DNA of 31,268 bases, taken from the NCBI GenBank assembly GCA_037721115.1, contig JBBJNX010000001.1, positions 1 through 31,268 on the forward strand, read 5' to 3'. A program made the translations under genes and the position numbers. Below the pieces are notes generated by a model that did no database searches, was not told where the DNA came from, and saw nothing but the letters and a program-made list of their open reading frames with translations. This document shows positions 1-31,268 of this stretch, piece by piece (position 1 is the first letter of the stretch; each line of letters begins with the position of its first letter). The stretch is from Candidatus Limnocylindria bacterium (GTDB lineage Bacteria; Chloroflexota; Limnocylindria; QHBO01).

Positions 1-108
1 GAGGAGGCTGGCCCTGTCCCGGAGGCCGCCCGGTTGGAGCGCGGCTGACGCTGGCACCGATCATCGCAAGTCCTGACGCCCGCCTGATCGGCGGCCCAGT
101 GTCCGTTC

Positions 109-1683
109 TCAGCGCGTGAGGCCGGAAGCCTCGTAGATTCGGTCGAGGACGTAGGTCCCATCGGTCTCGGGGTCGGTCAGGTTGGTCTGTGCCTGCTCGA
201 GCATGATGTACGGGTGCATGCGGGCCTGCGCAAGCTCGGTCCCGCGGAAGGCCAGCTCGAGCAGCACTCCTTCCTGCGTCTGCTGGCTCCACTCCTGGCC
301 GAACAGGAAATTGCCGTGACTGACCATGGTGAGGCTGTGATCACCGTCGTCGGTCGGCGTGATCTCGATCGGTCCCGACCAGTGCGTGCCGTGGCCGATC
401 ACGTGGTCGCAGCCGGCCTCGAAGAAGAACGCCTGCTGCCGTCGCATGTCGCCGAGGAACTGGGCGTGGTATTCACCGCCGCCCCACCATTGCGGCACGC
501 AGAACACGAGGTCGGCGCTCTCGCGAGCGAGTGCGACGGCCTCGGTCACGTTCTCGTCACGCAGCCAGAGGACGCCGGGCTGGCCCGGTCCTGCCTCCAG
601 CGAGCCGGGGATCTCGTTGAAGGCGACGAACCCGAATGTCATCCCGTTGACGTCGAGGAGGGCAGGCTCGAGCGCGGCAGCCAGGTCCGGGCCGGCGCCG
701 GTGGTCGGGATGCCCGCCGCCTCGAACTGCTCGAGGGTCTCGAGGAAGCCGGCGGTGCCGCGGTCGAACAGGTGATTGGCGGCAAGGGTCGCGACGTCCA
801 CGCCATAGGTGTCGCGCAGGCGCGGGAGCACTTGGGGATCGATGCTGAAGACGACGCCGTCGTTCACGGTGAAGTCATCGACCACCGGGCATTCGAAGTC
901 ATCGAGCGTGATGTCCGCGCCACGGACCAGCTCCGCCACGGCACCCTCGTTACCGGTGCGAACAGCGTCGACGATGTTGAAGCCGTTGCCGACGAAACCC
1001 TCCGGCACCGGGTTCGGGTAGACGGCGTTGTATGCCGCGGTCCCGCCGCCGAAGACCCAGTCCCAGCCGCGGCCCTGCGTGATCGCTGCGAACGCGACGC
1101 CTCGATCCGGGCATGAGTCGCCGAGGCTCATCAGCGTGCGAATCTCCGCCGGGTCATACGCCCAGCCGTCCGGCGGACCCTCGATGACGTTGGTGAATGG
1201 ATATGGCTTTGAGCGTGCCTCAGCGTTGCCGAACAGGTCCGCGCCGTCGACCGGCAGGACCTTGATGGTTGGTACCACGAGCCCCGCCGGCAGCAATGCC
1301 AGCTCTTCAGGATTCGCGATCAGATGCGGCACGATCTCGGTTGCGTCCAGGCAGCGTGGTACCGGGTTCATGGCGCTGAAGAGCTCGCAGGCCTGGATCA
1401 TCGTGTCTGCCTCGACCCCGGCCTCCACCTCGGCGGCGGTGACTGACGCCCTCGTATTGGTGTAGCCGGTCACGACTGCGAGCGGGACTTCGACGTCCGG
1501 GGCCCGAGTGGGCGTCGGTTCGGGCGTCGGAGTCGAGGTCGGGCTCGGCGTGGCGGATGGTGCGCTCGAGGAACTGGGCATACTCGAAGGCGGCGCGGAC
1601 GCCGATGGAGCTGGTGGCGCGCTGGTACAGGCGGCCAGAACGAGGAGAGTTGCGAGAGCGACCGTTCGGCGGGCGGTGGGCAT
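109..1683 (-). CDS. CapA-family (poly-gamma-glutamate synthesis-like, metallophosphatase fold) lipoprotein
   Basis: Start moved from 1737 to ATG 1683: MPTARRTVALATLLVLAAC is a signal peptide with an LAAC lipobox, followed by a Pro/Ser/Thr linker. The C-terminal half has CapA motifs GD, DFE, ANH, GGGEY, GHGTH and GNFLF. Confidence 0.8.
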   Translation of the reverse strand: MPTARRTVALATLLVLAACTSAPPAPSASAPPSSMPSSSSAPSATPSPTSTPTPEPTPTRAPDVEVPLAVVTGYTNTRASVTAAEVEAGVEADTMIQACELFSAMNPVPRCLDATEIVPHLIANPEELALLPAGLVVPTIKVLPVDGADLFGNAEARSKPYPFTNVIEGPPDGWAYDPAEIRTLMSLGDSCPDRGVAFAAITQGRGWDWVFGGGTAAYNAVYPNPVPEGFVGNGFNIVDAVRTGNEGAVAELVRGADITLDDFECPVVDDFTVNDGVVFSIDPQVLPRLRDTYGVDVATLAANHLFDRGTAGFLETLEQFEAAGIPTTGAGPDLAAALEPALLDVNGMTFGFVAFNEIPGSLEAGPGQPGVLWLRDENVTEAVALARESADLVFCVPQWWGGGEYHAQFLGDMRRQQAFFFEAGCDHVIGHGTHWSGPIEITPTDDGDHSLTMVSHGNFLFGQEWSQQTQEGVLLELAFRGTELAQARMHPYIMLEQAQTNLTDPETDGTYVLDRIYEASGLTR

Positions 1684-1783
1684 GAGCGGATGATGGTACC
1701 GGCTCACGCACGTTGAGGCTGGGGCGTGTAGTGGCACGGCCCGACAGACGCGTGAGAGGGCGGCGGTCTATCATCGTCGGCCC

Positions 1784-2077
1784 ATGACAGCTGACCAGCG
1801 CGCGTCCGCATTGGACTTCGGATCCGGAATATCCGACGATCACCATGACGGGATTCGCTGGGTCGACTACGCGAACATCAGCTGGAACCCGGTCTTCTGC
1901 AAGCGTTGCGACATCTGCGTCGAGATCTGCCCCAAGAACACGCTCGTCCTGCGCAACGACGCCATCATCGAGGAGGACAACTGCATCCTCTGCGGGCTGT
2001 GTGAGCGGTACTGCCCGGACCTCGCGATCGAAATGATTCCGTCTGCCGTGGTCGCGCATGCCGCCAAGGACCGATGA
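1784..2077 (+). CDS. 2x[4Fe-4S] ferredoxin-like delta subunit of 2-oxoacid:acceptor oxidoreductase
   Basis: CKRCDICVEICP and CILCGLCERYCP motifs; ATGA overlap with the alpha subunit. Confidence 0.9.
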   Translation: MTADQRASALDFGSGISDDHHDGIRWVDYANISWNPVFCKRCDICVEICPKNTLVLRNDAIIEEDNCILCGLCERYCPDLAIEMIPSAVVAHAAKDR

Positions 2078-3210
2078 CGCGCAAGCTGACGCAGGGGAAT
2101 GAGGCTGTCTTCCGCGGAGCTCTCGCCGCCGGGGCAAGCTATTACGCCGGCTATCCGATCAGCCCATCGACCGAGATCCTCAACGTCGCATCCGGGCACG
2201 CGGCCGACCATCCGGAGTTCCGTTTCCTCCAGGCCGAGGATGAGATTGCGAGCGCGAACGCGATCATCGGTGCCTCGCTCGCCGGCGCGAAGTCCTTCAC
2301 CGCGACCTCCGGCCCGGGCTTCAGCCTCATGCAGGAGGCCATCGGCTACGCGCAGAAGGTTGGCGTGCCGTGCGTCTTCGTGAACGTGATGCGGGTCGGT
2401 CCCGCCACCGGAATGCCGACGATGCCGGGCCAGGGCGACATCATGCAGGTCAAGTGGGGGAGCACCGGCGACTACACGCCCATCGCCTTCTATCCGAATG
2501 GCGTGGAGGAGGCGTTCCGGCTCACCGTGGACGCTTTCAACGCCGCGGAGGAGTCGCGCTCACCGGTGGTCGTGCTGTCCGACACGTTCGTGGCGCACCT
2601 CAACGAGGTTGTCGACCTGGACGCCATCGGCGCCGAGATCTCGGTCGCCCGCCGCGCCATCCCGCCGCTGGGCGAGTTCAGCGATGCGCCCCGCTTTTTC
2701 GCCGGGGTGCTCATGTACGAGCACGGCCCGAACGCCGGCGAGCCCGCCACCGCTGACGCCGACGAGTACCTGCGCCAGTTCTACGCGGCGAAGCATCGGC
2801 ATCTCGAGGTTGCGGAGCGGTACGCGTTTCATGAGCATGGCTGGAACGTCGAAGCCGATGTGCTGATCGTCTGCTACGGAATCGTGTCGCGGGTGGCGGC
2901 GCCGCTGCAGGACGAGTACGCCCTGTTTCGGCCGATCCGGATCTTTCCGGTGCTGGATGCGGAGCTGGCCGCAGTCGCTGCCCACTATCGCGAGATCGTG
3001 GTCGTCGAGGCCAACGACGGGCAGTACGCCGACCTGGTCGAGCTTGCCATCCACCGCGAGGTGAAGCGCGTGCCGCTGCTCGGTGGCCGGATCTCGCTCG
3101 AGGCGGTGCGCGAGGGGATCGATCGCGTGCTGTCCGGCGGACTCTCGGAACCGCCGATCCCACCTGAACCGTCGGACGCGCATCCGCGATCGCCGCTGGG
3201 AGTGGGCTGA
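2074..3210 (+). CDS. 2-oxoacid:ferredoxin oxidoreductase alpha subunit
   Basis: GNEA start, YPISPSTEI (YPITP-like), QAEDEIAS, TATSGPGFSLMQE and VNVMRVGPATG motifs. No fused gamma domain. Confidence 0.93.
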   Translation: MTRKLTQGNEAVFRGALAAGASYYAGYPISPSTEILNVASGHAADHPEFRFLQAEDEIASANAIIGASLAGAKSFTATSGPGFSLMQEAIGYAQKVGVPCVFVNVMRVGPATGMPTMPGQGDIMQVKWGSTGDYTPIAFYPNGVEEAFRLTVDAFNAAEESRSPVVVLSDTFVAHLNEVVDLDAIGAEISVARRAIPPLGEFSDAPRFFAGVLMYEHGPNAGEPATADADEYLRQFYAAKHRHLEVAERYAFHEHGWNVEADVLIVCYGIVSRVAAPLQDEYALFRPIRIFPVLDAELAAVAAHYREIVVVEANDGQYADLVELAIHREVKRVPLLGGRISLEAVREGIDRVLSGGLSEPPIPPEPSDAHPRSPLGVG

Positions 3211-3219
3211 TGAAATGGC

Positions 3220-4701
3220 TTGGGAGCATATACAGATTTACTCGGAACGCTGGCGGCTGCCACCATGCCTGAAGCGCCGATGGCGGAGATGACCTACAAG
3301 GATCGTCTCAAGCTCGACCTGTTCCCGACGATCTGGTGCCCGGGCTGCGGGATCGGCACGATCATGATGATGCTGGCCATGACCCTCGACGAGATGAAGC
3401 TCGACGAGCGCAACACGGTGATCGTCACCGGCATCGGCTGCACCGGGCGCATGGGTGGCTACCTCAAGCACGAGGCGGTCTACACCCTCCACGGGCGCAC
3501 CCTGCCCGTGGCGGAGGCCATCAAGACGGTCAGGCCGGAGATGAACGTGATCGTGGTGGCCGGTGATGGTGACACCGCCAGCATCGGCGGCAATCACCTG
3601 ATCCACGCCATTCGTCGCAACGCCCCGGTCACGGTGCTCTGCAACAACAACGAGATTTATGGTCTGACCGGCGGACAGACCGGGCCGACCACGCCGACCG
3701 GCACCAAGACGCTGTCCAGCCCGAGTGGCAACCCCAATACGCCGATCAATCTCCAGGGACTTGTTCGCTCCTCGACCCAGGCCCTGTACGCGAAGTCGAC
3801 GGTCTACCACCCGCTCCACCTGCGCAATGTTATCCGCGAGGCGATCGAGTGGCCGGGCTTCAGCTTCGTGGACATCACCAGCCAGTGCATCGAGAACAAC
3901 GGGCGACGCATCGGCTTCAGCTCCGCCAACGAGATGCTCACCTTCTACCGCAAGACCTACAAGCGAGCGCCGAAGGATGCGGAGAAGCTCAACGCATTCG
4001 AGATCGGGGTGGTCTATCCGGCCGATCATCCGACCACGAATGGCCATGCAGAGACCGATGCGCAGCGCCCGGTGGCGCTGCCGGAGCAGCCGGCGGGACC
4101 GATGGCGTCGGCAAGCGATTCGCCCGGTGACGGTGGCGCGACCGCACCCGAGGCCGCCACCCGCGTCGTCGAGCGCACCGATGACGAGAAGTCGCGGCGG
4201 CGAGCCGAATCGCAGGCGCGGGCGGCGCTCATGGGCCAGCTATCCGGCGACGTCAAGATGCGGGTAGCCAAGCGAGAGATCACGTTGCCGCAGGCACTCG
4301 CCGAGGTCGGGCTCGAAATTCCCGAGTGGCTGCACACCGGAGCCAGCGCACCCTCCGATGCGCCGGTCGCGCCGGGCGATGTCGAGCCGTCGGCAACCGG
4401 AGCCGATCCGGAGAGCGAGAGAAAGCCAGAGCTCGATGCTCAGAAGGCGGAATCCGCGGCGGAGGGCCGCGACCTCATCGGCGGCCAGGTCGGTGAGGAC
4501 ACGCAGCCGGCCGCGCCACGCACGGACGAGGACGCGCGACCCGCAACGGTCTCGAGCGATCCAAAGGAGGCGAAGCGAGCCGAGGCGCAGCGCAAGCTTG
4601 CACTCATGCAGCGACTGCCGTCCGAGCTGAAGTTGCGGGTGGCGAAGCGCGAGATCAGCCTCGAGGATGCCATGCGCGAGGCTGGGATCGACTCGCCATG
4701 A
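3220..4701 (+). CDS. 2-oxoacid:ferredoxin oxidoreductase beta (TPP-binding) subunit with long C-terminal extension
   Basis: WCPGCG, GIGC, HGRTLP, GDGD...NNEIYGLTGGQ TPP motif and SQC. The core ends near 4020 and an extension follows. The true start may be ATG 3265, 3280 or 3289. Confidence 0.92.
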   Translation: MGAYTDLLGTLAAATMPEAPMAEMTYKDRLKLDLFPTIWCPGCGIGTIMMMLAMTLDEMKLDERNTVIVTGIGCTGRMGGYLKHEAVYTLHGRTLPVAEAIKTVRPEMNVIVVAGDGDTASIGGNHLIHAIRRNAPVTVLCNNNEIYGLTGGQTGPTTPTGTKTLSSPSGNPNTPINLQGLVRSSTQALYAKSTVYHPLHLRNVIREAIEWPGFSFVDITSQCIENNGRRIGFSSANEMLTFYRKTYKRAPKDAEKLNAFEIGVVYPADHPTTNGHAETDAQRPVALPEQPAGPMASASDSPGDGGATAPEAATRVVERTDDEKSRRRAESQARAALMGQLSGDVKMRVAKREITLPQALAEVGLEIPEWLHTGASAPSDAPVAPGDVEPSATGADPESERKPELDAQKAESAAEGRDLIGGQVGEDTQPAAPRTDEDARPATVSSDPKEAKRAEAQRKLALMQRLPSELKLRVAKREISLEDAMREAGIDSP

Positions 4702-5315
4702 GTACGAAGATCGCGCTCGATGGGGTCGGCGGCCAGGGTGTGCGAGTCATCGCCGGCGTCATGGGCGCGCTCCTGGCCCGGATGGGCAAGCAAGTCACTG
4801 TCCTGTTCGACTACGACTCCTCCGTCCGAGGCAGCATGAGCGACGCCTTTCTCATCTTCGACGACGAGCCGATCGGCAATCCGGTGGTCGAGGAGGCGGA
4901 CATCATGCTCAAGCTGGCCGACAAGGGCCACCTGCGCATCAGCGGTCGAAAGGTGGTCGCCGACCTGGGGCTGGACGTGCCCGGCGCCGAGCAGATCCCG
5001 TTCGCCTCGCTCGGCAGCCAACACTTCGGCAAGGAGCTGTTCGGTAACATGATCGCGCTGGGGCGGCTGCTGCGCCTCGCGGAGATCGAGTTCGACGAGG
5101 CGGCCATCCGTGAATCGCTGCCGCGCCGCTTCGAGGACGACAATGTGGCCGCCATTCGCTTCGGCTTTGACCTGACCGCGGAGAGCATCCTGCGCTTCGC
5201 TCAGGCAGCTCCGCCATCTCGCTTCCAGATGAACACGGCTGCCACGACCGACACCCACGAGCGGACGACCAGTGCCGGGCACGGCGTGTCAGCCGGTCAG
5301 CCGCTGCGGGACTAG
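4698..5315 (+). CDS. 2-oxoacid:ferredoxin oxidoreductase gamma subunit
   Basis: KIALDGVGGQGV start, YDSSVRGSMS, NMIALG and NVAAIRFG motifs; ATGA overlap with the beta stop. Confidence 0.9.
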   Translation: MSTKIALDGVGGQGVRVIAGVMGALLARMGKQVTVLFDYDSSVRGSMSDAFLIFDDEPIGNPVVEEADIMLKLADKGHLRISGRKVVADLGLDVPGAEQIPFASLGSQHFGKELFGNMIALGRLLRLAEIEFDEAAIRESLPRRFEDDNVAAIRFGFDLTAESILRFAQAAPPSRFQMNTAATTDTHERTTSAGHGVSAGQPLRD

Positions 5316-5322
5316 GGCAGTC

Positions 5323-5511
5323 TCAGGGGGCGCTCTCGTCACCCTCTTCGTCAAGCTCTTCCTGGTCATCGCTCGGGCCGATGCCGTCCTCGTAGAGAGC
5401 GGGTTCGCTGCGGGATGACGGCAGCGGTGTTCCACCCTCGTTCTCGGGCGAGGTACAGCCGGCCAATAAGACGACGGCCGCGAGCACCGCCGCGGCAAGG
5501 AGTTGCTTCAT
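5323..5511 (-). CDS. Small (62 aa) acidic lipoprotein, unknown function
   Basis: MKQLLAAAVLAAVVLLAGC signal peptide with LAGC lipobox; GGGAGAG RBS upstream of ATG 5511; Asp/Glu-rich tail. Confidence 0.7.
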   Translation of the reverse strand: MKQLLAAAVLAAVVLLAGCTSPENEGGTPLPSSRSEPALYEDGIGPSDDQEELDEEGDESAP

Positions 5512-5623
5512 GTGTCTCTCCCTTGCACGTCGCTTGCCGAAGTCGCGCGACTGCGTCCTGCTGCCGGGCACAGGGCCAGCCCGATGGCGCTACGCCAGGG
5601 GCGACGCCCGCTAAGATCGGCCA

Positions 5624-5977
5624 ATGAAGAATGATCCGGTCATGACGAATCCCCAGTTCTATCGCGTCGTCATGGAGAACGACCGGGTGCGGGTGCTTGA
5701 ATATCGGGATCGCCCCGGCGATCGCACCACGCCGCATCAACATCCGGACAGCGTCATGTACACGCTCAGCGCCTTCCGACGTCGTCTCTTCACGGAAGGG
5801 CATGAGACGGAGGTGGAGCTTCAGGCGGGAGTGACGAGGTGGCTCAGCGCGCAGCAGCAAGCCGGAGAGAATGTCGGGGATTCGGAATCGCACGTGATCT
5901 TCGTCGAGCTCAAGGAGCAACGTTCGAATGTCTCCGGCGCCGATACGGCCTCCTCTCTTGGCCCCTCCGTAGCTTGA
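5624..5977 (+). CDS. Cupin-domain protein
   Basis: ENDRVRVLE...[16 protein letters not shown] cupin motif 1 and ENVG...HVIFVELK motif 2. Confidence 0.85.
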
Positions 5978-5981
5978 TCCG

Positions 5982-7085
5982 ATGGCGCCCGAGCTGACTC
6001 TCGAGGTCGCAAGGCGCGCCCCGAAGGTGTTGTTGCACGACCATCTCGACGGCGGTCTCCGACCGGGGACCGTGGTCGAGCTCGCGTCCGACATCGGCTA
6101 CCGAGAGCTGCCGACGACAGATTCGGACGAGCTGAGCCGATGGTTCACGCTGGGTGCAGACCGGAAGTCCCTCGAGCTCTACCTCGACGGATTTCGGCAC
6201 ACCGTTGCGGTCCTGCAGACGCGCGATGCGATCGAGCGGGTGGCTGCCGAGTGCGCCCAGGACCTTAGTGCCGACGGCATCGTGTACGCCGAGGTCCGCA
6301 TGGCTCCCGAGCTGCTGACCGATGGTGGGCTCTCGCTCGACGAAGCCGTGACGGCCATGCTCGACGGCTTCCGCACGGGGTCGGAGGGGCGGCCGATCAC
6401 GGTGGGTCTCATCCTCAGCGCGATGCGCCAGGCGGCGAGGTCGGTGGAGATCGCCGAGCTGGCGGTTCGTCATCGTGATGCTGGTGTCGTCGGCTTCGAC
6501 ATCGCCGGACCGGAGGCCGGCTATCCACCGACGCGGCATCTCGACGCATTCAACCTGATCGCGCACGAGAACTTCCATTTCACGATCCACGCCGGCGAGG
6601 CGTTCGGGCTGCCGTCGATCTGGGAGGCGCTGCAGTGGTGCGGCGCCGAGCGCCTCGGCCACGGGGTTCGGATCGTGGACGACATCACGGTGCGACCGGA
6701 CGGCCGCGTGGCCCTGGGCCGGCTCGCCTCCTACGTTCGCGACACTCGTGTGCCACTCGAGATGTGCCCGACCTCGAACGTACACACCGGGGCTGCGCCT
6801 TCGATCGCGGAGCATCCGATCGACCTGCTGCGCAGGCTGCGTTTCCGTGTGACGGTCAATACCGATAATCGGCTCATGAGCGGGATCTCGCTCAGCAGCG
6901 AGTTCGCGACGCTGGCGCACACGTTCGGGATCGGGGTCGATGACATGGAATGGCTGACCCTGAACGCCATGAAGTCGGCGTTCCTGCCGTTCGATGGCCG
7001 TCTCCAGATCATCAACGAACAGATCAAGCCAGGGTACGCGTCGTTGCGCGCTGCTCAGGCCGCTGCGGAGGTGGCGACCGCGTAG
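5982..7085 (+). CDS. add: Adenosine deaminase
   Basis: [31 protein letters not shown] and NTDN metal and catalytic motifs. Confidence 0.93.
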
Positions 7086-7261
7086 CGGCGACAGGACCCA
7101 TGCCGACGGCCTCTGCCACCCGAGCCTCGCCGACCGCAGGCGATGAGCGGTGCTCGCCGTCACCGTCTTCTGCAGGTGGCAATTCCCATGCACTCCGGTG
7201 CAGTCTGGGGTGGAATGATGCGCGGGGGACACGTGCCCGTAAAGCGTACATACTGCCCAGC

Positions 7262-7306
7262 ACCAGCCTGCGCATCGCCCCTGTGCAGGCTGGTCGACTC
7301 GAGTCG
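7262..7306 (+). other. 13-bp hairpin directly followed by a 12-bp perfect palindrome upstream of DUF4331
   Basis: ACCAGCCTGCGCA (7262-7274) pairs with TGTGCAGGCTGGT (7282-7294) with one G-U pair. CGACTCGAGTCG lies at 7295-7306. No U-tract. Confidence 0.45.
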
Positions 7307-7380
7307 GCTCGAAAGGAGTGTGTCCGCGACCAATCGCCTCATCAGGTTCCCAGCCCATGCCAATCAAGGGGAATCAACTC

Positions 7381-8865
7381 ATGGCGACTTCTGCTACCGG
7401 GCTTCGTCGCCAGCACTACCTGATCGTGCTGGCAATCGCGGCCCTCCTGATTACCGCGCTCGTACCCGCCTCCCTCCGTGGCTCCAGCCACCGCGAGGCG
7501 CCGCTCATCGCCAAGGATCCGACCGCCGACAACACGGATCTGTATGCGTACGTCACCCCTGACGAGATGAGCACAGTGACGATCGTCGCGAACTTCATTC
7601 CCGTGGAGGAGCCGACCGGCGGTCCGTACTTCCACAACTTCGACGACAATGTGCTGTATGAGATCAAGGTCGACAACGATGGCGATGCCATCGAGGATCT
7701 GACGTATCAGTTCCGCTTCACCACCACGATCCTCAACCCGGCCACGTTCCTCTACAACACGGGCCCGATCACCTCGTTGGACGATCCTGACTTCAACTTC
7801 CGGCAGTCGTACATCGTGACGCTGGTCGAGGAAGGGAAGGCCCCGCGGATCTTGAACACCGACAACCGTCCGCTGCCCGTGCCTCCCGCGCACGTGGGTC
7901 CGCGCTCCACTCCGAATTACGCTGCCCTGGCCGATGCGGCGCAGCAGCGCCTGCGGGGCGGAACCGAAGTCTTCGCCGGTCCGCGTGACGATCCGTTCTT
8001 CGTCGATATCGGATCGATCTTTGATCTCGGCGGCCTTCGCCCCTTCAACCCGGCGCATATCATCCCGCTTGACCAGGCACCCGGAATCGACAGCGTGGGT
8101 GGCTTCAACGTGCACACCATCTCGCTCCAGGTTCCGCGCTCGCGTCTCGGGGCGGGTCGGGACAAGAACGACATCATCGGGATCTACGCCACCGCCAGCC
8201 GGCAGACCACCACCGTGCTCAACACGGATGGGACTGTCAGCACCGAGGGCGACTGGCAGCAGGTTTCCCGGCTCGGCATGCCGCTGATCAACGAGGTCGT
8301 GATCCCGGTTGGCATGAAGGACATGTGGAACGCCTCTGATCCTGTCGACGACGCCCAGTTCCTGGAGCACTACGAGACTCCTGAGCTGGCGGCGCTCGTC
8401 AACCTTCTGTACCCGTCGCTGCCGGATGCCCGGACGACCGATCGTGCGGACCTCGTTGCGATCCTTCTGACCGGCCTCAAGCTGCCTGACGGATCCGACT
8501 TCACCTTCACCGGCGAGACCCCTGCCGATCTCTTGCGGCTGAACATGGGAATCCCGCCATGCGAGGAGAACTGCTCGACACTTGGTGTCCTGGGTGGAGA
8601 TCTCGCCGGCTTCCCGAATGGCCGGCGTCTCACCGACGACGTCACTGACATCGAGCTTCGGGCGATCGCCGACGGCTACGGGCCGTTCGTGAACAGCCTG
8701 TTCGGGGACCTGACCCCGAACAACGAGCCGAACAACGACCTCGGTGACGGCGTCAACATGAATGACGTCGAGTTCATGGCTGATTTCCCGTTCCTGGCTC
8801 TACCGAACTCGGGATATGAGCATGGTCATCACCGCGTCGGCTCCACGACACCCGTGCCGCTCTAG
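7381..8865 (+). CDS. Secreted DUF4331-family protein
   Basis: Signal peptide then SSHREAP; DNTDLYAY, GPRDDPFFVD, QVSRLGMPLINEV and GFPNGRRLTDDV family motifs. RBS AAGGGG precedes ATG 7381. Confidence 0.88.
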   Translation: MATSATGLRRQHYLIVLAIAALLITALVPASLRGSSHREAPLIAKDPTADNTDLYAYVTPDEMSTVTIVANFIPVEEPTGGPYFHNFDDNVLYEIKVDNDGDAIEDLTYQFRFTTTILNPATFLYNTGPITSLDDPDFNFRQSYIVTLVEEGKAPRILNTDNRPLPVPPAHVGPRSTPNYAALADAAQQRLRGGTEVFAGPRDDPFFVDIGSIFDLGGLRPFNPAHIIPLDQAPGIDSVGGFNVHTISLQVPRSRLGAGRDKNDIIGIYATASRQTTTVLNTDGTVSTEGDWQQVSRLGMPLINEVVIPVGMKDMWNASDPVDDAQFLEHYETPELAALVNLLYPSLPDARTTDRADLVAILLTGLKLPDGSDFTFTGETPADLLRLNMGIPPCEENCSTLGVLGGDLAGFPNGRRLTDDVTDIELRAIADGYGPFVNSLFGDLTPNNEPNNDLGDGVNMNDVEFMADFPFLALPNSGYEHGHHRVGSTTPVPL

Positions 8866-8889
8866 ACGCTGACGGCAAGGGTATTTTCC

Positions 8890-8926
8890 AGGCCCAGGGG
8901 CCGGCGCCAGCCAACCCCTGGGCTTT
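8890..8926 (+). terminator. Terminator-like hairpin between DUF4331 and TPR genes
   Basis: GCCCAGGGG (8892-8900) / CCCCTGGGC (8915-8923) perfect 9-bp stem followed by only TTT. Confidence 0.5.
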
Positions 8927-8943
8927 GAGCAAACTGAGGAATC

Positions 8944-10266
8944 ATGCCGTTCAGTCGCATCTGGCTCATCCTGGCCATCGCCGCCGTGGCGATCGTCGGA
9001 GCCGTGGCGGGGCCGCGCATCGTTGAGGTGGCGACCGGTACGGCCCCGGCCGCGGAACGACTGCGAGCGGCCGCGAGCTTGCGTCCATTGAGCCAGGCCG
9101 GTCGGTCGGTCGGCGACCTCGAGGACCGCGTCGAGCAGCAGTCCGATGACCCCATGGCGCAGGCGCAGCTCGGTGTCGGTTACCTCCAGCTGGCGCGCGA
9201 GACCGGCGATCCGAGCTATTACGCCCGGGCGGAGTCGGCCCTCGACAAGTCCATGGAGCTAGACCCGAACAACCTCAACGCCCTCATCGGCCAGGGGAGC
9301 CTGGCACTATCGCGCCATGAGTTCGCAGCCGCGCTCGAGCTCGGCGAGCGAGCCCTGGCCATCAGCGCAGCGATCCCGAGCATCTACGGCATCATCGGCG
9401 ACGCGCAGGTCGAGCTTGGGCGCTATGACGAGGCTGTGGTGACCGTCCAATCGATGATCGATCTGCGGCCGGACCTGTCCTCCTTCAGCCGCGTCTCATT
9501 TCTTCGTGAGCTGCATGGCGATCTACCCGGTGCGATCGACGCAATGGAGCGTGCGCTCTCCGCGGGGGGCCCGAACGCGGAGAACACTGAGTTCGCGCGG
9601 GTACAGCTGGGGAACCTCCACTTCGCGAATGGCGACCTCGACGAAGCGGAGCGGATGTATCAGCGGTCGCTCGTTCAACTTCCCGACTATGTCTACGCCC
9701 TTGCCGGACTCGGTCGGGTTCGGGCCGCTCAGGATCGCTTCGACGAGGCGATCGACCTGTATCGGCAAGCGACCGCGCGCCTGCCGTTCCCGGAGCTTGT
9801 GATTGGGTTGGCGGAGACACTCGAGGCGGCCGGGCGCCAGGCGGAGGCCGACGATGAATACGCGCTCGTGCAGGCCATGCAGCAACTCTACGCAGCCAAC
9901 GGGGTCCGGACGGATCTCGATCTGGCCGCATTCTTCTCGGACCATGGCGATCCCCAGCAGGCCGTCGAGCTCTCGCGGGCCGCCTACGACGCCCAGCCGA
10001 ACATACGCGCTGCGGACACACTGGCCTGGGCGCTGTATCGGTCCGGCGACCCTGAGGCCGCATGGCCCTTGGCTGAGGAGGCCCTCCGCCTGGGCACCCT
10101 GGATCCGCGCATCCGCTATCACGCCGGGATGATCGCGCGAGAGCTCGGCCGCCACGAGGAGGCGCGGAAGCATCTCAGCGTGGCATTGGAGCTGAACGAT
10201 CAGTTTTCGCCACTCTACGCGCCACGCGCTGCTGAGGCGCTTGCGGAGCTTGGCTCGGCGCCATGA
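8944..10266 (+). CDS. Tetratricopeptide-repeat protein with N-terminal signal/TM anchor
   Basis: Hydrophobic N-terminus and repeated TPR-like helices (LG..YLQ, A..ALG, LG.Y.EA, DTLAWALY). A TPR gene after DUF4331 is a neighbourhood I recall. Confidence 0.85.
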   Translation: MPFSRIWLILAIAAVAIVGAVAGPRIVEVATGTAPAAERLRAAASLRPLSQAGRSVGDLEDRVEQQSDDPMAQAQLGVGYLQLARETGDPSYYARAESALDKSMELDPNNLNALIGQGSLALSRHEFAAALELGERALAISAAIPSIYGIIGDAQVELGRYDEAVVTVQSMIDLRPDLSSFSRVSFLRELHGDLPGAIDAMERALSAGGPNAENTEFARVQLGNLHFANGDLDEAERMYQRSLVQLPDYVYALAGLGRVRAAQDRFDEAIDLYRQATARLPFPELVIGLAETLEAAGRQAEADDEYALVQAMQQLYAANGVRTDLDLAAFFSDHGDPQQAVELSRAAYDAQPNIRAADTLAWALYRSGDPEAAWPLAEEALRLGTLDPRIRYHAGMIARELGRHEEARKHLSVALELNDQFSPLYAPRAAEALAELGSAP

Positions 10267-10796
10267 GCGGTCAGCGTGCCCGCGGCACGCGCGATGCTCT
10301 AGTGCGACCCATGCAACTCTCCGCAAGCCGCGTCATCAGGGCAGCAGGCCTGGGGGCGGCAGCAGGCATCGGCGCAACACTGGGCATGAGCGTCATCATG
10401 CTGGCTTCCCGGCGGATGGGGATGCGTGCCGAACTGCCGCCGGTTCGAATCGCCGAGGAATCGGTCGAGATGGTCCGCCACCGGCCGGCGCATCCAGGCG
10501 AGAAGCAGACGGTCGCCACCATCGTGCACTTCGGCTTCGGGGCGGCCGTGGGCGCGCTCTACGGTGCGGTATCGGTCGGAGTCCGGTCGACACCGCTTTC
10601 CACGGCACTGGGCATCCTCTGCGGATCAGGTGTGTGGCTTGTGAGCTACCAGGGCTGGATTCCAGCGCTTGGCATCATGCCGCCCGCGTCGCGAGATCAA
10701 CCAGGACGGGTGGGCACCATGCTCATCGCCCATGTGGTCTACGGCGCCCTTCTCGGGATTGCCACGAACCGACTCCAGCGCCTGGCAGGAACCTGA
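10263..10796 (+). CDS. Integral membrane protein, DUF6789/DUF1440-like
   Basis: Four hydrophobic segments with HFGFGAAVGALY, VWLVSYQGWIPALGIMPP and AHVVYG; ATGA overlap with the TPR stop. Confidence 0.7.
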   Translation: MSGQRARGTRDALVRPMQLSASRVIRAAGLGAAAGIGATLGMSVIMLASRRMGMRAELPPVRIAEESVEMVRHRPAHPGEKQTVATIVHFGFGAAVGALYGAVSVGVRSTPLSTALGILCGSGVWLVSYQGWIPALGIMPPASRDQPGRVGTMLIAHVVYGALLGIATNRLQRLAGT

Positions 10797-10844
10797 GGGA
10801 CAACAACCGGTCTCGTCCTTCGGACGTCGAGTGGCGTAGTGCCG

Positions 10845-11720
10845 TCAGGCGGGCGCGAGGAAGTGCTTGACGGCATTTTCCAGGACCGATGCCTCCGCGC
10901 GTGAGAGCCTGCGCAACGGCGCACGCATGGCCGGTTGAACGGGGATACCCCGCAGCCCGAGGAGGTGTTTGGCGGCCGCGATGAATTGGCCGCTCTCCTC
11001 CATGGCGGTCCGCAGCGTTCGAAGTCGCGCGGTGGCGGCCTCGTCCCTGGCATCCACGGCGGCGCGCACGACATCGGGAAAGGCGGCGGCCATGCCGGAC
11101 ACGGCGCCGATGGCGCCGGCCGCGATCCCCTCGGCGATGAGCGGCTCGCTCCCGATGAACACGGGCAGACCCAGCTCGAGGTACGGTGTGACGCGCTCGA
11201 ACGGCGCCTCGCTGACCTTCAGCCCGGCGAGATTGTCGATCGATTCGCCGATGCGGCGTATCACCTCGACCGGCAGCGGATAGCCGGACCGAGCGGTGAA
11301 TGCATAGCAATAGAAGGGGAGGGGAGCGCAGGCGCGGGCCGCCGCCACGAAGTGGGCGGTCAGGGCATCCGCGTCCAGGGCGAAATACGGCGGCGGGATG
11401 ACTGCCACCGCATCGGCTCCGATGTCGGACGCATGTGCGGCCAGCGCGACCGCGTCGGCGGTGGTCTGGGCACCAGCATGCACGACGAGGGTCCCCGAGA
11501 CCGCGGTCCGGAAGGCAGCTGCGGCGCGACTCCGCTCGTCCATCGAGAGGAGGACGCCCTCGCCGGTCGTGCCACAGGCGAAGACTCCGTCCGCACCGTG
11601 TGACTCGAGGAAGGCGACGTACGCGGGAATCGCGTCCTCGTCGAGGCTACGCCCGTCGTCGGACAACGGAGTGACAGACGCGACGATCAGCGGTCGATGG
11701 TCGAGGTGAGTGAAGGTCAT
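10845..11720 (-). CDS. Dihydrodipicolinate synthase/N-acetylneuraminate lyase-family aldolase
   Basis: Start moved to ATG 11720. VTPL, GTTGE, IPPPYF and Schiff-base Lys in GLKVS. YCYAF replaces the usual YNxP, so probably not housekeeping DapA. Confidence 0.88.
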   Translation of the reverse strand: MTFTHLDHRPLIVASVTPLSDDGRSLDEDAIPAYVAFLESHGADGVFACGTTGEGVLLSMDERSRAAAAFRTAVSGTLVVHAGAQTTADAVALAAHASDIGADAVAVIPPPYFALDADALTAHFVAAARACAPLPFYCYAFTARSGYPLPVEVIRRIGESIDNLAGLKVSEAPFERVTPYLELGLPVFIGSEPLIAEGIAAGAIGAVSGMAAAFPDVVRAAVDARDEAATARLRTLRTAMEESGQFIAAAKHLLGLRGIPVQPAMRAPLRRLSRAEASVLENAVKHFLAPA

Positions 11721-11865
11721 GCAGCTCAATGGTAGCTGGCGGCAAGGTGCGAGTGCGTGGAATCCGGGTGCGAGCATCTGGCGCACAGGGCACCGCATCC
11801 AGTAGAGTCGTGTGGCCGGCACTCGCCGGGGGATGGGACATCCACGTTCCGCTGGAGGGATCACG

Positions 11866-13209
11866 GTGATCGTCGCTCGCCACCCTGTGCCGGCCCGGGC
11901 CGCCGGTGTGCTCGTTGCGCTGGCCATCGCGCTCGTCGCCATGATGGGTTTCGTCGGCCCCGTGGCTGCCGCGGAGAGCCAGCTCTTCGCCGAGCTGTCG
12001 GGAGCAAGCGAGGTTCCCGATCCGGGCGATCTGGATGGCACCGGCCTCGCCGACCTGCGGATCGACCCCGACGCCGGCACCATCTGTGTCTTGCTCTTCG
12101 TGGAAGAGATCGCGGCGGCCAGCGCCGCGCACATTCACGCGGGAGCCGCCGGCGTGGCCGGTGCCGTGGTCGTCACGCTTCCGACCCCGGACGTCGATGG
12201 GTTCGCGGACGACTGTGTGACCGTCGATGGCGCCCTCGCCCAGTCGATCGTGGACAGTCCGTTCGACTTCTATGTCAACGTCGAGAACGCCGAGTTTCCC
12301 GATGGCGCCCTGCGCGGTCAGCTGGCTGCGCCGCCGCCGGTTGCGTTCGCGTTTCTCTCAGGGGATGCCGAAGTTCCTGGTCCGGGTGATCCCGATGGGA
12401 GCGGAGATGCCTTCCTGACCTTCGACAGTGACGTCGACGAGATCTGCGCCTCAATCTTCGTGGATGGAATAGCCCCTGCTACTGCCGCTCATATTTACCG
12501 TGGCGCCGAGGGCGTCGCCGGTGAGGTGGTGGTGACGCTTCCCACGCCCGACGCCGATGGCGTGGCAGATGGCTGCGTGGCCGCGAGCCAGGCCCTGATC
12601 GACGAGATCGTTGCGGAACCGGGCGGGTTCTACGTGAACGTTCACAATGCGGACTACCCGGACGGCGCCGTCCGGGGACAGCTCACCGGCGAGCCGCCTG
12701 CGGGTGATTGCCTGCTCGTGGCGAGCACCGAAGACGATCCCACGCCGGTCGAGGAACTGACGGTGACCGTCGGCGAGGAGGTGGTGTTTCTTGGCGTCTT
12801 CCAGCCTGATGCGAGCGTTGTCCTGACCCTCACGCGCAATGGTGCGATCGAGCTGGAGGAGACGTTCATGGCCGACGAATTTGGCTTCATCGTGGCGGTC
12901 ATCGTCTTCGAGGATGGTGACGAAGGGAGCTTCACCGCGAATGCGGTCGTGCCGGACACCGAGTGTGCTGGCAGCGTCGCACTGGAGGTGCTGGGAGACG
13001 GCACGCCGGCGCCCACGCCGGCCCCTTCCATGACCCCGTCGCCGTCCCCTTCGCCATCACCGTCACCATCGGCAACGCCTGCCTCTGGGATGCTCCCTGA
13101 CACGGCCGCCGGTGCCGGGCCATCCGTGACGTGGGCGTCGATGGTCCTGCTTCTGCTGGTGGGCGTGGCGTCGCTCGGGGTCTGGAGGTCCGGTCGCCGC
13201 CCGAACTGA
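11866..13209 (+). CDS. Surface protein with two CHRD domains and a sortase-like C-terminal anchor
   Basis: GTG 11866 with GGAGG RBS; signal peptide; two repeats of LSG.xEVP...AHI...YVNV.N..(F/Y)PDGA.RGQL; Pro/Ser linker; LPDTA, then a hydrophobic helix and RSGRR tail. Confidence 0.85.
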   Translation: MIVARHPVPARAAGVLVALAIALVAMMGFVGPVAAAESQLFAELSGASEVPDPGDLDGTGLADLRIDPDAGTICVLLFVEEIAAASAAHIHAGAAGVAGAVVVTLPTPDVDGFADDCVTVDGALAQSIVDSPFDFYVNVENAEFPDGALRGQLAAPPPVAFAFLSGDAEVPGPGDPDGSGDAFLTFDSDVDEICASIFVDGIAPATAAHIYRGAEGVAGEVVVTLPTPDADGVADGCVAASQALIDEIVAEPGGFYVNVHNADYPDGAVRGQLTGEPPAGDCLLVASTEDDPTPVEELTVTVGEEVVFLGVFQPDASVVLTLTRNGAIELEETFMADEFGFIVAVIVFEDGDEGSFTANAVVPDTECAGSVALEVLGDGTPAPTPAPSMTPSPSPSPSPSPSATPASGMLPDTAAGAGPSVTWASMVLLLLVGVASLGVWRSGRRPN

Positions 13210-13296
13210 GCATTCGTTCGCGAAGAATGCCCGGGTTGTCGGATCCGCGGTGGCTGGCCGGCCATGACCTGCGGTGGCTGCGGCGGCCGCTCCGCC

Positions 13297-13378
13297 GCCA
13301 ATCAGGTTGGCTGGCGCTGTGGCCGGCCAGCTGACCGAGGAACCATCACCCATCGGTCACAAGGCCAACCTCGTTGGC
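13297..13378. repeat. REP/BIME-like palindromic element, locus A
   Basis: GCCAAT-cag-GTTGGC (13297-13311), GACCGA-N14-TCGGTC (13333-13358), N5, GCCAAC-ctc-GTTGGC (13364-13378). Same architecture as 20302-20428. Confidence 0.6.
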
Positions 13379-13508
13379 GCTCGCCGCCCGGGGCCGTCCC
13401 TGACGCCTCGCGTTCCGGACGACCGAAGCTGCACGGACGCATCGGTGTAGACTCGACCGAGCACCCGATATGGGCCCCGCGCGAGAGCGCAGTGATCGAG
13501 GGAGGCCA

Positions 13509-13751
13509 ATGACCTACGTCATCACCGAGCCGTGCATCGGCGTCAAGGACGCGAGCTGCGTCGACGTCTGCCCGGTCGATTGCATCCACGCCACTGACGA
13601 CGACGCGATGTTCTTCATCGACCCTGACGAGTGCATCGACTGCGGCGCCTGCGAGCCGGAATGCCCGGTCACCGCCATCTTCGCCGAGGATGCGGTCCCA
13701 GACGACCAGACCAAGTACATCCAGATCAACGCCGACTACTTCAAGCAGTAG
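13509..13751 (+). CDS. fdxA: 7Fe-type ([3Fe-4S][4Fe-4S]) ferredoxin
   Basis: MTYVITEPCIGVKDASCVDVCPVDCI...IDPDECIDCGACEPECPVTAIF; GGAGG RBS before ATG 13509. Confidence 0.92.
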   Translation: MTYVITEPCIGVKDASCVDVCPVDCIHATDDDAMFFIDPDECIDCGACEPECPVTAIFAEDAVPDDQTKYIQINADYFKQ

Positions 13752-13754
13752 CCG

Positions 13755-14063
13755 ATGCCGCGACTGATCGTCCTCTACAACGCCCCCGAAGACACCGATT
13801 CGTTCGAGGCGCACTACCGCGACGTCCACTCGCCGATCGTGTCGCGCTATCCCAATCTGCGGGACGTGAGGCTCTCGAAGCTGGCCGGTGTGGGCGGACG
13901 CGATTCCGCCTATTACTTCATGGCCGAGATGGTCTTCGACTCGGCCGCCGATCTCGACGACGCGATCATGTCGGAGGCGGGCGCCGCCAGCGCGAAGGAC
14001 CTGCGGAATTTCGCCGGTGCCGGTGTGACCATGTTCATCGCTCCCGATGAGGCCGATGCCTGA
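13755..14063 (+). CDS. EthD-family protein
   Basis: LIVLYNAPEDTDSFEAHYRDVHSP...AEMVFDS...DLRNFAG pattern. Confidence 0.85.
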   Translation: MPRLIVLYNAPEDTDSFEAHYRDVHSPIVSRYPNLRDVRLSKLAGVGGRDSAYYFMAEMVFDSAADLDDAIMSEAGAASAKDLRNFAGAGVTMFIAPDEADA

Positions 14064-15015
14064 GACCGGCTCACCCATCGCGGCCGATCCGAGCAGCCTT
14101 GGCTTCGAACGGATCCGCTACGAACGCGACGTCTCGCGGGGTGTGGCGACCGTCACCATCGATCGGCCCGAGGTCCTGAACGCGCTTGACTTTCCGACGC
14201 TGCGCGAGCTGGGACGAGCCTTCGAGCAGGCCTCCTGGGATGAGTCGGTCGCGGTGGTGGTGCTGACCGGTGCCGGAGATCGCTCCTTCTGCACCGGCGC
14301 CGACCTCGATGAGCAGGCATCCATGGGCGCCACCTCCGGCCAGTACTGGCGCTGGATGGGCGCATTCATCGAGATGCACGACCGGCTGCGTCACATCGGC
14401 AAGCCCACGATCGCGCGCATCAACGGCATCTGCGTCGGCGGCGGCAACGAGCTCCAGATGGCCTGTGACCTGTCCGTCCTGGTGGACGACGCCTACATCC
14501 GTCACGTTGGCCCGGAGCACGGGTCGGTGCCGGCCGGTGGAGCCACCCAGTGGTTGCCGCTGATCGTCGGCGATCGGCGGGCGCGCGAGATCGTCATGCT
14601 CTGCGAACCGATCGCGCCCGCGCAGGCCCTCGACTGGGGGTTGGTGTCGCGCGTCGTGGCGCGCTCGGAGCTGGACGCGACGGTGGCGGCCCTTGCGGAG
14701 AACCTGGCGCGCAAGCTTCCCGAGGCGATGCGCTACACGAAGACGCAGCTCAACTGGTGGCGCGACCTGGTCTGGTCTCAGACCGTCGAGCACGCCCGCG
14801 ACTGGCTCGCCGTTCACTCCACGGCGGACGAGACGAAGGAAGCCGTGGCGGCATTCCACGACAAGCGCAAGCCGCGCTTCGCCGAGCTCCGCCGCCTGGA
14901 GGCCGGCGAGGGGCGCACGTGCCCTGCCTGTGGCGCGGTTGGTTTGCCGGCCGGGCATCGGTTCTGCGGCGCTTGCGGCGTGGACCTCCCGGATCCGTGG
15001 TCGGAAGGCGCCTGA
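14056..15015 (+). CDS. Crotonase-family ring-opening hydrolase (Oah/BadI-like) with C-terminal zinc ribbon
   Basis: FCTGAD and GGGNE oxyanion motifs; GPEHGSVPAGGATQWLPLIVG...LCEP; C-terminal CPACG-x10-CGACG. Confidence 0.8.
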   Translation: MPETGSPIAADPSSLGFERIRYERDVSRGVATVTIDRPEVLNALDFPTLRELGRAFEQASWDESVAVVVLTGAGDRSFCTGADLDEQASMGATSGQYWRWMGAFIEMHDRLRHIGKPTIARINGICVGGGNELQMACDLSVLVDDAYIRHVGPEHGSVPAGGATQWLPLIVGDRRAREIVMLCEPIAPAQALDWGLVSRVVARSELDATVAALAENLARKLPEAMRYTKTQLNWWRDLVWSQTVEHARDWLAVHSTADETKEAVAAFHDKRKPRFAELRRLEAGEGRTCPACGAVGLPAGHRFCGACGVDLPDPWSEGA

Positions 15016-15193
15016 TGGCGGCACTTCCTATCAAAGTTGCACGGGCAGATGGCTATCCAGGATTTCGCGCCCGTCCAGCGCCGAGAATCCGCCGAAATCT
15101 ACGTCTCCCGCGTTCCCGTGGCCGTTTGAGGGCTCTGATCAGCCTTCCGATCGCCGCCAACGATCTCCCCAGGAGAATCTGAGAGGAATGCCG

Positions 15194-15976
15194 ATGAATG
15201 AGGAGCAGCTGATCCTGGTCGAGCGGCAACCAGAAGATCGCACGGCGCTCGTAAGGCTCAACCGCCCGAAGCAGCTCAATGCGCTGAACGGCGCGGTGAT
15301 GGACGCGCTCTGCAGCGAGCTGGAAGCGCTGGATCGCGACGACACCGTCCGCGCCATCGTGGTGACCGGCAACGAGCGGGCGTTCGCCGCGGGGGCCGAC
15401 ATCGGCGAGATGGCCAATGCCACACCCGTGGAGATGCTACTCACCAACCGCATCGGTCAATGGGATCGCATCCGCAGGATCACCAAGCCGGTCATCGCCG
15501 CCGTCAATGGCTGGGCGCTCGGTGGCGGGTGCGAGCTGGCGATGACGCTCGACCTCATCGTGGCGGGCGAGGGCGCGAAGTTCGGTCAGCCGGAGATCAC
15601 CATCGGCGTCATCCCGGGCGCTGGCGGTACGCAGCGGCTGACGCGAGCCATCGGCAAGTCGAAGGCGATGGCGATGATCCTGACCGGTGAGTCGATCACC
15701 GCCCGGGAAGCGGAGTCTGCCGGCCTTGTCGCGATGGTCACCCAGGACGAACTGTGTGTTGAGGATGCGCTGGCGCTGGCGGCGAAGATCGCGGAAAAGT
15801 CGCCGATTGCACTGCGCCTGGCCAAGGAGGCCGTCAACGCCGCCCACGAGATGAGCCTGACGGACGCGCTCGCACATGAGCGACGCCTCTTCTACCTGCT
15901 CTTCGCGTCCGACGACCAGAAGGAGGGGATGGCCGCGTTTCTCGAGAAGCGCACGCCCGACTTCACGGGCCGATGA
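15194..15976 (+). CDS. Enoyl-CoA hydratase (PaaF-like)
   Basis: Start set at ATG 15194 (GAGAGG RBS). FAAGADI, GGGCE and FGQPEITIGVIPGAGGTQRL keep both catalytic Glu residues. Confidence 0.92.
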   Translation: MNEEQLILVERQPEDRTALVRLNRPKQLNALNGAVMDALCSELEALDRDDTVRAIVVTGNERAFAAGADIGEMANATPVEMLLTNRIGQWDRIRRITKPVIAAVNGWALGGGCELAMTLDLIVAGEGAKFGQPEITIGVIPGAGGTQRLTRAIGKSKAMAMILTGESITAREAESAGLVAMVTQDELCVEDALALAAKIAEKSPIALRLAKEAVNAAHEMSLTDALAHERRLFYLLFASDDQKEGMAAFLEKRTPDFTGR

Positions 15977-16932
15977 GCCTCGGCAACCCCGATCACGCCG
16001 TCGGCGGCCTGGCGGTTCCGCGTCCCGCCGGCGTGGAGCTGCGGCCGCTCGGCCGTGACGACTTCGGCGACGCGCTGGCGCTTGCCCGTGAGCTCTACGG
16101 CCTGGGCGACACCGACCCGCAGCCGTATCGAGCGCGGTACGAGTCTCTTGTCAACGACGCGGACGCGACCCCGTTCCTGGCGATCGCTGACGATGAGCCG
16201 GCCGGGTTCATCGGCTTTCGATTCAGGCGTCGCCTGAACCATGCGACGTTCGAGGGCTGGGTCAGCGACCTGTTCGTCCGAGAGCGATATCGCGGACGGG
16301 ACATCGGGCGCATGCTGCTCGGCGCTGCGCTCGCGGAATGGCGCCTGCGCGGAGGTCACCAGGTGATGCTCGAGGTCGGCACCGACCGGACGGTCGCACG
16401 CGCGCTGTACGAGGCGACCGGATTCGTCAACAGGGGAAAGCTGTTCGAGATCGCCCCGGTCCGAACGCGCGACATCACGCTGGGGCAAGGCGTTCAGATC
16501 CGACCGATCGTCAACGACGACGCTGATTTCGATGCCGTCACGCGCCTGCTGGCAGAGCTCGGGCGGCCGACCCCGAGCGAGGAGCGTCTGCCGGCGCTGC
16601 GCCGAACGTACTCGCAGCACGTCATCAGTGCCGATGGCGGATCGCAGCTCGCGCTGCTCGATGGTCGCCCTGTCGGCTTCATCAGCCTCGAATTCCGTCA
16701 CCCTTTCTTCACGACGGCGCCGCAGGCCTGGATTCCGGACCTGGTGGTGACCGAGTCGGCGCGCGGCCGCGATATCGGTGCGGCGCTCCTGGACGCCGCG
16801 TTCAAGGAATCGATCCGTCGCGACGCGTATGCGGCGGTGCTCGAGTCGGGCGATCAGCGGCTGGTCGCGCACGCGTTGTACGCGGCAGCGGGCATGTCCG
16901 ATGCTGGAAGCTTCCATACGCTCGCCCGCTGA
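15973..16932 (+). CDS. Tandem (two-domain) GNAT acetyltransferase
   Basis: Two acetyl-CoA motifs, LFVRERYRGRDIGRMLL and LVVTESARGRDIGAALL, each followed by A..LY...G. ATGA overlap with the upstream crotonase. Confidence 0.85.
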   Translation: MSLGNPDHAVGGLAVPRPAGVELRPLGRDDFGDALALARELYGLGDTDPQPYRARYESLVNDADATPFLAIADDEPAGFIGFRFRRRLNHATFEGWVSDLFVRERYRGRDIGRMLLGAALAEWRLRGGHQVMLEVGTDRTVARALYEATGFVNRGKLFEIAPVRTRDITLGQGVQIRPIVNDDADFDAVTRLLAELGRPTPSEERLPALRRTYSQHVISADGGSQLALLDGRPVGFISLEFRHPFFTTAPQAWIPDLVVTESARGRDIGAALLDAAFKESIRRDAYAAVLESGDQRLVAHALYAAAGMSDAGSFHTLAR

Positions 16933-17034
16933 GTGAGAGGGCGGTTATTCGCTAGGCCGGTATGGAAGTTGCTAGGATGCTGTCCCGGGTGCGGCAGACC
17001 GTTCCCGAGTTGCAGTACGAGGGAGAGTTTACAA

Positions 17035-17310
17035 ATGAGCATCATCGCGTGGCTCGTCGTCGGCGCCATTGCCGGCTTCATCGCAAGCAAGGTCGTTCCT
17101 GGTGACGAGGGCTATGGAGTCCTCGGCGGCCTGATCGCCGGCATCGTCGGCGCCATGGTCGGCGGATTTCTGTTCGGCCTTCTGTCCGGCAACGACGATT
17201 GGCTGACGGGTATCAACATCGGCACCATCATCGCCGCCATCGTCGGCGCGATCATCGTCGTGTTCGTGTGGAATATGATCACCAAGCGAAGCGGCAACCG
17301 CGCCGTCTGA
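17035..17310 (+). CDS. GlsB/YeaQ/YmgE-family (transglycosylase-associated) membrane protein
   Basis: MSIIAWLVVGAIAGFIASKVVPG...GIVGAMVGG...AIVGAII; GGGAG RBS before ATG 17035. Confidence 0.9.
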   Translation: MSIIAWLVVGAIAGFIASKVVPGDEGYGVLGGLIAGIVGAMVGGFLFGLLSGNDDWLTGINIGTIIAAIVGAIIVVFVWNMITKRSGNRAV

Positions 17311-17333
17311 CTTTCCTACCGCCCAGACCGACG

Positions 17334-17365
17334 CGCCCGGTGCCCCGAGGCACCGGGCGTGTTTT
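17334..17365 (+). terminator. Rho-independent terminator
   Basis: Perfect 11-bp stem CGCCCGGTGCC/GGCACCGGGCG, 4-nt loop CCGA, followed by TGTTTT. Confidence 0.8.
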
Positions 17366-18182
17366 GCGGCAACTCTCGCCGGTACAAAACCAGCCGAAGC
17401 CTGATAAGACGTACGAGACGCTCCTGCATGCGCGGGACAAGAACGTCCTCACCCTCACCCTCAATCGGCCTGAAGCGCTGAATGCCCTGAACGCCACGAT
17501 GCGCGGTGAGCTGCTTGCCGCCGTCAAGGCTGGGGGGCGAGACGCGGAGATCCGCGCCATCGTCATCACCGGCGCCGGTCGTGGCTTCTGCGCGGGGGCT
17601 GACCTGCGCGGGGGAACCGGAGAACGCGAGTTTCGGCGCGTCCTCAGCACTGAGTACAACCCGCTCATTCAGGCGATCCGCGGGATCCCAAAGCCGGTGG
17701 TCGCCGCGGTGAACGGCGTTGCCGCGGGGGCAGGCGTCAGCCTGGCGCTGGCCGCCGACCTCGTGGTTGCATCGGCGCAGGCGCGGTTCGTGCCGGCCTT
17801 CAACCGCATCGGCCTCGTGCCCGACTCCGGCCTGACACGGACGCTGGTGCGAGCCCTGGGGAGGCATCGCGCATTCGAGATCCTGCTCGGTGAACGAGAG
17901 CTCACGGCCGATGAGGCCCACACCTGCGGTCTCGTCGCCGCCGTTGTGCCCGCCGAGCAGCTTGCGGACGTGACGCGGACGCTCGCCGCGCGGCTGGCTG
18001 CTGGACCGACCGGCGCCATCGGCCTGACCAAGCGGCTTGTCAATGAAGCGGAGAACGCCACGCTGCCGGAAAGTCTCGACGCCGAGGCGGCGCTGCAGGA
18101 GATCGCCGGTCGTCGCGGTGACCACGCTGAGGGGGTGGCCGCCTTCGCGGAGAAGCGAGATCCGGAGTTCGACGGCCGATGA
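17364..18182 (+). CDS. Enoyl-CoA hydratase/isomerase, PaaG-like
   Basis: TLNRPEALNAL, GFCAGADL, AVNGVAAGAG and IGLVPDSG (Asp typical of PaaG-type isomerases). No ATG near the expected start; TTG 17364 is used provisionally. Confidence 0.82.
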   Translation: MRQLSPVQNQPKPDKTYETLLHARDKNVLTLTLNRPEALNALNATMRGELLAAVKAGGRDAEIRAIVITGAGRGFCAGADLRGGTGEREFRRVLSTEYNPLIQAIRGIPKPVVAAVNGVAAGAGVSLALAADLVVASAQARFVPAFNRIGLVPDSGLTRTLVRALGRHRAFEILLGERELTADEAHTCGLVAAVVPAEQLADVTRTLAARLAAGPTGAIGLTKRLVNEAENATLPESLDAEAALQEIAGRRGDHAEGVAAFAEKRDPEFDGR

Positions 18183-19390
18183 ATGAGGTCACCACCATCG
18201 GGGTGCTCGGCGCGGGGACCATGGGCGCCGGCATCGCGCAGGTTGCCGTCGAGGCGGGGCTCGGAGTGCTCCTCCATGATCCGATCGCCGGAGCCACCGA
18301 CCGCGCGCGAGACCGAATCGGCGGGTTTCTCGCTCGCAAGGTGGAGAAGGACCAGCTGACGGAGGCGGAGCGGGCCGCGGCGGCCGACAGATTGAGCACG
18401 GTCGGGACGCTTGAACAGCTTGCCGCCGCCGAGCTGGTCATCGAGGCGATTCCGGAGGATCTTGCGCTCAAACGTGACGCGTTCCGACGGCTCGATGGCG
18501 CGGCGGAGCCGGACACAATCCTGGCCACCAACACGAGCTCGTTGGCCGTGGCGCAGATCGCATCGGCGACGGCGCATCCGGACCGAGTGATCGGTATGCA
18601 CTTCTTTAATCCCGTGCCGCTCATGGCGTTGGTGGAGGTCATTCCCGGACCCATGACGGATCAGGCGGTCGTCGACAGCGTCGCCTTCCTCGCTCGGATG
18701 CTCGGCAAGACGCCCGTCGTCGCGGCCGATACGCCCGGATTCATCGTCAACCGGGTGCAGCGCGCCTATTACCTGGAGGCCTGTCGGATCCTGGAGGAAG
18801 GGCTGGCCGACGTTGCCACCATCGACGGCACGATGCGCGAGATCGGCTTTCGACTGGGCCCATTCGAGCTCGCCGACGTGGTCGGCACCGATGTCAACCT
18901 CGCCGCCGGCACCGCCATCTTCGAGGGATTCTTCGGCGATCCGCGGTATCGCCCATCTCTCGTTCAGCGTCGCGTGGCGGATGCCGGCCGGCTCGGCCGT
19001 AAGACCGGCGCGGGATATTACGACTATGCGGCCGCTGGGACCCGTGGGCTACCCTGGTTGGGCATCACTGCCCACGCCGTCGATGCCCCGCGCATGACGC
19101 CGCTCTCCGCGGCGCAGATCGAAGCACGAATCCTGGCCGCGATCGTGAACGAGGCCGCCTCGGCGGTTGCGGACGGGGCTGCGTCACCTGGGGCGATCGA
19201 CACGGCAATGCGCCTGGCCACCAATTGGCCGGATGGTCCACTTGCCTGGGGCGAGCGCATCGGCCTGGGTTCCATCATCCGATTGCTCGATGCCCTCCAC
19301 GCGTCCGTCCCCGACGGACGCTATAGGGTCACGCCGCTGCTCCGTTCGCTGGCGGACGGAGGCGAATCCTTCTTCGCGCCGCGCAGCTAG
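18179..19390 (+). CDS. 3-hydroxyacyl-CoA dehydrogenase, PaaH-like
   Basis: GAGTMGAGIA Rossmann motif, IEAIPE, ATNTSSL, GMHFFNP, PGFIVNR, and a second shortened C-terminal domain (NEAA...IDTAMRLATNWP.GP). Confidence 0.9.
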   Translation: MNEVTTIGVLGAGTMGAGIAQVAVEAGLGVLLHDPIAGATDRARDRIGGFLARKVEKDQLTEAERAAAADRLSTVGTLEQLAAAELVIEAIPEDLALKRDAFRRLDGAAEPDTILATNTSSLAVAQIASATAHPDRVIGMHFFNPVPLMALVEVIPGPMTDQAVVDSVAFLARMLGKTPVVAADTPGFIVNRVQRAYYLEACRILEEGLADVATIDGTMREIGFRLGPFELADVVGTDVNLAAGTAIFEGFFGDPRYRPSLVQRRVADAGRLGRKTGAGYYDYAAAGTRGLPWLGITAHAVDAPRMTPLSAAQIEARILAAIVNEAASAVADGAASPGAIDTAMRLATNWPDGPLAWGERIGLGSIIRLLDALHASVPDGRYRVTPLLRSLADGGESFFAPRS

Positions 19391-19393
19391 CGA

Positions 19394-20122
19394 GTGCCGC
19401 TCTCCGGCCGTTACACGGCGGTGGTCTTCGACATGGACGGCCTGCTGCTCGACACCGAAACCCTCTGGCATGAAGCCGAGGTCGAGCTGTTTGCGCGCCG
19501 CGGGGTCGAATTCACGCGCGAGGATCAGATGCAGGTCATTGGCACAAGCTCCGACATCACCGCGCGATATTTTGCCGCACGGCTCCGCGAGCCGCACGAG
19601 CGTGGTGCCGCGCTGGTCGATGAGATGGTCGAACTCATGCACGCTCGCGTTCGGGAGCGTGTGCAGGCGCTGCCGGGCGCCGTGGAGCTGATGAACGGAG
19701 TACGCGAGCTGGGTGAGGTGCAACTGGGGCTCGCCTCGAATTCGCCGCGCTTTCTCGTCGACACTGCGCTCGCCACCGCCGGTCTGACCGATGCGTTCGA
19801 CGCGATCGTCACCTCGGACGATGTCGAGCATCCGAAGCCTGCGCCAGATATCTACCTGCTCGTCTGCAAGCGGCTCGGCGTGACTCCTTCGCATTCCCTT
19901 GCCCTCGAGGACTCTGCCTCGGGCGTCGCGGCGGCCAAGGCGGCCGGGCTGACCTGCATCGCCGTGCCCCAGTTCGCGGAGACCGATGTCTCGGCCGCGG
20001 ACCGCGTCATCTCATCCCTCGAGGAGCTCCTCGGCCGCGGACCGCGCCAACGCGTATCCTCATCGCATGTGCAGAAGCATCAAGACCCTGCGGACCGGGG
20101 CCGTGCCGGCCAGCGACGATGA
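19394..20122 (+). CDS. HAD-superfamily phosphatase (beta-phosphoglucomutase-like)
   Basis: GTG start; FDMDGLLLDTE, ASNS, KPAPDIY and LEDSASG motifs. The tail overlaps the next gene. Confidence 0.9.
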   Translation: MPLSGRYTAVVFDMDGLLLDTETLWHEAEVELFARRGVEFTREDQMQVIGTSSDITARYFAARLREPHERGAALVDEMVELMHARVRERVQALPGAVELMNGVRELGEVQLGLASNSPRFLVDTALATAGLTDAFDAIVTSDDVEHPKPAPDIYLLVCKRLGVTPSHSLALEDSASGVAAAKAAGLTCIAVPQFAETDVSAADRVISSLEELLGRGPRQRVSSSHVQKHQDPADRGRAGQRR

Positions 20123-20291
20123 GATCGGCGCTGCGGCGCTCCAGTACGTGCGCAAGGTGAGCGGTTATCGCAAGCCGTCCAGCGCCAATGAGCGGGCATT
20201 CGAAGAGGCGGTCGAGGCCGTTGTATCGGCTTCGAAGCAGTTGCTGGACGCCGTGGCCGCGACACATCCACAGTCACGTCACCATCCCTGA
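20067..20291 (+). CDS. DUF2277-family protein
   Basis: MCRSIKTL...EIGAAALQYVRKVSGYRKPSSANERAFEEAV; start moved to ATG 20067. Confidence 0.85.
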   Translation: MCRSIKTLRTGAVPASDDEIGAAALQYVRKVSGYRKPSSANERAFEEAVEAVVSASKQLLDAVAATHPQSRHHP

Positions 20292-20301
20292 GAGGGAGCG
20301 C

Positions 20302-20428
20302 GCCAACCAGATTGGCGTTGTGACCGATTGCGGGCTCGTCATCGGTCATGGTGCCAACTCAGAGGGCGTGGTGACCGAGGAATTGACCGATCAGCCGGGT
20401 TTTCGGTCGTAGGGCCAACCAGGTTGGC
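20302..20428. repeat. REP/BIME-like palindromic array, locus B
   Basis: GCCAAC-N3-(A/G)TTGGC and GACCGA-N14/24-TCGGTC palindromes alternate with N5 joints between convergent genes; one unit is degenerate (GAGGGC). Confidence 0.65.
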
Positions 20429-20452
20429 ATCGGGGGTTTGGCCGTACCGGGC

Positions 20453-21889
20453 CTAATGGCCGAGCCTGTACCCGAACAACCGTGGCAAGCGTGCGATTAG
20501 CCTCAGCAGCCATGACGGGCGGCGTCCGGCGTCGAGCGCATCGTCCTCACGAATCACGGCCTCGCGAATCATGCGTGCGCCGATGAACCGGAACGGCTCG
20601 GGCGGCAGGATCGGCTGACGACGGCCGACAAATCGAAGTGCTGACAGCGCCGGTTCACCGCCGTCCACGAGCGTGGCGAGGATGCGCCCGGCCAGCCGTG
20701 ACGGGCCGGCGCCATTGCCCGCGAACCCGTGTGCAAAATGGACGCGGCCACCGTGTGTTGAGCCGATCTCGGGAAAGCGGTTGCCGGTGATGTCGATCGG
20801 CCCGCCCCAGGCATCCTCCAGTCGAACATCCGCGAGCATTGGCAACAGATGGCGGAAGTTGGCGACGACGCGGGCGATCGCGCGACGGTCGTGCGTGAAG
20901 GTCTTTCCGATGCGTCCATCATAGCCCGCAGCCCCGACGCCGCCGCCGAAGGCGATGCGACCGTCGGGGGTGGTTCGGAAGTAGCTGATGGTAAAGCGCG
21001 AGTCGCTCAACAGCTCGCCGCCGGTCCACCCCAGATCGACCAGGCGATCGGGAATGGGCTCGGTGATGACCATGTAGCTTGCCCAGGCGAGCACGCGGCT
21101 CCGGAACCCGGGCCAGCCGCTCGCCCATGCGTTGATCGCCAGCACAGCCTGGTCTGAGGAGACGAGGCCACCGGCCGTGGCCAGGTTCACGCGACCGTCG
21201 CGTACGCGCAGCGAGCGAACGCGGGATCTCTCATAGATCCGGACGCCGCGCTCCAGCAGGACGCGACGCATCCCGCGCGCCAGTCGCGCCGGCTGGATGG
21301 AGGCAGCACTCCTCATCCACAATCCCTCGCGAAAGATCGGCGACGCGCAGACCTGTTGAACCTCGGCGGCCGACACCGAGACGAGCTGGTCTTCCGCGCC
21401 GAGGTCCCGGAGGATTGACACGGCTTCTTCCCAGTCGGGACCTTGGACAGGGAACGCGTTGACGCGCAGGTAACCGGCCTTGCTGTACCAGGCATCGACG
21501 CCGTGCTGCGTACACCAATCGCCGATGCTGTCCACGACTTCGTCTGCCTCGCGCGCGATCGCCAGCGCAGCTTGGCCGCCGTACCGGCGAGCGAGGTCCG
21601 GCAGGTTCTCCCACCAGCCGTGGACGAACCCGCCGTTGCGTCCGCTCGGTCCGCCGCCACAGATATCCTGTTCAAGGAGCACGATGCGCATGTCCGGCGC
21701 CCGCTCGGCGAGAAAGTAGGCCGTCCACATGCCCGTATACCCGCCGCCGATGATCGCGACGTCGGCATCGATCTCGTTCGCCAGGGCCGGTGCCGGTGCT
21801 GGGTCTCCCTCGGAAGCAAGCGCTTCGCGCAGCCACCAGCTGCGCTGGTGGCCGGGGCTCGGGGCGATCGAGGCGGCTGGATCGGTCAT
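20453..21889 (-). CDS. FAD-dependent oxidoreductase (DAO/PuuB-like family)
   Basis: IIGGGYTG dinucleotide motif, [25 protein letters not shown] and HGFAGNG. Confidence 0.88.
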
Positions 21890-21897
21890 CGAATGGA

Positions 21898-21929
21898 GAT
21901 GCTACCTGCCGCAGTCGGGTGCTAGCATC
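21898..21929. promoter_or_regulatory. Overlapping divergent sigma70-type -10 boxes
   Basis: TAGCAT on the minus strand (21904-21899) lies 9 nt before ATG 21889. TG-C-TAGCAT on the plus strand (21920-21928) lies 8 nt before ATG 21937. Confidence 0.55.
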
Positions 21930-21936
21930 GGATCCC

Positions 21937-23163
21937 ATGCCCTCACGACCCGATCCCGCCCGCGTTCCCGTCATCGTCGATGGGGTGCGTACTCCCTTCG
22001 GACGTTACGGCGGTGCCCTGAAGGATGTCCGGCCTGACGACCTGGCGGCCCATGTCATTCGCGCGCTGGTCGAGCGGACCGGCATCGAACCCGGCAGCAT
22101 CGACGATGTGATTCTCGGGGCCGCCAACCAGGCGGGCGAGGACAACCGAAATGTCGGTCGCATGGCAGCTCTCCTCGCCGGGCTGCCGATCGAGGTCGCC
22201 GGCCAGACGGTGAATCGGCTCTGCGGCTCCGGTCTCCAGGCGGTCGTGTCGGCAGCGCACGCGATCGCCCATGGAGACGGCGACGTCATCATCGCCGGCG
22301 GCGTGGAGTCGATGACCCGCGCGCCGTTCGTGACCGCCAAGTCGTCGGCAGCCTTCCCGAGAGGCGAGCAGACGATGTATGACACCACCCTGGGCTGGCG
22401 ATTCACGAACCCGCGCCTTGCCGACGCCTACTATCCGCACTCGATGGGCGAGACGGCCGAGAACGTGGTCGATCGCTGCGGCGTCAGCCGAGAGGACCAG
22501 GACGCCTTCGCGGTGAGGTCGCAGCAGCGCTGGGCCGCCGCGAACGAGGCGGGCCGATTTGCTGACGAGATCGTGCCGATCGAGGTGCCGGACGGGCGCA
22601 CCATGCGGCTGGTCGACACCGACGAGCACCCGCGCCCGGAGGCTACCATCGAGTCACTCGGGACGCTCAAGCCTGCGTTCCGGCGCGATGCTTCAGGCTC
22701 CGTCACGGCTGGCAATAGCTCTGGCATCAACGACGGCGCGGCTGCGCTGCTGGTCATGAGCCAGGCTCGAGCGAATGAGCTCGGGATGAAGCCGATGGCG
22801 CGCATGGTCGCCTCCGCCGTCGCAGGAGTCGATCCGGCCACCATGGGCCTGGGACCGATCCCGGCCTCGCGTCGCGCGCTCGAGCGCGCCGGCATCGACG
22901 TGGACGCTCTCGATTTGGTGGAGCTCAACGAGGCGTTCGCCGCCCAGGCGGTGCCCGTGATGCGCGAGCTCGGCCTGGATCCCGAGAGGACCAACGTCAA
23001 CGGCGGCGCCATCGCCATCGGCCATCCGCTCGGCGCCTCGGGTGCCCGGCTCACGTCGACGCTGCTCCATGAGATGCGGCGCCGCGGCGCTCGCTACGGT
23101 CTTGTCACCATGTGCATCGGCGTGGGGCAGGGGATCGCGGCGGTATTCGAGGCAGTCGATTGA
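21937..23163 (+). CDS. Thiolase, PcaF/PaaJ-like (3-oxoadipyl-CoA thiolase group)
   Basis: Start ATG 21937. [46 protein letters not shown] and [11 protein letters not shown]. Confidence 0.92.
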
Positions 23164-23783
23164 ACCCTGATCGGCGCTGGATCAGCGTGACGGCCGCCGG
23201 CCAGGCGTCGGTCACGCCGGACATGGCCGTGGTCTCGTTCGCGGTCACGGGCACCGGGAAGGAGCTGGGCGCGACGCGCGACGATGTGAACGCTCGCTCG
23301 TCGTCGGTCCTGGCGAGCCTTCGGGAGCTAGGGACCGCGGAAGTCGACCTCAACGCACCCGATGCCATGGTCCAGCCGGAGTACGACTATCGGAAGGGTC
23401 AGCGCCTCATTGGCTATCGCGTGGCACGGCAGATGGTCGTCAGCGTGCGCGACCTCGATCGGCTGGGAGATCTGCTGGACCGTGTCGTCGGTGCTGGTGC
23501 GAACGAGGTGCATGGCGCGCAGATGAAGTCGTCTGATCCGTCAGCCGCCGAGCACGAGGCGCTTCGCCAAGCGACAGCAGCCGGGCGCGCCAAAGCCGAA
23601 GTCCTCGCGGCGGCAGCCGGCGTCACGCTCGGTGGCGTGCTGCGCATCGAGGAGGTGCTCGACGTCAACGGGCCGCCGATGCGAATGATGGCCGCGGCCG
23701 AATCGGCAGACGTGCAGACCGAGGTGGCGATCGGCGACCTGGCGGTCACCTGCCATATCCGGGCCTGGTTCGCGATCAAGTGA
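23160..23783 (+). CDS. SIMPL (DUF541) domain protein, no signal peptide
   Basis: [35 protein letters not shown] and [19 protein letters not shown]. The TTG start overlaps the thiolase TGA (TTGA). Confidence 0.85.
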
Positions 23784-23828
23784 CGAGGCCCGGTCGGCAA
23801 TGCCGGCTGGCCCACGGCCCGTGGATGA

Positions 23829-24077
23829 TCAGGCCTGCGTCCGCCAGTCGCAGAACAGCGCCAGCATCCGCGCAAGAGCCTCCGGCTCGAGGTCTCGCTC
23901 GCTCAGCCTGCCGATCGCCTGCATGGTCTGGCGCATCTGATCCAGGTGGGCCCCGCACCCGTCACATTCGAGGATATGCGCTTTGAAGTCGGCCCGGGTT
24001 GCGGCCGGGAGGCTGTCCTCCATGTAGTCAGTCACGAGCTCGACGAACTCTTGACATTTCATATCGGCGGGGACCAT
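23829..24077 (-). CDS. Soluble zinc-binding anti-sigma factor (zf-HC2/ZAS)
   Basis: CQEFVELVTDYME...HILECDGC (C...HxxxCxxC); ATG 24077 is 1 nt after the sigma stop, with GAGGA RBS; no TM segment. Confidence 0.88.
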   Translation of the reverse strand: MVPADMKCQEFVELVTDYMEDSLPAATRADFKAHILECDGCGAHLDQMRQTMQAIGRLSERDLEPEALARMLALFCDWRTQA

Positions 24078-24078
24078 C

Positions 24079-24804
24079 TCAGGATTCCTCCAACAGAGCT
24101 TCCAGCGATCCACGCACGTTGGACCGCGCGCGATGCAGGAGAACACGCTGATTGGCTGCGCTGATCTCGAGCGCGAGGCAGACCTCCTCGGACGCCCAGC
24201 CCTCAATGCACCGGAGCCAGAGAACGGTCCGCTGCACCGGGGGCAGCTCTTCGATGGACGCGGCCATCAGCGCCTGCGTCTCGGCGTGCAGCAATCGTTC
24301 CTCCACGCCGCCTTCCCACTGCCTCGGCGGCCAGAGCCAGTGGCCGGGCCACTCGTGGTCACTCGGTGGAATGAATCGTTCGGGGTCGACGCTCGGCAGC
24401 GTCCGCTCGCCAAGTTCGGTGGCCATGAGCGATGAGAATGGCACGACGCGCGCCTCTCGTTGTCCGCGTCGGCGGGCCACGTTCCTGAGAATCTGAAATA
24501 TCCAGGTACGCAGGGAGGACCGACCCTCGAAGGCTGTCAGTCCGTCGAGCACCGCGATCCATGTGTCCTGCACGACGTCCTCGGCGGCCGCCGAGGACGC
24601 CACATGGGCCCGAGCGACCCTGTACATCAAGGCGTGATGCGTCACCACCAGGCGCTCGAATTCTTCGGTGTCCCCGCTGCGCAATCGATGCAGTTGGGCC
24701 GCGTCGGTGAGCACGCCGCGGTCGACAACCTGTCCAGCGTCGATCTTCGCCTCGCCCGTTCGAGGTGGCGTTGTCTCGCCGGCGTCTACCCATACTCCAG
24801 CCAT
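24079..24804 (-). CDS. ECF sigma-70 factor
   Basis: Region 2 (AAEDVVQDTWIAVL...FEGRSSLRTWIFQILRN), Trp-rich linker RF...WPGHWLWPPRQW, and region 4 (LPPVQRTVLWLR...NQRVLLHRARS). Confidence 0.92.
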   Translation of the reverse strand: MAGVWVDAGETTPPRTGEAKIDAGQVVDRGVLTDAAQLHRLRSGDTEEFERLVVTHHALMYRVARAHVASSAAAEDVVQDTWIAVLDGLTAFEGRSSLRTWIFQILRNVARRRGQREARVVPFSSLMATELGERTLPSVDPERFIPPSDHEWPGHWLWPPRQWEGGVEERLLHAETQALMAASIEELPPVQRTVLWLRCIEGWASEEVCLALEISAANQRVLLHRARSNVRGSLEALLEES

Positions 24805-24862
24805 GCGCGATTCCCTGGTTTGCGTCCAAGCCTCAGCGATCGGGTTCTGGGGCGTGAACCAC

Positions 24863-24889
24863 GACGGAAGCTACCACCGGGATGTGACG
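24863..24889 (-). promoter_or_regulatory. Candidate ECF promoter upstream of the sigma gene
   Basis: Minus strand CGTCAC-N17-CGTC, about 60 nt upstream of ATG 24804; it resembles the generic ECF -35/-10 layout. Confidence 0.3.
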
Positions 24890-24933
24890 GGCGCATGACC
24901 ATGCTGTGATGCTCCTCAGATATTCTCCCTTCG

Positions 24934-24959
24934 TGTAACGGACGGTGCGGGCTGCGTAA
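24934..24959 (+). promoter_or_regulatory. Candidate ECF promoter upstream of the Mo-enzyme operon
   Basis: TGTAAC-N15-CGTAA resembles recalled B. subtilis SigX/SigW-type consensus; the spacer is 1 nt short. Confidence 0.35.
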
Positions 24960-25031
24960 CTGTCCTTTCGTCACGGGATGTCGGCCGAGCTGCTTCATCA
25001 GTCCGTCAACTTCCCGAGGAAGGATGCGTAG

Positions 25032-26630
25032 GTGTCCAATTCGAAGCAACCGATGAGATCGGCCATCCTGCTCGGCGCCGTTGCCGGGCTCATCGGTGGG
25101 TTGGCGATGATGTTCGTGATGCTTCTCCTGCGCACGCTGGCCGGGATCCCGACCACGGCCGAGCTGCTTGGCGATCGGATCGCCGCGTTGATCCCGGTCA
25201 ACGCCTTCCTTGCTCTGTTGGGTTTCTTCGGCGGCTACAACCAGTTCAAACAGCTCGGTATCGGGGCGGCCCTCGTCGGGCAGCTGGGTCTTGCGGTGTT
25301 CGGTGGTATCGCGCTGGCGATCCTGTCGAGACGCGAGGTGCTTGGCAACAGCGACGAGCCGTTGTGGGGCATCGGACGCCGGACCGTCGCAATCATCTTG
25401 GGGCTCAGTGTGGGCGTTTGGCTCCTCCTCGTTGCGGCCCTCTTTCCGAATCTCGACACGCACTATTTCGGCCTTCAGCCTGGCGTCGCGACGGTCGTGA
25501 CGAGCCTCGGTTTTGCCATCCTGCTTGCGACGTATGCCGCCGTGACGGTGGCGACACTCCGCCTCGTCAACGGGCCCACACGCGCCACCGGCGACGTGCC
25601 CAGCGCAGGCGTTGTCGTAAATCCGGGACGGCGCCGACTTCTCATCGGCGGCGCGGGCGCTGTGTTGGCAGCCTCTTCGGGCGGCATGCTTGTCCGCCTC
25701 TACGATCACGCCACGTTCAGCTACGACGGAATGCAGTACATCGGGCCGAATCTCGAGCCGATCACCCCGAATGATCGCTTTTACGTCGTCACCAAGAACG
25801 TCGTCGATCCGCGGGTGAACCAGGCGCTGTGGGCGCTCGAGGTCAATGGTCACGTCGAGCGACCGCAGACCTACGACTTCGGCCGGATCGAGGCAATGAG
25901 TCCGACCGAGCAGGAGACGACGCTGATGTGCATCAGCAACCCGATTTCGTGGGGTCTCATCAGCAACGCGGTCTGGACCGGCGTACCGATGCGAGTCCTG
26001 CTCGAGGAGGCCGGCGCACGGGAAGACGCTGTCGAGGTCGTATTACACGGCGCCGATGGCTACACCGATACGTTCAGCTTCGAGAAGGCAATGGAACCGA
26101 CGACGCTCGTTGCCTATCGGATGAATGGCGAGCCGCTTCCGCAGCGGCATGGCTTCCCCGCGCGGATCATCGTGCCGGGGCTCTACGGCGAGAAGAACGT
26201 CAAATGGGTCACCCGCATCGAGGTCGTCGACCGAGAGGCGAAGGGTTTCTACGAGATGCAGGGCTGGGGCCCTGACTTCACCGTGCCCAACCGGTCGCGG
26301 ATCGACGGCCCGAGCCTGAAGGATCCGATCAGGGTCGGTTCCGAAACGCTCCTGAACGGGATGGCCTTCGCCGGCAATCGCGGCGTGGGTCGCGTGGAGG
26401 TATCGACCGATCGTCAACGGACCTGGGAGCCCGCCGAGATCACATACGCGGGCACATCTCTGACCTGGTCGTTCTGGGAGTACCCATGGCAGCCCGGTCG
26501 GGCCGGCGATTACGAGATCGCCGTCCGGGCGATCGATGGCGACGGTAACCTCCAGACGTCCGACAAGCGAGGCACGGCGCCGCAGGGTGCCACCGGCCTC
26601 CATGTCGTCTCTGCCACCGTGGTGGCCTGA
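25032..26630 (+). CDS. Membrane-anchored molybdopterin-dependent oxidoreductase, sulfite oxidase family
   Basis: About 4 N-terminal TM helices, internal RRRLLIGG, Mo-ligating Cys in TLMCISN, YRMNGEPLPQRHGFPARIIVPGLYGEKNVKWV and a C-terminal dimerisation domain. Start is GTG 25032 or ATG 25053. Confidence 0.9.
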   Translation: MSNSKQPMRSAILLGAVAGLIGGLAMMFVMLLLRTLAGIPTTAELLGDRIAALIPVNAFLALLGFFGGYNQFKQLGIGAALVGQLGLAVFGGIALAILSRREVLGNSDEPLWGIGRRTVAIILGLSVGVWLLLVAALFPNLDTHYFGLQPGVATVVTSLGFAILLATYAAVTVATLRLVNGPTRATGDVPSAGVVVNPGRRRLLIGGAGAVLAASSGGMLVRLYDHATFSYDGMQYIGPNLEPITPNDRFYVVTKNVVDPRVNQALWALEVNGHVERPQTYDFGRIEAMSPTEQETTLMCISNPISWGLISNAVWTGVPMRVLLEEAGAREDAVEVVLHGADGYTDTFSFEKAMEPTTLVAYRMNGEPLPQRHGFPARIIVPGLYGEKNVKWVTRIEVVDREAKGFYEMQGWGPDFTVPNRSRIDGPSLKDPIRVGSETLLNGMAFAGNRGVGRVEVSTDRQRTWEPAEITYAGTSLTWSFWEYPWQPGRAGDYEIAVRAIDGDGNLQTSDKRGTAPQGATGLHVVSATVVA

Positions 26631-26635
26631 GGATC

Positions 26636-27322
26636 GTGGCGACCGATATCGAGCTGGAACGTGCGCGCGCCGACCCATACAGCTCCCGGACACGCATCTT
26701 CGACCGGTCCGACTGGCTCTATGCCTTCATGCGGGAGCACTGCTTTCGAGACGACACGGATCGCATCGATGCGGCTCTATGGGGAGGTGGGCGGCCCGAC
26801 CAGGGCACGCTCTTGATCGACATCGGTTGCGGACCGGGCACCTACACCCGACGGCTTGCCCAGCGACATCCTGGCCTGCGTACCCTCGGCATTGACCACT
26901 CGCCCGGCCAACTGAATCGCGCGCGTGACCATGCGCGCCAGGTCGGCGTCGCCAACTGCCGGTTCGAGCTCGGCGATGCCATGCGCTTGCCCCTCGCCGA
27001 CGAATCGGTCGACGCCGCGGTCGCATCACGCCTGCTCATGGTGCTGAGCGATCCCGCTCGCGCACTGGCAGAGATCTACCGTGCTCTGCGGCCCGGCGGG
27101 CGTTGTTTCATTGCTGAACCACGGCCCGGCCTGTGGACCGCGTTGCCGACGATGGCGCTGCGGCTGCTGGACCGCGCGTCCACCGGGGTGGTCCATTCAC
27201 CGACGGTGCCTGGCGATGACGCTGACTGGGCAGCCCTGCTCAATACGCAGCCATGGTCATGTATTTTCGAGTCCGCCGATCGTCGCTACCGGTACGCAGT
27301 GTGCGAGCGTCCAACGGCATGA
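26636..27322 (+). CDS. Class I SAM-dependent methyltransferase
   Basis: LIDIGCGPG motif I, GIDHS, GDAMRLPLADESVDA and RALRPGG. Confidence 0.88.
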   Translation: MATDIELERARADPYSSRTRIFDRSDWLYAFMREHCFRDDTDRIDAALWGGGRPDQGTLLIDIGCGPGTYTRRLAQRHPGLRTLGIDHSPGQLNRARDHARQVGVANCRFELGDAMRLPLADESVDAAVASRLLMVLSDPARALAEIYRALRPGGRCFIAEPRPGLWTALPTMALRLLDRASTGVVHSPTVPGDDADWAALLNTQPWSCIFESADRRYRYAVCERPTA

Positions 27323-28353
27323 GCACGCTCGTCACCGGAGGTGCCGGATTCATCGGCGCTACCGTCGTTGGTCGCTGTCTCGCGGCGGGTGAGCGCGTCA
27401 CGGTGCTCGATGACCTCTCCACCGCCGATCCGGACTGGGATGACAATTTCCAGGCCGAGCTGCTCGATGGCCGGCTCACGTTCGTGCGCGGCGACGTCAG
27501 CGATCTCGCGACGGTGGTCGACGCGATGGCGGGCCACGATTCCGTCGTGCATCTGGCGGCGAACACCAACATCCCCGGTGGCTACGACGATCCGAGCCTC
27601 GACCTCACGGGGTGCATCCTGGGAACGTGGAATGTCGCCGAGGCGATGCGGAGGCACGGCGTGCGGCGGCTGCTGTTCGCGTCGAGCGGGGTGGTCTACG
27701 GCGCGCCGCTCCGCACCCCGACCAACGAGGCATACGGCCCGATGCTGCCCGAGTCGCACTACGCCGCGGGCAAACTCGCCGGCGAGGCGATTCTCTCCGG
27801 CTTCGCCCATCTGCATGACTGGCGTGCGCTGGCCTTCCGGTTCGGCAATACCATCGGGCCGCGTTCGAATCACGGGGTGGTTCACGACTTCGTGGTAAAG
27901 CTGCTTCGCGATGGCACTCGTCTCGAGGTCATGGGCGACGGCCATCAGGCGAAACCGTACATCGATGTCGAGGATCTCGTTACCGGCGTCCTGCATGCCG
28001 AGCGGAAGGCCCTGGACCGTCCATTCACCGCCCTCAACGTGGCGACGTCTGGCACGCTCACGGTCAGTCGCGTGGCCGAGCTCGTCATCGAGGTACTCGG
28101 GCTCGACCGCGACGGCGTGGAGCTCGTCTTCAGTGGGGCCGCTCGCGGTGGTGGCGGTTGGGTCGGCGACACGCCGCTGGTCAACCTCGATGCGCGCGCG
28201 CTGCGTGCTCTGGGGTGGGAGCCGCGCCTGACCGCCGCGGAGTCGGTGCGAAGGGCGGCGCGCGGGATGCGGGATCGACTGCTGGGCACAGAGACGCCGT
28301 TCCGAACGACCGCCGAGCGTCGATCCGAGCCACGGCACGCCGTCGCGCGATGA
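27319..28353 (+). CDS. NAD-dependent NDP-sugar epimerase/dehydratase (extended SDR)
   Basis: Start ATG 27319 (ATGA overlap). TGGAGFIG, HLAA, FASSGVVYG and YAAGK (YxxxK). Confidence 0.9.
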   Translation: MSTLVTGGAGFIGATVVGRCLAAGERVTVLDDLSTADPDWDDNFQAELLDGRLTFVRGDVSDLATVVDAMAGHDSVVHLAANTNIPGGYDDPSLDLTGCILGTWNVAEAMRRHGVRRLLFASSGVVYGAPLRTPTNEAYGPMLPESHYAAGKLAGEAILSGFAHLHDWRALAFRFGNTIGPRSNHGVVHDFVVKLLRDGTRLEVMGDGHQAKPYIDVEDLVTGVLHAERKALDRPFTALNVATSGTLTVSRVAELVIEVLGLDRDGVELVFSGAARGGGGWVGDTPLVNLDARALRALGWEPRLTAAESVRRAARGMRDRLLGTETPFRTTAERRSEPRHAVAR

Positions 28354-29882
28354 CCGACGCCACGCTGGCGAGTCGCCGGTTGCACTCGCACGTCGCCAGC
28401 CGCGTGACCGCCCACCCGACCACCCCGGTCCCGGTCCTCCTCTGCGTTGCGGGTGCCCTTCTCGGCTTTGGCTGGCTTGCGTTCCTGCTGCTGCGGCGAG
28501 CCGATGGACTCGGCACCCTCGCCTACGATCAGGCGTTCTTTCAGCAGGTCGTCTGGAACGTGTCCGAGGGAAACGGCTTCGTTTCGAGCTTCAACGGAGG
28601 CAGCTTCCTGGGCCTCCACTTTTCTCCGCTGCTCGTCATCCCGGCGCTGGTCGAGACCGTCTGGGCCGACGCGCGCGTCCTCAGCCTCATTCACGCCTTT
28701 GCGCTTGCCGCCGCCGGGCCGGCAGCCTTTTTGTTCTTGCGAGCGGCATTCCGCCCGTCGCCGTCCGCGCCGTGGCTGGCAGCGGCGATCGCCGCGCCAC
28801 TGCCACTGTGGAGCGCCATCCAGGAGGCTGGTCGAGCCGACTTCCACACCGAGTCTCTTGCGCTGCCGTTCGCTCTGCTCGCCGGTTGGGCGGGCCTGCG
28901 CGGCCGGGCGCTTCTCCTCCTGGCATTCGCCGGGGTCGTGCTCCTGGCAAAGGAGGACCAGGGATTCACCGTTTTCGTGGTCGGCGCTCTCGTCGCCGCG
29001 CGTGGTCCCGGCAGGCTCCACGACGGACTCCGCCCCGTGGCAGGCGTTCGCGCCGCAGGCCTCATGCTGATGCCCATCGGCATCGTGTGGTCGCTCCTCG
29101 TCTTCACCGTGGTGATGCCGATTCTGCGAGACGGCGCAGACCTCGAGACGGGCTGGTACTACGAATGGATCATCGAGAATGGCGGCCCGTTGGCGAACGT
29201 GGAACGAATCGGCGAAGGGCTGACGAACGGTACCGGCTGGATGGGGGCAGCCGGCCTGCTGGTGTCGACGGCGGCGTTGGGATTGCTGCGGCCGGCATGG
29301 CTCCTGCTCGCCTTGCCACCAATCCTCGCCAACTTGCTGAGCTCGAATCTTGCGCAGGCCGATTTCAAGCTTCATTACACGCTCCTGTCCATGCTGCCGT
29401 TCCTCGCGGCTGCTGCGATCGGCGGGCGTCGGCTGCTGGCATGGACGGCTCGTCGTCGGCGGTCGGCAGATCGAGACGGCCAACGCCGCCCCGCGGGCAG
29501 GCTGCTCGTTGTTCTTGCCATACCGGCTCTCTGTGTGGCCTGGATCGGAGGAGGGCTGCCGCCGACCGAACGCACGGTGCACGGCCAATGGGATCGCCCA
29601 CCCGCCCACGACGAGCTGCTTCGATTCGCCCGGCAGATCCCCGCTGAAGTCGCAATCTCGGTGGACGATGGTCTCGCGCCGCCGCTCGCTTCGCGGAGTG
29701 ACATCTCCCTGATCCCACGCGGAGGTCCGGACGCGTGGGTGCTCGTCGACCGCGAGGCGCGGGATCCGGGCTACTTTTCCTGGGCCCGGCGAGAGGCGTT
29801 CGTCGAGGAGCTTCCCGCCAGTGGACGGTCCCTGCTCGCGGCAGGGGATCGGTTCGAACTGTGGGGGCCGATTGATGAGTGA
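28350..29882 (+). CDS. DUF2079-family multi-pass membrane protein (predicted GT-C glycosyltransferase)
   Basis: Start ATG 28350 (ATGA overlap). YDQAFFQQVVW, FLGLHFSPLL, DFHTE, LAKEDQG and HYT motifs; many TM segments. Confidence 0.82.
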   Translation: MTDATLASRRLHSHVASRVTAHPTTPVPVLLCVAGALLGFGWLAFLLLRRADGLGTLAYDQAFFQQVVWNVSEGNGFVSSFNGGSFLGLHFSPLLVIPALVETVWADARVLSLIHAFALAAAGPAAFLFLRAAFRPSPSAPWLAAAIAAPLPLWSAIQEAGRADFHTESLALPFALLAGWAGLRGRALLLLAFAGVVLLAKEDQGFTVFVVGALVAARGPGRLHDGLRPVAGVRAAGLMLMPIGIVWSLLVFTVVMPILRDGADLETGWYYEWIIENGGPLANVERIGEGLTNGTGWMGAAGLLVSTAALGLLRPAWLLLALPPILANLLSSNLAQADFKLHYTLLSMLPFLAAAAIGGRRLLAWTARRRRSADRDGQRRPAGRLLVVLAIPALCVAWIGGGLPPTERTVHGQWDRPPAHDELLRFARQIPAEVAISVDDGLAPPLASRSDISLIPRGGPDAWVLVDREARDPGYFSWARREAFVEELPASGRSLLAAGDRFELWGPIDE

Positions 29883-31268
29883 TCCGCTGGCGGCCGTCAT
29901 TCCGGCGCTGGATGAGGCGGCCTCGATCGGTGACCTCGTGAGCGGACTTCGCGAGGCCGGGGCCTGCTGCGTGATCGTGGTTGACGGCGGCTCGCAGGAT
30001 GGAACGCCCGAGGTCGCCGTGGCCGCAGGCGCCACCGTGGTGCGGGAGCATCGGCGCGGCTATGGGCGCGCCTGCCTCACGGGCGCCGAGGTAGCGCGGC
30101 AGGGGCACCGCCACGATGGGGTCGCCTTTCTGGACGGCGACGGTTCGTGCGACCCTGCCGACCTGCCACGGTTGCGCGCCGCGCTGCCCACCGCGGATCT
30201 GGTCCTCGGCCGGCGGCGTCCGCGAGACACGGAGGTGGGCGCGATGCCCTTGCACGCACGGCTGGGCAACATTCTCGTGGCGAGAATCATCACACTTCGC
30301 ACCGGGCGCCGCATCCATGACCTGCCGCCATTCAAGGTGATCCGCGCTGAGCTCCTCGGGCGCTTGAATCTGGACGCGGCCGGATACGGCTGGACGGTCC
30401 AGCTCATCTCTCGCGCGGCGACCGAGCGCTCCGCTCGGATTCGGGAGGTGCCGGTGCGGTTCCTTCGCCGGCGGGGTGGGGTGAGCAAGGTTGCCGGACG
30501 GCTGCGGGCATCGGTGCTGGCCGCCATCGCCATGCTGCGCACGGCCTGGACGGAGACTTCGCCGCGACCGGTCATCGCCATCGTGGCCAAGGCACCACGC
30601 GCCGGCCAGGTAAAGACGCGTCTCATTCAACACCTGGGAGGAGAAGGGGCAGCCGAGCTGTGGAGCGCATCCCTTGTCGATACCGCCGCCGTGCTGCACG
30701 TCGCCGCGGCCGAATTGCGCGCGATCCCGCTGATCGTTGCACGGGCCGCAGAGCGCGCGGAGGTCGCCGCACTCGTCGGTCCGGGTTGGCACTCGGTCGC
30801 GCAGGACAAACCGGACCTTGACGGCGCGATCGCAACTGCCTTCGAGACGGCCGCCAGGCTGGGTGCCGATCGGGCGGTCGTGGTGAGCGGCGACAACCCG
30901 GACCTTCCGCCAGGCCACCTCGGCGCGGCACTCCGCCAGCTGGATGCCGCCGACGCTGTACTGGGCCCCACCGAAGACGGCGGATATCATCTCGTCGGCC
31001 TGCGGTGGCGTCGGATCCCACCCGTTCCCCTCCTGGCGGGCCTCATGCGTCGTAGGTTCCGTCGACGCGTGCGAATGACCTTCGGTGTGGTGCCCATGGG
31101 CACCGGACGAGCACTCGACCGCACGCACCGGGCGCTCACGTCGAACGGGTTCGAAGTCACCCTGTCTCCGACGTGGCCCGACGTCGACACATCCGAAGAC
31201 CTGCGGCAGCTTGCCGCACGCCTCGAGGTGGCACCGGCCGACATCGCGCCGCGCACCCGGGCATGGCT
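29875..31268 (+). CDS. GT2 glycosyltransferase fused to a DUF2064/TIGR04282-like (CofC-like) domain; partial, runs off the window
   Basis: Absent from the ORF track; translated by hand from ATG 29875 with no stop to 31268. It reads VIPALDEAASI, VDGGSQDGT, GYGRAC, FLDGDGS, then AKAPRAGQVKTRL (30586), GDNPDL, GPTEDGGY (30964) and DVDT (31180). Confidence 0.88.
   Translation, partial: MSDPLAAVIPALDEAASIGDLVSGLREAGACCVIVVDGGSQDGTPEVAVAAGATVVREHRRGYGRACLTGAEVARQGHRHDGVAFLDGDGSCDPADLPRLRAALPTADLVLGRRRPRDTEVGAMPLHARLGNILVARIITLRTGRRIHDLPPFKVIRAELLGRLNLDAAGYGWTVQLISRAATERSARIREVPVRFLRRRGGVSKVAGRLRASVLAAIAMLRTAWTETSPRPVIAIVAKAPRAGQVKTRLIQHLGGEGAAELWSASLVDTAAVLHVAAAELRAIPLIVARAAERAEVAALVGPGWHSVAQDKPDLDGAIATAFETAARLGADRAVVVSGDNPDLPPGHLGAALRQLDAADAVLGPTEDGGYHLVGLRWRRIPPVPLLAGLMRRRFRRRVRMTFGVVPMGTGRALDRTHRALTSNGFEVTLSPTWPDVDTSEDLRQLAARLEVAPADIAPRTRAW

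Follow-up and report, generated by a model that had tools for sequence, protein, structure and literature searches.

A six-gene operon in a Limnocylindria genome that looks like an extended methylthioxylose pathway with an exported molybdoenzyme

The window that we analyzed, 31,268 nucleotides representing an entire contig (C304) of Candidatus Limnocylindria bacterium, ends in a group of coupled genes that looks like an extended version of the methylthioxylose (MTX) pathway known from Mycobacterium tuberculosis. On balance, we favor the reading that this operon, six genes long when continued onto a second contig, carries out an MTX-type modification of the cell envelope, in which a sulfur sugar is made and a molybdoenzyme acts on its sulfur. 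Direct support comes from gene order, domain families, co-occurrence across phyla, a reciprocal best match of the GT2 domain, a conserved twin-arginine motif and a predicted GT-C-like fold, whereas we infer the sulfur sugar and what the molybdoenzyme does. The first-pass annotation had postulated an uncharacterized pathway for a sugar containing S, Se or As, with the molybdoenzyme setting its redox state. The characterized MTX pathway covers four of the five families concerned, and only the molybdoenzyme and the methyltransferase are left unexplained by it. A sulfur-bearing sugar whose redox state would be set by the molybdoenzyme is the part of that proposal that we keep as the best reading, while selenium and arsenic found no support.

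Organization and conservation of the operon

Five co-directional genes at positions 25,032–31,268 encode the molybdoenzyme (Mo enzyme), a methyltransferase (MT), an extended SDR, a DUF2079 membrane protein and a fusion of a GT2 and a DUF2064 domain, and every family was confirmed with Pfam (Table 1). The reading frames and junctions given in the first-pass annotation proved exact: a 5-nt gap separates the Mo and MT genes, an ATGA is common to MT and SDR and another to SDR and the DUF2079 gene, and the latter overlaps the fusion by 8 nt (ATGAGTGA). Downstream sequence, whose retrieval had been recommended, came from contig C76, the reverse complement of which shares 35 nt with the end of C304, a single mismatch included. 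This contig completes the fusion with its final 14 codons and adds one more coupled gene, the sixth, which encodes a PNP_UDP_1 nucleoside phosphorylase (PNP), and the join is confirmed by the agreeing gene order in two related genomes, G060 and G015. Neither a radical SAM gene, whose absence had been remarked on for the part then shown, nor any ars gene was found in the locus, including its C76 continuation, and no dedicated flippase gene was visible there. Promoter and terminator scans gave no signal above shuffled expectation. The suggestion that the pathway is stress-induced rested on the neighboring ECF sigma gene, which G060 lacks at the corresponding locus, and we do not retain it.

Table 1. 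Features of the operon and of its upstream flank in the window
Feature	Position	Strand	Pfam match or remark
ECF sigma gene	24079..24804	−	divergent neighbor of operon
Intergenic region 5' of operon, divergent from ECF sigma gene	24805..25031	.	presumed promoter site
Mo enzyme, 532 aa	25032..26630	+	PF00174 7e-45, PF03404
MT, UbiE/Methyltransf_11 type, 228 aa	26636..27322	+	PF08241 3.8e-25
Extended SDR, NDP-sugar epimerase type, 344 aa	27319..28353	+	PF01370 1.6e-42
DUF2079 polytopic membrane protein, predicted GT-C, 510 aa	28350..29882	+	PF09852 1.8e-41
GT2 domain of fusion, MtxS-like polyprenyl-phosphate sugar synthase (predicted)	29875..30558	+	PF00535
DUF2064 domain of fusion, predicted sugar-1-phosphate nucleotidyltransferase, cut at contig end	30559..31268	+	PF09837 2.6e-19

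The order Mo-MT-SDR-GT-C-GT2::DUF2064-PNP was found unchanged in G060, G219, G052 and G193, which represent three genera and two families of Limnocylindria, and in G004 up to a contig end that falls before the PNP gene. Because identical order recurs in these five other genomes of the class, across 39–98% protein identity, the arrangement is not due to chance. Translational coupling joins the phosphorylase gene to the cluster in six Limnocylindria genomes, as it does in the actinobacterium Rubrobacter marinus, where the seven families are rearranged (GT2-DUF2064-Mo-SDR-MT-YfhO-PNP) and the SDR and PNP are of the mycobacterial type. The co-occurrence survey that had been called for therefore returned the families in the same order within Limnocylindria and in another order in R. 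marinus. The earlier statement that such clusters have no known product is not supported, as PNP, DUF2064, SDR, GT2 and GT-C are the families of the characterized MTX pathway of M. tuberculosis. The host of the window belongs to Chloroflexota, not to Actinomycetota.

Other clusters vary in content. The Mo and MT genes have been deleted in G015 and G005, with the remaining cluster intact, and are also missing from other variants, indicating that they are dispensable. Sister clusters carry an unrelated methyltransferase, an Rv1681-family radical SAM enzyme and DoxX in place of Mo-MT; the methyltransferase that precedes their radical SAM gene is unrelated to the MT of the window.

Proposed sugar synthesis and transfer compared with the mycobacterial pathway

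So far, MTX, a 5-deoxy-5-methylthio-xylofuranose, is known solely from mycobacterial lipoarabinomannan, on which it forms a minor cap. The capping of M. tuberculosis lipoarabinomannan with this sugar is said to have been described by Angala and colleagues in 2017, reportedly with roles for Rv0535 (Pnp), Rv0536 (GalE3) and Rv0540. In all comparisons, Mycobacterium sp. SM1 served as the proxy for M. tuberculosis; between its menA and menE lie genes for a PNP_UDP_1 protein, an SDR, a GT2, a DUF2064 protein and a 450-aa membrane protein, which is the layout of Rv0534c–Rv0542c. Rv0539 (MtxS) makes polyprenyl-phosphate-MTX and Rv0541c (MtxT) transfers MTX (PMC8780516; PMC12088412), and MSX, the sulfoxide form of MTX, is a known lipoarabinomannan epitope (PMC6258851). 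The operon of the window, with its C76 continuation, contains the same five families, namely PNP_UDP_1, extended SDR, GT2, DUF2064 and a GT-C-type membrane transferase, and would follow the same course, from nucleoside to sugar-1-phosphate, NDP-sugar, epimer and polyprenyl-phosphate sugar, and then to extracytoplasmic transfer.

The GT2 domain links the two loci. Its best match in SM1 was the GT2 between menA and menE (44% identity, 1.8e-30; next GT2, 3.4e-13), and the reverse search in G000 returned the fusion as best match (40% identity, 1.8e-20; next, 2.4e-9). The domain is the reciprocal best match of the GT2 in the MtxS position, and its orthology to Rv0539 itself would rest on the synteny of SM1. 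Unlike the mycobacterial arrangement, in which DUF2064 is a separate adjoining gene, the window has this domain C-terminal on the GT2, an architecture found in 612 database proteins.

The remaining genes differ more. The SDR, with GGAGFIG and YxxxK motifs, is nearest to archaeal GDP-sugar 4-epimerases, and an assignment to the mycobacterial GalE3 type (Rv0536) was rejected, the syntenic mycobacterial SDR being only its third-best match in SM1 (1.3e-6); SDRs of the GalE3 type do occur in sister clusters, in G031 (51% identity) and R. marinus. The phosphorylase is DeoD-type rather than MTAP-type (196 bits vs the 230-bit cut-off), has no match in the SM1 genome, and does resemble the hexameric MTAP of Sulfolobus solfataricus (1JDS, 2.5e-31). 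Pairwise BLASTP among the DUF2079 protein, a 457-aa protein of G031 and the 450-aa mycobacterial membrane protein found no significant similarity, and we therefore rejected the DUF2079 protein as an ortholog of MtxT, its modeled fold being GT-C-like. Because the SDR and PNP subfamilies differ, and the GT-C candidates share no detectable sequence similarity, the sugar could differ from MTX. The acceptor would also be another one, as a Chloroflexota host has no lipoarabinomannan, and the window adds a methyltransferase and an exported Mo enzyme to the mycobacterial set.

The differing SDR and PNP subfamilies would also be in keeping with a chassis fed with another 5'-substituted adenosine, such as 5'-deoxyadenosine, giving a 5-deoxypentose, or S-adenosylhomocysteine, with the MT and Mo enzyme installing or modifying a heteroatom group later. 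5'-Deoxyadenosine is released by radical SAM enzymes, phosphorylases of the DeoD type act broadly on purine nucleosides, and the exchange of Mo-MT for an unrelated methyltransferase, a radical SAM enzyme and DoxX in the sister clusters points the same way. We nevertheless consider this alternative unlikely. No Rv1681-type radical SAM gene was found in the 78%-complete assembly of the window's genome, R. marinus pairs orthologs of the same Mo enzyme and MT with PNP and SDR of the mycobacterial type, and methylthioadenosine is the ubiquitous substrate of this kind.

The DUF2079 protein is predicted, from its modeled fold, to be a GT-C enzyme whose donor, on the outer side of the membrane, would be a polyprenyl-phosphate sugar. 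Its 28 best matches in a Foldseek search of the PDB were all GT-C enzymes (among them ALG12, STT3, ArnT, PglB and AftA), with probabilities of about 1 and TM scores of 0.35–0.47 for a weak model (pLDDT 59), and D60, located after the first transmembrane (TM) helix, is invariant in 10 orthologs. The lipid-carrier logic put forward in the first-pass annotation holds, and is that of the GtrA/B/C, ArnC/ArnT and PpgS/Rv3779 systems, in which polyprenyl phosphate receives the sugar from a GT2 in the cytoplasm and a GT-C passes it on outside the membrane. It is conceivable, at a similarly low probability, that the operon is an ordinary lipid-linked hexose or amino-sugar system of this kind (GtrB/GtrC, ArnC/ArnT or PpgS/Rv3779 type), and that DUF2064 and the phosphorylase have no part in sugar synthesis. 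The NCBIfam models nearest to the GT2 domain are indeed AglJ, Dol-P-hexose transferase and PpgS, and the solved relative nearest to the SDR epimerizes GDP- and UDP-hexoses. However, in this operon the GT2 carries a fused DUF2064, the phosphorylase is coupled in the seven genomes counted above, and the mycobacterial MTX locus is built of the same five families; unlike those systems, the locus appears to make its own unusual nucleotide sugar through the phosphorylase and DUF2064. The DUF2064 domain gave weaker CofC and MobA-like matches besides PF09837, and matched PDB entry 3CGX (3e-13). A full-text literature search on DUF2064 and DUF2079 returned no match.

The molybdoenzyme and the methyltransferase

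The Mo enzyme begins with a polytopic domain that is heme-less; a twin-arginine motif and the last TM helix come next, then the Mo domain and a dimerization domain of the Ig-like type. The motif (R200-R201) precedes the last TM helix and is invariant in 38 sequences, and the protein is predicted to be a membrane-anchored, Tat-exported molybdoenzyme of the sulfite-oxidase fold. By sequence and by fold, its PDB matches were SoxC, SorA and chicken sulfite oxidase; the AF2 model (pLDDT 85.5, pTM 0.80) matched the two-domain fold of sulfite and sulfane dehydrogenases and eukaryotic sulfite oxidase in Foldseek, with TM scores by target of 0.65–0.73. In the alignment, the Mo-ligand cysteine (C300) is kept, as in those enzymes, whereas V and K stand at the positions of SorA R55 and H57, and the R109-bearing loop has no counterpart. 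On the NCBIfam models of sulfite dehydrogenases (SorA/SorT/SoxC), the protein reached 138 of 600 bits (SorA), 129 of 420 and 85 of 570. We rejected an assignment to SorA, SorT or SoxC on these scores and residues, despite the cysteine and PF03404, and unlike those enzymes and eukaryotic sulfite oxidase, the Mo enzyme has a membrane anchor and a genetic link to glycosylation genes. An assignment to MsrP (YedY) was rejected as well, with 59.7 bits against a cut-off of 207 and YedY a distant fold match behind all two-domain enzymes.

The Sco3746 family comprises heme-molybdenum membrane proteins inserted by both Sec and Tat, in which four conserved TM histidines ligate two hemes b (Tooke et al. 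2017, PMC5449189). The Mo enzyme resembles this family and MsrPQ in its polytopic N-terminus, followed by the twin-arginine motif, the last TM helix and an extracytoplasmic Mo domain of the sulfite-oxidase fold, and it could plausibly act on a thioether or sulfoxide. Unlike the Sco3746 family, it has no evident heme b site, and an alignment of 17 members showed no conserved histidine within residues 1–230. The Mo part includes a dimerization domain and lies nearer to SorA and SoxC than to MsrP. This greater likeness to sulfite dehydrogenases than to MsrP, dimerization domain included, counts against our proposal. An Atlas search with the membrane domain returned only unnamed clusters.

Cluster-linked Mo enzymes from Chloroflexota, Actinomycetota and Acidobacteriota, that of the window among them, form a single clade with 100/100 support, apart from a housekeeping paralog whose neighborhoods have no common theme. 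All three of the distant homologs sampled adjoin DUF2064 genes, and high-identity orthologs were found only in genomes with a strong DUF2064 match. The MT, a class I SAM-dependent enzyme on which no NCBIfam model reaches its cut-off, likewise has orthologs (44–47% identity) in DUF2064 clusters of R. marinus, a Pyrinomonadaceae MAG and two metagenome contigs. The Mo enzyme and MT might still be passengers that are only co-transcribed with the glycosylation genes, the former serving as a sulfite dehydrogenase or in general redox or repair functions of the envelope. Whether or not DUF2064 is present, a paralog of the same architecture occurs in 223 of 251 Limnocylindria genomes, and the intact clusters of G015 and G005 without Mo-MT agree with such a role. 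Against it stand the association of a distinct clade with DUF2064 genes, seen across three phyla and under several gene orders, the presence in G025 of a Mo enzyme from outside the clade at the same position, and the alignment, in which the sulfite-binding residues R55 and H57 of SorA are not conserved; we consider this explanation quite improbable.

Cyanobacterial-type arsenosugar loci (ArsM, ArsS, TIGR04282, TIGR04283) also pair a DUF2064-family protein with a GT2, and both pathways would process a 5'-substituted 5'-deoxyadenosine, but an arsenosugar or selenosugar pathway, suggested by the NCBIfam name of TIGR04282, is close to refuted and was rejected, since the DUF2064 domain scores 119.8 bits on that model, below its 134-bit cut-off, the weakly ArsM-like core of the MT scores 30 of 400 bits on the arsenosugar ArsM model, and no ArsS was found in the 78%-complete genome assembly (TIGR04167 matches reach at most 22.6 bits).

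Proposed pathway and significance

In the MTX-type pathway that we propose, the DeoD-type phosphorylase would cleave a 5'-substituted 5'-deoxyadenosine, most likely 5'-methylthioadenosine, to a pentose-1-phosphate, which the DUF2064 domain, as a relative of CofC and MobA, may activate with an NTP, possibly GTP. The SDR would epimerize the nucleotide sugar, and the fused GT2 domain would move the sugar onto polyprenyl phosphate. After flipping, the DUF2079 GT-C could pass it to an envelope acceptor. The cytoplasmic UbiE-like MT probably tailors the sugar or its precursor, and the Tat-exported Mo enzyme would convert the sulfur of the sugar between its thioether and sulfoxide forms outside the cell. 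We infer all substrates, the nucleotide and the acceptor, as well as what the Mo enzyme does and in which direction. The MTX route does not explain the role of the MT, because methylthioadenosine already carries a methyl group, and since the membrane domain of the Mo enzyme is devoid of conserved histidines, there is no obvious heme route for reducing electrons.

A more speculative idea, which we regard as possible but doubtful, is that the methylthio-sugar shields the cell surface as an antioxidant that can be renewed: its thioethers would scavenge oxidants, and the dedicated, Tat-exported Mo clade would regenerate them from the sulfoxide. If true, the system would parallel the methionine/MsrP cycle in carbohydrate form, and MTX-type sugars would be widespread among soil bacteria and not just a peculiarity of mycobacteria.

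The presence of the extended cluster in uncultured soil Chloroflexota, in cultured Rubrobacter and in an Acidobacteriota MAG suggests that decoration of the envelope with 5-thio-pentoses may be widespread. Our proposal offers working roles for DUF2064 and DUF2079, and a first role for a large membrane-anchored family of the sulfite-oxidase fold, with more than 3,400 database homologs. The Mo enzyme and MT accompany the pathway in three phyla, and the dedicated Mo clade provides a concrete, testable handle on the purpose of the sulfur. Since R. marinus is cultured, the idea is directly testable.

Extent of the operon

The first-pass annotation had described five coupled genes, and when the open reading frames (ORFs) and overlaps were rechecked in the window, both the genes and their junctions proved exact; the overlap between the GT-C and fusion genes reads ATGAGTGA. 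The source assembly is a MAG of 407 contigs, 78% complete, in which the window is one complete contig of 31,268 bp. Judging by the names that close homologs bear, the genome belongs to class Limnocylindria of Chloroflexota and not to Actinomycetota. The assembly break falls in the 3' end of the fusion gene, and the ORF track therefore lacks both the end of this gene and the phosphorylase gene downstream. The reverse complement of a second contig of the same genome, C76, matches the final 35 nt of the window with one mismatch (window 31234-31268; L019:4342-4376), an overlap that is probably due to strain heterogeneity. C76 carries the last 14 codons of the fusion gene, then a closely coupled sixth gene, which belongs to the PNP_UDP_1 nucleoside phosphorylase superfamily (PNP), and lastly a convergent GNAT gene. 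The related genomes G015 and G060 show the same order, so the operon comprises six genes and ends at PNP.

Operon genes within the window, with Pfam domains and junctions
Gene	Position	Pfam domains	Junction with next gene
Molybdoenzyme (Mo)	25032-26630	PF00174, PF03404	5-nt gap
Methyltransferase (MT)	26636-27322	PF08241	ATGA overlap
Epimerase-type enzyme (SDR)	27319-28353	PF01370	ATGA overlap
GT-C membrane protein	28350-29882	PF09852 (DUF2079)	8-nt overlap
GT2::DUF2064 fusion	from 29875	PF00535, PF09837	

No radical SAM gene is present in the completed six-gene operon, as had already been remarked for its visible part, and searches across the 78% complete assembly detected no ArsS and no radical SAM of the Rv1681 type. 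The interval that separates the thiolase gene from the operon (window 23112-24804) holds a SIMPL/DUF541 gene on the plus strand and, on the minus strand, an ECF sigma factor gene beside a 153-aa ORF of no recognized family, possibly an anti-sigma factor. This ECF pair is absent from the equivalent site in G060, which leaves the earlier suggestion of a stress-induced pathway without support.

Correspondence with the methylthioxylose pathway

Taken together, PNP, SDR, GT2, DUF2064 and GT-C are the protein families that make up the methylthioxylose (MTX) capping cluster of M. tuberculosis, so that a pathway initially regarded as uncharacterised is not so at its core. All mycobacterial gene comparisons were made against Mycobacterium sp. 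SM1 in place of M. tuberculosis; its gene order is menA, PNP_UDP_1, SDR, GT2, DUF2064, a 450-aa membrane protein and menE, matching the Rv0534c-Rv0542c layout. The CRISPR repeats of this environmental strain (L046, NZ_JAFLNH010000001.1) include the 18-nt core of the direct repeat known from M. tuberculosis. Angala et al. 2017 reportedly proposed a route from methylthioadenosine through methylthioribose-1-phosphate and a nucleotide sugar to its C-3 epimer. MtxS (Rv0539) produces the polyprenyl-phosphate MTX donor, and MtxT (Rv0541c) moves MTX onto lipoarabinomannan (LAM) (PMC8780516, PMC12088412).

The window GT2 domain and the GT2 of the SM1 cluster are reciprocal best hits, and the nearest models of the domain (AglJ, Dol-P-hexose transferase and PpgS) are all loaders of sugar onto polyprenyl phosphate. 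By sequence comparison, the other parts are analogues of their SM1 counterparts, not orthologs. Among solved structures, the window SDR is closest to the promiscuous GDP-sugar 4-epimerase of Pyrococcus horikoshii (1e-66), and the SM1 cluster SDR ranks third among its matches in the SM1 genome. The phosphorylase is of the DeoD type, is also similar to the hexameric methylthioadenosine phosphorylase of S. solfataricus, and has no match in the SM1 genome. No sequence relationship was detected between the membrane transferases of the two clusters; the 28 best PDB fold matches of the DUF2079 protein, obtained from a weak AF2 model (pLDDT 59), were all GT-C enzymes, and an invariant aspartate follows its first transmembrane helix. 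The DUF2064 domain has a match to PDB 3CGX and weaker ones to CofC and MobA-type guanylyltransferases, a profile better suited to a sugar-phosphate nucleotidyltransferase than to a glycosyltransferase. Particular to the present case are a host from Chloroflexota, the fusion of GT2 with DUF2064, a transferase of the DUF2079 family, a phosphorylase of DeoD type, an SDR of archaeal type and a Mo enzyme with a haem-less anchor.

Since the SDR and PNP subfamilies differ from the mycobacterial ones, it is possible that the sugar derives from a 5'-deoxyadenosine derivative other than that of MTX. If the locus were a plain hexose modification system, the fusion to DUF2064 and the coupling of a phosphorylase would be left unexplained. 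An arsenosugar reading was rejected, with model scores under the cut-offs, no ArsS found in the 78% complete assembly and no ArsM; the proposed sulfur, selenium or arsenic sugar narrows to sulfur, and the original observation stands with its interpretation supported in part only.

Distribution and variants of the cluster

A strong DUF2064 match occurred in only 12 of the 251 Limnocylindria genomes sampled (a count that takes in the unpublished genome G257), indicating that the system is accessory. The SDR-DUF2079-GT2::DUF2064 core was present in all 14 fusion loci inspected. Variant A, Mo-MT-core-PNP, was found in the window genome (G000), G060, G219, G052 and G193, and as far as the contig end in G004, spanning three genera and two families at 39-98% identity. 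Mo and MT are deleted in G015 and G005 (variant A-minus); a 37-codon MT remnant in G005 (L018:2862-2972; equivalent G015 site, L013:17052-17249) indicates deletion there, not insertion in the window genome. In these two same-genus genomes, the SIMPL and ECF sigma genes were lost along with Mo and MT between the thiolase gene and SDR. In G015, which has no Mo-MT, an Rv1681-family radical SAM gene and DoxX (L013:371-1971) lie some 10 kb away from the SDR-GT-C-GT2::DUF2064-PNP cluster, a hint that the Mo-MT and radical SAM-DoxX modules may be alternatives.

In variant B (L020, L021, L112), the core comes after an MT of a type unrelated to the window MT, a radical SAM gene of the Rv1681 family and DoxX; in L022:2528-4714 that MT forms the end of a 728-aa GT2-DUF2064-methyltransferase triple fusion, directly followed by the Rv1681-family radical SAM gene. 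Variant D places a two-component system and a window-type MT ahead of the core, with no Mo gene nearby. Variant C, in five genomes of a second family (G031, G169, G025, G126, G177), has unfused DUF2064 and GT2, a different GT-C-like protein and a GalE3-type SDR 51% identical to the mycobacterial one; an aminotransferase gene occurs in at least four of the five, and a Mo gene in all four with contigs extending that far. The Mo gene of G169 (L096:9651-11178) is split by a TGA or frameshift, and L020:7448-9980 contains broken SDR and DUF2079 frames; some clusters thus appear to be decaying.

The molybdoenzyme and the proposed pathway

The Mo enzyme family has more than 3,400 database homologs, from which three distant ones (48-53% identity) were chosen solely for their long contigs; DUF2064 genes neighbour all three. 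The order is GT2-DUF2064-Mo-SDR-MT-YfhO(GT-C)-PNP in Rubrobacter marinus and Mo-DUF2064-GT87-SDR-GT2 in the third contig, while a Pyrinomonadaceae MAG has Mo-MT-radical SAM with DUF2064-GT87-SDR about 7 kb off. The R. marinus and Pyrinomonadaceae MTs are 45-46% identical to the window MT, and the R. marinus SDR and PNP are of mycobacterial types, a combination that links Mo and MT with genuine genes of the MTX type. A Mo paralog of the same architecture, 34-46% identical, occurs without linked glycosylation genes in 223 of 251 Limnocylindria genomes (a tally that takes in the unpublished G257, G154, G110, G236 and G145). This housekeeping form, exemplified by a membrane-anchored, Tat-motif, haem-less protein on another contig of the window genome (C298:1745-3304; L104), showed no conserved neighbours in the neighbourhoods inspected. 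Within this sample, Mo orthologs of at least 51% identity occur only in genomes with strong DUF2064 matches. In the tree, nine of ten cluster-linked Mo enzymes, from three phyla, form one clade (support 100/100), a result that makes it unlikely that the enzyme is a mere passenger; the G025 enzyme falls outside this clade, which suggests a second recruitment.

The Mo protein has a polytopic N-terminal domain followed by Mo and dimerisation domains, with an invariant twin-arginine motif preceding the last transmembrane helix. The positive-inside rule and analogy with Sco3746 (PMC5449189) predict that the Mo domain faces outward, and the cluster-linked clade has additional conserved motifs on the side of the membrane domain that is predicted to face outward. 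Unlike that of Sco3746, the membrane domain of the Mo enzyme has no conserved histidines, and hence no evident haem b site. The closest folds are SorA, SoxC and sulfite oxidase, with the Mo-ligand cysteine retained. In the alignment, which is the sole basis for these residues, SorA R55 and H57 are replaced by V and K and the R109-bearing loop is absent, so the substrate is likely to be other than sulfite. Both its SorA-like build and the missing haem route speak against a simple analogy between this enzyme and MsrP.

From the anatomy, homologies and co-occurrence established here, we infer the substrates of the following route. The phosphorylase would act on a 5'-deoxyadenosine derivative, in the simplest case methylthioadenosine, to free a 5-substituted pentose-1-phosphate; DUF2064 would form an NDP-sugar, which may be a GDP-sugar because the domain is related to CofC and MobA and the SDR to GDP-sugar epimerases; the SDR would epimerise it; the fused GT2 would put the sugar on polyprenyl phosphate; and DUF2079 would pass it to an acceptor outside the membrane. 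The methylthio group resembles the methionine side chain, and mycobacterial LAM is known to bear MTX in its sulfoxide form as an epitope (PMC6258851). The most plausible target of the exported Mo enzyme is the sulfur of the sugar, on which it would act as a reductase or an oxidase.
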